In this document: positions 1 through 64,000 of the stretch, piece by piece | Layout of the letters: each line of letters starts with the position of its first letter | How positions within the stretch are numbered: position 1 is the stretch's first letter | Origin: Acidimicrobiales bacterium | Lineage (GTDB): Bacteria > Actinomycetota > Acidimicrobiia > Acidimicrobiales > SZUA-35 | DNA length: 64,000 nt | Direction: 5' to 3' | Assembly: GCA_020629695.1 (NCBI GenBank) | Contig: JAHDCV010000001.1 | Span: 52,591-116,590, forward strand | Notes under the pieces: generated by a model | Seen by the model: the letters and a program-made list of their open reading frames with translations, nothing else | The model's database searches: none | Told to the model about the DNA's origin: nothing | Translations under genes and position numbers: made by a program

Positions 1-522
1 GACGCCACCATCGCCGAGTACGGCCGCCTGGACATCCTCGTGAACAACGCCGGTTGGACCACCGTCGTCCCCCACCACGAACTCGACGCCCTCACCGACG
101 ACATCTTCCGAAAGACGATGGAGGTGAACGTGTTCGGCACCTGGTGGCTGACGAAGGCCGCCATCCCCCACCTGCGGGCATCGGAGGATCCGAACGTGGT
201 CACGATCACCTCGATCGCGGGCGTGCGACCGGTCGGCTCCTCGATGGCGTACTCGATGGCCAAGGCCGCGCTGAACCAGATGACCGAGCTGCTCGCGAAG
301 TCCTATGGCCCGATCCGCTTCAACGCGGTGGCCCCCGGCCTCGTCGCGACGCCATGGACGGAGAGCTGGGACGCACAACACGCCGCGGTCGCCGCCGCCG
401 CACCGGTGCCACGCTCGGCCACCGCGGACGACTGCGCCGAGGCCGTGCTGGCGCTGCTGCGCAACCGCTACACGACCGGCACCGTCTTCGTGGTCGACGG
501 CGGCCTGACCCGGACGATGTGA
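1..522 (+). CDS. SDR family oxidoreductase (5'-truncated by window)
   Basis: LDILVNNAG, YSMAK catalytic YxxxK, NAVAPG, TGTVFVVDGG. Confidence 0.9.
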   Translation, partial: DATIAEYGRLDILVNNAGWTTVVPHHELDALTDDIFRKTMEVNVFGTWWLTKAAIPHLRASEDPNVVTITSIAGVRPVGSSMAYSMAKAALNQMTELLAKSYGPIRFNAVAPGLVATPWTESWDAQHAAVAAAAPVPRSATADDCAEAVLALLRNRYTTGTVFVVDGGLTRTM

Positions 523-1205
523 TGGGTCCGACGCTCGTCTCGGTGGCCGTCGGCGACACCTCCGCCGCGTGGCTCGCGGCGGGATTCGAGGTCATCGACG
601 ACACGGTCCGGGTCGGCCCACTGCGGATCGACCTCGCCGCCTCCTCCGACCCGCGCCCCGATGGTGCTCCGGGGTGGTCGCTCGACGTCGGGACCGGCAT
701 CGACCGTGCGGCGCCCGGCCTCGCAGCCATCCTCGCCGACATCGACGGCATCGCCGACATCGACGGCATCCCGACCGTTGCCGGCTCGGCGACGCCGACC
801 TCCGTGTCAGCCGAACATCCGAACGGCGTCACGGGAATCGACCACGTGGTCGTGATGACGCCCGATCTCGAGCGCACGGTGGCAGCGCTGGTTGCGGTCG
901 GGTTCGACGAGCGCCGTCGCCGGTCCGTCCCGGCATCCGAACCCGCCCGGACGCAGGTGTTCTTCTGGGCGGGTGAGATCATCATCGAGCTCGTCGGCCC
1001 CGACGAACCCTCGGACGACGGACCCGCCGCCATCTGGGGCCTCGCCCTGGTGGCCGACGACCTCGACCACTGCTCGGCGCACCTCGGCGACCGGGCCTCG
1101 CGTCCGCGACCGGCCGTCCAGCCCGGACGACGGATTCTCGCGCTCCGTCATCGTGACCTGGGCCTTTCGTTGCCCGTGGCGATCATGACACCGCATCTCC
1201 GCTGA
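522..1205 (+). CDS. VOC/glyoxalase family protein
   Basis: HPNGVTGIDHVVVMTPDLERT and IELVG motifs; ATG overlaps the upstream TGA; upstream part of ORF 54..1205 is shadow. Confidence 0.75.
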   Translation: MGPTLVSVAVGDTSAAWLAAGFEVIDDTVRVGPLRIDLAASSDPRPDGAPGWSLDVGTGIDRAAPGLAAILADIDGIADIDGIPTVAGSATPTSVSAEHPNGVTGIDHVVVMTPDLERTVAALVAVGFDERRRRSVPASEPARTQVFFWAGEIIIELVGPDEPSDDGPAAIWGLALVADDLDHCSAHLGDRASRPRPAVQPGRRILALRHRDLGLSLPVAIMTPHLR

Positions 1206-1247
1206 GCCCGCTGTCGGAGCCCGGTCCCGATCGGCCATCATGGTCGG

Positions 1248-1850
1248 ATGCTCGACCACGTCTTCACCGACGCCATCGGGGCGCTCCGCGACGCCCTCGA
1301 GGGTGCGATGCTCGAGCGCCAGGCCCTGGAGGAGCGATTCCAGGCCGACGTCCTGCTCGGCGACGTCACGTGGGAGACCAGCTACGGCCTCCCTGGCGAA
1401 GGGTCCCCGCCCCGGGTGCAGGCCGATCTGACACTCGACTGGCCGACCTGGGCCCAGACCGCGTATCGCACGTGGTACCTCGACGAGGAATTCACCGAGG
1501 GACCGAAGATCGAGATCGAGGTGGTGTTCCGGGTGCAGCGACTCACGGACCTGCCCGATCCCGCCGTGATCGTGAGTGCGCTGGCGGCCGAGGCACCGTC
1601 GATCGGCGGCGACGCCCTGACACGCTTCGGTCCGACGCTCGAGACGGTCTACGGCGAACGACTCGACGTCGAGAGTCACGCCGTCGAGATCAGCTACCAG
1701 GGGTTCTACGAGCTCGACGAAGCGACACTCGAAGACGGCTCAGTACTCGATCGGCACTTCGCTGCCATCGGCGGTTGGGTCACCTCGACGCTCGTCAGGC
1801 TCGGCGATCTGCCCCTGGCCTTCCAACCCGCCGACGGCACCTCGGCCTGA
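1248..1850 (+). CDS. hypothetical protein
   Basis: Protein-like composition, operon-like spacing; no motif recognised. Confidence 0.75.
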   Translation: MLDHVFTDAIGALRDALEGAMLERQALEERFQADVLLGDVTWETSYGLPGEGSPPRVQADLTLDWPTWAQTAYRTWYLDEEFTEGPKIEIEVVFRVQRLTDLPDPAVIVSALAAEAPSIGGDALTRFGPTLETVYGERLDVESHAVEISYQGFYELDEATLEDGSVLDRHFAAIGGWVTSTLVRLGDLPLAFQPADGTSA

Positions 1851-1863
1851 CCACGGAGTCGAC

Positions 1864-2661
1864 ATGACCGACACCAGCGCGGACGTGCTCCGCATCGACC
1901 GCCACGACGGCGTCGCGGTGGTCGTGCTCGACCGGCCGGCGGCGCGCAACGCCCTGAACGCCGCGCTCCGAGCGGCGTTGCCCCGCGCCATGGCCGACCT
2001 CGCGGCGGATGACGCCGTGCGGGTCATCGTGCTGACCGGCGCCGACCCCGCGTTCTGCGCGGGCCTCGATCTGGCTGAACTCGGACGGGGGGATCATCGG
2101 ATCTCCGGCGGTGCTCCCGGCAGCGACGACACCTCACCGGGCGGCCCGTGGGCGCCGACCCACAAGCCCGTGATCGGCGCGATCAACGGTGCCGCGGTCA
2201 CCGGCGGGTTCGAGCTGGCGCTCAACTGTGACTTCCTGATCGCATCGGAGCGAGCCCGCTTCGCCGACACCCATGCGCGGGTCGGCGTGATGCCCGGCTG
2301 GGGACTGACCGTGCTCCTCCCCCAGGCGATCGGGGTTCGACGAGCCCGCGAGATGAGCCTGACCGGGAACTTCATGCACGCCCGGGAAGCCCTCGGACTC
2401 GGCCTGGTCAATCACGTCGTCGACCACGACGAGCTCATGCCGTTCACGTTGTCGATCGCGGCCGACATCGCCGGCAACGACGGGCCCGGCGTGCGTCAGA
2501 TGCTCGCGACCTACGCCGAGACCGCGCGCACGACCGTCGACGAGGGCTGGCGGATCGAGGCCGCCCGAGGTCGTCGGTGGGCCGGCGACGGCGTCGACCC
2601 GAGTCTCATCGAAGCTCGCCGCGTCGCGATCATCGACCGGGGTCGAGCTCAGCTCGGTTGA
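1864..2661 (+). CDS. enoyl-CoA hydratase/crotonase family protein
   Basis: LDRPAARNAL, FCAGLDL, KPVIGAINGAAVTGGFELAL, ARFADTH. Confidence 0.92.
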   Translation: MTDTSADVLRIDRHDGVAVVVLDRPAARNALNAALRAALPRAMADLAADDAVRVIVLTGADPAFCAGLDLAELGRGDHRISGGAPGSDDTSPGGPWAPTHKPVIGAINGAAVTGGFELALNCDFLIASERARFADTHARVGVMPGWGLTVLLPQAIGVRRAREMSLTGNFMHAREALGLGLVNHVVDHDELMPFTLSIAADIAGNDGPGVRQMLATYAETARTTVDEGWRIEAARGRRWAGDGVDPSLIEARRVAIIDRGRAQLG

Positions 2662-5303
2662 CCGGCACCGTCCACGATCCCGCGATCGACCGAGTCGCCG
2701 GGCATCGGGCGACCGATGAAGAATCCCTGAACGACATCGGAACCCATCGCCCGGAGGCGCTGCAGGTCGTCGTCGGTCTCGACTCCCTCGGCCACCGTCA
2801 CGACCCCGAGGGTCCGTGCCATGTCGATCACCGCACGGACGATCTCTCCGCCTCGCTTGCTGCCGAGCTGGTTCACCAGTGATCGGTCGATCTTCAACAC
2901 GTCGAAACTCAGCGTGGCGATCTGGGCGAACGAGCTGTGCCCCGTGCCGAAGTCATCGATCGCGACCCGCACCCCGAACTCACGCAGCTCGTCGATGACC
3001 GCCGACGCCGCGTCGAGTCCGACGATCTGCTGTTCGGTGACCTCGACCGCCACTTGTTCCGGAGCGAGCTCCGTGCGCCGCAGGGTCTCCTTCACGAATC
3101 GGGCGTAGTCGGGATCGCTGATGGTCGTCGGGCCGGCGTTGACCGCGACGGTCAGGTCCCGCCCGAACTCCGAGGACCACGCATCGACCGACTCGACCGC
3201 GCGACGGAACACGAAACGGTCGATCGTCGGCAGCAGGCCCAACGCCTCGGCCACCGGCAGGAACACGTCCGGCGTGATCAGGCCTCGTTCGGGATGCACC
3301 CACCGCACGAGTGCCTCGAACCCGACGACATCGTTCGTCGCCACGTCCAGGAGGGGCTGGAAGTAGACCGTCAGGTCCTCGGCGTCCACGGCGTCCTGCA
3401 GGGCGGTCTCCATGCCGAGCCGATCGACCAACGCCGACCGGAGCCCCGGCTCGAACCGCACCGCCCGGTCTCGGCCCCTGGTCTTGGCCTCGTACATGGC
3501 GAGGTCCGCGTCGCGCAGCACGACTTCGGCGTCGGCTCCTTCGCCGGCCACGGCGACACCGACCGACAGGCTGAGCCGGACGGTCTCGCCATCGATCTCG
3601 AACGGCTCCCGAGCGATGCTCAACAGTCGCTGGGCGATGACATCCGCTTCGGACACGTCCTCCAGGTCCGCGCAGAGGACCACGAACTCGTCCCCGCCGA
3701 ACCGGGCGACCGTGTCGGCTTCGCGAGCCGACGAGCGGAGCCGCTCGGCGAGCAGCTGCAGGATGTCGTCACCGGCACCGTGCCCGCGGGAATCGTTGAC
3801 GGACTTGAACCCGTCGAGGTCCACGAACAACGCCGCGGTCACCCGCCCGGTCCGACGGTCCCGGGCGATGGCCTGTTCGAGCCGATCGAGCAACAGCGTA
3901 CGGTTCGGCAGACCCGTCAGATCGTCGTGGAGCGCCCGACGGCTCAGCTCCAACCGGACCCGACGTTGTTCGGTCACGTCGATGAGCTGGACCAACTTGC
4001 CCGGCGCTCCCGAAGCGCTCACGACGGGCACCACGCTCAAGCGGACCCAGACCGCGTCGAGATGGTTCGCGGCATCGAGGCGGAGCTCCTCGGAACCGGC
4101 CTCGCCATGGTCCTCCAGGCGATCGAGCGCACGGAGATAGTCCGAGCGAGACTCCGCCGAGACGAGGCTCACGAGCGTCGAACCGACGAGGCTCGACACG
4201 CCACGTCCGACGAGCTCGTTGGCCGCCGAGTTCGCCGCCACGATCGCACCCTCGTCGTCCATCTCGATCACCCCGATCGGCGAACGCTCGAAGCCGACGT
4301 CGAACCGCGCGGCCTGGGCGGCCGCAGCGACCTGTGCCCGTCGACGGCTGGCGCCGAGCCAACCGACCACTGCGGTGCCGCCGAGCGTCAACAACGCGCC
4401 GGCCACACCCGCAGCGAGCACCTCGTGGTTCGCCGGCAGTTCGATGAACCCCGGCGCCGTCGACATCCGGAGCTTCCATGATCCTTCGAGGACGGATACG
4501 GGCCGATCCGCCTCGAAGCGTGCGTCGGGTGAGTGATCGTGGAGGACATCGTCGCCGTGTGCGTGCATGTCGTCGCTCGCGGCCGCCGATGCAGCATCGT
4601 CGCCGTGACCCGCCGCGTGATCGTGGCCGTGTTCGTCGCCGTGTTCGTCGCCGTGTTCGGCGCCGGCGTCCGGGTTCGAGATCGCCGACCCGCCGATCGT
4701 CAAGGCGTCCGGACCCGGTTCCAGACCGACGCCGGCCGCCAGCCAGACCGGCTCCAGGGTGGTCACGACGTGGTGGGCTTCGGTCTGGAGCAGAAACCGA
4801 TCGGCGTCGAAGAGTGCATGGAGGACCGCATCGGTCTTGGACCGGACCGTGACGACCACGAGCTCGCGACCGGCGGCCGTCACGCTCGCCGCGTAGGCGC
4901 GATCCGGCTCGGTCACCGAGATCGCCGGCACGGTCAATCCGTCGAGCCCTGCCGTCGAGACGAGCACGTCGTCGGTCGACACGGCGACCAGCCCGAGATA
5001 ACCGTTCCCGCCCGAGACCCCGAACCGCGCCGCGTCGTCGCTCAGATGGGCGGCGTCCAGCCCCGGCTTGACGTGCTCGACCGTGGCCCGCAGCCCGTAC
5101 TCGAGCAACGCGGCCTCGTTCTTCGTGGCCTCCTCACCGTCGCCGACCAGGTCTGCGAAGTGTTCCTCGGCACTCGCGATCGCGTCGGTCCGGGCATCGG
5201 CGACCGCCACAGCCCGCCAGGACACGAATCCGACACAGGCCACGGCCAGGCAGACGAACGTCGCGATCGTGCTCCGGTCGAGTCGTCGATTCGTGGCGGT
5301 CAT
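2649..5303 (-). CDS. membrane PAS-GGDEF-EAL diguanylate cyclase/phosphodiesterase
   Basis: Two TM segments, PAS, HDDLTGLPNR, RFGGDEF, GFEALVRW, IDDFGTG, LKIDRS, AEGVET; start set at MTATNRR. Confidence 0.92.
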   Translation of the reverse strand: MTATNRRLDRSTIATFVCLAVACVGFVSWRAVAVADARTDAIASAEEHFADLVGDGEEATKNEAALLEYGLRATVEHVKPGLDAAHLSDDAARFGVSGGNGYLGLVAVSTDDVLVSTAGLDGLTVPAISVTEPDRAYAASVTAAGRELVVVTVRSKTDAVLHALFDADRFLLQTEAHHVVTTLEPVWLAAGVGLEPGPDALTIGGSAISNPDAGAEHGDEHGDEHGHDHAAGHGDDAASAAASDDMHAHGDDVLHDHSPDARFEADRPVSVLEGSWKLRMSTAPGFIELPANHEVLAAGVAGALLTLGGTAVVGWLGASRRRAQVAAAAQAARFDVGFERSPIGVIEMDDEGAIVAANSAANELVGRGVSSLVGSTLVSLVSAESRSDYLRALDRLEDHGEAGSEELRLDAANHLDAVWVRLSVVPVVSASGAPGKLVQLIDVTEQRRVRLELSRRALHDDLTGLPNRTLLLDRLEQAIARDRRTGRVTAALFVDLDGFKSVNDSRGHGAGDDILQLLAERLRSSAREADTVARFGGDEFVVLCADLEDVSEADVIAQRLLSIAREPFEIDGETVRLSLSVGVAVAGEGADAEVVLRDADLAMYEAKTRGRDRAVRFEPGLRSALVDRLGMETALQDAVDAEDLTVYFQPLLDVATNDVVGFEALVRWVHPERGLITPDVFLPVAEALGLLPTIDRFVFRRAVESVDAWSSEFGRDLTVAVNAGPTTISDPDYARFVKETLRRTELAPEQVAVEVTEQQIVGLDAASAVIDELREFGVRVAIDDFGTGHSSFAQIATLSFDVLKIDRSLVNQLGSKRGGEIVRAVIDMARTLGVVTVAEGVETDDDLQRLRAMGSDVVQGFFIGRPMPGDSVDRGIVDGAGQPS

Positions 5304-5346
5304 GGCGAGTCCATTCAGACCCCCTATCTCGGGGGTTCTCTCGATC

Positions 5347-5373
5347 AACGGCGCGTTGGGGCGTCGTCTTGAG
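5347..5373 (-). promoter_or_regulatory. putative FliA/WhiG (sigma28)-type promoter
   Basis: CTCA-N17-GCCGTT upstream of the GGDEF-EAL start. Confidence 0.5.
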
Positions 5374-5495
5374 CCCACGCGGACCTGTCCGGGCCGCTCG
5401 GCCCACACACGACGGGTCGCCCGACCCCCGGGAAATCGCCGACTGCATGCTCCTGCCCGGGCCGAGCAGGCCGGTGCACCGCTAGCCTCGCCGCC

Positions 5496-6536
5496 GTGCG
5501 GAACGGTGCGGGCGCTCCGTTGCCGACGAGTGATGCCGGTCTGGTGTTGCTCGGTTCGGACGATCCCATTCTCGTCGACCGCGCCCTCGGTGCCGACATC
5601 GGCCTCGCCGTGATCGACCGGCGCCCCGGCGCCACGTGGATCGATGTGCCCGATGCCCGATCGCTGCTCGATCGCCTCGTCGTCCGCATGCACGAAGCCG
5701 AATCGGCCGACCTGCGCGTGGCGTTCGCACCCAGCGGCGCAACGCTCGACCAGGTCATCACCGCGGCGCTCGACGCCCGACCGCTCGCCGTCTGGGCCGA
5801 CGCGATCGACGACGCGGCGTTGGCGGCCCGCCCGCTCGACTACCGCATCCACTACCAACCGATCGTTCGTCTCGACGACGGCGAGGTCATCGGCCACGAG
5901 GCTCTGCTGCGGGCACGCGCCGGTCACGTCGTGATCCCGGCGGACGAACTCATCGAGCGAGCCGGCCGAGGCGGTTGGCTCGCCGAGCTCGATCTCCTCA
6001 GCCGGCAGCTCGCGGTACAGGGGCTCGGCCCATGGCTCGGCGACGATCTGCTGTTCCTCAATCTCCTCGCTCCCGACGGCCACATCCAGGTCGACGCGGT
6101 GGCCGCGACGATCGACGCGGCCGCCCAGCGGGGTGTCGAGCCCGACCAACTCGTCTTCGAGTCGAACGAACGCAATCGGTTCGACGATCTCGGCGCGACC
6201 GGCGACGACCTGTCCCGCCTCCGGGCGCGAGGTATCCGGATCGCGGTCGACGACGCCGGCGACGGATTCGCCGGTCTCTCGACGATCGTGCACCTCCGCC
6301 CCGACGTTCTCAAACTCTCCGGCTCGCTGACCCGGACGGTCGGCACACCCGAGACCGACGCGGCGATCCGGGCCCTGGTCCGGCTGGCGTCGGACAGCGG
6401 AGTCTGGGTGGTCGCCGAGAACATCGAGACCGACGCCCAGGCGACGGCGATGGCCGACCTCGGCGTCGACTGGGGCCAAGGACGCTGGTTCGGTCCGCCG
6501 GTGGCCCGCGCCGCCGGTGTCCTCGCGTCGGACTGA
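5496..6536 (+). CDS. EAL domain-containing protein
   Basis: HYQPIV, GHEALLR, VDDAGDG, VAENIET, WGQG. Confidence 0.88.
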   Translation: MRNGAGAPLPTSDAGLVLLGSDDPILVDRALGADIGLAVIDRRPGATWIDVPDARSLLDRLVVRMHEAESADLRVAFAPSGATLDQVITAALDARPLAVWADAIDDAALAARPLDYRIHYQPIVRLDDGEVIGHEALLRARAGHVVIPADELIERAGRGGWLAELDLLSRQLAVQGLGPWLGDDLLFLNLLAPDGHIQVDAVAATIDAAAQRGVEPDQLVFESNERNRFDDLGATGDDLSRLRARGIRIAVDDAGDGFAGLSTIVHLRPDVLKLSGSLTRTVGTPETDAAIRALVRLASDSGVWVVAENIETDAQATAMADLGVDWGQGRWFGPPVARAAGVLASD

Positions 6537-6569
6537 CCCGACGCGGTGCGTCGAGGTCGTCGGGTCGGC

Positions 6570-7556
6570 TCAGCCGAGTGCGGCGAGCTCGGCCAGATCG
6601 ACCTCGGGCCGAGGCCCGAGGTGGGCGATGACCTCGGCGGCGGCGACCGAACCCATCCGTCCCGCCTCGGAGAGCGCCGCTCCCCGAGCGAGACCGGCGA
6701 GCACGCCCGCGGCGTACTGATCGCCGGCGCCGGTGGTGTCGACCGGAGGTGAGAACTCCTCCGCTTCGATCTCGATCGTCTCGTCGGCGGTGACGAGCAG
6801 GGACCCCTGTTTGCCGAGCGTGATGCACGTGAGTTCGAGGCGCTCGCGGACCCAGGCGATCCCGGTCTCGAGATCATCGCTCTCGACGAGCCGTGCGAGT
6901 TCGGCCCGGTTGGCGAACAGGATGTCGAGCGGACCCTCACAGAGCTCCACGAAGTCGCCGTGGTGTCGATCGATGCAGAACGAGTCCGACGCCGTCATCG
7001 CACAGCGGCCGCCGGCGGCGGCGACGAGGCTCATCGCCTTGCGCATCGCCTCCTTCGCCGAGTCGACGTCCCACAGGTATCCCTCGCAGAACAGGATCTC
7101 GGCCTCGGCCATGAGGGCGGGATCGATGTCGGCGGGCTCGAGCAGCGATGAGATCCCCAGGAAGGTGTTCATCGTCCTGGCGGCATCGGGTGTCACGAGG
7201 ATGAGCGAACGCGCCGTCGCCGGCCCCGAGGTCCCGGCGGCGACGTCGAAGGCCACGCCGCCCGCTCGGGTGTCGTGGGCGAACACGTCGCCGAGCTGAT
7301 CGTCACGCACCTTGCCGACGTAGGCCGCCCGGCCGCCGAACGAGGCGATGCCGGCCATGGTGTTGGCCGCCGAACCACCCGAGGTCTCGATGCCGGGGCC
7401 CATGAGGCCGTACAGCTCGGTGGCGCGGGCCTCGTCGATGAGGGTCATCGAATGCTTCTCGATGCCCTGCGAGACGAGGAACTCGTCGGTCGTCTTGGAG
7501 ATGACGTCGACGATGGCGTTGCCGATCCCGACGACGTCGTACTTCTTGTTGCTCAC
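6570..7556 (-). CDS. PfkB family adenosine/carbohydrate kinase
   Basis: GIGNAIVD, GGSAANT, VDTTGAGDQY anion-hole motif. Confidence 0.9.
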   Translation of the reverse strand: MSNKKYDVVGIGNAIVDVISKTTDEFLVSQGIEKHSMTLIDEARATELYGLMGPGIETSGGSAANTMAGIASFGGRAAYVGKVRDDQLGDVFAHDTRAGGVAFDVAAGTSGPATARSLILVTPDAARTMNTFLGISSLLEPADIDPALMAEAEILFCEGYLWDVDSAKEAMRKAMSLVAAAGGRCAMTASDSFCIDRHHGDFVELCEGPLDILFANRAELARLVESDDLETGIAWVRERLELTCITLGKQGSLLVTADETIEIEAEEFSPPVDTTGAGDQYAAGVLAGLARGAALSEAGRMGSVAAAEVIAHLGPRPEVDLAELAALG

Positions 7557-7672
7557 AGCAGCTCTCCCGCTCGGCCCGGCCTGGCACCGTAGCGCCGGTA
7601 CGATCCCGCACGTTCCTCCGGTGGCGGGCTCCGCCGCCGACAGGCATCGTCCCGACCGTTCAGGAGACCACC

Positions 7673-10255
7673 GTGACGAGCGAGAACCCGTATCGGCTTC
7701 CCACCACCATCACCCCCGGCGCCTACCGGCTCGAACTCGAACCCTGGGCCGTCGACGGCGGATTCCGTGGCGCGGTCGAGATCGATGTCGTCGCCGAGGC
7801 CGACGTGGCCGAGGTCGTCTGCAACAACGACGGGCTGACCATCACCGGCGCGGCGCTCGTGACCGACGGGGCCGAGACCGCGATCGACCCGTCGTCGATC
7901 ACGATCGACGACGAGGCCGAACGCATGACGGTGCCGATCCTGCTCGGGGCGGGCCCCCACACGCTGCGGTTCTCCTTCGAGGGTGCGTTCAACGACCAGC
8001 TGGTGGGCTTCTACGAGTCGACCTTCACCGGGACGGACGGCTCCGAGCAGCGGCTCGCCACGACCCAGTTCGAGGCGACGCACGCCCGCAAGAGCTTCCC
8101 CTGCTGGGACGAACCGGCGTTCAAGGCCACGTTCGAGATCGCCATCACCGCACCCGAGGGCATGGTCGCGGTGTCGAACGCCGCCGAGGTCGCACGCGAG
8201 ACCACCGACGACGGTGGCACGACGTTCCGCTTCGCGCCGACGATGGTGATGAGCACCTACCTCGTCGCCTACGTGATCGGCGAACTGGAGATCACCGATC
8301 CGGTCGACGTCGACGGTGTGCCGCTGCGCATCGTGCACGTGCCGGGCAAGGGTCACCTCACCGACTTCGCCCTGGAAGCCGGCGCGTTCGCCCTGCGCTA
8401 CTTCGCCGACTACTTCGACATCCCGTACCCCGGCGACAAGGTCGACATGATCGCCATCCCCGACTTCGCGTTCGGGGCCATGGAGAACCTCGGCTGCATC
8501 ACCTTCCGTGAGGTGCTGCTGCTGATCGACCCGAACACCGCGACCCAGCCCGAACTCCAGCGGGCGGCCGACGTGATCAACCACGAGCTCGCCCACATGT
8601 GGTTCGGCGACCTCGTCACGATGGCGTGGTGGAACGGCCTGTGGTTGAACGAGGCGTTCGCCACCTTCATGGAGATGCGCTGCACCGACGCGTTCCGCCC
8701 CGAGTGGCAGCGCTGGGTCGACTTCGGCCTGAGCCGGACCGCCGCGTTCGACACCGACGCCCTCGGCAACACCCGCCCGATCGAGTTCGAGGTCGTCTCG
8801 CCCGAGGACGCCGAGGGCATGTTCGACATCCTCACCTACGAAAAGGGTGCGGCCGTGGTCCGCATGCTCGAACAGCACCTCGGTGAGGACCGCTTCCGTG
8901 AGGGCATCCGGCGCTACATGCGCGACAACGCCTACGGCAACGCCGAGACCACCGACCTGTGGGACGCCATCGAGGCCGAGACCGGCGACCCAGTGCGGCG
9001 GATCATGGACTCGTGGATCTTCCAGGGTGGTGTCCCGCTGGTGCACTGCTCGATCGACGGCGACTCGATCGTCCTGACCCAGGAGCGACTCCGCTACGAA
9101 GGCGGCGACGTGACCGACGAGATGATCGACGCCGCCGTCTGGGCGATTCCGCTCGCCGTCCGGGTGGCGACGCTCGACGGCTCGATCACCGAGCACCGGG
9201 TACTGCTCGAGGACGAGCCGCTCACGATCACCGGTACCGGCGGCGTCGACTGGGCCGTCGTCAACGCCGAAGGGTCGAGCTTCGTTCGGGCCGCTTACGG
9301 CGCCGAGCAGCTCGACCGGCTGGCCGAGGTCGCCTCGACGCACCTCTCCCCCGTCGAACGCTACGCACTCGTGGACGACGCCTGGGCCTCCGTGCTCGCC
9401 GGTTCGACGAGCGCCGCCGCCTTCTCGAACCTCGTCGAGGCCTCCGTGAACGAGCGGGATCGTTCGGTCTGGCAGCGACTCATCGGCGGCCTGCGCAACC
9501 TCGATCGGCTCGCCCAGGGCAACACGCCGGCCGAAGAGGCGATGGCGGCGATCGCACGAGACGCGATCCGGCCGACGTTGACCGAGCTCGGCCCCGTCAA
9601 GACCGACGACGACGAGGACGACCGCACGACGCAGCTCCGCGGCGACCTCTTCCGTGCCATGGGCACACTCGGGGACGACCCCGACGTGATCGACCAGGCC
9701 AAACAGCTGGCCGCCGACGGTCGCCGTGACGCCTCCGACATCGATGCCGCCGTGCTCGCCGCCGCCGTGGGCATCACCGCGGCGAAGGGCGACGAGGTCG
9801 ACTTCGTCGACATGATGGCGGCGTGGCGAGCCGCGGCGACCCCGCAGGACGAGATCCGGTATCTGTATGCGCTGGCCGAGTTCGCCGACGACCAGTTGCT
9901 CGCCAGGGTCCGGCAACTGATCCTCGACGGCGACATCCGGACCCAGAACGGCCCCTATGTGATCCGCGCCCTGCTCGCGAACCCCGCCGGTGCCGAACCG
10001 ACCTGGTCGTTCGTGAAGGAGCGCTGGGACGAGCTGATCTCGCTGTTCCCGTCCTCGGGGATCGTGCGGATGCTCGACGGGTTGTCCACCATCGACTCCC
10101 GGGAGGCCGCCGAAGACGCCGCGGCGTTCTTCGCGTCACATCCGGTGCCGCAGGGAGCCAAGACGCTCGCACAGATCCTGGAACGCCAGCGTGTCGCCGT
10201 GGCACTCCGGGAACGGGAACACGCCCGCTTCTGCGGCGTGATCGCGCCCGGCTGA
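7673..10255 (+). CDS. pepN: M1 family aminopeptidase (aminopeptidase N/puromycin-sensitive type)
   Basis: TQFEATHARKSFPCWDEP, GAMEN, HELAHMW..LWLNE, YEKG. Confidence 0.93.
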   Translation: MTSENPYRLPTTITPGAYRLELEPWAVDGGFRGAVEIDVVAEADVAEVVCNNDGLTITGAALVTDGAETAIDPSSITIDDEAERMTVPILLGAGPHTLRFSFEGAFNDQLVGFYESTFTGTDGSEQRLATTQFEATHARKSFPCWDEPAFKATFEIAITAPEGMVAVSNAAEVARETTDDGGTTFRFAPTMVMSTYLVAYVIGELEITDPVDVDGVPLRIVHVPGKGHLTDFALEAGAFALRYFADYFDIPYPGDKVDMIAIPDFAFGAMENLGCITFREVLLLIDPNTATQPELQRAADVINHELAHMWFGDLVTMAWWNGLWLNEAFATFMEMRCTDAFRPEWQRWVDFGLSRTAAFDTDALGNTRPIEFEVVSPEDAEGMFDILTYEKGAAVVRMLEQHLGEDRFREGIRRYMRDNAYGNAETTDLWDAIEAETGDPVRRIMDSWIFQGGVPLVHCSIDGDSIVLTQERLRYEGGDVTDEMIDAAVWAIPLAVRVATLDGSITEHRVLLEDEPLTITGTGGVDWAVVNAEGSSFVRAAYGAEQLDRLAEVASTHLSPVERYALVDDAWASVLAGSTSAAAFSNLVEASVNERDRSVWQRLIGGLRNLDRLAQGNTPAEEAMAAIARDAIRPTLTELGPVKTDDDEDDRTTQLRGDLFRAMGTLGDDPDVIDQAKQLAADGRRDASDIDAAVLAAAVGITAAKGDEVDFVDMMAAWRAAATPQDEIRYLYALAEFADDQLLARVRQLILDGDIRTQNGPYVIRALLANPAGAEPTWSFVKERWDELISLFPSSGIVRMLDGLSTIDSREAAEDAAAFFASHPVPQGAKTLAQILERQRVAVALREREHARFCGVIAPG

Positions 10256-10261
10256 GGTCGT

Positions 10262-11410
10262 ATGCCCCATCCTCTCGGTCCGCCCGCACCCGAGCTGACG
10301 AGTCTCGCCCCCGGGCGGGCCCAGTTCTGCTGGGGTGACCTCCCTCGTGGTGCCGTGCACGTGCATGCCGACGACGGCGTGGTCGACCACACCACGGACC
10401 ATCCCGGCGGCCCGGGCGGACTCGTCATCACCTGGGAGCGCGAGGTCGTCCCGGGCGAGGTGGAGCTGACGGCCGCCGCCCAGTCGTATCGATTCGACCT
10501 CGGGGCCGAGCTCCGACGCCACGGGGCCGCACGCTCCACGAACGAGCCGATCCGGCGGGTCGCCACCATCTCCGATCTCCACCTCGGTGCGACCCGCTTC
10601 GGCTACTTCAAGACGATGCGCGAGACCGGGCATCAGCCGGCCTCCCATCCGTGGCGAGCCGCCCATGCCGCCGTCGAGGAGGCGGTCGCGTGGGGCGCCG
10701 ACCTGCTCGTGATCAAGGGCGACGCCGCACACCACCGCGGCCACGACTTCTACGGCGAGCTCGGCCATCTCGTCGACGCCGTGCCCGCCCTCGACGTCGT
10801 GCTCGTGGCCGGCAATCACGACGTCGACGACAAGGGGGACGACATCGAGCGGCCGGCCACGGTCGGTCGGCGAGCCGTGCCCTACGAGCGCCTGCACGGG
10901 CGGGACCTCGGCGGGGTCGAGCTCCTCGTAGCCGACACCACGATCCCCGGGCGGAGCATCGGCACGATGGCCGACGTGGGTGATCCGCTCGTGGAGGCGG
11001 CCTCGGCTGCGCGCGGTCGGGCACTCGTGCTCCTGCACCATCACCTCGATCCGTTCCGCTGGCCCGTGTTCTGGCCCCCCGGCATCCCCGGCGACGAGGC
11101 CAACGCATGGCTCGATCGACTCGACGCCGCCGCCCCGGGCTCGATCGTCTCGTCCGGGCACTGCCACCGGAACCGCACCCGCATGCACGGCACGGTCCGG
11201 GTGTCGGAGGTCGCCGCCACCAAGGACTACCCCGGGGTCTGGGCCGGCTACGAGATCCATGACGACGGTGTGCGCCAGTTCGTGCAGCGGATCCAGCGGG
11301 CCGACACCGTCGGTTGGCACGAGTACAGCCGCCAGGCGGTCGGCGGGATCTGGGGGCGATACGCCCCGGGATCCCTCGCCGACCGCTGCTGGTTCCACGA
11401 GTTCGTCTGA
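10262..11410 (+). CDS. calcineurin-like metallophosphoesterase
   Basis: SDLH, KGD, GNHD, LHHH, GHCH motifs. Confidence 0.85.
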   Translation: MPHPLGPPAPELTSLAPGRAQFCWGDLPRGAVHVHADDGVVDHTTDHPGGPGGLVITWEREVVPGEVELTAAAQSYRFDLGAELRRHGAARSTNEPIRRVATISDLHLGATRFGYFKTMRETGHQPASHPWRAAHAAVEEAVAWGADLLVIKGDAAHHRGHDFYGELGHLVDAVPALDVVLVAGNHDVDDKGDDIERPATVGRRAVPYERLHGRDLGGVELLVADTTIPGRSIGTMADVGDPLVEAASAARGRALVLLHHHLDPFRWPVFWPPGIPGDEANAWLDRLDAAAPGSIVSSGHCHRNRTRMHGTVRVSEVAATKDYPGVWAGYEIHDDGVRQFVQRIQRADTVGWHEYSRQAVGGIWGRYAPGSLADRCWFHEFV

Positions 11411-11435
11411 CCACGCCCCCGAACGGGCCCGCCGG

Positions 11436-12560
11436 TCAGCCGTCGAAGTCGGCGGGCAGCTCGGTGCAGTCCACCACCTGGAAGGCTCCGGCCGGGACGA
11501 CCTCGTTCGGCCGGATGCTGCCGTCCTCGACGATCCACTTCTCGAAGTACGGCTCCATGTCGAACCCGTTCAGCTGCCAGATCGAGAGCAGGATGTCGAC
11601 GTCGGAGACGAATCGGCCCTGTCCCGCCCGACTCGTCTCGCCGTCGGCGGCGACGAAGCGGGCATCGACCGTGCCGTCCTCGGCCATGGCCACCCGGACG
11701 TGACCGGTGAACGGGCCGGTCTCGTCGGCGGCGGCGTAGCAGGTCGTGCCGGTGAGCACGGGCTGCGCCGGACCCGGATCGCCGGCGACCGAGAGGGCGG
11801 CGTCGACATCATCGAAGGCGCCGGCCGGAGCGTCGCCACAGGCGATGACCGGCAGCCACACGTCCTCGGCGATGCGGAGCTCCTCCCAGCCGTCGAACCA
11901 GACCTCCGCCCGACCGAAGAACGGTCCTTCGTTCACGTTGGTCAGCAGCACCGCCCCGTCGAGCTCGGTCTCGGCGATGCGTTCGCCCCGGAACACCTCC
12001 AGCAGGTTCTCCTCGTTGAATCGGACGGCGGCGTCGACGAGACCGTCGGCGTACTCCCGGAGCTGCACGGTGATACCGAACTCGGCGTTGTCGGGGTCCT
12101 GGAATCCGAAGCAGCGCTGCAGCGCCACCTCGGGTGCGGTGGTCGAGCTGGTCGACGGGTCGACGGTCGGGTCGGATCCGGTCGCGGTCGTCGTCGGCGC
12201 CGGCACAGTGGTCGAGGACGGCTCGATGGCGTCGGTCGACTCGGTCATCTCCGACGTCGACGTCGGTTCGACGCTGGCCGCTTCGACCGTGCGGTCGCCG
12301 CCGCCTGCGGAACGCACGGCCACGGCGCCGGCACCGAGCACGAGTGCCGCACCGGCGGCGAGGGCGAACACGCGGGTGCGGGTCGCCGGTCGGGAGTGGG
12401 TCGTCTCGTTCGTGTTCATGCCCATGAGACGGGGGCGGGTCGCATCCGTATCCACGGATTCGAGGCGATCGGTCAGATCTGCCCAGAAGCCGGGTCGGGC
12501 GTCGGGCACGTCGCCGAGCAGGCGATCGCGCAGTTCGTCCGGGCGGTCCTGGCGGTTCAT
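11436..12560 (-). CDS. single-TM protein, putative anti-sigma factor
   Basis: ATG overlaps the ECF sigma stop; short N-domain, one TM, Thr/Ser linker, acidic C-domain. Confidence 0.65.
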   Translation of the reverse strand: MNRQDRPDELRDRLLGDVPDARPGFWADLTDRLESVDTDATRPRLMGMNTNETTHSRPATRTRVFALAAGAALVLGAGAVAVRSAGGGDRTVEAASVEPTSTSEMTESTDAIEPSSTTVPAPTTTATGSDPTVDPSTSSTTAPEVALQRCFGFQDPDNAEFGITVQLREYADGLVDAAVRFNEENLLEVFRGERIAETELDGAVLLTNVNEGPFFGRAEVWFDGWEELRIAEDVWLPVIACGDAPAGAFDDVDAALSVAGDPGPAQPVLTGTTCYAAADETGPFTGHVRVAMAEDGTVDARFVAADGETSRAGQGRFVSDVDILLSIWQLNGFDMEPYFEKWIVEDGSIRPNEVVPAGAFQVVDCTELPADFDG

Positions 12561-13087
12561 GCGTGCTCCCAACGGGCGAGGGTCTTCCGGGCCCGGCTGG
12601 CCTTCGAGGCGAGGGTGCCGCGCCGCATGCCGGTGATCTCGGCGGCGTCGTCGAAGCTGTAGCCGAGCCCGGCGGTCAACATCAGCGCGACCCGCTGATC
12701 CCGATCGAGCCGGTCCATCACCGCAGCGAACTCGACGCCGGCGAGGGCCTGGTCGTCGACCAGTGCCGACGAAGCGAGGCCTCGGGCGGAGTCGAGGTCG
12801 TCGTGACGGCGTCGCCCCTCGTAGCGGGCGTGATCGATCGCCGCCCGGTAACAGATCGAGTGCAGCCAGGTCGACATCTGTGACCGTCCGTCGAACTGAT
12901 CGAGCGACCGGAACGCCTTCTCGTACGCAGCCTGGAGCACGTCGTCGATCGCGTCCGGGTCTCGTACGACGCTCCACACCATCGCCCGCAGCGACCGGTC
13001 GTGGAGGCGCAAGACCTCCACGAAGGCGGTCACTTCTGGTCGGGGCGGCGGCGAGGCCGTGGGGTCGTGTGTGGTCACCGGGGTCAC
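12557..13087 (-). CDS. ECF RNA polymerase sigma factor
   Basis: DDVLQAAY, STWLHSI (region 2); GYSFDDAAEITG..GTLASKASRARK (region 4). Confidence 0.9.
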   Translation of the reverse strand: MTPVTTHDPTASPPPRPEVTAFVEVLRLHDRSLRAMVWSVVRDPDAIDDVLQAAYEKAFRSLDQFDGRSQMSTWLHSICYRAAIDHARYEGRRRHDDLDSARGLASSALVDDQALAGVEFAAVMDRLDRDQRVALMLTAGLGYSFDDAAEITGMRRGTLASKASRARKTLARWEHA

Positions 13088-13147
13088 AGGAGATTGGACG
13101 GCGCAGGCCCGGATCCGTATCCCGGGCGACAGGAGGTTCTCAGTCGA

Positions 13148-14545
13148 TCATTCGGCCGCCGCCACGCCGAGCCGTCGGATGCCCTCGATGAGGACGGGTT
13201 CGGGTCGGTCGAAACAGAGACGGAGATGATCCCCGTACCCATCGGCCACCGACGCCGAGTGTCCACTCGCGACCAGCACGCCCGCCCGACGGGCTCGGGT
13301 CATGACCGCGTCGGCGTTGTCCCCGTCGAGATCGAGCCACAACGACAGACCACCGGCCGGCGTCGTCCACCGCCAGCCGGGAGTGTGGTCCGAGAGGAGC
13401 TCCTCGGCGAGGGTCAACCGGTCCCGCAACCGTTGCTGTCGCTCGATCCGGAGCGCCGCGTGCTGGTCGATGATCGCCCTGGCGACGATCTGTGCGGGCA
13501 CGGAGGTCCCGAGGTCGAACGGCAACCGAGCACGGACGAGTCGCTCCACCAGATCCTGGGGGCCCCGCAGCCAACCGACACGGACCCCACCCCAGGCGAG
13601 CTTCGAGACCGACCCGACCGACAGCACCATGGCCCGGGTGCATCGGGCGGCGAGCGGCGGCGGCGCGGCGTCGTCGAAGGCCACGTCGTGGAGCACGAGA
13701 TCCTCCACCACCGTCAGTTCGGCGCGATCGCACATCTCCGCCAACCAGCGCAGGGTCGTCTCGTCGGTGACCGATCCGGTGGGTGAGTGCACGGTCGGCT
13801 GGAGGAACGCGAATCGAGGGCGCCGCTCGACCAACACATCCCTCAGCACCGCGAGGTCGATGACGCCGGCCCGCCGGGGGATCGGAATCGGGTCGAGCCC
13901 CAGGGCCGCGGCCAGATCGACGAAGCCCGGATAGGTCGGGTCGTCCACGATCACCGCATCGCCTCGTCGGGCCAGTGAACCGAAGACCAGGGCGATCGCA
14001 TCGTGAGCGCCGTTGGTGACGAGCACCTGGGCGCGCTCGGTCGGCATGGCGACCGTCGTCCAGTGCTCGGCGATGGTGTCCCGCAGCGACGGGATGCCCG
14101 CTGGTGCATACCCGGTGGCGGGTGAGGCGCCGAGCAGATCGTCGAGATCGACCGAGACCGGCGGCAGGGCTCGGGCGTCGCCCGGCACGGCTCCGGCCAG
14201 GTCGATGCCCGCGAACTCGCCGATCAGCCCGGGCAGGACGGTCGCGGCCTGCTCGGCGCGGGTCAACGGTGGTGGCCCGACCACCCGGGTCCCGCTCCCC
14301 TGCCGCGAAGCCAGATGGCCATCGGCCTTGAGCTGCGAGAGCGCGGTGGTGAGTGTGGAACGGCTGACCGCCAGGGCGGGGGCCAGCACCCGCTCGGGCG
14401 GCAGCTGCGCACCATCGATCAACAGACCGGCGTCGATGGCGTGACGGAACGCGTCCGCCAATCGGCGGTGCACCGACCCGCCGCCGCCCACTGCCCAGTT
14501 CCCGATCGCGGACGCGACGGCGGTGGTGGTGAGGCGGTCGGACAT
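13148..14545 (-). CDS. MocR/GntR family PLP-dependent transcriptional regulator
   Basis: LPPERVLA..LAVSRST..RQGSGT wHTH; TNGA, PTY, HSPTG, GSVSKLAWGGVRVGW. Confidence 0.9.
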   Translation of the reverse strand: MSDRLTTTAVASAIGNWAVGGGGSVHRRLADAFRHAIDAGLLIDGAQLPPERVLAPALAVSRSTLTTALSQLKADGHLASRQGSGTRVVGPPPLTRAEQAATVLPGLIGEFAGIDLAGAVPGDARALPPVSVDLDDLLGASPATGYAPAGIPSLRDTIAEHWTTVAMPTERAQVLVTNGAHDAIALVFGSLARRGDAVIVDDPTYPGFVDLAAALGLDPIPIPRRAGVIDLAVLRDVLVERRPRFAFLQPTVHSPTGSVTDETTLRWLAEMCDRAELTVVEDLVLHDVAFDDAAPPPLAARCTRAMVLSVGSVSKLAWGGVRVGWLRGPQDLVERLVRARLPFDLGTSVPAQIVARAIIDQHAALRIERQQRLRDRLTLAEELLSDHTPGWRWTTPAGGLSLWLDLDGDNADAVMTRARRAGVLVASGHSASVADGYGDHLRLCFDRPEPVLIEGIRRLGVAAAE

Positions 14546-14563
14546 GACGCGATCCTGACACCG

Positions 14564-14588
14564 ATTGGTCTGGCTGTCCCAGACCAAT
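14564..14588. promoter_or_regulatory. inverted-repeat operator candidate
   Basis: ATTGGTCTGG-N5-CCAGACCAAT perfect inverted repeat just upstream of the MocR start. Confidence 0.6.
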
Positions 14589-14601
14589 TCGAGGCAGGCG
14601 G

Positions 14602-14979
14602 TCAGTGCATGACCGGCGACGGAGCCTCGGCGACGGGTTGTTCGTCGACGGGGCAGACCTCGTAGACCCAGGCCTCGGGCTGTGCCACGCCGTCGACCCT
14701 CGGAATGATCCGTCGCCGGCGGTACCCCGCACCCTCGAACGCGTCGATCTCGGGCCAGGCGTGTTCCAGGGCGGAACTCTCGAGCAGCCATCCGGCCACA
14801 TCCGGACCGGACTCGTCCAGCTCGATCGCCGGATACCCGGACGCGAACCCCCATCCCGAGGGGCGCAGGTGTCCACGGATCACGACCTCGCTCCACGTGC
14901 CGCCCAGATGCCCGAGGACGTGGGAGTTCTCCCGCCCCGGTGCGAGCGTGCCGTAGACGACGAGCCGACGGTCGATCAC
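14602..14979 (-). CDS. gamma-glutamylcyclotransferase family protein
   Basis: VYGTLAPG, GYPA, IDAFEG..YRR, AWVY. Confidence 0.85.
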   Translation of the reverse strand: MIDRRLVVYGTLAPGRENSHVLGHLGGTWSEVVIRGHLRPSGWGFASGYPAIELDESGPDVAGWLLESSALEHAWPEIDAFEGAGYRRRRIIPRVDGVAQPEAWVYEVCPVDEQPVAEAPSPVMH

Positions 14980-15605
14980 GGGAGCACGCCGTGGGATTCG
15001 AGCGCCCGCCGTGCCTCGGCGGGCCCGACGACGCGTTCGGCCCCGAGGCCTGCCGCACGGGCGCCATCGACGTTGAGCTGGTTGTCGTCCAGGAACAGCA
15101 CGCACGCGGGCGGAACCTCCAGCAGCTCCACGACCCGTTCGAAGATGTCCGTGCTGGGTTTGGCCAGGCCGAGCTGGAACGACGGGAAGTGCCGGTCGAA
15201 TGCGGCGCCGATTCCCCACGGCTCGAACTGCGCGTCCCAATGGATCGGATTGGTGTTGGACAACGAGCCGGTGAGCACCGGCACCTCGGCCACGAGTTCG
15301 AGCGCACCCGGGTACAGCGCCGACGGCCACGCCGCGAACTCGTCGAGGAACTGCTCGGGGGTGATGCCGATGCCGAACTCGGCAACGAACGCCTCGGCGA
15401 AGGCGTCGGCCGAGGACGCTCCACGTTCGAAGTCATGGCCGGCTCCCATGCCGAGCCAACGGGGCCAGAACGTCTCGGGCTCGAATCCGTGGCGGGTCAA
15501 GAACGCATCGAGACCACCGAGTTCGACGATCACCCCGCCGAGATCGAACAGCACCGCCTCGATGGCATCACCCATCGGCGGCCCGTCCGCGCTCGCGGCC
15601 TTCAC
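14976..15605 (-). CDS. HAD family phosphatase
   Basis: FDLGGV, LSNTN, KP, FLDDNQLNV. Confidence 0.88.
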   Translation of the reverse strand: MKAASADGPPMGDAIEAVLFDLGGVIVELGGLDAFLTRHGFEPETFWPRWLGMGAGHDFERGASSADAFAEAFVAEFGIGITPEQFLDEFAAWPSALYPGALELVAEVPVLTGSLSNTNPIHWDAQFEPWGIGAAFDRHFPSFQLGLAKPSTDIFERVVELLEVPPACVLFLDDNQLNVDGARAAGLGAERVVGPAEARRALESHGVLP

Positions 15606-15985
15606 GAAGGTCCCTCCTCGGCGTCGAGCCGTTTCACGAGAGTCGTCGGTGCGGCGAGTCGATACGCGTCGACGAGCACCTCGAACACCTCGTCCCAGTC
15701 GACCTCACCGACATCGAGACGCATGCCGATCCAGCCACGGTGGCCGACGTAGGGCGGGCGGAAGAACCGCTCCGGGTCGGCCTCGATCACCTCGGCCTGC
15801 ACCCCCTCCGGAGCGCCGCACCACAAGCAGACGCCGTGGTCGCCGTGATGATCGTTCCAGACGTGCACCAGGACCTTCCTGTCCCGGATGAAGAACGTCG
15901 GTGTGTGGTGGCTGAGGCGTTCGGTCACCTCGGGCAGCCGGGCGCAGAGCGCACGCACACCGGCCACCGCATCGTCGAAGTCCAT
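15602..15985 (-). CDS. MmcQ/YjbR family protein
   Basis: LPEVTERLSH..PTF, FFRPPYVGHRGWIG, AYRLAAP. Confidence 0.85.
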   Translation of the reverse strand: MDFDDAVAGVRALCARLPEVTERLSHHTPTFFIRDRKVLVHVWNDHHGDHGVCLWCGAPEGVQAEVIEADPERFFRPPYVGHRGWIGMRLDVGEVDWDEVFEVLVDAYRLAAPTTLVKRLDAEEGPS

Positions 15986-15998
15986 GGGCCTCAGTGTG

Positions 15999-16409
15999 TC
16001 ACTCGGCCGAGGTCCCGGTGGTCGCCTCGGGCGCCGACGAGAACGTGCGGATGAACGCGATCACGTCCTCGATCTGATCGTCATCGAGGTTGTTCCGGGT
16101 CATCGTGACCCGCCAGCCGGCCACGAGCTCGGCCTGTGGGTCCCGGATCGACCGGAACAGGTAGTCGTCGTCGGCGATCACCGTCGTGCCGTCAGCGAGG
16201 AGCACCTCCGACCCGACCAGGTCGATCCAGGCCGGCCCGAGCCCACCCTGCCCGTCGGCGCCGTGGCACGACGAACACCCCGCACTCCTCGCGATCTGTT
16301 TGCCGCGGACCTCCTGCGGTGTGAGCCCGCCGGCATCGGTCGAGCCACCACCACAGGCGGCGAGCAACAGCGCGAGGCCCGCGAACAACGGGGCGAGTTT
16401 CGGACTCAC
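15999..16409 (-). CDS. c-type cytochrome lipoprotein
   Basis: Lipobox LAAC, CSSCH heme motif, DDDYLFRSIRDP, distal Met. Confidence 0.85.
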   Translation of the reverse strand: MSPKLAPLFAGLALLLAACGGGSTDAGGLTPQEVRGKQIARSAGCSSCHGADGQGGLGPAWIDLVGSEVLLADGTTVIADDDYLFRSIRDPQAELVAGWRVTMTRNNLDDDQIEDVIAFIRTFSSAPEATTGTSAE

Positions 16410-16452
16410 GGGCGCAGTGTGGGCGGACACACCGAAAATCCGGCGATACCGA

Positions 16453-16989
16453 TCAGGAAGCCCCGGCCGACAACAACGGGGCCACGACCGCGGCGGAATC
16501 CACGCAGACTTCGCGGTCCTGCATCCAAGCGTCCAGGTCGGCCAACGGCACGAGGGCGAGCTCGACGACCTCGCCGTCGTTGCAGATCGGTACGAGCTCG
16601 GTCCGCACGAGGTAGGCCCGACCGACGATGGAGCCATGGTCGTCGGTGTGGTGGACCGCGCCGAGGTCCTCGAGATCGGCCGGGTCGACGACGAGGCCCG
16701 CTTCCTCCTCGAGTTCGCGGATCGCCGATCGTCGCCACGCCTCGTCGACGTCGCACACACCACCGAAGGCGAGATCCCACCACCCCGGCGCGATGTCCTT
16801 CCAGTCGGCCCGCCGATGCACCCAGACCTCGGCGGCGGCGTTCATCACCACGACGTAGGTGCACCGGTGCTTCAGGCGCTGGGCCCGCATCTCGGCCCGG
16901 GTCACCACCCGCAGCACGTTGCCGTCGGCGTCGACTTCCTCGACGAGTTCCGTGGCCTTGGCGGCGGCGAGCTGTGCTGGGTCGTTCAC
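16453..16989 (-). CDS. NUDIX hydrolase
   Basis: PGWWDLAFGG..AIRELEEEAGL Nudix box. Confidence 0.88.
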   Translation of the reverse strand: MNDPAQLAAAKATELVEEVDADGNVLRVVTRAEMRAQRLKHRCTYVVVMNAAAEVWVHRRADWKDIAPGWWDLAFGGVCDVDEAWRRSAIRELEEEAGLVVDPADLEDLGAVHHTDDHGSIVGRAYLVRTELVPICNDGEVVELALVPLADLDAWMQDREVCVDSAAVVAPLLSAGAS

Positions 16990-17009
16990 GGGTGACAGAC
17001 TGCCAGGCC

Positions 17010-18323
17010 ATGACGGCTCTGGAACGCATCTCGGGAAACCGGCCGACCTGGCGGAACTGGGCCGGCAACCAATGGTCGGTGCCGGATCACCTGCTCCGGC
17101 CGACCACCGAGACCGAGATCGTCGACGCGGTCCGCCTCGGCAACGCCACCGACCGCATCGTGAAGATCGTCGGAGCTGGTCACAGTTTCACCGACATCGC
17201 GTGCACCAACGGGGTGCTGCTCTCGCTCGACGACTACGACGACATCGTCCGGGTCGACGGCAACGACGTGACCGTGCAGGCCGGCATCCGCATCGGGGCG
17301 TTGTGTCGGAAACTCGAAGAACACGGCTTGGCCCTCCCGAATCTGGGAGACATCGACGTGCAGTCGGTGGCCGGCGCCATCTCGACCGGCACCCACGGCA
17401 CCGGGCTCGAGTACCAGTCGATCGCGGCCGCCGTCGTGGGGCTCCGGCTGGTCACGGCCGACGGAGGCGTCGCCGTCTGCTCCGAGACCGAACGGCCCGA
17501 CCTCCTCCACGTCGCCCGCGTCGGCCTCGGCGCACTCGGTCTCATCAGCGAGGTGACGCTGCGGTGTGAGCCGGCCTTCAACCTCCATGCGGTCGAGAAG
17601 GCGACCTCGGTCGCGAAGCTCCTGCCCCGGCTCGACGAGCTGATCCGGTCGAACGAGCATTTCGAGTTCTTCTGGCTGCCCTACACCGAGGCCGTCCTCA
17701 CGAAGTCCAACAACCGCACCGATCAGCCGTCCACCGGGGGCGAACAACGCCGCCGCCTGGAACAGGAGCTGCTCGAGAACGTGGGGTTCGGTGCCCTGAA
17801 CATGGTGGCCCGCAGGGCCCCCGCGCTGATCCCGAAGCTCGCCACGGCGCTCCCGGGTTCGGGGGTCACCGAATACGTGACCCGCTCGGCGGACGTCTTC
17901 ACCAGCCCTCGACGAGTCCGGTTCCTCGAATCGGAGTACGCGGTGCCCCTCGATGCCTTCGAGGAGGTGTTCACCCGGCTCCGCCGGCTGGTCGACACCC
18001 TGCCCGCGCCGGTGAGCTTCCCGGTCGAGTGCCGCTTCCTCGGTGCCGACGACATCCCACTGTCGATGGCGTCGGGTCGGGCGTCGGCCTTCATCGCCAT
18101 CCACACCGCGATCGGGATGCCCCACGAGGGCTACATGGCCAGCTTCGAGCAGATCGTCGACGACGTCGGCGGTCGGCCGCACTGGGGCAAGCTGCACCGC
18201 AAGACCGAGGTCGAGCTGGTCGACCTCTACCCCGAGTTCGACCTCTTCCGCGACTGGCGCGACGAGCTCGACCCCGATCGTCGCTGGCAGAACCCCTACC
18301 TCGCCCGCGTCCTCGGCGACTGA
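17010..18323 (+). CDS. FAD-linked D-arabinono-1,4-lactone oxidase family protein
   Basis: WRNWAGN, VGAGHSF, GAISTGTHG, GRPHWGK. Confidence 0.9.
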   Translation: MTALERISGNRPTWRNWAGNQWSVPDHLLRPTTETEIVDAVRLGNATDRIVKIVGAGHSFTDIACTNGVLLSLDDYDDIVRVDGNDVTVQAGIRIGALCRKLEEHGLALPNLGDIDVQSVAGAISTGTHGTGLEYQSIAAAVVGLRLVTADGGVAVCSETERPDLLHVARVGLGALGLISEVTLRCEPAFNLHAVEKATSVAKLLPRLDELIRSNEHFEFFWLPYTEAVLTKSNNRTDQPSTGGEQRRRLEQELLENVGFGALNMVARRAPALIPKLATALPGSGVTEYVTRSADVFTSPRRVRFLESEYAVPLDAFEEVFTRLRRLVDTLPAPVSFPVECRFLGADDIPLSMASGRASAFIAIHTAIGMPHEGYMASFEQIVDDVGGRPHWGKLHRKTEVELVDLYPEFDLFRDWRDELDPDRRWQNPYLARVLGD

Positions 18324-18386
18324 AATCCCAGGCTCAGGCGACAGATCCTGTTGCCGGTCGCATGCACTTCCGGCAAGCGGCGCCGA

Positions 18387-19631
18387 TCAGGCCAGGGTGT
18401 CGCGGATCTCCTCGACCGACGCCCCGGCGGTCAGCGCCTGCCGGCCCTTGATCGCATGCCGAGGACGGTTGACGGCGAGCACCCCACACGGCGCCCCGTC
18501 GACGTCGAGGTAGAGCTGGGCGAAGCGACCCTCGGCAGGATCACCGTGGACGGTCTCCTTCGTCGGGCCCGAGACCCCGGCGAACTGGATCTTCCAGTCG
18601 TACTGATCCGACCAGAACCACGGCACCGGGCCGAACGGCTCGGGCGCCGGCTCACCGGCGAGGTCGGCCAGCAGCCGGCGGCCGGCGTAGCCCCCCTGGT
18701 CGACGCCGTTGTCCCACTGCTCGACCCGCATCGACCGGCCGTAGCGAGGATGGTCCCAGTTGGCGACGTCGCCGGCGACGACGACACCCGGCGCCGCAAG
18801 ACAGGTCGAGTCGGCGCGCACGCCGTTGTCGAGTTCCAGCCCCGAGCCACCGAGCCACTCGGTGTTGGGGATGGCGCCGATGCCGACGACGACCGTGCGG
18901 GCCTCGACGACGGAGCCGTCGCCCAGGCGCACGCCACGCACGTGCTGGTGGTCGCCGTGATCGTCGATCTCGAAGCCCTCGACACCGACACCGAGGCGCA
19001 CGTCGACACCCTCGGCCCGATGCCGCTCGGCGACGAGCATGCCGGCCTCGGCGTCGAGCACCCGGGTCAGCGGTGCGTCCGCCGCTTCGATCATCACGAC
19101 GTCGTGGCCCTGGGACCGGAAGGTCGCGGCGACCTCGCCGCCGATGAACCCGGCGCCGATGACGGCGATGGGTCCGCCTCGATCGTCGACGGCGGCCCGT
19201 AACCGGTCGCTGTCGGCCTTCGACCGCACGACGTGCAGGTCGGTCACGCCCTCGGTGCCGGGCAAGCGACGGGCCCGGGCGCCGGTGGCGATGACCAGCC
19301 CGTCGAAGCCGATCTCGTCGGCGCCGTCGGCCATCGACAGCGTGCGTACCGTGCGGGTGTCGAGGTCGAGGCCGACGGCATCGGTACCGAGCCGCCAGTC
19401 GACCCCGAGTGACTCCGGGTCCTTCGAGGGCCGCAACGCCAGCTTGTCAGCGTCCCACTCCCCAGCGAGGTACTGCTTCGAGAGCGGTGGACGGTCGTAG
19501 GGCTGATCGGTCTCGTCACCGATCAGCGTGATCGTCGCGTCGGATCCGGCGCGGCGGATCGCCTGCGCCGCGTGCACCCCGGCCAGCGACGCGCCGACGA
19601 TCACGATGCGCGGCGCCACGATGTCGGACAC
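18387..19631 (-). CDS. ferredoxin reductase (FAD/NAD(P)H)
   Basis: GASLAG, YDRPPLSK, ATG, GAGFIG, GD, PWFWSDQY. Confidence 0.92.
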   Translation of the reverse strand: MSDIVAPRIVIVGASLAGVHAAQAIRRAGSDATITLIGDETDQPYDRPPLSKQYLAGEWDADKLALRPSKDPESLGVDWRLGTDAVGLDLDTRTVRTLSMADGADEIGFDGLVIATGARARRLPGTEGVTDLHVVRSKADSDRLRAAVDDRGGPIAVIGAGFIGGEVAATFRSQGHDVVMIEAADAPLTRVLDAEAGMLVAERHRAEGVDVRLGVGVEGFEIDDHGDHQHVRGVRLGDGSVVEARTVVVGIGAIPNTEWLGGSGLELDNGVRADSTCLAAPGVVVAGDVANWDHPRYGRSMRVEQWDNGVDQGGYAGRRLLADLAGEPAPEPFGPVPWFWSDQYDWKIQFAGVSGPTKETVHGDPAEGRFAQLYLDVDGAPCGVLAVNRPRHAIKGRQALTAGASVEEIRDTLA

Positions 19632-19633
19632 GG

Positions 19634-19825
19634 TCAGTCTTCGAGGGTGATCGCCTGCTTGGGGCAGCGATCGGCGGCGTCACGCACCTTGTCGTGCAGC
19701 GCCTCGCCCGGGTTCTCCTCGAGGACGTACAGGAAGTCGTCGTCGCGCACCTCGAACACCTCGGGGGCGATCTCCATGCACACGGCGTTGGACTCACACA
19801 GATCGAAATCGACCACGACCTTCAT
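19634..19825 (-). CDS. ferredoxin ([3Fe-4S] P450-type)
   Basis: CESNAVC..APEVF..CPKQAI. Confidence 0.92.
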   Translation of the reverse strand: MKVVVDFDLCESNAVCMEIAPEVFEVRDDDFLYVLEENPGEALHDKVRDAADRCPKQAITLED

Positions 19826-19914
19826 GACTGGCTCCTCGAGGGGTTGAACTCGTCAGCGCCCCGATGTTGCCACGGCTGACCGATGTTCGCCTCACGCGCG
19901 CCGACCGGAGCGTC

Positions 19915-20670
19915 TCAGAACCGTGTGTAACCGCCGTCGATGACGATCTCGTCGCCGGTGTGCCAGGGGTTCGACGGATCGCACAACCAGGCACCCGCGG
20001 CGGCGAAGTCGGCCGGGACCCCCCAACGGCGCACCGGTGTGCGCTTCGTGGTGGCGTCCAGGAACTTGTCGTACTGGCGCGCGCCCTCGGTCATCTCGGT
20101 CTCGACCCAACCGGGGATGATCGAGTTCGCCCGGATGCCGTAGCGGGCGAGCTCGACGGCGAGCCCCCGCATCATCGCCAACATGCCGGCCTTGGAGTGG
20201 GCGTAGGGCTGGGCGCCCGGCGCGCCGTGGATCGCCGAGGTCGACGACGTGCCGACCAGCGCACCGCCCTCGCCGCGCTCGACCATGTGCCGAGCCGCGG
20301 CGCGCAGTGTCAGAAACGCACCGTCGGTGTTGATCGCCTGGACCCGCCGCCACGTCTCCAGGGTCTGCTCGATGAAGGGCGCACCGCCGCTCACACCCGC
20401 ATTGGCGACGGCGGCGTCGACCTTGCCGAGCTCATCGAGGATCGCGGCGAAGCTCGTCTCCACCTGTTCTTCGTCGGAGACGTCGACCTGCTGGGCCATG
20501 ACCCGCCCGCCGTGGGTTCGCAGCGACTCGGAGGCGACGGCGAGTTTGGTGGTGTTCGTCCCCCAGATCGCGACGTCCGCACCCGCGGCAGCACACCCGT
20601 CGGCGATGCCGAGGCCGATGCCGCCGTTGCCGCCGGTCACCAACACCACACGTCCTGAGAGATCCGTCAT
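19915..20670 (-). CDS. SDR family oxidoreductase
   Basis: TGGNGGIG, NAG, YAHSK, IDGGY. Confidence 0.92.
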   Translation of the reverse strand: MTDLSGRVVLVTGGNGGIGLGIADGCAAAGADVAIWGTNTTKLAVASESLRTHGGRVMAQQVDVSDEEQVETSFAAILDELGKVDAAVANAGVSGGAPFIEQTLETWRRVQAINTDGAFLTLRAAARHMVERGEGGALVGTSSTSAIHGAPGAQPYAHSKAGMLAMMRGLAVELARYGIRANSIIPGWVETEMTEGARQYDKFLDATTKRTPVRRWGVPADFAAAGAWLCDPSNPWHTGDEIVIDGGYTRF

Positions 20671-20736
20671 GCACCGATGTTGGACTGCTCGCCCGCCTGA
20701 CGCCAGCCGACGGACCGGGACCGGGATCGAGGTCGC

Positions 20737-21405
20737 TCAGAGTTCGGCTCGGGCGAGCTCCAGCACCTCGTCCTGATCGAAGAAGCCGGACCATCCGGCG
20801 ATGGGGTCGCCGGTCGGATCGACGAGGATCGCCGTCGGCTGGCCTCGCACGCCGTAGTAGGCCCACGTCTCGAAGCTCTCGTCCCAGATCATCGGGAACG
20901 ACTGCACACCGGTGCGGTCGACGAAGTCCTGCGCCTGACCGAAGTCGTCCTGGGCTCCCATGCCGATGACGGTCACGATGTCTGCGTTGTCTCGAGCGAA
21001 CTGCTCGACTTCGGGCGCTTCGGCCCTGCAGGAGGGTCAATGCGGGGCGAAGAACCAGAGCAGGACGGCCTTGTCGCCGCCCGGCAGCGCCTCGGCGAGG
21101 TTGACCTCTCCCCCGTTGTAGATGTCGAGCACGTCGACGTCGGGGAAGAGGTGGGCCACGGGTTCGGACGCCGGGGCCTCGGCGGCGGACTCCGTCGTGG
21201 TCGACGAGGGCTCGTCGTCCACGATGGTCGGCTCGATCGGGTCGGCGGTGGCCTCGGGTGCGGAGGTGGTCTCGGGTGCGGTGGTGGCCAGTGTGGCCCC
21301 GGTGGCGGCCCGTTCGGCGTCCGTCTGCCCGCCGCCACAGGCGGCGAGCACGAGGCTCGACGCCAGCAACAGCGCGGCGGTGCGCGAGAGCGTGCGGGGG
21401 TGCAT
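20737..21405 (-). CDS. TlpA/redoxin-like lipoprotein, probable selenoprotein (in-frame TGA at 21037-21039)
   Basis: ORFs 21037..21417 and 20737..20976 share a frame; readthrough gives LLWFFAPH-U-PSCRAEAP..YGVRGQPTAILVD; lipobox LAAC. Confidence 0.8.
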
Positions 21406-21507
21406 GGACACACTCAACCGGACAGGCGTGCCGACGATTCCGCGCGTGACTCGATGATTTCGGAATCGTTCATCGAGCGAGCGCCGCGACGGCCCGCTCG
21501 GGTCGGG

Positions 21508-22659
21508 TCAGGGCAGGTACGGAACCGGATCGATGGCCGTGCCGTTGGAGCGGATCTCGAAATGCAGGTGCGGCCCGGTCGAGTTGCCCGTCGACCCCAC
21601 ATAGCCGATCACCTCACCGCGGCTCACCGACTGTCCGGCCGAGACGGCGAGGCTCGACTGATGGGCGTAGAGCGTCGTGATGCCGCTGCCGTGATCGATC
21701 ACGACCGTGTTGCCGTACCCGTTCTGCCAACCGGCCGACAGCACCGTGCCGCCCTTGGCCGCGGCGATGGCGGTTCCGGTGGACGCACCCTGGTCGATGC
21801 CCTTGTGCAGCCGACGGGTTCCGAAGATCGGGTGCACCCGATAGCCGAAGCCGGAGCTGATCGGAGCGTTCAGCGGCCACTGGAACCCGGAGACCGATGC
21901 CTCGCCGGGCTTGGGCGTCGGACCCGTCCCACGCGACGCGAGGCTGTTGATCAGCGAGGTGAGTTCGGCGTCCTCGGCATCGAGGTCGGCCACGACCGAC
22001 TCCCAGTCCGACACCCGGGCCGCCATCTCGGCTCGCAACTCGGCCTGCACGGCCTGCACCTGTTCGAGCTCGGCGGTGAGACCCGCGAGTCGGCCCTCGA
22101 GTTCGGCGGCCTCGGCGGCGGCGGCGGACGCCTCCGCACGCAGGACCTCGGCATCGTCGCGCAGGATCCGGACTTCCTCGAGCACCGAGGTCGCGTCGCC
22201 GCCGATGCTCGCGAGCAGCCCCTGCTGTCGGAGCGAGGTCGAGAAGTCGCCGTCGATGAGGGGGGAGGTCGTCTCGTCCGAGCTGGAGACGAACCCCTGG
22301 ATCGCGAGCCGGGTGAGCCGCTCCTCCAGGAGCGTCGCGTCGGCATCGAGGCGTGCGATCTCGGCCGCGGCATCGGCCTCGCGCGCCCGGGCTTCATCGA
22401 TCGAGCGTTGCACCGCCCCGAGCTGCTCCTGCTGTGCGGTGACCGCGATCGTGATGGCGTTCAGCGCCGTGAGCAGTTCGGCGTCGGCGGCCCGGGCGGC
22501 ATCGAGCTCGGCGGCCGCATCGGCACGCTCGGCCCGGATCCGATCCCGGTCGGCACGAGCCTCGGACTCGGACTGTTGCGCGCCGGCCGCGAACGGGGCG
22601 ATCACAGCCATCAGGAGAACGAGTGCGCTCGCGCCGAACAGGGCACGACGCCTCGGCAT
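21508..22659 (-). CDS. M23 family peptidase with coiled coil (murein hydrolase activator EnvC-like)
   Basis: Signal peptide, coiled coil, HKGID, YAH, STGPHLHFE. Confidence 0.9.
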   Translation of the reverse strand: MPRRRALFGASALVLLMAVIAPFAAGAQQSESEARADRDRIRAERADAAAELDAARAADAELLTALNAITIAVTAQQEQLGAVQRSIDEARAREADAAAEIARLDADATLLEERLTRLAIQGFVSSSDETTSPLIDGDFSTSLRQQGLLASIGGDATSVLEEVRILRDDAEVLRAEASAAAAEAAELEGRLAGLTAELEQVQAVQAELRAEMAARVSDWESVVADLDAEDAELTSLINSLASRGTGPTPKPGEASVSGFQWPLNAPISSGFGYRVHPIFGTRRLHKGIDQGASTGTAIAAAKGGTVLSAGWQNGYGNTVVIDHGSGITTLYAHQSSLAVSAGQSVSRGEVIGYVGSTGNSTGPHLHFEIRSNGTAIDPVPYLP

Positions 22660-22904
22660 GCACATCGACGAAGGGGTGGGACGCGGATCCATCACCCTCC
22701 TTCCGTGTGCCCGGGCGATCGCGGCCACGAACGGTAACCGGGTTCGTGCACGGTCGAAAGAGCATCCCTGCTCCATCGACCCGGATGCCGCGGATCGCGG
22801 GGCCGCAACCGGGATGTCTGCGGGGTAGGTTCGCCGATCGGTGAACCTACGGCACGGGACGGACGTGCCGGCCCCCGAGGGGGTTCGATCGACCGCAGGG
22901 AGAG

Positions 22905-23408
22905 ATGATGAGCGACGAGCGCGAGATCATGGACTGGCCGATGTACGGATCGGCGATCCGCGAGCTGGCCCACACGATCGCGGACAGCGGCTTCGAGCCC
23001 GACATCATCCTCGCGATCGCCCGGGGCGGGCTCTTCGCCGCCGGTTCCCTGGGCTACGCCCTCGGTGTGAAGAACCTGTACGTCATGAACCTCGAGTTCT
23101 ACACGGGCGTCGACGAGCGCCTCGACGTGCCGGTGATGCTTCCGCCGTATCTCGACAAGTTCGACCTCACCGACGCCAAGATCCTCGTCGCCGATGACGT
23201 GGCCGACACCGGCCACACGCTCAAGGCCGTGCACGAGTTCTGCGAAGAGGTCGTGCTGGAGTCCCGGACCGCCGTTCTCTACGAGAAGTCCCAGTCGCTC
23301 GTGAAGTGCGACTACGTGTGGAAGTACACCGACCAGTGGATCAACTTCCCGTGGTCGAGCGAGGGCCCGGTCACCGAACGCGACGAGAACACGGTGCTCG
23401 ACGCCTGA
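22905..23408 (+). CDS. type I phosphoribosyltransferase
   Basis: IARGG, ILVADDVADTGHT PRPP loop, WINFPW. Confidence 0.9.
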   Translation: MMSDEREIMDWPMYGSAIRELAHTIADSGFEPDIILAIARGGLFAAGSLGYALGVKNLYVMNLEFYTGVDERLDVPVMLPPYLDKFDLTDAKILVADDVADTGHTLKAVHEFCEEVVLESRTAVLYEKSQSLVKCDYVWKYTDQWINFPWSSEGPVTERDENTVLDA

Positions 23409-23460
23409 GCACGCGGACCCATCGACACGGCGTCGACATCCCGCCTAGCCTCAGAGCCTC

Positions 23461-24573
23461 ATGGGTGCCCGCTCCCTCGTCCTGATCGCGATTCTCGCGG
23501 CTGTCTGTCTCGCCGGCTTCGGCGTGATCGAGGTCGACGCGCAGATCGTCATCTGGCTGCTCGTCGCGATGGCCATCGCGATCGTGATCGCCTCGCTGTC
23601 GAATCGCAGCGGAACGAAGCGGGAAGCGCTGCCCGGCGCGCTCATCCCCGCCACGCCGATGGCGGACATGCACGCGACGGACGCGTCGTCGATCGACCAC
23701 TCGCCGGCTGCCGACCGGTACGACCGCAGTGACGACACCGAAATGGTGCCCGCCTCGCTGGCGCCGGCGACCACCGCGGAAGCCGTTGCGTCGGTGATCG
23801 GGGGCGGAGCGACGACCATCCCGGACGAAGCGACCCGCGACGCACACGACGACGCCGCAGCGGCCGAGCCGCACGAGAACGAGAACGACCCGATCACCCC
23901 GGCAGCCGCTGCCGCCGAGCTCGCCGATGACGTCGATGACGACGCCCCCGACGGTCCGGACGCCGAGGTGATCGACATCCAGCGGGGCCGTCGGACCACA
24001 TCCGACGATCCCGCCGACGAGGAGAGCCCCGTGACCACCACCGCCCGCCCCACCAGCATCGCCATTCCCGAGATCGAGCAGGACGACCGGGCGGTCTCCC
24101 CCATCCGCCTTCCGAAACCCGCGGCTCGTGCCGATGCGAGCGCTCCGTCGCTCAAGGTCGACCGCGTCGAGCGCCCCGACCCCGTGACCCCACAGCTGAA
24201 CGTCGCGAAGGCCGAGCCGGCCGTCACCGCAGCGCCCGTCATCGCCACCCGTGCACCCGAACCGACGGCGCCGGCACGATCGGCCACGCCGACGGGGCCG
24301 GCTGCGTCGTCGGGCTCGGCTCTCGAGCCGAAGGCCAGCTCGGCCCTCGAGCCGAAGATCGCCGCGGCGACACGCAAGGCCATCGCCGATCTCGTCGACA
24401 AGGGTCGTCTCTCGAACGAGGGCCCGATCACCGACGCCGACGTCAAGACGATCGTCTTCCTCGCCATCTCGGCCGAAGAGGTCGTCGCCCTCGTCGACGG
24501 CGGCTACGTGACGGCCGACGGGGGTCTGACCGCCGACCGGACCAAGGCGAAGCCGTTCCAGGCCGCGGGCTGA
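23461..24573 (+). CDS. membrane-anchored low-complexity hypothetical protein
   Basis: Two N-terminal hydrophobic helices, long Ala/Pro/Asp-rich region, compact C-terminus. Confidence 0.65.
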   Translation: MGARSLVLIAILAAVCLAGFGVIEVDAQIVIWLLVAMAIAIVIASLSNRSGTKREALPGALIPATPMADMHATDASSIDHSPAADRYDRSDDTEMVPASLAPATTAEAVASVIGGGATTIPDEATRDAHDDAAAAEPHENENDPITPAAAAAELADDVDDDAPDGPDAEVIDIQRGRRTTSDDPADEESPVTTTARPTSIAIPEIEQDDRAVSPIRLPKPAARADASAPSLKVDRVERPDPVTPQLNVAKAEPAVTAAPVIATRAPEPTAPARSATPTGPAASSGSALEPKASSALEPKIAAATRKAIADLVDKGRLSNEGPITDADVKTIVFLAISAEEVVALVDGGYVTADGGLTADRTKAKPFQAAG

Positions 24574-24577
24574 GGAT

Positions 24578-25363
24578 TCAGCCCCGCAACTGACGCATCC
24601 GCTCGCGGGCGACGTCGGGACCGTCCCCCGGGCCGGGTCCGCCGAGCCGCCAGGTGACACCGATGTCGGCGGCCTCGTCGCCCACGACGTGTCCGAGAGC
24701 GACGACGTCGAAGCCCTCGAGCGAACCACGTTCGGCATGCACCAGCTCGGTCATCCGAGCGAGTTGATCGCGATCGACGTCGACGGGGAACAACCCCTGG
24801 TGTCGTGCCGCACGGCGCACCGGTCGTGTGGCGTCGCCGCGGGCGGCGAACCACATCGGGATCGAACCGTGCACCGGCGTCGGCTGGAACGTGACGTCGT
24901 CGACGGTGAACTCCTCACCGTCGTGGGTGAACGGTGCACCGCTCCACAGCCCCTGGAGCACCGCCACGCCCTCGTCCAACCGACGGCCCCGATGACGGGC
25001 ATCGACGATCTCGCCGAATGCGGTGAGCTCACGGCCACTGTCGACGCCGAGTCCGAGGCCGAGCACCAGCCGTCCACCCGAGAGCCGGTCGACCGACACC
25101 GTCTCGCGGGCCAGCTTCTGCGGCCGGCGGCGAGTGATCGGCGTGACGAGCGGTCCGATCACGACACGCTCGGTGGCCTGGGCGATGGCGGTCAGTGCGA
25201 CCCAGGTGTCGGCGATCTCGACGGGCTCGCTCGGCGGCCGCATGACGTGGTCCCAGAGGAACACGCCGTCGAGCCCCTCCTCCTCCGCCTCCTGCGCCAG
25301 CTCGACCAGCAGCGAGATGTCGCTCAGTTCGCCGAACGGGGGGAGAAACAGGGCGTGGCGCAT
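24578..25363 (-). CDS. LLM class flavin-dependent oxidoreductase
   Basis: AEEEGLDGVFLWDH, RRRPQKLARE, LSGGRLVLGLGLG. Confidence 0.9.
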   Translation of the reverse strand: MRHALFLPPFGELSDISLLVELAQEAEEEGLDGVFLWDHVMRPPSEPVEIADTWVALTAIAQATERVVIGPLVTPITRRRPQKLARETVSVDRLSGGRLVLGLGLGVDSGRELTAFGEIVDARHRGRRLDEGVAVLQGLWSGAPFTHDGEEFTVDDVTFQPTPVHGSIPMWFAARGDATRPVRRAARHQGLFPVDVDRDQLARMTELVHAERGSLEGFDVVALGHVVGDEAADIGVTWRLGGPGPGDGPDVARERMRQLRG

Positions 25364-25377
25364 CGTCGACCTCCGGG

Positions 25378-26217
25378 TCAGACCTCGATGGTGCCACGCA
25401 CCACGCTGACGACCCCACCCGAGACCCAGATGTCGTCGCCATCGGCGACGACGACCACCCGGCCGCGACGACCCAGTGCCGTGCCCTGTGCGGCGACATA
25501 GGTCGCCGGCAGCTCACCACGTCCGATCATCCACTGGGCGACCGAGGCGTTCAACGAGCCCGTCACCGGGTCCTCGGTGCAGACCCCGCCCGGACCGGGG
25601 AAGAACGCCCGGACCTCGACCGCCGCCTCGTGGCCGTCGGCGTGCCGGCCGACCAGTCCGACGTAGTCCTCCGTCGACCAATCCGTCGGGTCCGGCTCCA
25701 CCGCGAGGACGGCGGCGGCGTCGACGAGCTCCAACCCGAGCCAGCCGGGTCCGTTGTCGATCCACGCGGAAGCGACGACGTCGGCCGGTCGGAGCCCGAG
25801 CAGACGGACGATCCGCTCGAGCTCGGCGTCGCCCACGGGCCCTCCCCGCTGCAGCGGTGGCGCCGCGAACGCGAGCCGTTCACCGTCGTCGCGGAGCTCC
25901 ACCAGGCCGATCCCGCACTCCTGCACGATGCGGCCGGCGGACGCCGGCACACCGCCGTGCTCGAGCCACACCGCGGCACTCCCGAGGGTCGGGTGTCCGG
26001 CGAACGGCAGCTCGGTCGTCGGGGTGAAGATCCGGACCCGATAGTCGGCCGACGGATCGGTCGGCGGCAGGAGGAACGTCGTCTCGGAGAAGTTCGTCCA
26101 GGCCGCGATGGCCTGCATCCGAGCAGCGCTGAGCTCCTCGGCATCCACGATCACGGCGAGTGGGTTGCCCTCCAGAGCGGACTCGGCGAACACATCGACT
26201 TCGGCGTAGCGGCGCAT
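25378..26217 (-). CDS. PhzF family isomerase
   Basis: VDVF..GNPLAV, SETTF, ELPFAGHPTLG, EDPVTGS. Confidence 0.92.
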   Translation of the reverse strand: MRRYAEVDVFAESALEGNPLAVIVDAEELSAARMQAIAAWTNFSETTFLLPPTDPSADYRVRIFTPTTELPFAGHPTLGSAAVWLEHGGVPASAGRIVQECGIGLVELRDDGERLAFAAPPLQRGGPVGDAELERIVRLLGLRPADVVASAWIDNGPGWLGLELVDAAAVLAVEPDPTDWSTEDYVGLVGRHADGHEAAVEVRAFFPGPGGVCTEDPVTGSLNASVAQWMIGRGELPATYVAAQGTALGRRGRVVVVADGDDIWVSGGVVSVVRGTIEV

Positions 26218-26320
26218 GCTCGGTGTCTATCGGGGTGGTGCCCCCCGATCGACCCGCCACAGGTCGGGACATCGGCCGTGGAGCCTGGTCGATCGACCAG
26301 CGACCTTCTACGATTCCGGC

Positions 26321-26926
26321 ATGACGATCGACAACGGCGACGTGGTCAGCTTCATCGAGATGAAGCACGGGACCGAAGCGGAGTACCTCCTGCTGGAACG
26401 GTACGAATCGGCGCATGCCGAAGGTACGGCCGACCGCTTGATGCAGACCCTCGAGAAGCTCGACGGTTCGATGGGCGGGTATCAGATCAACCGGCTCGAG
26501 CACTCCCTGCAGTCGGCGACCCGTGCCCGACGCGACGGTGCGGACCTCGACTGGGTCGTGGCGGCGTTGTTGCACGACATCGGCGACGAGTACTCGCCCT
26601 ACAACCACTCGGCGATCGCGGCCGAGACGCTGCGGCCGTACGTGCGGGAGGAGGTCACGTGGTGTGTCGAGCAACACGGGATGTTCCAGAGCTACTACTA
26701 CGCCCACTTCTACGGCAAGGATCGCAACGCTCGGGATCGGTTCGCCGACCACCCCTGGTATTCGCTGTGTGAGGATTTCTGCGCCCGTTGGGACCAGAAC
26801 TGCTTCGACCCGGACTACGTCAACGATCCGCTCGAGAGCTTCCGCGCGGACGTCGAGACGGTGTTCTCCCGCACGGCCTGGGATCCGGCCGTGCTCGCCC
26901 CCGGACCCGGCGTGCTCGTTCCCTGA
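26321..26926 (+). CDS. HD domain-containing protein
   Basis: EHSLQ, LLHDIGD, NH, QH, WDQ ligand pattern. Confidence 0.85.
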   Translation: MTIDNGDVVSFIEMKHGTEAEYLLLERYESAHAEGTADRLMQTLEKLDGSMGGYQINRLEHSLQSATRARRDGADLDWVVAALLHDIGDEYSPYNHSAIAAETLRPYVREEVTWCVEQHGMFQSYYYAHFYGKDRNARDRFADHPWYSLCEDFCARWDQNCFDPDYVNDPLESFRADVETVFSRTAWDPAVLAPGPGVLVP

Positions 26927-26965
26927 TACGGCGAGGCCCGGGCCCGCCGCCGGTCGGCCAGTCGG

Positions 26966-27565
26966 TCAGTCCGCACCCACACCCGCGACCACGAGCGCGG
27001 CGATGCGGTCGACGAATGGCGCGTCGATCGATTCACCGGTCATGAGGAACCGCAACCAGATCGGCCCGACGAGTGCTTCGATCACGATGTTCGGGTCGAC
27101 ATGGGCCCCGATCTCGCCGCGATCGATCGCCCGCTCGACGACGGGTGCGGTCGCGGCCAGTCTCGTCCGCCAGTAGGCGTGCATCGATGCGGCGAGCTCC
27201 GGCGACGACGCGGCCGACGCGACCAGTGAACGCGATCGTCGGGCGCCACGTTCGTCGGACAGGTTCGCCGCCACGGCACGAGCGAGTGCACGGAGATCGC
27301 CCGACAACGTTCCGGTGTCGGGCACCGGGACGGCCACCTCACTGTCGAGTTCGAGAGCGTCGAGAACCAGCTCGGCCAAGGTCGGCCAACGCCGATACAC
27401 CGTCGTCTTGTGCACGCCGGCGCGGCGGGCGATGTCGTCGACGCTCAGCCCGTCGTAGCCGACGTCGTCGAGGCGCTCCGATGTCGCCGCGAGCACGGCG
27501 ACGCGGACACGCTCCGCTCGGCCTCCCGGTCGCCGCTCCCCCACTCGTTGCGCATCGTCGGTCAC
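26966..27565 (-). CDS. TetR/AcrR family transcriptional regulator
   Basis: IARRAGVHKTTVYRRW, PDTGTLSGDL. Confidence 0.92.
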   Translation of the reverse strand: MTDDAQRVGERRPGGRAERVRVAVLAATSERLDDVGYDGLSVDDIARRAGVHKTTVYRRWPTLAELVLDALELDSEVAVPVPDTGTLSGDLRALARAVAANLSDERGARRSRSLVASAASSPELAASMHAYWRTRLAATAPVVERAIDRGEIGAHVDPNIVIEALVGPIWLRFLMTGESIDAPFVDRIAALVVAGVGAD

Positions 27566-27580
27566 GATCCAGGACTTTAT

Positions 27581-27641
27581 CGCAATCGATGTTGCGTTAA
27601 CGACAAGACCGTGTCAGAGTCATAACGCAACACGAGTTGCG
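27581..27641. promoter_or_regulatory. two TetR operator palindromes
   Basis: CGCAA-N6-TTGCG at 27581-27596 and 27626-27641 in the divergent intergenic gap. Confidence 0.7.
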
Positions 27642-27663
27642 ACAGCCGAGGACGGGGGACACC

Positions 27664-28116
27664 GTGCACCATCACATCCAGACCGAGATCGAGATCGACG
27701 CATCACCGAGCGAGGTGTGGGAGGTCCTCATCGACATCGACCGCTGGTCGGAGTGGAACCCCTTCATCGTCGAGTCCGCCGGCTCGGTCGACGTCGGTCA
27801 GACCCTGCGAAACCGCATCGAACCGCCGGGCGGACGGGCGATGACGTTCACGCCGACGATCACCGTCGTCGAAGCCGCGCACACCTTCGAATGGCTCGGC
27901 CGTCTGGGTGTACCCGGCCTCTTCGATGGTCGACACCGATTCGAACTCACACCCACCACCGACGGCGGCACACGCCTGCGTCACACCGAGTCGTTCTCCG
28001 GTGTGCTCGTCCGACCGTTGCGACGATCCCTCGACACCGGCACCGCCGCAGGCTTCCGGCTCATGAACGAGGCCCTCAGGCAACGGGTCGAGACCTCGAT
28101 CGCGTGCGCCGACTGA
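27664..28116 (+). CDS. SRPBCC family protein
   Basis: IEIDASPSEVWEVL..WNPF, FDGRHRF, HTESFSG. Confidence 0.88.
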   Translation: MHHHIQTEIEIDASPSEVWEVLIDIDRWSEWNPFIVESAGSVDVGQTLRNRIEPPGGRAMTFTPTITVVEAAHTFEWLGRLGVPGLFDGRHRFELTPTTDGGTRLRHTESFSGVLVRPLRRSLDTGTAAGFRLMNEALRQRVETSIACAD

Positions 28117-28120
28117 AGCT

Positions 28121-29383
28121 TCAGGCGGGCTGCCAGGTGCGGGCGGCCGCGTCGGTCGAACCCGCCGCCCGGAGCAACGCCGCTCCGGCCAGGTTCGCCG
28201 ACGCCGCCACGACGAAGGCCAGCCGGTAGTCGCCGAGGTCGCGGAGCGCACCGAGGAGGAATGGTCCGACGGCGACCCCGATCGTGCCGAAGAGTTGGTT
28301 GAACGAATAGATCTGCGAGTACGCCCGCACCCCGAACGCTTCGGCCAACAGGAGCGGCTGCAGCATCAAGACGTTGCCGACACTCACGCCGAACAGGACG
28401 GCTCCGAGTCGGAGCGACCAGTCGCCGGCGGCGAGTGCGATCGTCGTGAGAGCCACACCCTGGAGGACGATCAACCAGAACGTCAGCGTCGTCGTGGTCA
28501 CCCGGGTCACGACGACGCCACCGATGAGCCGTCCGGTGATGCTCGCGAGGGCGAGCAACGACAGCACCGTGGCCGCGACAGCCTCCGACCGACGCTCACT
28601 CGCGAGGTTGAACAGGTGGGCGAGCGCTCCGACCTGGGCCAGGTAGGCCATCGCATAGGCACCTGCGGTGAAGCGGAAGAACCGTGACCGCCGAGCGTCG
28701 GCGAACGTCGCCCCGGGCGGCTCACCATCGGCGTTGGCCACGACGGCCCGTTCGGCGGCATCCCGGTCTCCGTCGGGCACCTCGCCGACATCGGCCGGCC
28801 ATGAACGGATCGCGATCGCCGACAGCGGCAACACACCGAGCAGCCAGGCGAGTCCCATCCAGGGGCCCGCCTCGGCCAGGGTCCGACCGTCGAGGAAACG
28901 AATGACGAGTGGCGTGATGGCGATGCCGCCGAAACTCAGCCCGGTCGAGGCGATCGACAACGCCACAGAGCGCCGAGCATGGAACCACCGGGCGACGACC
29001 GTGGTCGACGGACCGAGACCGGCGATCGCGAACGCAGCGCCGAACACCGCGAAGAAGACGTAGAGGCTGGGAACCGACGAGACCCACCGCAGGCTGGACA
29101 GTGCGGCGGCCCCGAGGAACGCTCCCGCCCCGTAGAACCATCGGATGTCGATCCGGTCCATCAGGCGGCTGACCGAGAATCCGACGATGCCACCGGCGGC
29201 GAAGAACATCGTCGTGGCCCCCGACACCGCCGTGACCGACGCACCGAGTTCCTCGGTGGCCGATCGCAGGATCACCGACGCGTTGTAGAACCCCAGCCCG
29301 GATGTGGTCGACAACACGAGGAAGATCGCGGCCAGCATCCACCAGCCGCGGAAGATCTCGGCGGACGATCGGAGGGGCGGCAC
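28121..29383 (-). CDS. MFS transporter
   Basis: About 12 hydrophobic segments, RLMDRIDIR motif-A-like, WFHARRSVAL. Confidence 0.88.
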   Translation of the reverse strand: MPPLRSSAEIFRGWWMLAAIFLVLSTTSGLGFYNASVILRSATEELGASVTAVSGATTMFFAAGGIVGFSVSRLMDRIDIRWFYGAGAFLGAAALSSLRWVSSVPSLYVFFAVFGAAFAIAGLGPSTTVVARWFHARRSVALSIASTGLSFGGIAITPLVIRFLDGRTLAEAGPWMGLAWLLGVLPLSAIAIRSWPADVGEVPDGDRDAAERAVVANADGEPPGATFADARRSRFFRFTAGAYAMAYLAQVGALAHLFNLASERRSEAVAATVLSLLALASITGRLIGGVVVTRVTTTTLTFWLIVLQGVALTTIALAAGDWSLRLGAVLFGVSVGNVLMLQPLLLAEAFGVRAYSQIYSFNQLFGTIGVAVGPFLLGALRDLGDYRLAFVVAASANLAGAALLRAAGSTDAAARTWQPA

Positions 29384-29419
29384 GGGCGCACCGTAGATCC
29401 GACCGACGACACAGAACGA

Positions 29420-29451
29420 AACGGCCCCGTCACCGTGGTGACGGGGCCGTT
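29420..29451 (-). terminator. intrinsic terminator downstream of tRNA-Ala
   Basis: AACGGCCCCGTCACC/GGTGACGGGGCCGTT inverted repeat followed by a U-rich tract on the minus strand. Confidence 0.75.
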
Positions 29452-29462
29452 CCAACCTTCAG

Positions 29463-29536
29463 TGGAGGTGAGGGGATTCGAACCCCTGGCCTCCTCGATG
29501 CGACCGAGGCGCTCTAGCCAACTGAGCTACACCCCC
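29463..29536 (-). tRNA. tRNA-Ala (anticodon CGC)
   Basis: GGGGGTG/CACCTCC acceptor stem with G3:U70, D arm, CCTCG-GTCGCAT-CGAGG anticodon arm, GTTCGAATC T loop; CCA not encoded. Confidence 0.95.
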
Positions 29537-29607
29537 GAAGGGACCGCCGAGGATAGCAACCCGACGGGGATTCCCGGACGGACCCGCTGGGTCGTCCGAC
29601 GAAGAAC

Positions 29608-30027
29608 TCAGGCCTCGTTGGCCACGCGGAGACCGGCCGGCCGGACCTGGCGCGGAGCGCCGAGCGGTGCGACCTTGCGCCGTTGCTCCATCTCGACCGC
29701 ACCGGCGCGGGCGGCGAGGAACGTGTAGCCGATCAGCAGCGCATCGAACATCAGGTGCTCGGCGATGAAGATCCCGCGGAACACGATGGCGAGCGGGAGA
29801 GTGATGAGGGCCGCCATGACCAGCGCCATCATGATCACGAGTCGACGCTTCTTCTGCGAGCGGCTGGCGACCCCCGGTGTGGCGACACCTCGGAACTGCG
29901 GCGACGGGGCGGATCCGAACGCGAGATCCGAGCCCTGACGGCGGCTCAACATCTGCTGTGCGTACGGAATGATGACGAACCACGACCAAACGGCCGCAAG
30001 GACAGCGATGGCGGCGATACGAAGCAT
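29608..30027 (-). CDS. small membrane protein, SepX/GlpR-like by position
   Basis: N-terminal TM, QKKRR then two TMs; lies between moaC and tRNA-Ala. Confidence 0.6.
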   Translation of the reverse strand: MLRIAAIAVLAAVWSWFVIIPYAQQMLSRRQGSDLAFGSAPSPQFRGVATPGVASRSQKKRRLVIMMALVMAALITLPLAIVFRGIFIAEHLMFDALLIGYTFLAARAGAVEMEQRRKVAPLGAPRQVRPAGLRVANEA

Positions 30028-30148
30028 CGTGGACTGTCCCCTCTCACTCGGCGATCAACTGGGCCCACCCGGCCAGCGGTCGAACCTAGTCGTAGGGACA
30101 TCGTCTCACAACCGCAACACCGGTCCTCGCGGGCATGGGTCAACCGCC

Positions 30149-30631
30149 CTACGCCTGTTCCCGCCGGTACGGGCCCGACCGGCCGCCCGTCTTCTCCCAC
30201 AGCGCGATCTCCCCGATCACCATCGACTTGTCGGCGGATTTGCACATGTCGTAGATCGTCAGCGCGGCGACGCTGACCGCCGTCAACGCCTCCATCTCGA
30301 CGCCGGTGCGATCGATCGTGTCCACGGCGGCCTCGATGTCGATGTGGGCGTCCTGGATCTCGAAGTTCACCTGGACCGCACCCACGACCACGGTGTGGCA
30401 CAGCGGCAACAGGTCCGGCGTCTTCTTCGCCGCCTGGATGCCGGCGACGCGCGCCACGGCCAGGACGTCACCCTTCTTGAGCGCACCTCGGGCGACGAGA
30501 TCGGTGGTCTCGGGCGACATGTGCACCCGACCTCGGGCGATCGCACGACGATGCGTCGGGTCCTTCGGCGTGACGTCGACCATACGAGCGTGGCCGTGGG
30601 GGTCCAGGTGGGTCAGTTCACGATCGGGCAC
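30149..30631 (-). CDS. moaC: cyclic pyranopterin monophosphate synthase MoaC
   Basis: LTHLD..ARMVDV, KKGDVL, LLPLCH, TGVEMEALT, YDMCK. Confidence 0.95.
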   Translation of the reverse strand: MPDRELTHLDPHGHARMVDVTPKDPTHRRAIARGRVHMSPETTDLVARGALKKGDVLAVARVAGIQAAKKTPDLLPLCHTVVVGAVQVNFEIQDAHIDIEAAVDTIDRTGVEMEALTAVSVAALTIYDMCKSADKSMVIGEIALWEKTGGRSGPYRREQA

Positions 30632-30720
30632 GATGGCGAGACTACTGGCCGACGGCCACACCGCCGGTGCGGTGGAAAACGGCGCCGAGCGGAAGGCCCA
30701 CCGTCGTAGCGTCGACCACC

Positions 30721-31911
30721 ATGACGCCCGACACCCCTCCCCCGATCGACGTCGCCGCCGCCCGAGCCGCCACCGCCGCCACGGCGACCATGGCGCACTT
30801 CAACAACGCCGGGGCGAGCCTGCCATCGGATGCGACGCTCGAAGCCGTCATCGGCTACCTCCGCCGCGAGGCCGAGATCGGCGGCTATCGGACCGTCGGC
30901 GAACGGACGGACGACCTGCAGCGTCCACGGGACGAGGCGGCGCGGATGATCGGCGCCGACCCCGCCGAGATCGCCCTGCAGACCGGGGCGTCCGAGGCCT
31001 GGTGGCGGGCGTTCACCGCCGTCCCGATCGGGCCCGGCACGACGATCGTGGCCGGCCGCTCGGAGTTCATCACCGGTGCAGCCGGCCTCGCCTGGGCCCG
31101 GGAACGGGGCGCGGAGGTCGTGCTCTGTCCCGACAACGAGCACGGCGAGATCGATCTCGACGCTGCGGCCGAGCTGATCGACGAAACCGTCGACCTCGTG
31201 TGCCTCACCTGGATTCCGACCTCCGGCGGCCTGGTCCAGCCTGCCGCCGAGATCGGGCGGCTGGCCGCCGAAGCTGGCGCCGTCTACCTGCTCGACGCGT
31301 GCCAGGCCGCGGGCCAGAAGGTGATCGACGTCGACGAGCTGCGATGCGACTTCCTCACGTTCACGAGCCGGAAGTACGTGCGGGGCCCTCGTGGGGCTGG
31401 CGCGCTCTATGTTCGCTCGAGCCGCCTCGACGAGCTCACGACGCCGGTCTTCGTCGACGGGTACTCCTCGGAGTGGGCCGACCCGTTGACGATCACGCCG
31501 AAGCCGGGTGCGGCCCGCTTCGAGTTCGGCGAGACGTCCAAGGCGGCGGTGGTCGGCTTCGGGAACGCGCTGGCGGAGGCGAACCAGCTCGGCCTCGATG
31601 CGATCGAGCAGACGGTCACGACCCAGGCCGCCGCCCTGCGGGACGGTCTGCGGTCGATCCCCGGCGTCGCCGTGCATGATCGGGGTCGGGAGCAGTCGGG
31701 CATCGTGACCTTCTCGGTCGAGGGGCACGAACCGGCGGCGGTCGCCTCACACCTCCACACCGTCGACGTCACGGTCTCGGTGTGCCCCGACCGTCAGGCC
31801 GTCTGGGACCTCCGGGCCCGCGGCCTCGGCGACGTGCTCCGAGCGTCCGTCCACTACTACAACGACGACACCGACCTCGAGCGACTGCTCGCCGGTGTGC
31901 GGGCGCTCTAG
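30721..31911 (+). CDS. aminotransferase class V-fold PLP-dependent enzyme
   Basis: HFNNAGAS, LDACQAAG, TSRKYVRGPRG, RASVHYYN. Confidence 0.9.
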   Translation: MTPDTPPPIDVAAARAATAATATMAHFNNAGASLPSDATLEAVIGYLRREAEIGGYRTVGERTDDLQRPRDEAARMIGADPAEIALQTGASEAWWRAFTAVPIGPGTTIVAGRSEFITGAAGLAWARERGAEVVLCPDNEHGEIDLDAAAELIDETVDLVCLTWIPTSGGLVQPAAEIGRLAAEAGAVYLLDACQAAGQKVIDVDELRCDFLTFTSRKYVRGPRGAGALYVRSSRLDELTTPVFVDGYSSEWADPLTITPKPGAARFEFGETSKAAVVGFGNALAEANQLGLDAIEQTVTTQAAALRDGLRSIPGVAVHDRGREQSGIVTFSVEGHEPAAVASHLHTVDVTVSVCPDRQAVWDLRARGLGDVLRASVHYYNDDTDLERLLAGVRAL

Positions 31912-32924
31912 CCGCCGAGCTGGGACATCGACTTCGAGGGGCGGATGAAGACCGCGTTGCCGATCTGGTGACCGGACCACTTCTCGTCCACCTCACCGGC
32001 GACGGCTCGAACGATGTCGTCATCCGATCCGCCACCACGCACCACCTCACGCAGATCGAGGTGCCGGATCGCGAACAGGCAGTTCCGGAACTGACCATCG
32101 GCGGTCAGTCGCATCCGGTCGCAATCGCCGCAGAACGGTTGCGTCACCGACGCGATCACACCGAACTCGCCACCCGGGCCGTCCATGGCGTCATCGCCGT
32201 CGAAGACGAACCGCTCCGCAGGCTGATGGCCACGCTCGACGGCGCCGAAGGAGAACTCCCGGCGGGCGGTGCGGAGGATCTCGTCGTAGGTGACGACCGT
32301 CTGGTCGTCCCAGGCGCCCTGGGCGTCGAGCGGCATCCATTCGATGAATCGGACGGTGACGCCACGCTCCCGACCGAACCGGAGGAAGTCGAGCACCTCG
32401 TCGTCGTTCGTTCCCCGCATCAGCACGGCGTTGACCTTGACGGGCTCGAACCCGGCGGCGACCGCGGCATCGATCCCCTCGAGGACCTGCGCGAGCTCGT
32501 TGCGCTTGGTCAGCTCGACGAACCGCTGAGCGTCGAGGGTGTCGAGGCTCACGTTGATCCGGTCGAGCCCGGCGTCACGGAGCTGCTGGGCCACCAGGGG
32601 CAGCGTGGCGCCGTTGGTCGTCATCGACAGCTCGACACCGAGGGCGGCGAGCTTCTCCACCAACAACGGCAGCCGGGCTCGAACGGTCGGCTCACCCCCG
32701 GTGAGCCGGATCGACCGCACACCGGCGGTCTCGACCAGAACCCGGCTGATCCGCTCGATCTCCTCGAACGACAGGAGGTCGGCGCGATCGAGCCACTGCA
32801 TGCCCTCGGCGGGCATGCAGTAGGTGCACCGGAAGTTGCACCGGTCGGTCACCGAGATCCGCAGATCGGTGTGCACACGACCGAATCGGTCGATGAGCGT
32901 CGTCTGCGCGTCCCCCGTTGACAT
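31908..32924 (-). CDS. moaA: GTP 3',8-cyclase MoaA
   Basis: LRISVTDRCNFRCTYCMP, TGGEP, FCGDCDRMRLTADG..CL, MSQLGG. Confidence 0.96.
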   Translation of the reverse strand: MSTGDAQTTLIDRFGRVHTDLRISVTDRCNFRCTYCMPAEGMQWLDRADLLSFEEIERISRVLVETAGVRSIRLTGGEPTVRARLPLLVEKLAALGVELSMTTNGATLPLVAQQLRDAGLDRINVSLDTLDAQRFVELTKRNELAQVLEGIDAAVAAGFEPVKVNAVLMRGTNDDEVLDFLRFGRERGVTVRFIEWMPLDAQGAWDDQTVVTYDEILRTARREFSFGAVERGHQPAERFVFDGDDAMDGPGGEFGVIASVTQPFCGDCDRMRLTADGQFRNCLFAIRHLDLREVVRGGGSDDDIVRAVAGEVDEKWSGHQIGNAVFIRPSKSMSQLGG

Positions 32925-32961
32925 CTCGCGAGCGTATCGACGGCGGGGTTCGCCCGGAAAT

Positions 32962-34185
32962 TCAGTCGAGAAGCAGGACTCGCACGCGACCGCCCGCGGC
33001 GACACCGTCACCGTCGGGGAGCACGGCCAGTCCGTTGGCCCGGGCCATCGCCGTGAGCTGGTGACTGCCCTGTCCACCCGCGGATCCCACCCGCCAGCCA
33101 CCGTCGGCGTCGGTCGACACCCGCACCCGCTGGAAGTGGACCTTGCCGTCGCTGCCCCGACGGAGCGGTTCGGAGGCGATGGCCACGACGTGGCGACGCT
33201 CGAGCTCGGTGTGCCCCATCATCTTGCGCAGCGACGGCCGGGCGAACAGTTCGAAACTCACGAGCGACGAGACGGGATTGCCGGGCAGGCCGAACACCGG
33301 GGTGCCGAGCATCAGCCCGAACGCGAGCGGCTTGGCCGGCTTGATGGCGACCTGCATCCAGTTCATCTCACCGAGGCGGCTCAGCACCGCCTTGACGAAG
33401 TCGAAGTCACCCATCGACACCCCACCGGAGGTGATGATCGCGTCGCAGCGCTCGACCGCGGCCCGCAGGGAGGTCTCGATCACCCGCTCGTCGTCCCGCT
33501 TGAGGCCGAGGTCGACGGCCTCCACCCCGAGCTCGTCGAGCAGCGCGAGCAGCCCCGGCCGATTGGAGTCGCGGATCTGGCCGGGCTTGAGCGGTCGAGG
33601 ACCGACCACCAACTCGTCGCCGGTGGAGATGACACCGACACGTGGCCGACGATGCGCCCGGATCGATTCACGCCCGAGCGACGCGAGTACGCCGAGGGTG
33701 GCCGGGGTGAGTTCGGTGCCCGGCCCGAAGATCGGCGTGCCGGCCTCGACGTCGTCGCCGGCCGGGCGGATGTGGTTGCCGACGGGGACCTCGGCCATGA
33801 CGGCCACGATGTCGTCGCCGTCGGGGTTCGCCCTGACCTCGGTCAGCTCGACCATGACGACGGCGTCGGCCCCGTCCGGGATCGGCGCACCGGTCATGAT
33901 GCGCATGGCCTCGCCCGCGCCGAGCGTGCGGGACGCGACCGCACCCGCGGCCACCGTCGCCACGATCGGGAGCTCGACCGGATGGGACTCGGTCGCACCG
34001 TCGAGATCGGCCGACCGGATCGCGAAGCCGTCCATCGCCGTGTTGGCGAACGGCGGGATCGCTTCACCCGCCGACACCGTCTCGGCCAGCACCAGTCCGC
34101 GGGCCTCGCGGAGCGGCACCTCCACGATGGGCAGCGGCTTGATGTCATCGAAGACCCGGCGGCGAGCGTCATCCAGTGGAATCAC
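32962..34185 (-). CDS. moeA: molybdopterin molybdotransferase MoeA/Glp
   Basis: PPFANTAMDGFA, IMTGAP, STGDEL, SGGVSMG, GLPGNPVS. Confidence 0.95.
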   Translation of the reverse strand: MIPLDDARRRVFDDIKPLPIVEVPLREARGLVLAETVSAGEAIPPFANTAMDGFAIRSADLDGATESHPVELPIVATVAAGAVASRTLGAGEAMRIMTGAPIPDGADAVVMVELTEVRANPDGDDIVAVMAEVPVGNHIRPAGDDVEAGTPIFGPGTELTPATLGVLASLGRESIRAHRRPRVGVISTGDELVVGPRPLKPGQIRDSNRPGLLALLDELGVEAVDLGLKRDDERVIETSLRAAVERCDAIITSGGVSMGDFDFVKAVLSRLGEMNWMQVAIKPAKPLAFGLMLGTPVFGLPGNPVSSLVSFELFARPSLRKMMGHTELERRHVVAIASEPLRRGSDGKVHFQRVRVSTDADGGWRVGSAGGQGSHQLTAMARANGLAVLPDGDGVAAGGRVRVLLLD

Positions 34186-34284
34186 GGGTTCAACCTAGCC
34201 ATGTGGCATCTCCGCGGTGTGCCCGGACGCGCCGGTGGCCCGGGGTCCGACCCCGGGCCACCGCATGCAGAACGTGTCAACGTC

Positions 34285-35190
34285 TCAGGGAAGCAGCTGC
34301 TCCCGCTTGACGATGTCGGCGAGGATCTCTCGGAACGCCGGGCCGACGTCCTCACGCTCGAGCGCCATCTCGACGACACAGCGCAGATAGTCGATCTTCT
34401 TGCCGGTGTCGAAGCGACCCTCGGAGAACGTCCAACCGAGCATGCGTTCGGACGCCATCAGCGAGACCATGGCGTCGGTGATCTGGATCTCGCCGCCGAC
34501 GCCGGGTTCGGTCCGACGGATCTCGTCGAAGATGCCCGGGGTGAACAGGTAGCGACCCATGATCGCGAGGTTCGACGGGGCATCGGCCGGATCGGGCTTC
34601 TCGACGAGATCGCGCACCTCGACGGTGCGACCCTCGAGCTCGACCGCATCGGCGCACCCGTAGGAGGAGATGTCTTCCTTGGCGACCTCCATGAGGCCGA
34701 CGACCGAGACGCCACCATTGGCGTGGTAGGTGTCGATCATGCCCTTCAGCACGCCGGCGGAGCGATGCATGATGTCGTCACCGAGCAGCACGCAGAACGG
34801 CTCGTTGCCGACGTGGTGCTCGGCCATGCCGATGGCGTGGCCGAGACCGAGGGCCTCACCCTGGCGGATGAAGTGCAGGTTGCACATCTCGGTCACGTCG
34901 AGGATCTCGGCGAGGGCTTCGGTCTTGTTCTTGGCCTCGAGGGCCGCCTCGAGCTCGGGGAAACGGTCGAAGTGGTCCTCCATCACCTTCTTGTGACGGG
35001 AGGTGATGATCAGCACGTCGGTGATGCCGGCGTCGACGGCTTCCTCGATCACGTACTGGATGACCGGACGGTCGACGACCGGCAGCATCTCCTTGGGTAC
35101 GGCCTTCGAGAAGGGAAGGAATCGGGTGCCGAGTCCCGCGGCCGGGATGACCGCCTTGCGCACCGGTGCGATGTTCGTGTTGTCCGCCAT
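34285..35190 (-). CDS. galU: UTP--glucose-1-phosphate uridylyltransferase
   Basis: KAVIPAAGLGTRFLP..KEMLPVVD, GLGHA, VEKP, GEIQITDA. Confidence 0.95.
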   Translation of the reverse strand: MADNTNIAPVRKAVIPAAGLGTRFLPFSKAVPKEMLPVVDRPVIQYVIEEAVDAGITDVLIITSRHKKVMEDHFDRFPELEAALEAKNKTEALAEILDVTEMCNLHFIRQGEALGLGHAIGMAEHHVGNEPFCVLLGDDIMHRSAGVLKGMIDTYHANGGVSVVGLMEVAKEDISSYGCADAVELEGRTVEVRDLVEKPDPADAPSNLAIMGRYLFTPGIFDEIRRTEPGVGGEIQITDAMVSLMASERMLGWTFSEGRFDTGKKIDYLRCVVEMALEREDVGPAFREILADIVKREQLLP

Positions 35191-35202
35191 GTCGTGTTGT
35201 CT

Positions 35203-35378
35203 CCGTCTGAGCCCGGGAGGAACCCAGGTCCGCCTACGCCTACGCCGTATCTGTCGGTCGGCCCGTGGAACGACTTGAGACCACACCGAAAGGTCGCGGA
35301 TTCCCACAGCACCCCACGAAGCCGGACGTTAGTGAGCCCCGGGACGAATGGCCCCCCAAACAGGTGAAAGAACCCAGG
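35203..35378 (-). ncRNA. candidate structured RNA or galU leader
   Basis: Hand-paired nested stems forming a rod, plus a 9-bp direct repeat; no family assigned. Confidence 0.35.
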
Positions 35379-35559
35379 CGTTCCGTCCACCGTCATCCAT
35401 CGACCATCGCGGCCCGCGATCGGGCCGCACCGACGACCGCGAGTGCGGCACGGCCGGTTCGGGGGCGGGCCGGTCGGGCGATATCGTGATCGGCCGTAGA
35501 GCGCCCCGACACGGTCCCGCGTCGGGGCGGATCGCCGGCGAGCGAGGAAGGACCACGAC

Positions 35560-35886
35560 ATGCCCACCTATGAGTACCGCTGCAGCGTGTGTGAGCAACA
35601 CTTCGACGTGGAGCAGTCGTTCTCCGACCCGACGCTCGAGACGATGCCCGGGTGCGACGAAGGTGACCATCAGCTGAAGAAGGTGTTCTCGGCCGTCGGT
35701 ATCTCGTTCAAGGGATCCGGCTTCTACAAGAACGACTCTCGCGGCAAGTCGTCGAGCACCACCCCGTCGAGCACCACCTCATCGGACTCGTCGTCGGGTT
35801 CATCGACCAGCGACTCGTCGGGGGCGTCCTCGAGTTCGGCGTCGACCACCAGCACGTCGTCCTCGTCCGGCAGCTCCTCCGACTGA
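35560..35886 (+). CDS. FmdB family zinc-ribbon protein
   Basis: MPTYEYRCSVC..FKGSGFYKND, Ser-rich tail. Confidence 0.92.
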   Translation: MPTYEYRCSVCEQHFDVEQSFSDPTLETMPGCDEGDHQLKKVFSAVGISFKGSGFYKNDSRGKSSSTTPSSTTSSDSSSGSSTSDSSGASSSSASTTSTSSSSGSSSD

Positions 35887-35984
35887 CGCCCCCGAAGGCC
35901 CGGCTCCGAGGAGCCGGCTCCGGACCCCGCTTCCCCCACCACCCGGCATCGGTCGCCACGGCCGACGACGAAGCGGATCCCACC

Positions 35985-36653
35985 ATGCCCGTCCTCCGAC
36001 GCACGAACGCGCCCGCCGACGAACCACCCGAGTACGCGGTCTGGCGACCCACGCGGCCGCCGTCGACCTGGGTGGCTCGACTCTCCTCCTGGCGGAGACG
36101 CTGGCCACCGGCCCGACTGGCCAGGATGGCTGCGGCGGTCCTGGTGTCGACGGTGGTCATCGTGCGGACGACCAACGAGGATCCGGGCCCGCCAGCCGAG
36201 ACCGTGGAGGTGTTCGTCGCCGTCGAGCCGCGCCCGGCCGGCCATGTGCTGGGGCCGGATGACGTTCAGCGAGTCCACTATCCCGCCGTGCTCGCGCCGA
36301 CGTCGGCGACCGGCGAGCCCGTCGGGCGGGTCCTGTTGACGAGCATCGGCGTCGGCGAGATCGTCGCCGAGACCCGACTGCTCGCCACCGACCTCGCGCC
36401 GGACCGCCGGGTCGTCCGCCTCGCGGCCCACGTCGAGACCCCGATCCTCCGACCAGGCGACCGCGTCGATGTCGTCGGTGTCCGCCTCGACGGCTTCGGA
36501 GCGATCGAGCGCCGGCGCATCGTGGTCGACGCGACCGTCCTGGAGGTCGCCGACGACGATCGGGGCCCGTCGTTGGTGGTCGGGCCCGACGAGGATCTGG
36601 AGATCGCCGAATGGATCGCGACCGGCACCCTCAGTGTGACCCGACGGCCCTGA
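35985..36653 (+). CDS. SAF domain (CpaB-like) protein
   Basis: TM, VA..PAGHVLGPDDV, LRPGDRVDVV; follows fmdB. Confidence 0.7.
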   Translation: MPVLRRTNAPADEPPEYAVWRPTRPPSTWVARLSSWRRRWPPARLARMAAAVLVSTVVIVRTTNEDPGPPAETVEVFVAVEPRPAGHVLGPDDVQRVHYPAVLAPTSATGEPVGRVLLTSIGVGEIVAETRLLATDLAPDRRVVRLAAHVETPILRPGDRVDVVGVRLDGFGAIERRRIVVDATVLEVADDDRGPSLVVGPDEDLEIAEWIATGTLSVTRRP

Positions 36654-36721
36654 TCCCGGCACGGCACATCACGTCGTGTGCCCGCCGGACCCTGCCCCGG
36701 ACGACCCGGACGCGTGCCGAC

Positions 36722-38089
36722 TCAGTTGCCGGACAGGCGGACCCCGTCGATGCGCACGGGTGGCGTCGAGGTTCCCGACGGCAGGTGGGTCACCTCGGAA
36801 CCGATGGCTGCGATGTCGAGCAGCAGTCGCTGGAGCGTCGAGCCGATCGTGCACTCGCTGATCGGCTCGGCGAGGGCGCCGTTGCGGATCCGGATGCCCT
36901 CCACCCCCACCGAGAAGTCGCCCGACACGGCGTTCACACCCGAATGCAGGCCGGCCAGCGCATAGACGAGGATGCCGTCGTCGACCGATGCGATGAGGTC
37001 CTCGAGTGTGCCGGCCGATCCCGGCGCCACCGAGAGCGCCTGGACCCCGGGGCCGGGGAGGCTCCGCGTGCCGCGCACGGCGGACCCCGTCGAGCCCGCC
37101 CCCGAGCGGCGCCCGGTGTATCCGTCGTGCAGGAAGCGATCGAGTACGCCGTCGACCACGAGGGGGTTGCGGCGGGTCGCGAGACCTTCGCCGTCGTGGG
37201 AGTCCGCCCCCAGGGAGGTGGGGTCGGTCGGGTCACACGCGATGGTGAGCCCGAGTGCGCCCACCTGTTCGCCGAGCCGATCGGCGAACGGCGACCGACC
37301 CTTCAGCACCCGGTCGCCGGTCAGCGTCCCCGAGATCAGTCCGAGCACCGTCGCCGTGAGATTCGGATCGAGCACCAGCGACACCGTGCCGCTGTCGGGC
37401 TTCTCGGCCCCGATGAGACCGGTCGCCTGGGTGACGGCACGATCGACCACCGGCCCGAGGTCGAGCAGACCCGCGTGGCGGGCGCCGTCCCACGACCAAC
37501 CGGTACGCGACCGGTCATCGTCGTCCGCGAGCGCCTGGACCGAGACCGAGGCCGACGTCGAGCGGGATGCCGATTCGATGCCGGAGGTCGACGCGAGCGC
37601 GGCGACCCCGAACCCGTCGCCGTAGCTCGCCACGCGCACCCCGGCGATCCGGTCGTCGGCGGCCAGCACCCGACGTTCGAGCTCGAGCGCCAGACCGATC
37701 TTGGTGTCGGCCGTGGTCTCGAGCATCTCGTCGTGCCAGAGATCGATCTCGACGGCCTCGACACCGTCGGGTGGGGTGAGCCCCGCGAACTCGTCGGGCT
37801 CGGCGAACGACGCGTTGTCGCGGGCTTCGACGAGCATCTGATCGAGCACGGTCGGATCGAACGTCCCGGCCGAGGCGAACCCGACCCGCCCGTCGCGGAT
37901 CACCCGGATCCCGACCGAGCGGGAACCGGCGGTCGTCATCGACTCGACCTCGCCGCCGTGCACCTTCACCGAGGTCGACGACCCCGACGAGACGGCGACT
38001 TCCAGCTCCTCACCCGGCTCGGCACGGGCGACGACGGAGCGAGCCAGTTCGAGCAGTGCCGTGGGTTCGGTGTCGGTGGTGGTGCTCAT
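36722..38089 (-). CDS. pmbA: TldD/PmbA family protein (PmbA/TldE-like)
   Basis: GIRVIRDGRVGFAS, DGEG, VSGDFSVG; no HExxH; coupled to tldD. Confidence 0.88.
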   Translation of the reverse strand: MSTTTDTEPTALLELARSVVARAEPGEELEVAVSSGSSTSVKVHGGEVESMTTAGSRSVGIRVIRDGRVGFASAGTFDPTVLDQMLVEARDNASFAEPDEFAGLTPPDGVEAVEIDLWHDEMLETTADTKIGLALELERRVLAADDRIAGVRVASYGDGFGVAALASTSGIESASRSTSASVSVQALADDDDRSRTGWSWDGARHAGLLDLGPVVDRAVTQATGLIGAEKPDSGTVSLVLDPNLTATVLGLISGTLTGDRVLKGRSPFADRLGEQVGALGLTIACDPTDPTSLGADSHDGEGLATRRNPLVVDGVLDRFLHDGYTGRRSGAGSTGSAVRGTRSLPGPGVQALSVAPGSAGTLEDLIASVDDGILVYALAGLHSGVNAVSGDFSVGVEGIRIRNGALAEPISECTIGSTLQRLLLDIAAIGSEVTHLPSGTSTPPVRIDGVRLSGN

Positions 38090-39498
38090 GCCGCCGTGCC
38101 GCCGATGGTCAGTTCGGTCACGAACAGGGTGGGCACGCCGTCGCCGACGGGCACCCCCTGGCCGTCCTTGCCACAGGTCCCCGGCGGCCCCATCTCGAAG
38201 TCGTTCCCGACCGCCTCGATCATGGTGAGCACCTTCGGACCGTTGCCGATGAGCTGACCGTCACGCAGCGGTGCGGTCAACTTGCCGCCTTCGATCCGAT
38301 AGGCCTCGGTCATGCCGAACACGAAGTCACCCGAGGCCGTGTTCACCTGGCCACCGCCGAGCTTCGCCACATAGACCCCGTCGTCGACCCCGGCGATGAT
38401 GTCGGCCGGATCGCTCTCTCCCGCCGCCAGATAGGTGTTGGTCATACGCACCATCGGCAGGTGTCGGTACGACTGGCGGCGACCGTTGCCGGAGCTCGCC
38501 CGACCCTCGACCCGGGCTCGATTGCCGTCCCAGAGATAGTCGACGAGCACACCGTCTTCGATCAACACCTGCCGACCGGCGGGGTTGCCTTCGTCGTCGA
38601 TCGCATAGCGTCCCCACTCGCCGCCCATCGTGCCGTCGTCGATGATCGTGACCAGGTCGCTCGCGACCTGCTGGCCGACCCGGCCGGCGAAGGCGGACGC
38701 ACCCTTCGCGACGAGGTCGGCTTCGAGTCCGTGCCCGCACGCCTCGTGGAACAACACCCCGCCCGAGCCGGGTCCGATCACGACCGGCAACGTGCCCGAC
38801 GGCGCCGGTCGGGCCTCGAGTTTCGCGAGGGCCCGATCCGCGGCGGCCGCCGCGACCTCGTCGACCGCGATGCGATCGAACAACTCGAATCCCATCGAGT
38901 GACCCACGGATTCATAGCCCGTGTGTTGACCCGTGTCGCCGGTCGCGACCGCGTTCACGGCGAACAACGTCCGCACCTGGCGATCGCCGGCGAAGACCCC
39001 GTCGGAATTGGCCACGAGGATCCGCCGATCGCTGTCGCCGTAGCGGGCCGAGACCTGGGTGATCGCCGACCCCCGCCCGCGGGCGGAGCTGTCGGCCTGG
39101 CGGAGCAGCGCGACCTTGGTCGCCTTGCCCACCGACGACGGCTCGACACCGACCGGGGCGACGTCGGAGTCCCGGGGGTCGAGCGCGGCGATCGTCGTGC
39201 CGGGGCCGTCGACGCGCGCCGCGTCGGCCGCAGCCCGCGCCGCGGCGACGAGGCCGGACTCGGACAGATCCGCGGTGTGGGCGAACCCGGTCGACTCGCC
39301 GACCATGACCCGGACGCCGACACCACGGTCTCGGCTGGAGGTCAGGTCCTCGATGCGTCCGTCATCGAACATGGCCGACGACCGGGTCACGTCCTCGGCG
39401 AAGACCTCGGCCCAGTCACCGCCGCGGTCCAGCGCGGCGCCGAGCACCGCCTGCACTCGTTCGGCGTCGAGTCCGGCTTCTGCGAATGAATCGAGCAT
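38086..39498 (-). CDS. tldD: metalloprotease TldD
   Basis: FHEACGHGLEAD, DDEG, RMTNTY, GTCGKDGQGVPV. Confidence 0.92.
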   Translation of the reverse strand: MLDSFAEAGLDAERVQAVLGAALDRGGDWAEVFAEDVTRSSAMFDDGRIEDLTSSRDRGVGVRVMVGESTGFAHTADLSESGLVAAARAAADAARVDGPGTTIAALDPRDSDVAPVGVEPSSVGKATKVALLRQADSSARGRGSAITQVSARYGDSDRRILVANSDGVFAGDRQVRTLFAVNAVATGDTGQHTGYESVGHSMGFELFDRIAVDEVAAAAADRALAKLEARPAPSGTLPVVIGPGSGGVLFHEACGHGLEADLVAKGASAFAGRVGQQVASDLVTIIDDGTMGGEWGRYAIDDEGNPAGRQVLIEDGVLVDYLWDGNRARVEGRASSGNGRRQSYRHLPMVRMTNTYLAAGESDPADIIAGVDDGVYVAKLGGGQVNTASGDFVFGMTEAYRIEGGKLTAPLRDGQLIGNGPKVLTMIEAVGNDFEMGPPGTCGKDGQGVPVGDGVPTLFVTELTIGGTAA

Positions 39499-39599
39499 GC
39501 GTTCGTTCCCCTCTGAGAGGACGGATCGTACCGCCCCGGCATCCACCGGTCGGAGCCGGATGCTTGACCCGGGCACCTCCGTGCGAGAACAGTGGGGCG

Positions 39600-39989
39600 A
39601 TGTCTCCCGCCGCCGGATCCACGACCACGCTCGTCAACGCCGTCGGCGACGGCGACACCGCCGTGGCCCTCGGCAGCGGCGACGTTCCCGTGTTGGCCAC
39701 GCCACGCCTGCTCGCCTGGTGTGAAGCCGCCACCGTGGCCGCCGTTCGCGACGACCTCGCCGACGGCAAGACCACCGTCGGGATCCAGGTCATGGTCGAT
39801 CACTTCTCTCCATCGCCGGTCGGCGCAGAGGTCGAGACCGAGGCCGTGCTCGAGAAGGTGCACGGCAAGAAGCTGTTCTTCACCGTGTCGGTCCACGACG
39901 GGCGGGGCCTGGTGGCCGCCGGCCGCATCACCCGGGTCATGGTCGACACCGAAGCCTTCATGGCCAAGACCCGACCGAAAGTCGACTGA
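39600..39989 (+). CDS. hotdog thioesterase (fluoroacetyl-CoA thioesterase FlK-like)
   Basis: GSGDVPVLATP..CEAA, TVG..VDH. Confidence 0.85.
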   Translation: MSPAAGSTTTLVNAVGDGDTAVALGSGDVPVLATPRLLAWCEAATVAAVRDDLADGKTTVGIQVMVDHFSPSPVGAEVETEAVLEKVHGKKLFFTVSVHDGRGLVAAGRITRVMVDTEAFMAKTRPKVD

Positions 39990-40094
39990 ACCCACACACC
40001 CTCGACCTCGGTCCGAACTCGCCCATCGGGTACCGTCGTTGTCCGCGAACCCGCCGTTTGCACACAGCAAACGTCCCGGGGTCGCCCGGAGCCC

Positions 40095-41909
40095 ATGACA
40101 CTCGACCACATCACGTCCCCCGCCGACCTCCGCTCGCTCGACCGTTCGCAGCTCGACGCGCTGTGTGCCGAGATCCGCCAGCTGATCGTCGACACGGTGA
40201 ACGCCAACGGTGGCCATCTCGGCTCCAACCTGGGCGCGGTCGAGCTCACGGTGGCGCTCCACCGGGTGTTCGACTCGCCGAGGGACCCGATCCTGTGGGA
40301 CACCGGCCACCAGACCTACCCCCACAAGCTGCTGACCGGCCGCACGCCGGAGTTCGCCGGGTTGCGACAGACCGGCGGGCTGTCGGGCTACCCGTCACAG
40401 AACGAGTCGGATCACGACTGGATCGAGAACTCGCACGCGTCGACGGTGCTGTCCTACGCCCATGGCCTGGCCACGGCCTTCGAGTCCGCCGGTCAGGACC
40501 GACGCGTCGTTGCCGTCCTGGGCGACGGCTCCCTCACCGGCGGGATGGCGTTCGAGGGGCTGAACAACCTCGGCCACTCCGGTTCGAATTGCACGATCGT
40601 GTTGAACGACAACGGCCGCTCCTACGCCCCGACCGTCGGCAAGCTCTCCGAGAGCCTGGTCAAGATCCGCTCCAACCCGGTCTACATGGATCGTCAGCGC
40701 AAGATGGAAGCCCTCGCCGAGAAGGTCCCCGTCGTCGGCAAGCTCGCACCCCTCGGCATCCGCTCATCGAAGGCCGCGATCCGCGAGGCGTTCCAGCCGC
40801 AGGCCTTCTTCGAACCCCTCGGCATCCGATACATGGGCCCCTACGACGGCCACGACATCGCCGAACTCGAGACCGCACTCGCCAACGCGGCGGAGTTCGA
40901 CGGGCCGGTCCTGGTCCACGTCATGACCCAGAAGGGTCGCGGCTACGCCCCCGCCGAGAATGATCCGATCAAGAACATGCACGACATGGGCGGCATCAAG
41001 CCCGGTTCGTACACGGCGGCGTTCACCGAAGCGCTCATCAAGCTCGGCGAATCGCACCCCGATGTGGTCGCGATCACCGCCGCCATGCCGGATTCCACCG
41101 GTGTGCTGCAGTTCGGGGAACGCTTCCCCGACCGTTGCTTCGACGTCGGCATCGCCGAGCAACACGCCGTGACGTCGGCGGCCGGGATGGCCATGGGCGG
41201 ACTCCGGCCGGTGGTCGCGCTCTATTCGACGTTCCTCACGCGGGCCATCGATCAGGTCAATCTCGACGTCGCCCTCCACGGCCAGCCGGTGATCTTCTGC
41301 CTCGACCGCGCCGGCATCACCGGCTCCGACGGGGCGAGCCACAACGGGGTCCTCGACATGGTGCTGCTGTCGAAGGTGCCCGGCATGACGATCTTCGCGC
41401 CCTCGAGCTACGAGGAGCTCGGGCAGATGCTCATCGACGCCTACGAACTCGACGGCCCGTCGGCCATCCGGTGGTCGAAGACCGCCGCCCCCTCCGTCAC
41501 CGACGACCACGTCGGGCGCGGGCTGCGGGCCCGCAAGGTCCGCAACGGTTCACGGGTCTGCCTGATCGGGGTCGGCAATCTGTTGGCATCGGCCGAAGCC
41601 GCCGCCGACCTCCTCGTCGCCGATGGTGTCGACGCCACCGTCTGGGACCCACGCGTGGTCGCCCCGCTCGACGAGGCCATGATCGCCGACGCCGCGCGCC
41701 ACGACGTCGTCGTGACCGTCGAGGACGGCCTCCGGGCCGGCGGCATCGGGTCGTCGATCATCGACGCGCTCGGCGCAGCGTCGTGCCGGGCCGCGGCGAT
41801 CGGTGTGCCGACGGAGTTCCTCGACCACGGCGACGTCGGCGAGATCCACGCCCGTCTCGGCATGGACGGTCCCGGCGTGGCGGCGACCGTCCGATCCTTG
41901 CTGGACTGA
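40095..41909 (+). CDS. dxs: 1-deoxy-D-xylulose-5-phosphate synthase
   Basis: GGHLGSNLG, WDTGHQ, GDGSLTGG..LNDN, DVGIAEQH, YSTFL, DRAG. Confidence 0.96.
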   Translation: MTLDHITSPADLRSLDRSQLDALCAEIRQLIVDTVNANGGHLGSNLGAVELTVALHRVFDSPRDPILWDTGHQTYPHKLLTGRTPEFAGLRQTGGLSGYPSQNESDHDWIENSHASTVLSYAHGLATAFESAGQDRRVVAVLGDGSLTGGMAFEGLNNLGHSGSNCTIVLNDNGRSYAPTVGKLSESLVKIRSNPVYMDRQRKMEALAEKVPVVGKLAPLGIRSSKAAIREAFQPQAFFEPLGIRYMGPYDGHDIAELETALANAAEFDGPVLVHVMTQKGRGYAPAENDPIKNMHDMGGIKPGSYTAAFTEALIKLGESHPDVVAITAAMPDSTGVLQFGERFPDRCFDVGIAEQHAVTSAAGMAMGGLRPVVALYSTFLTRAIDQVNLDVALHGQPVIFCLDRAGITGSDGASHNGVLDMVLLSKVPGMTIFAPSSYEELGQMLIDAYELDGPSAIRWSKTAAPSVTDDHVGRGLRARKVRNGSRVCLIGVGNLLASAEAAADLLVADGVDATVWDPRVVAPLDEAMIADAARHDVVVTVEDGLRAGGIGSSIIDALGAASCRAAAIGVPTEFLDHGDVGEIHARLGMDGPGVAATVRSLLD

Positions 41910-41928
41910 CGGCCCGAACGACGGACGG

Positions 41929-43296
41929 TCAGTTCGGGGCGAGCACGCCGCGCGCCATCTCGGTGTAGCTGTCGAGCTGGTCCGAGAGCGCCTCGGACGA
42001 GGCGGGTTTGCCGAAGCGGTACCCCTGGGCCAGATCGACGGCGGTCGAGCGGAGGACCTCCGCCTGTGCATCGGTCTCGACTCCTTCGGCCACGACGTAA
42101 CAACCGAGGTCGTGGGCCAACCGGGTCAACCCGTTCACGAGGATCCGATCCTCGTCGGCGAGGCCGAGGCCTCCGATCAGGACACGGGGCAGACGGACCA
42201 CGTCGAAGCGGCAGCGCCGCAGCAGGTCGGCCGAACCGAAGCCCAGGCCGAAGTCCTCCAGGGCGATACCGACACCTTCGGTCTTGAGCGGGGCGAGCAC
42301 CGGCCAGAGGCTGGCGATGTGGGGTCCGGCGGTCCGACCGTTCAGGTCGAGCAGGAGCTGGGTCGGCCGGAGGCCGTACTGGTCGAGCACGCTCAGCACC
42401 TGGGTCCGGAACTCCGGCGACAGGACGAACCCGACGTCCAGGTTGATCGCCCCGAGCAGGCTCGGGTTGCCGAGCCGGCGGGACCAGACGCTGATCTGGG
42501 CCGCGGTCTCACGCAGGATCCACAGATGCAGTGGGACCGAGACGGGGGACGAGCGCAGCACATCGAGGAAGGCGCCGGGGCGCACCAGTTCGGCACCGAG
42601 CGGACCACCGTCGGGATCGAGCCATCGGAGCATCGACTCGAAGCCGATGATCGTGCCGGACGTCATCGAGACGATCGGTTGGAAGTGCAGCTGGAACTCG
42701 TGGTTGTCGAACGCTCGCTGGAGGCGCACGGCCATCACCTCGGGGCGAGCGCGGAACGACAGGGTGTCCAGCCGGACGGCGACTTTGTCGCCGTCGCTGT
42801 AGCGGGCCTCGGCGAGCGAGCTCTCCGCATCGAGCATGAGGTCGCGGTGCGTCGCGTCGGGGGACGAGGACACCCCGCCGATGGCCAGGGTGATCGGCAC
42901 ACTGAAGCCGTCGAACGGCATCAACGGCGGCACGACGGCGAGCATCTCGTTGGCGACCTTGCGGACTTCCTCGGTCGTCAGCAGGCCCGGCCAGCAGACC
43001 GCGATCTCCGACCCGACGTATCGGGCGACGGTGCCGCGCCCGCCGATCGTCCTGACGAGCGCGTCGCTCAGACGCTGGAGTACGGAGTCACCGACGGCCG
43101 AGCCGTAGGCGGTGTTGATCTGTGCGAGGTTCGAGATCCCGATGAGGAACACCCCGAACCGGTCGCCGTTGCGACGCGTCCGGTGCAGCTCCTCCTCGAT
43201 CAACGCCTCGAACTGCCACCGATCCGGAAGGCCGGTGAGTGGGTCGAGCGTCTGCTCGATGGTCTCGTTGTCCTGTTCAGTGGGTCGACGGAACAC
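41929..43296 (-). CDS. GGDEF-EAL protein with degenerate motifs
   Basis: DPLTGLP, RYVGSEI, GFESMLRW, EDFGLG, AEGVET. Confidence 0.88.
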   Translation of the reverse strand: MFRRPTEQDNETIEQTLDPLTGLPDRWQFEALIEEELHRTRRNGDRFGVFLIGISNLAQINTAYGSAVGDSVLQRLSDALVRTIGGRGTVARYVGSEIAVCWPGLLTTEEVRKVANEMLAVVPPLMPFDGFSVPITLAIGGVSSSPDATHRDLMLDAESSLAEARYSDGDKVAVRLDTLSFRARPEVMAVRLQRAFDNHEFQLHFQPIVSMTSGTIIGFESMLRWLDPDGGPLGAELVRPGAFLDVLRSSPVSVPLHLWILRETAAQISVWSRRLGNPSLLGAINLDVGFVLSPEFRTQVLSVLDQYGLRPTQLLLDLNGRTAGPHIASLWPVLAPLKTEGVGIALEDFGLGFGSADLLRRCRFDVVRLPRVLIGGLGLADEDRILVNGLTRLAHDLGCYVVAEGVETDAQAEVLRSTAVDLAQGYRFGKPASSEALSDQLDSYTEMARGVLAPN

Positions 43297-43325
43297 CGCG
43301 ATCTCCGATCATCGTTCCGACACCC

Positions 43326-43351
43326 ATCGGCGCCGGCCGGTCCGAGCTGAG
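43326..43351 (-). promoter_or_regulatory. putative FliA/WhiG (sigma28)-type promoter
   Basis: CTCA-N16-GCCGAT about 30 nt upstream of the start. Confidence 0.5.
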
Positions 43352-43443
43352 TCGACAACTCGTCCGATGTCGGAGTCTTCGGGCCGAACGATGCTCGACT
43401 TGATGGGCCGGCTGACCCAGGGCGGCGCGCGCCCGACCACGGA

Positions 43444-44289
43444 TCAGACGGTTTTGCCGCCCAGCGCTCCCTCGCCATCGGAGGCCTTGCGGCGCTCCCG
43501 CAACAGGACTTCCTGCGTCACGGATGCGACGTGCACCCCATCGGAGTCGAAGATCGTGCCGACGGTCAGGCCGCGGGCACCCACGAGCCCGTGGGAGACC
43601 ACATCGGCCAGCAGCCACGTTCCCGGGTCCACCGGCCGCTGGAAGTAGATGCTGTGATCGAGGCTCGCCCCCATGAAGACCTTGTGGGTCTCCGACCTGG
43701 GCACCTGCACGGGATGGGCCGAACGAGCCGCTCCCGTCGGAACCGAATCCGAGATGAACGCCAGTGCGCACGCGGCGAGCTGGCCGTGCGGGTCGGGACC
43801 GAGGTCGCTCGTGAGCCGCATCCAGGTCTGGACTCGTCCCGGCTCCGAGCGCGCGAGCCGGCGATCCAGCATGTTCCCCCAGCCGAAGTCGGGCAGCCCG
43901 TCCGGGCCCGGCAGGTCCGCCGGCGGCGACATGGTCGTGACGTCCGCCGCGTCCTCGTCGGTCTGGAACGACGTCGACATGTTGAGGATCGCACCGTTCG
44001 ACTGCCGAGCCACGACCCGTCGGGTGGTGAACGATCGTCCGTTGCGGATCCGATCGACCTCGAACCGAACGGGCTCGGAGGAGGTCCCGCCGCGGATGAA
44101 GTAGCTGTGCAACGAATGGCAGCGTGCGGCGGGATCGACGGTCAGCTGCGCGGCCCGGAGCGCCTGGGCCACGACCTGACCACCGAACAGACGCCCCCAG
44201 GGATAGACCGGGGCGAGACCGACATAGGTGTCGGGTCCGTGGGGCTCGAGATCGAAGAGTTCGGCGGCGGTGAGGTCCGAGATGAACAC
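43444..44289 (-). CDS. acyl-CoA thioesterase II (TesB family)
   Basis: RLFGGQVVAQAL, HSLHSYF, RNGRSFTTRRV, ASLDHSIYF, QE. Confidence 0.9.
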   Translation of the reverse strand: MFISDLTAAELFDLEPHGPDTYVGLAPVYPWGRLFGGQVVAQALRAAQLTVDPAARCHSLHSYFIRGGTSSEPVRFEVDRIRNGRSFTTRRVVARQSNGAILNMSTSFQTDEDAADVTTMSPPADLPGPDGLPDFGWGNMLDRRLARSEPGRVQTWMRLTSDLGPDPHGQLAACALAFISDSVPTGAARSAHPVQVPRSETHKVFMGASLDHSIYFQRPVDPGTWLLADVVSHGLVGARGLTVGTIFDSDGVHVASVTQEVLLRERRKASDGEGALGGKTV

Positions 44290-44353
44290 GGTCGTGATGA
44301 TGTCACGACCGACGGGGCGATCGAAACGTGACGCGTCGGGAGGTGCAGCTCGC

Positions 44354-44716
44354 TCAGCCGTCGACGGCGTGGCGGCGGAGTTCGTCGAGCGAGACCCACT
44401 CGAGGGTCCGGGCGTGAGTGGCGGCCAACACCACGGCGGGAGCGGACCCCGCTTCGTACGCCTCCGCCCAGCGGCTGGCGCAGAGGCACCAGCGGTCACC
44501 GGGGCGGAGGCCGGCGAAACCGTATTCGGGGCGGGGTGTCGACAGGTCGTTGCCACGGGACGCCGAGAAGCTCAGGAATTCCGCCGTCACCTCCGCACAG
44601 ACGGTGTGCACACCCGCGTCCTCGGAGCCGGTGTTGCAGCACCCGTCCCGGTAGAACCCGGTCATCGGGTCGATCGAGCACACGATCAGGTCGTCACCGA
44701 GCACGTTCTTGGCCAT
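44354..44716 (-). CDS. DUF2237 family protein
   Basis: NVLG..CS.DP.TGFYRDGCC, GNDLSTP, GDRWCLCASRW. Confidence 0.92.
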   Translation of the reverse strand: MAKNVLGDDLIVCSIDPMTGFYRDGCCNTGSEDAGVHTVCAEVTAEFLSFSASRGNDLSTPRPEYGFAGLRPGDRWCLCASRWAEAYEAGSAPAVVLAATHARTLEWVSLDELRRHAVDG

Positions 44717-44822
44717 GGTTGCATTGTGCGGTGTGCCGGTCCGTCCGGTCCATCCAGGAGACGTGACATCTCACCAGCGTCGCCGCGCCCGCGATCACCG
44801 ATCCAGGGGTCATGATGGGGCC

Positions 44823-46025
44823 ATGCGGGGAAAGCACCGAACCGGACGGCGTGCCGCGGGCGCGGCGATGGTGACGACGGCCCTGCTTCTGGCCGCCTGT
44901 AGCGCCGCCGACGGTGCCGACGTGGACGTGGCCGTCGCGACCTCCTCCCCACCGACGGTTCCCGAGACCGTGGCACCGACGTCGTCGACCTCGACCACGA
45001 CCGAACCGTCGACGACCACGACCGAACCCACGACCACCACGGCACCGCCGAACTTCGCCGACACCTATGAACTCGCCGCCTCCGGGGTCTTCCGGGTGGA
45101 CGCGACGTTCTGCTCCGGATTCGGATCGCAGGGCACGGCGTTCCGTGTCGGCGAGGACCTCGTCCTCTCGGCGGCGCACGTGACCTCCGACGCCGACATC
45201 GCCGCCCTGAGCCGCGACGACGGCACACGCTTCGACGCTGACGTGGTCGCGATCGACTATCTGGCCGACCTCGTCCTGCTCCGGGTCGCCGACGGCCTCG
45301 ACGGCCATGTCTTCGAGGTCGGCGACGACGGGATCCGCGTCGGTGACGAGGTCGCCGCACTCGGCCATCCCTCGGGCCTTCCGCTGACCTTCACCTCGGG
45401 CCGGTTGAGCCGGATCGGCGCCTTCTCCGGCGACATCCGGAACCATCAGACCGACACACCGATCAACCCCGGCAACTCGGGCGGGCCGCTGATCGACGAG
45501 TCGGGCCGCGTACTCGGGGTCGCGAGCTGGAAGCTGTTCGACACCGAAGGGCTGTCGTTCGTGGTCGCCGCCGACGAGATCCTCGAGTTCGTGTCCGAGC
45601 AGCCGGCGGCCGATCTCGAGTTCGTCGGATGTCGCCAGTTCGAACTCGACCCGACCGATCTCCTGGCCGTGGTGGAGACGCGGTTCGTGGAGTACTTCGA
45701 TCTGATCAACGCCGGCCGGGAGGGCGACGCCTTCGACGGCTATCTGTCGCAGCGGCTGACCGACGTGCAGAGCCGGGAACAGTTCGTGCTGGATCACTCC
45801 ACGACGATCATCAGCAACCTCGAGGTGTGGTCGGTCTGGGAGATCGACGAGGACACCGCCGGTGCGCTGGTGGCGTTCCGGTCGGAGCAGTCGGCCGAGT
45901 TCGGGTTCGAGGGTCAGACCTGCACGGACTGGTCGCTGAGCTATCGCCTCGTCGCATCCGACATCGGCTGGCTCATCGACAGCGCGACCAACGAGCCGGG
46001 CAGTCCAGCGGCCTGCCCCGCCTGA
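44823..46025 (+). CDS. trypsin-like serine protease lipoprotein
   Basis: Lipobox LAAC, Thr linker, SAAHV, DLVLL, GNSGGP; extra C-terminal domain. Confidence 0.88.
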   Translation: MRGKHRTGRRAAGAAMVTTALLLAACSAADGADVDVAVATSSPPTVPETVAPTSSTSTTTEPSTTTTEPTTTTAPPNFADTYELAASGVFRVDATFCSGFGSQGTAFRVGEDLVLSAAHVTSDADIAALSRDDGTRFDADVVAIDYLADLVLLRVADGLDGHVFEVGDDGIRVGDEVAALGHPSGLPLTFTSGRLSRIGAFSGDIRNHQTDTPINPGNSGGPLIDESGRVLGVASWKLFDTEGLSFVVAADEILEFVSEQPAADLEFVGCRQFELDPTDLLAVVETRFVEYFDLINAGREGDAFDGYLSQRLTDVQSREQFVLDHSTTIISNLEVWSVWEIDEDTAGALVAFRSEQSAEFGFEGQTCTDWSLSYRLVASDIGWLIDSATNEPGSPAACPA

Positions 46026-46141
46026 AACCGGCTCGCAACAACACCGAGCCGGGCAGTCCAGCGGCCTGCCCCGCCTGAAACCGGCTCGCAACAACACCGA
46101 GCCGGGCAGTCCAGCGGCCTGCCCCGCCTGAAACCGGCTCG
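45992..46141. repeat. 53-bp-period tandem repeat, three palindromic 44-bp cores
   Basis: CGAGCCGG..CCGGCTCG cores start at 45992, 46045 and 46098, joined by identical CAACAACAC. Confidence 0.95.
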
Positions 46142-46155
46142 TCGTGGGTGATCCC

Positions 46156-46335
46156 TCAGGCTTTGAGCGCGACGAGCGCCTCGCGTACGGGCACGGGCTG
46201 GCCGTCAGCGAGGAACTGGACGTTGCCGTTCTTGAGCATCTCGGCCTGCTCGTCCCGGGTGAGCATCTTCCATTCGAGGATGGAGCCCAGCACGAACCCT
46301 CCCTGTCGGCGGAAGGCCACCTGGTCGACGGTCAC
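46156..46335 (-). CDS. 59-aa hypothetical protein coupled to amt
   Basis: GTG overlaps the amt TGA (GTGA); MTVDQVAFRRQGGFVLGSILEWKMLTRDEQAEMLKNGNVQFLADGQPVPVREALVALKA; GC-rich third positions; not in the ORF track. Confidence 0.7.
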   Translation of the reverse strand: MTVDQVAFRRQGGFVLGSILEWKMLTRDEQAEMLKNGNVQFLADGQPVPVREALVALKA

Positions 46336-47600
46336 AGAAGTGCTTCCAACTCATCCGAGGTGAGCACTTCGCGCTCCGCCTCACGTTCGACTCGGTTGGC
46401 GATGCTCGAGCCACGCAGCTCTTCGTTGGGCGAGACCCGCAAGCCGAGGAAGCGACGGAGGAGGCCGGCGACGATCAGGCCGCTGATGATCACGAACCCG
46501 CCCGAGGCGAGCAGACCGACGACCTGGATCTGGATCTGATAGAGGAAGCCGTTGTCGAATGTTCCGGCCGGAGCCACGAACGGCACGGCGAGCGTGCCGA
46601 GGCTTCCGGCGACGAGGTGCACGGGGATCGCGTTGAGGGCGTCGTCGACCTTGGCGGTGTTGAGCAGCCAGTTCGAGGAGATCATGTAGACCGCACCGGC
46701 GACCCCGCCGAGGACGATGGCTCGGGGCACGGTGGCGACATCCGCACTCGCGGTGATGGAGACGAGGCCGGACAACGCTCCGCCCACCATGGGGTCGATC
46801 ATGTCGGTGCGGCGGCCCTGTCGGGCCCATGCCCAGAAGAAGGCGCCGACCAGACCGGCACAGGCAGACAGGTTGGTCACGAGGATGATCCGTGGCACCG
46901 ACGCGCTGAGTGCGAGCGTCGATGCACCGTTGAACCCGAACCAACCGAGCCACAGCAGCATCGTGCCCAACACGGTGAGCGACGGGTTGGTCTGCTCGAA
47001 GTCGCGGGGCACACCGTCGGAGGAGAAGCGGCCGAGGCGGGGACCGACCATCAACACACCGACGAGGGCGAAGGCGCCACCCGTGACGTGCACGACGGTC
47101 GAGCCGGCGAAGTCATAGAACCCGAGCGCCGCGAGGAAGCCGACCGACTCACCCGACAGCAGCCCACCCCACGTCCAGTGACCGACGATCGGGTAGACGA
47201 TCGCACCGAGGGTGAGGGTCAGGATGACGTAGCTGGAGAACGAGATGCGCTCCACGAGCGAACCGGACACGATCGTGGCGGTGGTGCCGGCGAAGGCGAG
47301 CTGGAACACCATGAAGGTGTACGGGTTGATCGACCCTTCGGCGGTGGCGATCCCGTCGAGCGCACCGAAGAAGTTGGAGAGTCCGATCAGCCCACCGACG
47401 GAGTCGCCGAACATCAGGGCGAAACCGAACATCGAATACACGAGACCGACCAACGCCCAGTCGATCGCGTTCTTCATGGCGACAGCCACGGCATGGGCTG
47501 GCCGGGCCTGTCCGACTTCGAAGAGCAGGAAGCCCGGCTGCATGAGGAACACCAGCACAGCGCCCGTGAGCACCCAGAGGTCGTCGGAAGTCAGCTCCAT
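46332..47600 (-). CDS. amt: ammonium transporter (Amt family)
   Basis: MQPGF, FQLAFA, HWTWGG, DFAGSTVVH, WFGFNGAS, DDALNAIPVH, LRVSPNEE. Confidence 0.95.
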   Translation of the reverse strand: MELTSDDLWVLTGAVLVFLMQPGFLLFEVGQARPAHAVAVAMKNAIDWALVGLVYSMFGFALMFGDSVGGLIGLSNFFGALDGIATAEGSINPYTFMVFQLAFAGTTATIVSGSLVERISFSSYVILTLTLGAIVYPIVGHWTWGGLLSGESVGFLAALGFYDFAGSTVVHVTGGAFALVGVLMVGPRLGRFSSDGVPRDFEQTNPSLTVLGTMLLWLGWFGFNGASTLALSASVPRIILVTNLSACAGLVGAFFWAWARQGRRTDMIDPMVGGALSGLVSITASADVATVPRAIVLGGVAGAVYMISSNWLLNTAKVDDALNAIPVHLVAGSLGTLAVPFVAPAGTFDNGFLYQIQIQVVGLLASGGFVIISGLIVAGLLRRFLGLRVSPNEELRGSSIANRVEREAEREVLTSDELEALL

Positions 47601-47610
47601 GGCTCTGCCC

Positions 47611-47637
47611 ATCGGCACAATCGATCCCGAGTTTGAG
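47611..47637 (-). promoter_or_regulatory. putative FliA/WhiG (sigma28)-type promoter of amt
   Basis: CTCA-N17-GCCGAT, 10 nt upstream of the ATG. Confidence 0.55.
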
Positions 47638-47738
47638 TGGCTTTTCTGCCGGACCGACGGATCATCACGAACTCGGTGCGGCGGGCCGTCCGCCGGTCGA
47701 GACTTACGAAGTAAGGCGAGATGATCTACGTTGTGGGC

Positions 47739-48953
47739 ATGACGATCGAACGAACGCCCGTCGAGAACTGGGCGACCGACTTCGATCACGTCGATCCGGC
47801 GTGGTCGAAGGACCCATATCCCATCTGGGACGAGCTCCGGACGACGTGCCCGATGGCGCATTCGGAGCGCTACGGCGGGACGTGGCTCCCGACCACGCAC
47901 GAGCTGGTGCACGCGATCGCCTACGACACCGAGAACTACACCTCCCGCGGCGTGATCGTGTCACCCGAGCAGCCCGAGGCTCCCGCCCCGGTGGGCCCGG
48001 CGCCACCCATCACCTCCGATCCGCCGTTCCACCAGATCGCCCGCCGGCTCTTGCTGCCCGCGTTCGCTCCGAAGGCCATCGAGCGGTGGCGCCCGTACAC
48101 CGTCGAGCTCTGCGCACGGTTGCTCGACGACATCGAGGCCAAGGTCGCCGCCGGCGAACCCGTCGATGCGGCCATCGACTACACCCAGCACATCCCGGTG
48201 GGTGTCATCGCCGGCATGTTGGGCCTCCCGGAAGAAGACGGTCCCACCTTCCGGGGTTTCATCCACCGGATCATCGAAGACATCGGCGAACACGGCAACG
48301 AGGTCGCTGAAGAGGACTCGATCGACGCCTACCTCGACGCTGCGATCGAGGCACATCTCGCCGACCCACAGGACAATCTCCTCGAGTACCTCCTCAACGT
48401 CGAGATCGAGGGCATGAAGCTCCAACCGGAGCACGTCCGTGGCACGGTGATCCTGCTGATCATCGCCGGCATCGACACGACGTGGTCGGCGATCGGCTCG
48501 ATGCTGTGGCATCTCGCGCAGCACCCCGACGACACGCGGCGCCTCGTCGCCGACCCGGGCCTCCGTCCGATGGCGATCGAGGAGTTCCTCCGCGCCTACG
48601 GCCCGGTGACGATGGCCCGCATCGTGGCGAAGGATCACGAGCAGGGTGGCCGTCAGTTGACCGCCGGCGACTGGGTCCTCCTCCCCTTCCCCGCCGCGAA
48701 CCGGGACCCCGCCGAGTTCGAGGACGCCGACCGGGTGATCATCGACCGGAAGGTCAACCGGCACTCGGCGTTCGGGCTCGGCATCCACCGCTGCATCGGG
48801 TCGAACCTCGCCCGGATGGAGATGGCCGTCGCGCTCGACACCTGGCTCGATCGCTTCGGCAGCGCGTTCTCGTTGTCGGACCCCGACGCCGTGACCTGGT
48901 CGAGCGGCCAGGTCCGTGGCCCGCGGTCGATGCCGATGGTGATCGGCGCCTGA
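47739..48953 (+). CDS. cytochrome P450
   Basis: DPPFH, AGIDTT, EEFLR, FGLGIHRCIG. Confidence 0.96.
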   Translation: MTIERTPVENWATDFDHVDPAWSKDPYPIWDELRTTCPMAHSERYGGTWLPTTHELVHAIAYDTENYTSRGVIVSPEQPEAPAPVGPAPPITSDPPFHQIARRLLLPAFAPKAIERWRPYTVELCARLLDDIEAKVAAGEPVDAAIDYTQHIPVGVIAGMLGLPEEDGPTFRGFIHRIIEDIGEHGNEVAEEDSIDAYLDAAIEAHLADPQDNLLEYLLNVEIEGMKLQPEHVRGTVILLIIAGIDTTWSAIGSMLWHLAQHPDDTRRLVADPGLRPMAIEEFLRAYGPVTMARIVAKDHEQGGRQLTAGDWVLLPFPAANRDPAEFEDADRVIIDRKVNRHSAFGLGIHRCIGSNLARMEMAVALDTWLDRFGSAFSLSDPDAVTWSSGQVRGPRSMPMVIGA

Positions 48954-49035
48954 GCGGCATCGGGACCGTCCCGGGTGTGCACATCGGCGCGACGAACCTG
49001 CACACTTCGCCGTCTCACCGACGGCGGACGACGGA

Positions 49036-49734
49036 GTGGATGACGACGTGACGAAGCAGGACCTGACGACGACGGCGAACTCCGATGTGGCCGCACCCCA
49101 CGGCCTCTGCCGGGTGTGGCTGTTGCTCGACCGATCCGCATCGATGGCACCGACGGCCGAGCCCATGCGTCGGGCCATCAATCGGTTCCTCGCCCGACAG
49201 TCGGACCTCGGTGGCACGTCACGCCTGTCGATCGTCGGCTTCGACATCGACGGCATCCACCTCTTCGCCGACGGGCTCGACCTGTCGTGTGCCACCTCAC
49301 TCCGTCGGGCGTGGTTCGAGCCGTCCGGCACGACGAGACTGCTGTCGGCCATCGACGCCGCCCTCGATCTGATCGACGAGACCGCGCGGGCGCGGGCCGA
49401 CGCCTCCGAGCGTCCCGAGGATCACCTGTTGCTGGTCGTGACCGATGGTGCGGACAACGCCTTCGACCGGCCGGGTGCCGACGATCGAGCTCGACGGATC
49501 GAGCAGCTCGGCGCCGGCGGCATCACCGTCGTGTCGATGGCGGCGACCGCTGCCGCCCGGGAGACCCTCAGCGTCGCCGGGATCCCCCCGGGCAACATCG
49601 CGCACTATCTCGCCGACGACGCCGGGGTCGAATCGGCCTGGTGGTGGCTCGACGAGGCGACCACCCGCTGGCGGTGCCGCACCCGGAAGGCGCGACGGCG
49701 TCTCGCCGAGCACTTCCTGGCGGAGCCGAGCTGA
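49036..49734 (+). CDS. vWA domain-containing protein
   Basis: LLDRSASM MIDAS, GTT, VVTDGADN. Confidence 0.8.
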   Translation: MDDDVTKQDLTTTANSDVAAPHGLCRVWLLLDRSASMAPTAEPMRRAINRFLARQSDLGGTSRLSIVGFDIDGIHLFADGLDLSCATSLRRAWFEPSGTTRLLSAIDAALDLIDETARARADASERPEDHLLLVVTDGADNAFDRPGADDRARRIEQLGAGGITVVSMAATAAARETLSVAGIPPGNIAHYLADDAGVESAWWWLDEATTRWRCRTRKARRRLAEHFLAEPS

Positions 49735-50150
49735 TGGCCGAGTTCGACCCGTCCGCCCTGCCACGCGGCGCCAGGAGCTTCCTCGACGAACGACACCTCG
49801 CCACCCTGCACCTGACCCGCCCGGACGGCACCCCGCACGTGACACCGGTGGGAGTGACCGTGGACGAGCACGCCGGCCTCGCCCGGGTGATCACCTGGGC
49901 CGACTCCTACAAGGCCCGACTCGTCACCCAGACGCCTGGGATGGCCGCCGCCGTGTGCCAGGTCGACGGCGGCCGTTGGCTCACCATCTACGGCACCGTG
50001 ACGGCCTCCGCCGACCCGGAGCGCACCGGACCGGCGGTCGCGGCCTATGCCGCCCGGTATCGGCCGCCCAAGGAACGCGACGACCGGGTCGTGATCGAGC
50101 TCCGGATCGAGCGGATCACCGGTCGGGCACCCGACCCCGAGCCGAGCTGA
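49734..50150 (+). CDS. PPOX class F420-dependent (pyridoxamine 5'-phosphate oxidase family) protein
   Basis: ERHLATL..RPDGTPHVTPV, CQVDGGRWLT, RVVIE. Confidence 0.87.
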   Translation: MAEFDPSALPRGARSFLDERHLATLHLTRPDGTPHVTPVGVTVDEHAGLARVITWADSYKARLVTQTPGMAAAVCQVDGGRWLTIYGTVTASADPERTGPAVAAYAARYRPPKERDDRVVIELRIERITGRAPDPEPS

Positions 50151-50180
50151 CCCACGCGCCGCCGGGCGGGGCCCATCGGC

Positions 50181-51830
50181 TCAGGCCGAGGGCACGTCCA
50201 CGAGCACCCGATGGAATCCGGTCGCACCGTTCGGAGCCACGGGCGCCCGGGCCTCGATCTGCACGTCCCCGTCCTTCGTCGTTGCGCGGGACTCGAGAAC
50301 GTGCTGGCCCGGCGTGGCGTTCCACTCGTGCCGGAACTGGACCCAGACGTCGTCGCTGGTCGACTCGCCGAGGGTCGCCGCCTCCCACGGACCACCGTCG
50401 ACCCGAACCTCCACCGCGGCGATGCCGCGGTTGGGGGCATACGCAACGCCACCGATCGGGATCGTGCCGGGTGCGAGGGGGTCGCGACGTTTCGGCACAT
50501 CGATGCGGGAGGTCACCTTGATGGGACCCTCCTTCGACCAGCCGCGGGGGATCCAGTAGCCGTGCTCGGTCTCCCAGTCGGTGAGTGTGATCTCCGACAA
50601 CCACTTGGTCGCCGACACGTACCCGTAGATCCCCGAGATGATCAGCCTGGCGGGGAAGCCGGAACGAGCGGGAAGCGGCTCGCCGTTCATCCCGACCGCG
50701 AGGAGCGCGGTCCGACCGTCGTAGGCGAGCTCGGTCGGGAACCCGGCGGTGAATCCGTCGACGGAGCGTCCCATGATCTGCGTGCCGCCGGGCTGGACAC
50801 CGGCCTCGTCGAGCAGCTCGGTGAGCGGCACACCCTGCCAGAGGGCGGTGCCGACCAGACCGCCACCGACCTCGTTCGACACGCAGGCGATGGTGACGGG
50901 CACCTCGACCAGGTCTCGAGCGAGCAGGTCGTCGTAGGTGAAGGTGAGCTCCCGATCGACGGCGCCGTTGATGGTCATCGACCAGGAGGCCACGTCGACC
51001 TGGGGCACGACGATGGCGGTGTCGATCCGGTAGAAGTCCTCGTTGGGGGTGATGACCGGCGTGATCCCCGGGATGTCGAGACCGGACGGCGGCGGCGTGA
51101 CCGCCGTGGAGGCCGTGGGCAACTCGATCTCCGCCCGTGCCGCTTCCACGACGTTGGTCGATCGGAGGCGACGCGACACGATCGCCGCCGCCCCGGCCCC
51201 GGCGACCGCCGTGCCCGATGCGACGAGGAAACTCCGGCGGTCCGCGGTCTTGACCCGCGGATCGGCGGCGGCGGTCAACACCGGCGATGCCGGTGCGCCC
51301 GGGGCGTCCGGCGGCGCCGTCGGCACGCCGGTCATCGGCGCCGGGGCGCTCACGACCGCGTCGTCGGCGAGGTCCGGGAGCACCGGGAGCCCCTGCGCGA
51401 GCCGAAGGAGTGCGGCGAGCGTGACCAGGCCGAGCCCGACACCCACGACGACGCCGGCGACCGTGCCGCCGGCGGACGCCTGCGGATCGGAGATCCCCGC
51501 CCAGAGCCCGATGGCGCCGAAGACGGCGAAACCGGCGACCGGATAGCCGAAGGAGCGGAGGGCGAGCCGCCCGAGTAGGAACCCGGCGAGCACACCGACC
51601 ACGACGATGCCGACGATCAGGGCGACCTTGTCGTTGGTGCCGAACAGCGCGACGGCGATGTCCTTCAACGACGCGGCGAAGCCGTCGATGAAGCGGGAGG
51701 CGACGACGCTGACGAGTGAGGTCGCCTCGCCGGCGAGGGCGCTCGGCAGCTCGCCGGCACCGAGGGCCACGGCGGCGGCCACGGCACCTGCGATGCCGGC
51801 GCGGTTCTGGATGGATCGATCGTCGCTCAT
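50181..51830 (-). CDS. membrane molybdopterin-dependent oxidoreductase (sulfite oxidase family)
   Basis: TPNEDFYRIDTA, CVSNEVGG, MNGEPLP, GFPARL, YGYVSATKW; N-terminal TMs. Confidence 0.92.
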   Translation of the reverse strand: MSDDRSIQNRAGIAGAVAAAVALGAGELPSALAGEATSLVSVVASRFIDGFAASLKDIAVALFGTNDKVALIVGIVVVGVLAGFLLGRLALRSFGYPVAGFAVFGAIGLWAGISDPQASAGGTVAGVVVGVGLGLVTLAALLRLAQGLPVLPDLADDAVVSAPAPMTGVPTAPPDAPGAPASPVLTAAADPRVKTADRRSFLVASGTAVAGAGAAAIVSRRLRSTNVVEAARAEIELPTASTAVTPPPSGLDIPGITPVITPNEDFYRIDTAIVVPQVDVASWSMTINGAVDRELTFTYDDLLARDLVEVPVTIACVSNEVGGGLVGTALWQGVPLTELLDEAGVQPGGTQIMGRSVDGFTAGFPTELAYDGRTALLAVGMNGEPLPARSGFPARLIISGIYGYVSATKWLSEITLTDWETEHGYWIPRGWSKEGPIKVTSRIDVPKRRDPLAPGTIPIGGVAYAPNRGIAAVEVRVDGGPWEAATLGESTSDDVWVQFRHEWNATPGQHVLESRATTKDGDVQIEARAPVAPNGATGFHRVLVDVPSA

Positions 51831-53065
51831 GAGAGGGCTCCGGGGACACGGAGGGCGAAGACACATCCGTGGTCGTGGTCGTCGATGGTGAGGGTGGCCC
51901 CGCGTGCTTCGGCGAGTCCACGGGCGATGGCGAGTCCGAGACCACCACCGCCGTCATTGCGGTTGCGGGCGTCATCGGCCCGATAGCCGAGATCGAACAC
52001 GCGGCTCTTGATCTCGTCGCTGACCCCACCACAGCTGTCGGCGACGGTCACTGCCGCACCGTGTTCGGTCGCGGCGACCCCGAGACGGATGTCGCCGCCC
52101 GCGGGGCTGAAACGGATCGCGTTGTCGAGCAGGTTGTCGATGATGCGGCGCATGTCGCGCTCGGGCACCGCGGTGGCCACCGGCTCGATGTCGGTGTGGA
52201 TCGTGCGTCCTTCGGCTCGAGCCCGGACGGCAGCACGTTCGGCCACGTCGCCGACGAGGAGATGGAGTGCCGACATCGGCTGTTCGCCGTCGACGGCACC
52301 GGCGTGGATCCGCGACAGTTCGAACAGGTCGTCGACGAGACGAGCGAGCCGCTCCGTCTCGACGATGATGGACCGCTGGTACTGGTCGATGTCGTCGGCC
52401 TCGTCGACCACACCGTCGACCAACGCCTCGGCCAGCGCCCGGATCGCGGCGATCGGGCTGCGGAGGTCGTGCGACATCCAGGCGACGAGCTCGGACCTGG
52501 CCTGCTCGAGATCGGCCTGTCGACGACGAGCCTCGGCGAGGTCCCGCTGGGCGGTGGCGAGCTGTTCGGCCAGGAACGTGAACTCCGCGGTCGCGAGCCC
52601 TGCCGGGACCGCCGCCGAGATGTCGGGATCGAGGGCCTGGCGGGCGAACACGCCGAGCTCGGCGGCCGACGCGCGAATCCACTGACCGATCACGAGCGCG
52701 GCCGACGCGGCGACGGCGGCCGACATCACGAGCACGACCGCCAACACCCCGAGGTCGTGGCTCGAGATGAACATGGCCTGGGCGGTGAGGGCGACGCCGA
52801 ACACCGTGACGGCGACCGCTCCGAGGGCGACCGCGGCGACCTGCACGGCCGCGGAGCGACGCCGGACGAGGCTGAGCCCGACCGCGACGATCAACGCCCC
52901 GAGCAGGGAGCCGAAGCCGGCGGTCCGCAGGATCGACGACGCCTCGGCACGGTCGGCCGAGGTCTGGAATGCCACGACGGCCGCGGTCGCCACACCGGCG
53001 GCCAACACGACACCGGGGATCCACAGCGACCTCGAGACCGCCCATCGACGAGTCACGGGGCTCAT
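51827..53065 (-). CDS. sensor histidine kinase
   Basis: MSHDLRSP, NLLDNAIRF, GGGLGLAIA. Confidence 0.93.
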   Translation of the reverse strand: MSPVTRRWAVSRSLWIPGVVLAAGVATAAVVAFQTSADRAEASSILRTAGFGSLLGALIVAVGLSLVRRRSAAVQVAAVALGAVAVTVFGVALTAQAMFISSHDLGVLAVVLVMSAAVAASAALVIGQWIRASAAELGVFARQALDPDISAAVPAGLATAEFTFLAEQLATAQRDLAEARRRQADLEQARSELVAWMSHDLRSPIAAIRALAEALVDGVVDEADDIDQYQRSIIVETERLARLVDDLFELSRIHAGAVDGEQPMSALHLLVGDVAERAAVRARAEGRTIHTDIEPVATAVPERDMRRIIDNLLDNAIRFSPAGGDIRLGVAATEHGAAVTVADSCGGVSDEIKSRVFDLGYRADDARNRNDGGGGLGLAIARGLAEARGATLTIDDHDHGCVFALRVPGALS

Positions 53066-53754
53066 GGGTCGAAGCGGTAGCCGAGGCCCCGCACCGTCAT
53101 CAGATGACGCGGATTCGACGCGTCCAGCTCCAGCTTCTCCCGGAGCCGGCGGATGTGCACGGTGACCGTGGCACCGTCGCCGATCCGGTGACCCCAGACG
53201 GCCTCGAGGAGATCGTCGCGAGCGAACGCGACCCCCGGGTTGGCCATGAGATGGGCCAGGAGCTCGAACTCCTTGGTGGCCACGGGCACGACCTCGCCGG
53301 CACGGCGGACCTCGTGGGCGACGAGATCGAGCTCGATCTCGCCGGCGGTGCGGATCGCGGTCGGGGCCGATTCGGCCACCGGGGTGGAGCTCCGTCGGAG
53401 CACCGCTCGGATCCGGGCCACGAGTTCACGAGGCGAGAACGGCTTGGCCAGGTAGTCATCGGCTCCGAGCTCGAGTCCCCGGACACGATCGTCCTCCGAA
53501 TCGCGGGCGGTGAGCATCACGATCGGAATCGGAGCCGACTGGCGGATGCGGTGGCAGACGTCGAGCCCGTTCAGCCCGGGGAGCATCAGATCGAGCACGA
53601 CCAGGTCGGGCGCCCAGGTCAACGCAGCCTCGAGGCCGGCCTGTCCATCCGCTTCGTGACGGACGGCGAAACCCTCCTTCTCGAGGTATCGCCGGACGAC
53701 GTCGGCGAGCACGGGATCGTCCTCGACGATGAGCAGGCGCAGGGTTTCGTTCAC
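53062..53754 (-). CDS. OmpR family response regulator
   Basis: VEDD, LDLMLP, GADDYLAKPFSPREL, VHIRRLREK, TVRGLGY. Confidence 0.95.
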   Translation of the reverse strand: MNETLRLLIVEDDPVLADVVRRYLEKEGFAVRHEADGQAGLEAALTWAPDLVVLDLMLPGLNGLDVCHRIRQSAPIPIVMLTARDSEDDRVRGLELGADDYLAKPFSPRELVARIRAVLRRSSTPVAESAPTAIRTAGEIELDLVAHEVRRAGEVVPVATKEFELLAHLMANPGVAFARDDLLEAVWGHRIGDGATVTVHIRRLREKLELDASNPRHLMTVRGLGYRFDP

Positions 53755-53818
53755 ACTCGGAAGGTACGGCACACAGGAGGAACCGGCGAGACCCCGAGGC
53801 CTTCCGTTTCGGGATCGT

Positions 53819-54460
53819 TCAGATGCGGGCGTCGGGCACCCGTCGGAGCATCGTCCACATGTGCGGCCCGATCTCCGCGCTCGGATCGGCACCGAAGGAC
53901 GAGAAGCGGTGGGTGTGCGATCCGGTCGGGATGTCGAACTCGGCTGTCACGTCGAAGCCGTGTCGCCGGTAGTACGCCACGTTGACCATCGTCTGGGTCT
54001 CGAGATGGACGGGAAGTCCCTCGGCATCGGCGCGCTCGAACATGGACGCCATCAACGCCGCACCGAGACCCTGCCGCTGCCAGTCCGGATGGGTGGCGAG
54101 GAGCTGGAGGTACCAGTGCTCCTCCACCGGCGTGTGCTCATCCATGCGTGGGCCGAGGATGCCGAAGCGTTCCTGGAGGTCGGCCGGCGGAGCGGGCGGC
54201 TCGGGAGCGTCCGGATCGACGGCCGGCTCCGGCCGGCCCGGTGGGATCCAGACGGCCAGGGCGGCGACGTCGTCGGTGCACCACACCTCTCCGAGCCGGA
54301 TCCAGCCGGCCATCGCCCGATGCAGGACGTCGCCGGTGGGAGTCAGGTACTGCGCGTCGTCGGGCCACAGCCACCGCATGATCGGATCCTCGGCGAAGGC
54401 CCGGGTCGCGGTCACACAGAGTCGGATCAGGTCGTCGTCGGTCGCCCGTCGCAGGATCAT
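53819..54460 (-). CDS. GNAT family N-acetyltransferase
   Basis: AFAEDP, HWYLQLLATHPDWQRQGLG, YYRRHGF. Confidence 0.9.
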   Translation of the reverse strand: MILRRATDDDLIRLCVTATRAFAEDPIMRWLWPDDAQYLTPTGDVLHRAMAGWIRLGEVWCTDDVAALAVWIPPGRPEPAVDPDAPEPPAPPADLQERFGILGPRMDEHTPVEEHWYLQLLATHPDWQRQGLGAALMASMFERADAEGLPVHLETQTMVNVAYYRRHGFDVTAEFDIPTGSHTHRFSSFGADPSAEIGPHMWTMLRRVPDARI

Positions 54461-54482
54461 GCGACGACCGTAGGGCCTGCGC

Positions 54483-54869
54483 TCAGGCCGTGGGGCGGAA
54501 TCCGGCCGGTCGGCGAACGTCGGACTCGCCGAGCCAATCGGCCAACGCCTCCCGCCCGACCCGCCATTCGTCGCCGAGCCGTCGGGCCGGCAGGTCACCC
54601 GCGTCGATGCGCTCGTTCACGGCGGCCTCGTCCACCTGCAGCGCCGCGGCGACCTCCGAGACCGTGAGTGCGACCGGTGTGGGGACGGGCGCCGCGGCCT
54701 GCCCGACGGACCCGGGCACCGGCGCCCCGTCGTCTGGCATCGCCATCGAACTGGCGAGCAGCCGCCCGACCACATCCTGTTTCGACCGCCCGACGCGCTG
54801 GACGTGATCGTCCAATTGGCGGGCCTGCTCGGCCGTCAGGCGCACGAAGAGGGGGACCCGCTCACTCAT
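54483..54869 (-). CDS. RHH + excisionase-like HTH DNA-binding protein
   Basis: LFVRLT..SKQDVV (RHH-like); LTVSEVAAAL..GDLPARRLGDEWRV (HTH_17-like). Confidence 0.8.
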   Translation of the reverse strand: MSERVPLFVRLTAEQARQLDDHVQRVGRSKQDVVGRLLASSMAMPDDGAPVPGSVGQAAAPVPTPVALTVSEVAAALQVDEAAVNERIDAGDLPARRLGDEWRVGREALADWLGESDVRRPAGFRPTA

Positions 54870-54936
54870 GGCACCCATGCTGCCACAGCGTGCTTGCAGA
54901 TTGCTATCAGAGTGATATCGCGCGAAGGTCGGCGGC

Positions 54937-55866
54937 ATGCGCCCCTTCCGCTTCGCACTGCAGGGTGATGGTCGGCCACGCGGCGACGCTCCACCCGACA
55001 TCGTCACCACGGCCCGCGCCGCCGAAGTCGCTGGCTTCGACGTGCTGTCGTGCTGGGACCACGTCGGCTCCCCCTGGTCGGCGATCGCGCCACTCGCCAT
55101 GGCCCTCGGCGCGACCGAACGATTGACGGTGGCCACCGCGGTGTTGAACAACGACCTCCGTCATCCCGTCGAGGTGGCTCGCGAGTTCGCCTGCCTCCAG
55201 GGCATGTCAGGGGGACGGGTCGAGCTCGGGCTCGGCGCAGGTCACTCGGCTCCCGAGTACGCGGCGATCGGCATGCCGTTCGACCCGCCGGCGGTGCGCA
55301 AGGAGCGCTTGATGTCGTCGCTCTCGATCCTCCACGCCCTGTTCCACACCGGGACGGCCGACCATCACGACGACTTCTACGACGTGACGGACGTGTCGGT
55401 CGTCCGGGGTGAGGTCCCGCCGGTTCGGCTGCTCGCCGGGCTCAACGGGCGTCGCTGGCTCCGACGGGCGGCCGAGTGGGCGGACGTGCTCGGACCGACC
55501 ATGCTCGGCAGGACCCATGCCGACGGCGCCCGACACGACGTGCGCTTCGAACCGGAGCGGCTCGACCGTCTCATGGACGACCTCCGGGGCGACCTCGGTC
55601 CCCGCTTCGACGAACTCGAGTGGAACGCCCTCGTGCAGGCGGTGATCATCACCGATGACCGCGAGCGGGCAGCCGCGGAGCTCGCGGCGGACATCCCGAG
55701 CCTCGACCCCGGACACGCGCTGACGACGCCGTTCCTGGCGATCGGGACCCACGAGGAGATCGCCGACCACCTGCGAACCGTCCGGGCGCGGTGGGGCTTC
55801 TCCTACTTCACGGTGCGGGTCCTCGACGACTTCGTTCCGGTCATGGAGCGACTGCGCTCGGCATGA
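54937..55866 (+). CDS. LLM class F420-dependent oxidoreductase
   Basis: MRPFRF, WDH, NNDLRHP, SGGRVELGLGAG, RWGFSY. Confidence 0.9.
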   Translation: MRPFRFALQGDGRPRGDAPPDIVTTARAAEVAGFDVLSCWDHVGSPWSAIAPLAMALGATERLTVATAVLNNDLRHPVEVAREFACLQGMSGGRVELGLGAGHSAPEYAAIGMPFDPPAVRKERLMSSLSILHALFHTGTADHHDDFYDVTDVSVVRGEVPPVRLLAGLNGRRWLRRAAEWADVLGPTMLGRTHADGARHDVRFEPERLDRLMDDLRGDLGPRFDELEWNALVQAVIITDDRERAAAELAADIPSLDPGHALTTPFLAIGTHEEIADHLRTVRARWGFSYFTVRVLDDFVPVMERLRSA

Positions 55867-55902
55867 CCCCGGCCGGCGCACCACGAGTGACAAGCTGGTC
55901 GG

Positions 55903-56748
55903 GTGCATCCCGCGGCCCGAGCCCTCCCGGCGGCGATCTTCGTGATCGCTGCGTGCAGCTCGATCACGACCGTCGACGCCACCGCCCCGGACGATCCGGC
56001 GGTCGAGCCCACGACGGTGTCGACCGACCCGGGCGAACCGGCGAACCCACCTGATCCGGCCGCACCGGGCGACGCCCTGTCCGAACCCCGGACCCCGGAC
56101 GCCCTGCCCGACCCGACCGAGGTGCTGCCGGTGTCGCCCGAGGCGCCGACCGCCGACGCACCCCGGGTCGTCGCCGATCCCCCACCACCGTTCGCCGCAT
56201 CGATCGCCCCCTTCGAGGGGGACGCACTCGAACGCTCGACGTGGGCACCGAGCTGTCCCGTCCACCACGACGACCTCCGCCTCCTCACCCTGCACCACTG
56301 GCGTCCCGACGGCTCGACCACGACCGGGGAGCTGGTCGTGCACGCCGACTGGGCCGACGAGATCGTCGGGGTGTTCGCTCAGCTCTACTCGGCCGGATTC
56401 CCGATCGAGGAGATGCGCATCACGACACCATCGGACGTGGCCGCGCCGCCCGATGACGACAACCACACGACCGCCTTCGTCTGTCGAGCGGTGACCGGCG
56501 GGACCACCTACTCCCAACACGCCTACGGGCTCGCGATCGACATCAATCCACTGTGGAATCCCTATCTCCGCGGTGACGTCCTGATCCCACCGACCGCCGC
56601 GCCCTGGCTCGACCGTGGCGACGTCCGGCCCGGCATGATCGTGGAGGGCGACCCCGTCGTCGCGGCCTTCGATGCGATCGGCTGGGGCTGGGGCGGACGA
56701 TGGACCTCACTCGACGACTGGCAACACTTCTCCGCGAACGGCCGCTGA
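55903..56748 (+). CDS. M15 family metallopeptidase lipoprotein
   Basis: IAAC lipobox, FVCR, SQHAYGLAIDINP, WGG.W..DWQHF. Confidence 0.9.
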   Translation: MHPAARALPAAIFVIAACSSITTVDATAPDDPAVEPTTVSTDPGEPANPPDPAAPGDALSEPRTPDALPDPTEVLPVSPEAPTADAPRVVADPPPPFAASIAPFEGDALERSTWAPSCPVHHDDLRLLTLHHWRPDGSTTTGELVVHADWADEIVGVFAQLYSAGFPIEEMRITTPSDVAAPPDDDNHTTAFVCRAVTGGTTYSQHAYGLAIDINPLWNPYLRGDVLIPPTAAPWLDRGDVRPGMIVEGDPVVAAFDAIGWGWGGRWTSLDDWQHFSANGR

Positions 56749-56764
56749 ACCCCGCGACCGCGAC

Positions 56765-59095
56765 TCAGTCGCCCCGGGCCACCGCCAGTAGGGCGGCGTT
56801 GACGATGTGCGGCGCCGAGATGCCCGTGAGGTGATGGAGCTCCGCGATCCGTCCCGACTCGCCGAACCGGTCCACGCCCAGTGCGTGTTGTCGGGTTCCG
56901 AGCGCCGAGCCGACCCAGGCCAGCGCATGGCTCGCCGCATCGTGCACACTCACCACGGGTCGGCTCCGCTCCTCCGCCGGCACGAGCTGGCTCAGCAGAT
57001 CGGGAACGACCCGCTCGTCACCCCGTTCGATCGCGGTGGCGAACGCCTGCCGCCACGACGTGTAGGCCCGGTCCGGACTCGTCAGGTGCACGACGGTCGC
57101 CGCCACACCCTCGGCGTCCAGCTCCTCCGCCGCGGCGAGCGCCTCGGGGGCCATCACCCCCGTGGTCACGATGGTCACGCCCGGCCGCCCGTCGGGCGGA
57201 GCCGACCGCAGCCGGTAGCCGCCGGCGAGCACGAGGCGTCGGAGTTCGTCCTCACCGTGGGCATCGAGCGCCCCGGCGAACGGCGTCTGATCGATCGGTC
57301 GGGTCGACAGGCGGAGGTACCAGCTCCCGCCGTCGGGTCGCCCGAGATCGGCGAGGGCCTCACACAACAACCAATCGACCTCGGTGGCGTAGGCCGGCTC
57401 GGCGTAGGTCAGCCCCGGCAGCTCCGCCCCGACCGAGGCCGTGATCGTGGACTGGTGGGCGCCGCCCTCGGGGGCGAGCGTCACCCCCGAGGGTGTCCCG
57501 GTCACGACGAACCGGGCGTCGTTGTAGATGCCGTAGATCAACGCATCGAGCCCGCGCAGCACGAAGGGGTCGTAGACGGTGCCGATCGGCAACAGATGGC
57601 GACCGTGGTGGTCGTGGGCGAGACCGAGCTGGCCGAGCAACATGAACAGGTTCATCTCGGAGATACCGAGTTCGATGTGACGACCCGATGGTGACGGCGC
57701 CCACTTGAGCAGGCGCTCGGCACCGCCGTGATCGTCCCGCTCGGTCGGCGAGAAGACGCCGGTCTTGTTGATCCAGCCGCCGAGGTTCGTCGAGATCGAC
57801 ACGTCGGGGGCCGTGGTGACGATGCGGTCGCCGACGTCGTCGACGTCGGCGAGCGCCGTCAGCACGCGACCGAACGCCTCCTGCGACGACAGCGCACCCC
57901 GCACGCTGATCGGACGAGCGGCAACCGGCACCGGCACGATCGGACGGGGCTCGGGATCGGGATTGTTGACGCTGCCCCCGACGGCGGCGCAGCGGCGCCC
58001 CTCGGGCGACGCCGGGTCGAACGCATCCCACTCGGTCGCGGCGTCGAGTCCGGCGGCCGTGCGCGCCGCGTCGATCTGATCCGGCGTCAACAACGCCGCG
58101 TGGTTCAGCGGATCACCGGCGATCGGCAGACCCCACCCCTTGATCGTGTAGGCGAACACCACACTCGGTCGGTCCGGCTCCGCATCGCACGACCGGAAGG
58201 TCTCGCCGAGCAGACCGAGATCGTGGCCCCCCAGATCGGTCACGGTCGCGACGAGTTCGGCGTCGTCGAGCTGATCGGCCCACCGCACCACCGCCGCATC
58301 GGCGGCATCGCAGAACTTCGCACGCATCGCGGGCCCGTCGAGCGCGAACAACGCCTGATAGGCCTCGTTCGGCATGGCGTCGATGTGGGCCCGCAGCGCA
58401 TCACCGCCGTCGGTGTCGAACGCCGCCGAGAGGCGCTGGCCGTACTTCGCCACGGCGACGTGCCACCCGGCGTCGCCGAAGAACCGGATCAGGCGCTCGG
58501 CCGCGATGTCGGGAATCACCCGATCGAGGCTCTGCCGATTGAGGTCGACCACCATCGTGAAGTTGCCGAGGCCGGCCGTCGCGGAGTCCGCGATGGCCTC
58601 CCAGACGTTGCCCTCGTCGAGCTCGGCGTCGCCGACGAGTGCGTAGAACCTGGCAGCGCCGGCATCGTGCCCGTGGGCGTCGAGATAGCGGCGGGTGAGA
58701 GCGGAGAACAGCGGTGCGACGGCGCCGAGGCCGACCGAGCCGGTGGAGAAGTCCCGGACGTCGGGGTCCTTGGTCCGGGAGGGATACGCCTGGAGCCCTC
58801 CCTGCTGCCGCAACGTCGTGAGATAGGAACGGTCGAGCTCGCCGGTGAGGTACTTGATCGCGTGGTACACCGGCGACGCGTGCGGTTTCACCGCCACCTT
58901 GTCGTCGCCACCGAGGTGCCCGAACCAGAGCGCCGTCATGATCGACACCATCGACGCACACGACGCCTGATGACCGCCGACCTTGATCGCCGTGCCCTCC
59001 CGGCGGTTGGCCTCGTCGATGATCCGGGTGGCCAACCAGAGCACGCGTCGTTCGATCGAACGCAACAACTCGGGGTCGACGGCGTGATCGGTCAT
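56765..59095 (-). CDS. homodimeric pyruvate dehydrogenase E1 (AceE)-like ThDP enzyme
   Basis: KVGGHQAS, FSTGSVGLG, GDAELDEG..NRQSLD, ELGISE, EGGAHQS. Confidence 0.88.
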   Translation of the reverse strand: MTDHAVDPELLRSIERRVLWLATRIIDEANRREGTAIKVGGHQASCASMVSIMTALWFGHLGGDDKVAVKPHASPVYHAIKYLTGELDRSYLTTLRQQGGLQAYPSRTKDPDVRDFSTGSVGLGAVAPLFSALTRRYLDAHGHDAGAARFYALVGDAELDEGNVWEAIADSATAGLGNFTMVVDLNRQSLDRVIPDIAAERLIRFFGDAGWHVAVAKYGQRLSAAFDTDGGDALRAHIDAMPNEAYQALFALDGPAMRAKFCDAADAAVVRWADQLDDAELVATVTDLGGHDLGLLGETFRSCDAEPDRPSVVFAYTIKGWGLPIAGDPLNHAALLTPDQIDAARTAAGLDAATEWDAFDPASPEGRRCAAVGGSVNNPDPEPRPIVPVPVAARPISVRGALSSQEAFGRVLTALADVDDVGDRIVTTAPDVSISTNLGGWINKTGVFSPTERDDHGGAERLLKWAPSPSGRHIELGISEMNLFMLLGQLGLAHDHHGRHLLPIGTVYDPFVLRGLDALIYGIYNDARFVVTGTPSGVTLAPEGGAHQSTITASVGAELPGLTYAEPAYATEVDWLLCEALADLGRPDGGSWYLRLSTRPIDQTPFAGALDAHGEDELRRLVLAGGYRLRSAPPDGRPGVTIVTTGVMAPEALAAAEELDAEGVAATVVHLTSPDRAYTSWRQAFATAIERGDERVVPDLLSQLVPAEERSRPVVSVHDAASHALAWVGSALGTRQHALGVDRFGESGRIAELHHLTGISAPHIVNAALLAVARGD

Positions 59096-59226
59096 GTCGG
59101 GCTCCCTCGGCTCGAGACGGGAAGGAGTCTGGCACCACCGACGAGGTACCCGCGACCCGGCGGCGACCGGATGCTGCCGTGGCTCGCCGGCTGGCAACCA
59201 CCGCAGCGGCCGGACAGGATGCACGC

Positions 59227-60207
59227 ATGCGCGCTTGGCAGATCGACGACACCGGCAATCCCCTCGACGTGATGGCTCTCCGTGACCTGCCCGAGCCCCG
59301 AGCCGGCGAGGGTGGTGTCGTGATCCAGGTGGAGGCCACCGGCATCGGGTTCCCCGACATGTTGCAGATCCAGGGCGGCTACCAGGTCAAGCCGCCGCTG
59401 CCCTTCACCCCCGGCACCGAGGTCGCCGGGGTGATCACCGAGATCGGCGAAGGGGTCGAGGGGTGGTCGGTCGGCGACCGTGTCGCCGCGCTCGGCAGCA
59501 ACGGGCTCGCGAGCCACACGAAGGCGCACGCGGCGTCATTGCTGCCCGTGCCCGAACATCTCTCGTCGGTCGACGCCGCCGCGATGCTCGTGAACCACGG
59601 CACGACGATGTTCGCGCTCGAAGACCGGGCGGACATCCAGCCCGGCGAGACCCTGCTCGTGACCGCGGCGGCCGGCGGGGCCGGCTCGTCCGCGGTCCAG
59701 CTCGGCAAGGCGCTCGGCGCCCGTGTGATCGGTCTCGCGGGTGGCGCCGCCAAGGTCTCGATGGTCTACGACCTGGGTGCCGACGTCGCCCTCGACTACA
59801 ACGAGATCGACATCGTGCCGACGATCCGCGAGATCACCGACAACCGTGGCGTCGACGTGTGTTACGAGGCCGTCGGCGGGGACGTGTTCGATCAGGTCCG
59901 CCGTTGCATGGCCTGGGACGGTCGCCTCCTCGTCATCGGCTTCACCTCCGGCCGGATCCCCGACGTGCCGGCCAACCACATCCTGCTGAAGAACTACTCG
60001 GTGGTCGGCGTGCACTGGGGTGCCGCGATCGCCCGCGACGGTGGCGCGATGCGACGAGGATGGGATCGGCTCGTGCAGTTGACCGCCGATGGTCACCTCG
60101 TGCCGCCGGTCACCGCCACCCGGCCGCTCGACGAGGCGGCCCAGGCGCTCGACGACATCGGCAACCGACGCACGACCGGCAAGGTCGTGATCGTCCCGTC
60201 GGCGTGA
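59227..60207 (+). CDS. NADPH:quinone oxidoreductase (MDR family)
   Basis: PFTPGTEVAG, AAAGGAG, GRLLVIGF, TTGKVV. Confidence 0.92.
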   Translation: MRAWQIDDTGNPLDVMALRDLPEPRAGEGGVVIQVEATGIGFPDMLQIQGGYQVKPPLPFTPGTEVAGVITEIGEGVEGWSVGDRVAALGSNGLASHTKAHAASLLPVPEHLSSVDAAAMLVNHGTTMFALEDRADIQPGETLLVTAAAGGAGSSAVQLGKALGARVIGLAGGAAKVSMVYDLGADVALDYNEIDIVPTIREITDNRGVDVCYEAVGGDVFDQVRRCMAWDGRLLVIGFTSGRIPDVPANHILLKNYSVVGVHWGAAIARDGGAMRRGWDRLVQLTADGHLVPPVTATRPLDEAAQALDDIGNRRTTGKVVIVPSA

Positions 60208-60251
60208 TGACGGCCGATCGGTCGGGGTCGACCTGGTCCGCAATTCGTGCG

Positions 60252-60280
60252 TTGACACTTACGTAAGTCGAATCTAACCT
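60252..60280 (+). promoter_or_regulatory. sigma70/HrdB promoter with overlapping operator
   Basis: TTGACA-N17-TAACCT; palindrome ACTTACGTAAGT at 60257-60268. Confidence 0.75.
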
Positions 60281-60287
60281 TCATCGG

Positions 60288-60587
60288 GTGCCACCCGATG
60301 AACTGGAAGCCTTCGCCGAACCGCGCCGCCGGATGATCCTGCGCCTGCTCCGCGACGGCGAACGCAGTGTCGGCGAGATCGCCGACACCATGCCCGATGT
60401 CTCGCGACCGGCGGTGTCCCAACACCTCCGGGTGCTCCGCGACACGGGGCTCGTGAGCGAGCGGCGGGACGGCACCCGTCGGATCTACCGATTGGATCCG
60501 ACGGGCCTGGCCCAGCTCCGCAAGGAACTCGAGGCCTTCTGGACCTCCGAGCTCCATCAGCTGGCCGATGACGCCGAGCTGGCGTGA
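60288..60587 (+). CDS. ArsR/SmtB family regulator
   Basis: EPRRRMILRLL, SRPAVSQHLRVL..GLV, RIYRL. Confidence 0.92.
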   Translation: MPPDELEAFAEPRRRMILRLLRDGERSVGEIADTMPDVSRPAVSQHLRVLRDTGLVSERRDGTRRIYRLDPTGLAQLRKELEAFWTSELHQLADDAELA

Positions 60588-60610
60588 ACCGACGAAGAGG
60601 AGTCCCACCC

Positions 60611-61594
60611 ATGTCCGACACCACGGTCGCCCACGACCTCGAGATCTCGACGAGCGTCTTGATCCACGCGAGCCGCGAGCGCGTCTGGCGGAGCCTCACC
60701 GACCCCGACCGAATCGAACGGTGGATGGCGATCGCCGCGACCATGGAGCTCCGACCGGGCGGCGCCTACGAATGGCTCGTCACACCCGGCAATCGTGCGG
60801 CCGGCACCGTGCGGGAGGTCGGCGACGGACGGCTCGTGCTCGGCTTCGGCTGGCACGGTGACGGACCGGTGCAACCCGACCAGACCGAGATCGTGATCCA
60901 GCTCCACGACGCGGGTGACCACACCCGCGTCGAGTTCCGACACCTCGGCTTCCCCGACCCCGAGTCGCGCGATCAGCACGCGTCGGGCTGGGAGCACTAT
61001 CACGAACGACTCCGGCAGGAGGCCGAGGGCGGCGACCCCGGCCTCGACCCCTGGACCGTCGGCCCGGACACGCCGGACGTCTTCAGCGCCGCCGAAGCCG
61101 CGCTGGCCGCGACCGTGGCCGTCACCCGATCGCTCGCCGATCTGGACGCGGCCACACCCTGCACCGACTTCAGGGTCGTCGACCTCCTCGCACACCTCGA
61201 GGGCGCACTTCGGACGCTCGGGGCGGCAGGCGGCATCGAGCTTCCCGAACCCGACGGCAGCCCGGCCCATCGTCTCGCCCGACTCGGCGCGGCGGCCATC
61301 GCCGGCTGGCGGGCCCGCGGCACCGAGGGCACGGTCGAGCTCCTGGGACCGGACACGCCGGCCACGGTGCCGCCGACCGTGATCTTCGAGGAACTCCTCC
61401 TCCACGGTTGGGACCTCGCTCGGTCCCACGATCTGGCCTTCGAGCCCGGACCGTCGATCGTCGAGTTCGCGCAGCGACATCTCCCCGACCTCATCGAACT
61501 CGGGCGGGACGGCCGGTTCGCACCACCCGTGGACGATGCCGATCTGATCGGGTTCGATGCGCTGCTCGCCCTCGCCGGCCGAGACCCCCGTTGA
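60611..61594 (+). CDS. SRPBCC/AHSA1 domain fused to a TIGR03086-like (DinB/MDMPI) domain
   Basis: RERVWRSLTDP..HASGWEHY; ATPCTDFRVVDLLAH..LLHGWDLA..LAGRDP. Confidence 0.82.
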   Translation: MSDTTVAHDLEISTSVLIHASRERVWRSLTDPDRIERWMAIAATMELRPGGAYEWLVTPGNRAAGTVREVGDGRLVLGFGWHGDGPVQPDQTEIVIQLHDAGDHTRVEFRHLGFPDPESRDQHASGWEHYHERLRQEAEGGDPGLDPWTVGPDTPDVFSAAEAALAATVAVTRSLADLDAATPCTDFRVVDLLAHLEGALRTLGAAGGIELPEPDGSPAHRLARLGAAAIAGWRARGTEGTVELLGPDTPATVPPTVIFEELLLHGWDLARSHDLAFEPGPSIVEFAQRHLPDLIELGRDGRFAPPVDDADLIGFDALLALAGRDPR

Positions 61595-61633
61595 CGGTGC
61601 TTCGACCCCGGAGGCCGGGCCTACCATCGCCGG

Positions 61634-62296
61634 GTGCGCCGCCTCGTGTTCACCCTGGTCTGTCTGACGCTCGCCGGCTGCGGCGGCGCTGACGACCGGA
61701 CCGCACCGTCGTTCGACGACCCCGTCGAGGTCGTGCTCCATCTCCGTGGCGACGGTTGCGCACCGAACATCGCCGGCCTCGCCACGGTCGTCGACATCGG
61801 TGACGGTCTCGGCGTGACCGTTGCGCACGGTTTCGACGACCTGGCCACGTTCGAGGTCCTCGAGGCCGACGGCCGCGTCGTACCGGCCGAACTCCTGGCC
61901 GCCGACCGGGAGCTCGACCTGGCGGTCCTCCGCCTCGAGCGCGACGGCGCCCACACAACGGTCGCACCGAGTGGCAGCCGACTCGACGGCCTCGCGACCG
62001 TGGTCACGTTCAGCCGAATCGACGACGGCCCGATCGCCCGCGACGCCGACGTCCTCCGACGTGTCACGCTCACCCTCGACGGTGAGGGACGTCGGCTCGG
62101 GTACGAACTCGGCGTGGACGTCGCTCCCGGCGACTCCGGAGGTGCGGTGCTCGATGCCGACGGGCGCCTCGGTGCGGTCGTGTTCGCCTCGGCACGAGGC
62201 GACGATCGGAGTTGGGCGACGGCGAGCGACGAACTCTCCGCGCTGCTGCTCGACGCGGCCGCCGCCACCGCCCCGATCGAGCTGATCTGCCCCTGA
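61634..62296 (+). CDS. trypsin-like peptidase lipoprotein
   Basis: LAGC lipobox, TVAH, DLAVL, GDSGG. Confidence 0.82.
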   Translation: MRRLVFTLVCLTLAGCGGADDRTAPSFDDPVEVVLHLRGDGCAPNIAGLATVVDIGDGLGVTVAHGFDDLATFEVLEADGRVVPAELLAADRELDLAVLRLERDGAHTTVAPSGSRLDGLATVVTFSRIDDGPIARDADVLRRVTLTLDGEGRRLGYELGVDVAPGDSGGAVLDADGRLGAVVFASARGDDRSWATASDELSALLLDAAAATAPIELICP

Positions 62297-62311
62297 GACC
62301 GAGGCGTACGG

Positions 62312-63439
62312 TCAGCCGCGACGAGCGGCCAGCCGGGCCGACAGTTCCTCGACCGAGGTGCGGTCGAAGGCCGCTCGGGTCAGGTGGTCGGCGTCGGTGT
62401 CGGGTGCCAGTCCACCGACGGGTTGCTCGAGGTCGAGATCGGCGGGGAAGGCATAACCGCCACACGTGGCGATCGCGGCCCGACGGACCCGCACCTCGTC
62501 CCAGCCCGACGCGACCCGCTCCTGCAGGGCCGGCAGCACCGACGCGGCCATGCGCGGACCGTCGATCTGCTCCATCACCTGACCGAACGCGGATGACACC
62601 TGGAGGAGATTCGCCATCCGCTGCACGTCGGTGGTGACGTTGGTGCCTGCGGCGTGGAACACGGCCGGATTGAAGAACACCCCGTCACCCGCCTCGAGGG
62701 CGAGCTGCACGTGGTGCTCGGCGTAGTACGCCTTGACCTCCTCGTTCCTCCACCCCAGGTAGCCGATGTCCCACCGCTGGGAAAACGGCAGGTAGGTGGT
62801 CGGCCCGGAGGCGAGCGGCATGTCGACGTGGGCGACCGCACCCTGGAGCGTCAGGGCCGGTGACAGCAGGTGGATGTGCCGGGGAAAGCGAGCCGCCTGC
62901 TCGTCGGTCATGAAGCCGAGGTGGTAGTCACGGTGCGGCTGCTGTGCCTTGCCACCCGGACGCACGACGTTGATCTGCGACGAGAGCGTGAAGCCGGGCC
63001 CGAGCCACGCCTCACACACCGCGTGCAGGGCCGGTCGCTCGTAGTAGTCGACGAACAGGCCCGGCTCGGCGACGGCGAGTTTCTCCAGCGCGTTCCAGAC
63101 CCGATCGTTGGTGCCGGCCTCGGCGAAGTGATCGCCGAACTGCTGGCCGGCGGCGTGTTGGGCGGCGATGAGTGCGTCGAACGCCGCCGTGCCGGCATCG
63201 AGGGTGTCGCGGTCGACCAGGTTCTTGATGGCCACGATGCCGGGACCGTCGGCGAAGACGGCCGCCAGCTCGCCGAGGAGATCCCGGTCACCCCCGGCGA
63301 GGGTCGCGGCGTCGTAGACCGGCACACCGTCGACGACGTCGATGGCGCGTTGCACGGTGCCGAGTTCATCGCCTCGTTCGACGATCGCGGCGAGATCCGC
63401 CACGTCGACCTGTGTGTTGTCCATCCACGTCGTGCTCAT
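62312..63439 (-). CDS. phytanoyl-CoA dioxygenase family protein
   Basis: NDRVWNALEK, PHRDYH (HxD), FHAAG. Confidence 0.88.
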   Translation of the reverse strand: MSTTWMDNTQVDVADLAAIVERGDELGTVQRAIDVVDGVPVYDAATLAGGDRDLLGELAAVFADGPGIVAIKNLVDRDTLDAGTAAFDALIAAQHAAGQQFGDHFAEAGTNDRVWNALEKLAVAEPGLFVDYYERPALHAVCEAWLGPGFTLSSQINVVRPGGKAQQPHRDYHLGFMTDEQAARFPRHIHLLSPALTLQGAVAHVDMPLASGPTTYLPFSQRWDIGYLGWRNEEVKAYYAEHHVQLALEAGDGVFFNPAVFHAAGTNVTTDVQRMANLLQVSSAFGQVMEQIDGPRMAASVLPALQERVASGWDEVRVRRAAIATCGGYAFPADLDLEQPVGGLAPDTDADHLTRAAFDRTSVEELSARLAARRG

Positions 63440-63499
63440 CTCATCGTCTCCTCGCCATGGTTGCCGGGACGGCCCTGCCGACCGGGCCTGAGTCGTTCG

Positions 63500-64000
63500 C
63501 TACCAGCCGATGCGCTGGTCGGCCTTGCCCTTGTCGAGGTCGGCCCGGGCGTCGAGCACGCTCTGCATGTTCGACACCTCCGGCACCCCGACCTCCCAGA
63601 ACGAGCCACCCTCGGTCCAGGTGTACTGATCGACCTCGAGCACGATGACCGAGGTCCGTTCGTGTTCACGGGCCCGCTCGACCGCGGCCTTGAGCCCGTC
63701 GATCGAGTCGACCGTCACCGACCGGGCACCCATCGAGGCCGCATGGGCGGCGAAGTCGACCCGCACCACCTCGTCGCCACCGAGCCGGCAGTCCTCCAGC
63801 AGGTTGTTGAACGGCTTGCCGCCCTGGTTGATCTGCAGCCGGTTGATGACCGCGAACCCGGCGTTGTCGCAGACGATCACGATCATCTTGTGACCGGCGA
63901 GCACCGAGGAATACAGGTCGGAGTTCATCATCAGGTAGGAACCGTCACCGACGAAGACGAAGACCTCACCGTCGGTCTCGGCACCGCCGCCGGGCCCGTA
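63500..64000 (-). CDS. iolD: 3D-(3,5/4)-trihydroxycyclohexane-1,2-dione acylhydrolase, C-terminal part (5'-truncated)
   Basis: VGDGSYLMMNSDL..DNAGFAVINRLQ..FNN, WEVGVPEVS. Confidence 0.88.
   Translation of the reverse strand, partial: YGPGGGAETDGEVFVFVGDGSYLMMNSDLYSSVLAGHKMIVIVCDNAGFAVINRLQINQGGKPFNNLLEDCRLGGDEVVRVDFAAHAASMGARSVTVDSIDGLKAAVERAREHERTSVIVLEVDQYTWTEGGSFWEVGVPEVSNMQSVLDARADLDKGKADQRIGW

Follow-up and report, generated by a model that had tools for sequence, protein, structure and literature searches.

A small partner protein coupled or fused to ammonium transporters in a sensor-rich branch of the Amt family

Within a 64,000-nt window of an Acidimicrobiales genome, we found an amt gene that is translationally coupled to a gene for a 59-aa partner protein. 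The gene pair is conserved in three phyla, as separate genes and as in-frame fusions; its Amt clade sits among signalling fusions in the Amt tree, and its pore and N1/N2 ligand residues are intact. This Amt-plus-partner module of the sensor branch is real and apparently undescribed, since no account of such a pair was found in the literature searched, outside which most subscription papers fell. The reading to which we give about even credence is that of a split ammonium receptor whose adaptor is the small protein and which was recruited locally into a WhiG regulon; we infer the steps of its mechanism from the evidence below.

The amt gene and its coupled partner

The source genome (4.17 Mb, 69% GC, 96.9% complete) contains three amt genes, and the one considered here (Table 1) encodes a protein with the marks of the Amt/Mep/Rh family: a PF00909 match, the Trp/Ser site (Trp144/Ser227), the Phe gate (Phe103/Phe223) and the twin His (His171, His328). 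Residue alignment thereby bore out the claim of the initial annotation that the channel motifs are complete, both His residues included. Close homologues are labelled Actinomycetota by their sources. An alternative upstream ATG at 47612, which the promoter element overlaps, would give a protein of 426 aa; a homologue that is 83% identical (P0003) begins at the Met equivalent to the ATG at 47600.

Table 1. Features of the amt-partner module, in positions of the window
Feature	Position	Strand	Remarks
amt, 422 aa	46332..47600	minus	PF00909, E 9.8e-96; N1/N2-type (cluster 2) Amt of the partner-linked clade
C-terminal tail of the amt product, starting GLRVSP	46335..46445	minus	linker and acidic amphipathic helix
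acidic helix VLTSDELEALL, C-terminal end of Amt	46335..46367	minus	
59-aa partner gene, GTG start	46156..46335	minus	translationally coupled, GTGA overlap; homologues, model and Amt fusions
promoter element	47611..47637	minus	-35 CTCAA (47637-47633), 16-nt spacer, -10 GCCGAT (47616-47611)
three 53-nt direct (tandem) repeats	45989..46147	.	between the convergent protease gene and the partner gene

The module is flanked by a convergent gene for a trypsin-like protease and a divergent P450 gene, and a GGDEF-EAL gene lies 3 kb away (41929-43296, minus strand). The 53-nt repeats start within the protease gene, at its 3′ end, and their core is unique to this site in the genome; the stretch is possibly a terminator region. 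No P-II gene lies beside the module amt, as the initial annotation had observed, and the glnK-amtB adjacency of canonical transporters is thus absent here. The sole P-II/glnK gene found adjoins another amt, on contig C13, so that a separate amt-glnK pair does exist. With two further amt genes in the genome, one of them with glnK, the module amt is not the sole amtB, and uptake can be covered without it.

The start of the 59-aa ORF and the amt stop overlap by 4 nt, and the codon composition of the ORF resembles that of genes (GC 0.75/0.36/0.90 by codon position). The overlap and the existence of fused forms might suggest an incidental ORF or a frameshifted piece of amt, a reading that is in practice refuted: the split state occurs at 19 loci in three phyla, the fused forms branch from within the split ones, and contigs from two studies (runs X4, X5 and X6, the first of them from the study of the possible source runs) show no indel where the amt stop meets the partner start. 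The small ORF first noticed at the amt stop is instead a conserved gene, with three library proteins at 84-95% identity and a homologue directly downstream in 12/12 of the closest amt loci (11 genomes of the taxonomic family). A partner profile matched in 11 of 61 genomes, always beside a clade amt, a count in which the positives hold by construction and the absences are informative. In the protein library it gathered 181 cluster representatives at E<=0.001, mostly of 60-90 aa, a few of the matches listed being unrelated repeats.

AlphaFold2 predicts a compact hairpin-helix-helix-hairpin-helix for the partner (pLDDT 92.5). Comparison with Pfam, NCBIfam and PDB sequences gave no consistent match, and the ESM Atlas gave no usable one; Foldseek returned nothing at E<=0.001, and the best VIA comparison reached Z 3.5 (rmsd 3.6, 46 aligned). 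By these comparisons the partner is a member of an uncatalogued ~60-aa family, although absent matches do not prove a new fold. In six loci of the taxonomic family (L011, L012, L015, L017, L018 and L032), the partner domain opens a protein of ~200 aa. These long partners continue into a second uncatalogued domain of ~120 aa (the P0139 family); the model of a 208-aa long partner (pLDDT 90.4) had no viral match, with a best Z of 3.2. Homologues of 465-480 aa, considered as amt-partner fusions, were rejected, their extra length being N-terminal and the domain present in 0/119.

Distribution, fusions and phylogenetic position

In 33 of the 40 genomic copies examined, the partner domain is either fused to a clade amt or encoded directly downstream of one: 12/12 in the taxonomic family, 19/21 in the Cytophagales sample, 1/4 in the Myxococcota sample and 1/3 in one genome of the same class (G569), as found with profiles that were seeded from amt-linked copies. 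The other seven have no amt within 1.5 kb. Among 251 genomes of Cytophagales, the order of Flammeovirga, 21 copies turned up in 17 genomes, comprising 13 clean C-terminal fusions to Amt, one frameshifted locus, five genes directly downstream of a clade amt and two copies without amt. A sample of 251 Myxococcota genomes yielded four copies, whereas among 400 genomes of the module's own class only G569 carries the domain, in three copies; a further scan of a contig collection covered ~1/64 of it. The co-occurrence of Amt and small ORF is thus conserved across three phyla.

The 13 in-frame fusions include proteins of Flammeovirga sp. EKP202, OC4 and SJP92 and of F. aprica, and in 11 of the 13 the protein stops shortly after the domain and includes no enzyme. 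At L144 and L146 the order is Amt-domain-SpoIIE, which places the partner domain between the membrane part and an output enzyme. Other architectures join the domain to PilZ (L153) or follow TetR (P0240). In Flammeovirga SJP92 (L038:3954-9106), two tandem Amt-partner fusions are followed by a likely outer-membrane beta-barrel gene, identified by eye.

An HDOD gene follows the partner copy at L150, copies at L152 and L156 adjoin PilZ genes, and a divergent GGDEF-EAL gene is found at L164; altogether, three of the seven amt-less copies adjoin or are fused to PilZ genes. Such neighbours, and the RsiG-like gene described below, would fit a partner that is itself an end effector or a nucleotide-binding module (for c-di-GMP, for instance) controlling Amt from inside. 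We consider this improbable, as the neighbourhood support comes from few loci and the partner alignment shows no known nucleotide-binding motif. Among the neighbours scanned (46 of 165 called, plus three short loci), there is no conserved output gene next to the Amt-partner pair, no recurring set of nitrogen-assimilation genes and, apart from amt and the genes just named, no neighbour of wide recurrence; a gene for NAD-glutamate dehydrogenase does lie upstream at one Myxococcota locus. Three genomes, which belong to two genera, have a DivIVA-like gene upstream of the pair in divergent orientation (L165, L166 and L167), with a Pfam match in L165 only.

Phylogenies of Amt, one of the checks proposed by the initial annotation, placed the module amt in a sensor-rich branch, among Amt-kinase, Amt-GGDEF and Amt-MCP fusions. 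In a 126-sequence FastTree, 32/32 partner-linked Amts are monophyletic (SH 0.995), and the 61-tip group around them (0.95) takes in all 24 long relatives and 0/30 glnK-linked Amts; 23 of these 24 long relatives carry kinase, GGDEF/EAL, MCP, PAS or SpoIIE domains. An IQ-TREE of 46 sequences, 13 of them partner-linked, recovered the clade (UFBoot 100) as sister to two HisKA_3 fusions (UFBoot 99), in a group with 11/12 sampled fusions (UFBoot 97). Both trees exclude the frameshifted L138 and sequences of <330 aa, and L055, labelled a fusion, shows no domain. Because the 13 fused Amts form one nested subclade, they point to a single fusion event, and the split state looks ancestral. The best PDB sequence matches are the ammonium receptors Ks-Amt5 (272.7 bits) and Sd-Amt1 (258.6), against 154.9 for Af-Amt1 and 122.1 for EcAmtB, although the matches included no cluster-2 transporter structure for comparison.

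The ligand residues of the N1/N2 sites (Q21, E28, N44, D47, T109 and S112) and the Lys/Tyr switch pair (K43/Y124), whose roles are described in the available text of PMC11152129, are present in 32/32 clade members. All N1/N2 residues also occur in the genome's own glnK-paired Amt, and a relaxed signature occurs in 20/30 glnK-linked Amts; being common to sensors and transporters, they are not diagnostic and do not prove sensing, and we rejected them as a marker of sensors. The strict receptor signature, QX6EX15NX2D(F/T)X54-60TX2(S/T), is matched by 11/24 long fusions and 0/32 clade members, the module Amt having Trp48 at the F/T position, a clade-specific residue found in 19/19 split forms. A second clade-specific residue, Gly273 (29/32, against Asn in 67/67 other unfused Amts), stands where Sd-Amt1 has its exit-narrowing Asn269. 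Gly in place of Asn could favour transport, and cluster 2 includes proven transporters (PMC11152129, available text).

These residues bear on the main rival to a receptor: a working Amt channel, for uptake or release, which the partner gates from the cytoplasmic side as a substitute for GlnK. The intact pore, Gly273, the 11 enzyme-less fusions, the loss of the canonical C-terminal region (below) without an adjacent glnK, and the glutamate dehydrogenase gene at the Myxococcota locus are all in keeping with gating, for which there is a precedent in the 61-aa sP36 that binds AmtB1 in Methanosarcina (PMC10714827, as far as its available text goes). It sits less well with the position of the clade among signalling fusions, with the SpoIIE, PilZ and TetR architectures, with a promoter here of WhiG rather than nitrogen type, and with the lack of recurring nitrogen-assimilation genes among the scanned neighbours. 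We regard gating as a substantial possibility, though not a probable one.

Amt tail, promoter and motility genes

The initial annotation described the C-terminal tail of the Amt as atypical, and this extends to the clade: the canonical G-x-D-xx-E-H motif is found in 0/119 clade tails, a looser pattern occurring in 50/50 control Amts, and an acidic helix takes its place except in the fusions. The acidic amphipathic pattern, which was written after seeing the tails, matches 92/118 homologue tails versus 0/50 other unfused Amts. Tail type follows partner type, with the helix in 12/13 short-partner pairs, WPY in 6/6 long-partner pairs and neither in the 13 fusions. Such co-variation, here among groups that are kin, would be expected of a docking tether. 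A predicted complex of tail (37 aa) and partner (59 aa) scored 0.17 against a mark of 0.32, with no control complexes folded, a score that speaks neither for nor against binding.

The promoter claimed for amt, of sigma-28 type and 10 nt before the ATG, stood up as a sequence match. The element, CTCAA-N16-GCCGAT (or CTCA-N17-GCCGAT), is separated from the ATG at 47600 by 10 nt and matches exactly, within 200 nt of the start, the WhiG consensus XT(C/A)AX-N16-GCCGA as given in the available text of PMC13595943. FliA/WhiG profiles match two genes in the genome over the cut-off and a third in the flagellar cluster, and the short distance to the start makes a leaderless or near-leaderless amt transcript likely. 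A plus-strand ORF on another contig (C47:14480-15106) has the motif ExxxSxxRxxxQxxxD, which we take to be RsiG-like.

By itself the element is not beyond chance, since the pattern is frequent (41 exact occurrences in the genome) and CTCA-Nk-GCCGA[TC] has no genome-wide peak at k=17 (85 versus up to 108). The motif becomes significant once tied to a start codon: TCAA-Nk-GCCGA[TC]-N8-13-start has 19 and 22 matches at k=15 and 16, versus 0-12 at the 18 other spacings. Allowing a degenerate -35 makes the spacing peak less marked (90 and 84 versus 17-61). A WhiG-type element lies 8-14 nt before the start of 30/3411 gene-like ORFs, and precedes fliM, TadE-like genes and regulators, most of them identified by eye. 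Genome-wide, there are ~66 candidate WhiG-type promoters 8-12 nt before start codons, some of which will be chance; this set suggests a largely leaderless sigma-28 regulon of Tad genes, fliM, regulators and large secreted proteins. Among relatives, the expected co-occurrence of promoter and module held in part: in the three short-form genes (L008, L014 and L016), all from flagellated genomes, exactly 10 nt separate the -10 box from the start, but the strict motif is found at only 2/12 loci of the taxonomic family (L008 and L032). The sigma-28 link is therefore lineage-specific; such control is plausible here but lies outside the conserved core, which is Amt and partner.

A complete-looking flagellar cluster with four flagellins is spread over contigs C22 (L158:190-15697) and C68 (L160), so that of the motility genes the initial annotation had pointed to, sigma-28 and flagella are present; searches of this genome, which is ~97% complete, found neither a CheA dimer domain nor CheW or MCP. 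The FliM (L158:6567-7523) is divergent and lacks the N-terminal CheY-binding peptide. An apparent absence of FliM based on PF02154, in the source genome and with none over the cut-off in 11 carriers, was set aside as misleading, given the divergent FliM and the flagellar cluster; because PF02154 misses such proteins, we tallied flagellin instead, which was found in 4/11 carrier genomes of the taxonomic family. CheW was found in 2/11, and several relatives have flagellin and no CheW. Amt-MCP fusions occur in genomes of the same taxonomic family (L019, L033 and L035); at L035 the start of the fusion gene is preceded, at 9-10 nt, by a strict WhiG element.

From these genes and the tail, a direct route from ammonium to the flagellar motor or chemotaxis, by way of a FliM-mimicking tail that binds CheY, appears unlikely. 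In its favour, the module tail matches 4/8 fixed positions of the FliM motif LSQxEIDxLL, and the genome is flagellated, with a WhiG-type element before fliM too and two or more receivers that appear to be single-domain; flagella occur in each of the three short-form carriers, and the related Amt-MCP fusions would fit as well. Yet the strict motif is found in 0/119 clade tails and a relaxed form, which the module tail does match, in 4/119; the Gln position of the motif is occupied by Asp/Glu, and its Asp position varies. Judged from this alignment, the FliM likeness is local drift, and the tail is not FliM-like as had been supposed. Nor was direct wiring of Amt to chemotaxis supported, in view of the missing CheA, CheW and MCP, a FliM without the CheY-binding peptide, and carriers of which 7/11 show no flagellin.

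Proposed mechanism and comparison with known systems

In the split receptor that we favour, NH4+ would pass the His pair, bind N1/N2 and shift the Amt C-terminus, by analogy with Ks-Amt5 and Sd-Amt1. The co-variation of tail and partner suggests that the acidic helix would tether the partner and be dispensable after fusion. The 59-aa partner, which likely relays the ammonium signal and probably bypasses the chemotaxis machinery in doing so, would pass the state on to a switch with a gene of its own, for which proteins of c-di-GMP signalling or of the PP2C/partner-switching kind are the likeliest candidates; this is the least secure step of the series. In this lineage, WhiG-type sigma-28 likely transcribes the module with flagellar, Tad-pilus and signalling genes, and through such co-transcription the module would inform a motile/sessile decision without CheA-CheY.

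We favour this reading because of the amt linkage (33/40), the 13 fusions and the SpoIIE, PilZ and TetR architectures, and because the clade lies among signalling fusions, keeps N1/N2 in 32/32, has a tail that tracks the partner and coexists with other amt genes for uptake. This support is bounded by the amt-seeded profiles, the post hoc tail pattern and the non-independence of related sequences. Weighing against a receptor are the non-diagnostic N1/N2 residues, the missed strict signature, Gly273, the transporters of cluster 2, a single fusion event, the amt-less copies (7/40), the lack of a conserved output gene and a strict promoter at 2/12 loci. More tentatively, and with doubt, one may imagine a class of non-covalent ammonium receptors in which Amt shed its enzyme and signals from its tail helix through an adaptor of unrecognised fold to SpoIIE, PilZ, TetR or HDOD outputs; under a c-di-GMP-controlled WhiG switch, in flagellated actinobacteria without chemotaxis, external ammonium would then bear on whether cells swim or attach.

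Several known systems resemble the module in part. Its promoter shares consensus and spacing with the WhiG2-RsiG c-di-GMP regulons of Actinomycetota (PMC13595943, available text), and the genome likewise has FliA/WhiG matches, an RsiG-like ORF, and TadE-like, fliM and regulator genes that bear the element. That work, whose regulon search was limited to well-sampled genera, names no ammonium transporter in its main text or in the three supplement files searched. The tail resembles the CheY-binding FliM peptide (PMC5677366, in its available part) as an acidic amphipathic helix ending in LL; it differs in being C-terminal, and the key Gln and Asp columns are not conserved across the clade. With the glnK-amtB pair the module has in common an amt coupled to a small soluble gene; here, however, the partner is not P-II, the canonical C-terminal motif is absent and glnK lies elsewhere. 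Closer in size is sP36 of Methanosarcina mazei, also a soluble protein of ~60 aa that acts on an Amt, which the available text of PMC10714827 describes as bridging AmtB1 and GlnK1, mainly in Methanosarcinia and Halobacteria. The module partner, set apart from sP36 by this description rather than by sequence, goes with an Amt clade that lacks GlnK and to which it is coupled or fused.

The nearest relatives of known function are Ks-Amt5 (Amt-histidine kinase, PDB 6EU6) and Sd-Amt1 (Amt-HAMP-GGDEF, PDB 8QJ3; PMC11152129, available text), the best solved-structure matches, with which the module Amt shares the pore residues and N1/N2 ligands; a separate amt-glnK pair is also kept in this genome. 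Unlike them, it has no fused transducer, a defining feature of ammonium receptors (AmR) that appears, as SpoIIE, only in the relatives L144 and L146; it stops after 422 aa in an acidic terminal helix, next to a separate 59-aa protein, with Trp at the F/T position and Gly in place of Asn269. Both characterised ammonium receptors have fused enzymes, the known Amt regulators are GlnK and sP36, and many single-domain Amts have the sensing site and no known output (PMC11152129, available text). The partner-linked clade, which adds a small, predicted well-folded domain family with no catalogued relative, is a concrete candidate for unfused Amt signalling, or for gating without GlnK, and makes the question testable, with the partner split or fused in actinobacteria and in named, cultured Bacteroidota such as Flammeovirga.

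Follow-up and report, generated by a model that had tools for sequence, protein, structure and literature searches.

An amt gene with an atypical end and a small gene behind it

The window, which is the whole 64,000-nucleotide stretch of Acidimicrobiales DNA analysed here, carries on its reverse strand an amt gene whose stop codon overlaps the start of a short second gene, hereafter called the partner gene. The features are as follows.

46332..47612, reverse strand: 426-aa membrane protein of the Amt family (PF00909, E 1e-95), on its receptor-related (N1/N2) branch
47229..47540, reverse strand: N1/N2 ammonium site and switch residues Q25, F28, E32, K47, N48, D51, T113, S116 and Y128, by alignment with Sd-Amt1
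46428..46445, reverse strand: residues 390-395, the GLRVSP segment that follows the final transmembrane helix and is predicted to make the main contact with the first hairpin of the partner
46335..46370, reverse strand: EVLTSDELEALL (residues 415-426), an acidic amphipathic helix at the C-terminus that is predicted to tether the small partner
46156..46335, reverse strand: partner gene, 59 aa, a small alpha/beta domain of no known family, its GTG start overlapping the Amt stop (GTGA)

The start of the Amt may instead be the second ATG, at 47600. Its stop codon occupies 46332-46334 and is preceded directly by the codons of the 12-mer (46335-46370), so that the C-terminus runs from LRVSPNEELRG through a charged linker to EVLTSDELEALL and the stop. 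The first-pass annotation had claimed that this linker and terminal peptide replace the usual GLD..H ending, and the translation of 46332-47612 bears this out. Indeed, the other two Amts of the genome end in GLDVSEHG and GLDLSEHS, showing that the GLD..H ending is missing from the 426-aa protein. The GLRVSP columns are invariant or nearly so in alignment A5, which was chosen for tailed Amts, and its count of 110/114 thus describes the motif and not its frequency.

The Amt stop codon is bridged without a gap by contigs from three DNA runs of two studies, one of which includes possible source samples. The stop is thus no assembly frameshift, and we rejected the alternative of a single frameshifted gene comprising both Amt and partner. 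At position 46390, the three DNA runs have T against the A of the window, which would replace a linker valine by aspartate; the two closest homologues also have aspartate at this site.

Between the partner gene and the protease gene converging on it, a 53-bp unit is repeated 2.8 times with 100% identity (45992-46141). The repeat covers the protease stop codon and has inverted arms in each unit. It is unique to this site in the genome, and in one run its contig depth is raised about threefold. The GGDEF-EAL gene located 3 kb downstream of the Amt (41929-43296, reverse strand) was not counted as part of the module, since its GGDEF motif is degenerate and it is only 25-28% identical to, and not the ortholog of, the gene found beside sister loci.

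The small domain follows one clade of Amts in several phyla

The 59-aa partner gene was absent from the first-pass annotation of the window. AlphaFold2 modelled its product with a pLDDT of 94 as a hairpin, two helices, a hairpin, and a helix. The best sequence match to solved structures was weak (E 0.21), as was the best fold match (Z 3.5, rmsd 3.6 over 46 residues), which does not show a new fold, and the fold searches gave no clear structural match for either the small domain or the long type of partner described below. In addition, no Pfam or NCBIfam family was common to more than two of 135 partner members, and no description was found in the literature, where subscription papers were mostly out of reach. 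A profile of the partner, run against 1.84 billion proteins, retrieved 162 representatives, many of which have a length of 60-90 aa. The clusters of ten representatives that we looked up were unnamed or hypothetical, except for one TetR/AcrR protein.

We then located the domain in genomes. Among 88 family genomes, the partner profile matched 21. The family and order searches together gave 25 distinct hits with E<1e-9, each of them directly behind an Amt of the same clade; three order-level hits with E of about 0.008 were treated as noise. A GTDB scan with a pattern for this clade returned at least 119 matches, 80 of which were loci with DNA. Among the GTDB matches listed, 23 of the 36 bacterial loci have the domain next to the Amt or fused with it, the groups being Actinomycetota, Bacteroidota, Myxococcota, Pseudomonadota, Bryobacterales, and Sericytochromatia, and 0 of the 44 archaeal loci have it. 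The partner thus follows the clade Amt in at least five phyla. As a control, we examined 80 metagenome Amt loci picked regardless of the domain. The sole clade member among them had the domain, while the other Amts gave 0 of 79, with at least 300 bp of downstream sequence available in 69 of these 79 loci. A genome-collection scan with alignment A3 confirmed nothing.

Searches for the domain within longer proteins initially gave just one likely chimera and the L082 fusion. These blanks were false negatives, since the later genome search found many fusions. Thus, a wider domain profile matched 7 of 301 genomes in a phylum sample centred on Myxococcota and 17 of 251 in an order sample centred on a Flammeovirgaceae genome. 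The 28 hits comprise ten single proteins with Amt and domain (seven genomes, order sample), two with Amt, domain, and SpoIIE, nine copies behind an Amt, including one that is frameshifted and was dropped, and seven without an Amt within 1.5 kb, one of them a PilZ fusion and another a copy in front of a PilZ gene. In view of the last seven, the domain either serves other purposes as well or works in trans. In total, 13 ORFs combine Amt and domain in one protein, and two of these include a SpoIIE phosphatase as well. L304 is fusion-like and was dropped for a shifted reading frame in its tail. One Muproteobacteria sequence combines Amt and domain with a weak FHA match, and a domain-TetR fusion is encoded head-to-head with its Amt. 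Since the 12 order-level fusions look closely related, they probably represent one or two origins. Three genomes hold tandem copies of the Amt-domain fusion (L306/L318, L308/L319, and L309/L317).

In one branch, the partner is about 200 aa long. Beyond the small domain, these long partners (L004, L008, L010, L011, L039, L047, and L059) contain a second, C-terminal domain of some 120 aa, in which Y, L, D, L, and W residues are invariant. It folds confidently, with a pLDDT of 92, but has no match in Pfam and no clear one in the fold searches. The gene following the tail-less clade Amt of L087 (5200-5613, forward strand) may begin with a very divergent small domain (E 3.1, not counted).

The tail is a conserved acidic helix and its FliM-like letters are local

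The first-pass annotation had likened the Amt C-terminus to the peptide of FliM and FliY that binds phosphorylated CheY, and had proposed a receiver-docking helix on a transporter. The C-terminal helix of CheZ is a further comparison for CheY-P binding. We thus ranked all 12-mers of the gene-like ORFs, the tail itself included, against FliM N-terminal peptides taken from fetched loci. As a result, only five and three of 1.7 million 12-mers scored as high as EVLTSDELEALL against the peptides of L189 and L191, respectively, while 1277 did so against a third (L193). Furthermore, among 4274 gene-like ORFs, the Amt alone carries [LIVM][STD]xx[DE][LIM]xxL[LM] in its last 15 residues, a pattern that was picked after the tail had been seen. 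For this one copy, the claimed likeness to FliM therefore exceeds chance against two of the three FliM peptides.

The alignment of homologous C-termini, which had been suggested as a check, gave a divided answer. Among the 120 best homologues, which by source name include Actinomycetota, Bacteroidota, and Myxococcota, 86 carry [ED][LIM]xx[LM][LMIV] and 64 have the full capped form. The strict form E[IL][DE]xL[LM] was detected in only four of the 120, and the FliM form L[ST]QxE[IL]xxL[LM] in none. Only two of 114 homologous tails score as high as this copy against the two FliM peptides, with the median at half of its score, and the consensus of the tailed copies reads [LI][DST][DE][DE]ELxxL[LM]. 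The tail is thus conserved as a helix, and the letters specific to FliM are not. Judged from these alignments, the conserved feature is an acidic amphipathic helix, of which the FliM-like spelling is a local extreme.

We also compared the occurrence of the tail with that of the partner. A single regular expression recovered the tail from 28 of the 35 Amts whose short partner is encoded separately, and visual inspection showed a comparable helix in six of the seven others. The same expression matched none of eight Amts with a long partner, none of ten distinct fusion linkers, and one of ten Amts without a detected partner. These counts leave out L077 (broken), L117 (cut at a contig end), and L069 and L122 (unparsed), although L069 has the tail by eye. 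The correlations reflect roughly four or five independent events and not 63 loci. Judging by the eight tail-less Amts with a long partner, the tail is not needed to keep the partner. It tracks the small downstream protein and not the chemotaxis genes.

A chemotaxis receiver is an unlikely partner of the tail

EIDALL is the CheY-P site of FliM and FliY according to excerpts of PMC9126983, and the Amt tail shares with this peptide the character of a short acidic amphipathic docking helix and, in this copy, a close match of letters. It differs in its C-terminal position, in a family consensus that lacks the Q and ID of FliM, in a genome without detected genes for chemosensory arrays, and in a predicted partner that is not a receiver domain. 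We nevertheless weighed the possibility that the tail acts as a mimic of FliM, with a phosphorylated receiver domain as a ligand that replaces the small protein or competes with it. Besides its rank in the top three to five of 1.7 million 12-mers against two of the three FliM peptides, this possibility draws on the flagellar genes of the genome, namely four flagellins on contig C68 and MotA/MotB-like, FliN, and divergent FliM genes on contig C22, and on 37 receiver matches, of which at least two apparently stand alone.

Contig C92, 3207-3710: stand-alone receiver
Contig C97, 38523-39086: stand-alone receiver

However, the FliM pattern is not conserved over the homologues, and the divergent FliM of the genome itself has no EIDALL-type start. 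Profiles detected neither CheW nor MCP in this 96.9% complete genome, although the same kind of search missed its divergent FliM, so that profile blanks can mislead. For the same reason, the FliM counts in the family (3 of 21 module genomes) were considered unreliable and were not used. Given flagellar genes but no detectable CheW or MCP, the motor possibly runs without control by a classical chemotaxis pathway. Within the family, 7 of the 21 genomes that have the Amt-partner module gave a CheW match, versus 19 of the 67 that lack it, and no receiver gene was detected among the neighbour families common to most of the 21 compared loci. Docking of CheY by the tail is thus unlikely, and we regard mimicry of FliM, with binding to a phosphorylated receiver, as very improbable. 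Hence, of the receiver-docking helix first proposed, the docking helix is supported, being conserved across phyla and lying in a predicted interface, while the CheY-type receiver as its partner is not supported, since the FliM letters are not conserved. With 37 receiver matches in the genome, some other receiver may still bind the tail.

The partner is predicted to sit on the Amt C-terminus

The small downstream protein was then considered as the ligand of the tail. A complex model of Amt and partner scored 0.71, while the best of three controls scored 0.00. The 0.71 mark was reached by 116 of 157 solved pairs and 2 of 215 mismatched pairs, counts that are only rough with our own alignments. 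The complex runs agreed in at least 96% of contacts, with a partner pLDDT of at least 86, and recall of a solved complex is unlikely, since no solved relative of the partner was found. The complex model thus supports binding between Amt and partner.

On the Amt side, the predicted interface consists of residues 124-127, 189-198, 386-396, 399, and 405, together with tail residues 414-417, 419, 421-422, and 425-426. The contact pairs with the lowest error join GLRVSP, and not the tail, to the hairpin of the partner. By elimination, we infer that the tail lies in a basic, hydrophobic groove between partner helices 2 and 3, the tail-touching residues of the partner being its remaining contacts on these helices. 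The ten groove positions assigned in this way have a net charge of +3.2 in 29 partners of tailed Amts versus -0.4 in 20 long partners. Likewise, L54 is present in 93% of the partners of tailed Amts versus 30% of the long partners, while the hairpin residues are kept. The groove of eight Bacteroidota-side fusions carries +1 to +2 versus +2 to +3 in separate Amt-adjacent copies, and this small drop weakens the groove-charge test.

These data also bear on the view that the tail is a structural or vestigial helix with no binding to the partner in vivo, being either a remnant of a lost fused signalling domain or folded back on the Amt. In favour of this view, acidic amphipathic helices with an N-cap are of a generic kind, the eight tail-less loci have retained the partner, and one subclade places the start codon of the partner within the tail codons, an overlap that could constrain the DNA. 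However, Amts whose partner is fused or missing lack the tail, and the tail is conserved without such codon overlap in this genome and in Bacteroidota. It also contacts the partner in the complex model, and the groove charge falls with the loss of the tail in the long clade. We therefore give this view scarcely any credence.

The Amt belongs to the receptor-related branch

We next asked what kind of Amt holds the partner. The nearest solved structures are 6EU6 (E 2e-80), which we take to be Ks-Amt5, and 8QJ3/8QPF (E 8e-76), which we take to be Sd-Amt1, with AmtB at about 1e-34. Ks-Amt5 is an Amt-histidine kinase and Sd-Amt1 an Amt-HAMP-diguanylate cyclase (8QJ3/8QJ4/8QPF; excerpts of PMC11152129). 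The ligand set given there for the Sd-Amt1 ammonium receptor (AmR) comprises Q22, E29, N45, D48, T104, and S107, with K44 and Y119, and the residues aligned with this list are all kept in our Amt as Q25, E32, N48, D51, T113, S116, K47, and Y128. Like these receptors, the Amt thus combines the N1/N2 ligands and the Lys/Tyr switch with the pore residues of the Amt/Mep/Rh proteins, namely the Trp/Ser pair (W148 and S231), the Phe pair of the gate (F107 and F227), and the twin His (H175 and H332). In contrast to them, it has no fused C-terminal transducer and ends at residue 426, with a 37-residue tail and a 59-aa domain encoded by a gene of its own, and it has Gly277, nearly invariant in the clade, at the position of Asn269, which narrows the exit of Sd-Amt1 in the account of PMC11152129. 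The N1/N2 residues are also present in the P-II-linked Amt of this genome, and excerpts of the same paper describe some N1/N2-bearing proteins as transporters, plant ones included; the residues are therefore no proof of a sensor.

In a quick tree of 73 Amts, the clade forms one group of 46 rows (SH-aLRT 99), within which the long-partner type is a single derived branch. Five fusions of the Amt-MCP, Amt-kinase, and Amt-GGDEF types join the clade (98), and the P-II-linked Amts fall elsewhere; this tree has SH-aLRT values without bootstrap, and Ks-Amt5, Sd-Amt1, and the order-level fusions were left out of it. The only P-II gene of the genome lies on contig C13, beside a different Amt. Taken together, the Amt-partner pair is likely an ammonium sensor without the usual GlnK regulator.

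The main rival to this sensor reading is a transporter with a non-P-II accessory subunit. Here, the Amt would be a true transporter and the partner an obligate accessory subunit or a GlnK-independent gate in place of the GLD..H region, with the tail as a tether that conveys no signal. This rival would account for the intact pore residues, for a Gly at the exit in place of the Asn of the receptor, and for the absence of an output domain from most copies. Furthermore, the C-terminal region of AmtB, where the partner is predicted to sit in our protein, affects subunit co-operativity according to excerpts of PMC10433425. However, relatives join the domain to SpoIIE, PilZ, TetR, and a weak FHA, and in the tree the clade falls together with sensor fusions. 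The genome also has two other Amts already, one of them beside its only P-II. We thus consider the transporter reading rather unlikely.

Discussion

The real finding of this study is an Amt-partner module with an unclassified domain. Its basis lies in the sequences, which show the N1/N2 residues, two adjacent genes that recur together in several phyla, the fusions, and a tail that is nearly confined to Amts with a separate short partner. We favour, as the probable explanation, that the tail clamps the 59-residue protein on the cytoplasmic face of the Amt, as predicted by the complex model, with the Amt likely serving as an ammonium receptor and the partner as a signal adaptor. In the mechanism that we propose, the two genes are most likely translated together. 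The partner would dock on each subunit, with its hairpin predicted to contact GLRVSP and the loops 124-127 and 189-198. The tail would then fold over the partner as a second anchor, which the fusions would not need. By analogy to Sd-Amt1, ammonium at N1/N2 may shift the C-terminal region, and this shift may move or release the partner or alter its availability. PMC11152129 proposes a displacement of the Amt C-termini upon activation, and it is on this part of the protein that our model places the partner.

The module resembles AmtB-GlnK in its pairing of an amt gene with an adjacent gene for a small cytoplasmic protein, predicted here to bind the cytoplasmic face. However, the partner has only 59 residues, no match to P-II, and a different predicted fold. 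It is predicted on the C-terminal segment, while GlnK plugs the vestibule with its T-loop, and the locus has neither an adjacent glnK nor a GLD..H C-terminal region.

The neighbourhoods of sister loci offer leads to the output. In 4 of the 21 compared loci (L069 and L274-L276), a sensor-less GGDEF-EAL gene is arranged head-to-head with amt, and in eight (L278-L284 and L286), a gene for a DivIVA-like coiled coil, which falls below the Pfam cut-off, takes this position. Neither gene adjoins the Amt in the present genome. A sister branch of the clade (L072, L084, L093, L099, L105, L131, and L137) has no small gene, and its Amts lie among genes for OmpA, Ser/Thr kinase, and SpoIIE and, by eye, roadblock-like genes, a setting that suggests another signalling operon. 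Inspection by eye also revealed another Amt type with an acidic end in L022 and L029, followed by a small gene with a SHOCT-like end.

More tentatively, these arrangements may represent a modular, P-II-independent form of ammonium signalling, in which a receptor-type Amt acts on an undescribed adaptor of about 60 residues that is tethered by a helix or fused and that plugs into SpoIIE, TetR, FHA, or PilZ outputs. In the literature surveyed, the known control of bacterial Amts consists of P-II binding or of a fused kinase or cyclase. The module points to a third wiring, by way of a small protein that is dedicated to the Amt, falls into no known family, and is present in at least five phyla. According to excerpts of PMC11152129, the transducer is disordered in both solved receptors, so that the route from ammonium at N1/N2 to an effector has not yet been seen. 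If our reading is true, bacteria would possess a dedicated family of non-P-II Amt-binding proteins, and the module would provide a small, orderable system for seeing how a receptor couples to its effector. The compact docked partner, the natural fusions of 520 aa, and the Amt-domain-SpoIIE proteins with their assayable enzyme would make this coupling step testable.
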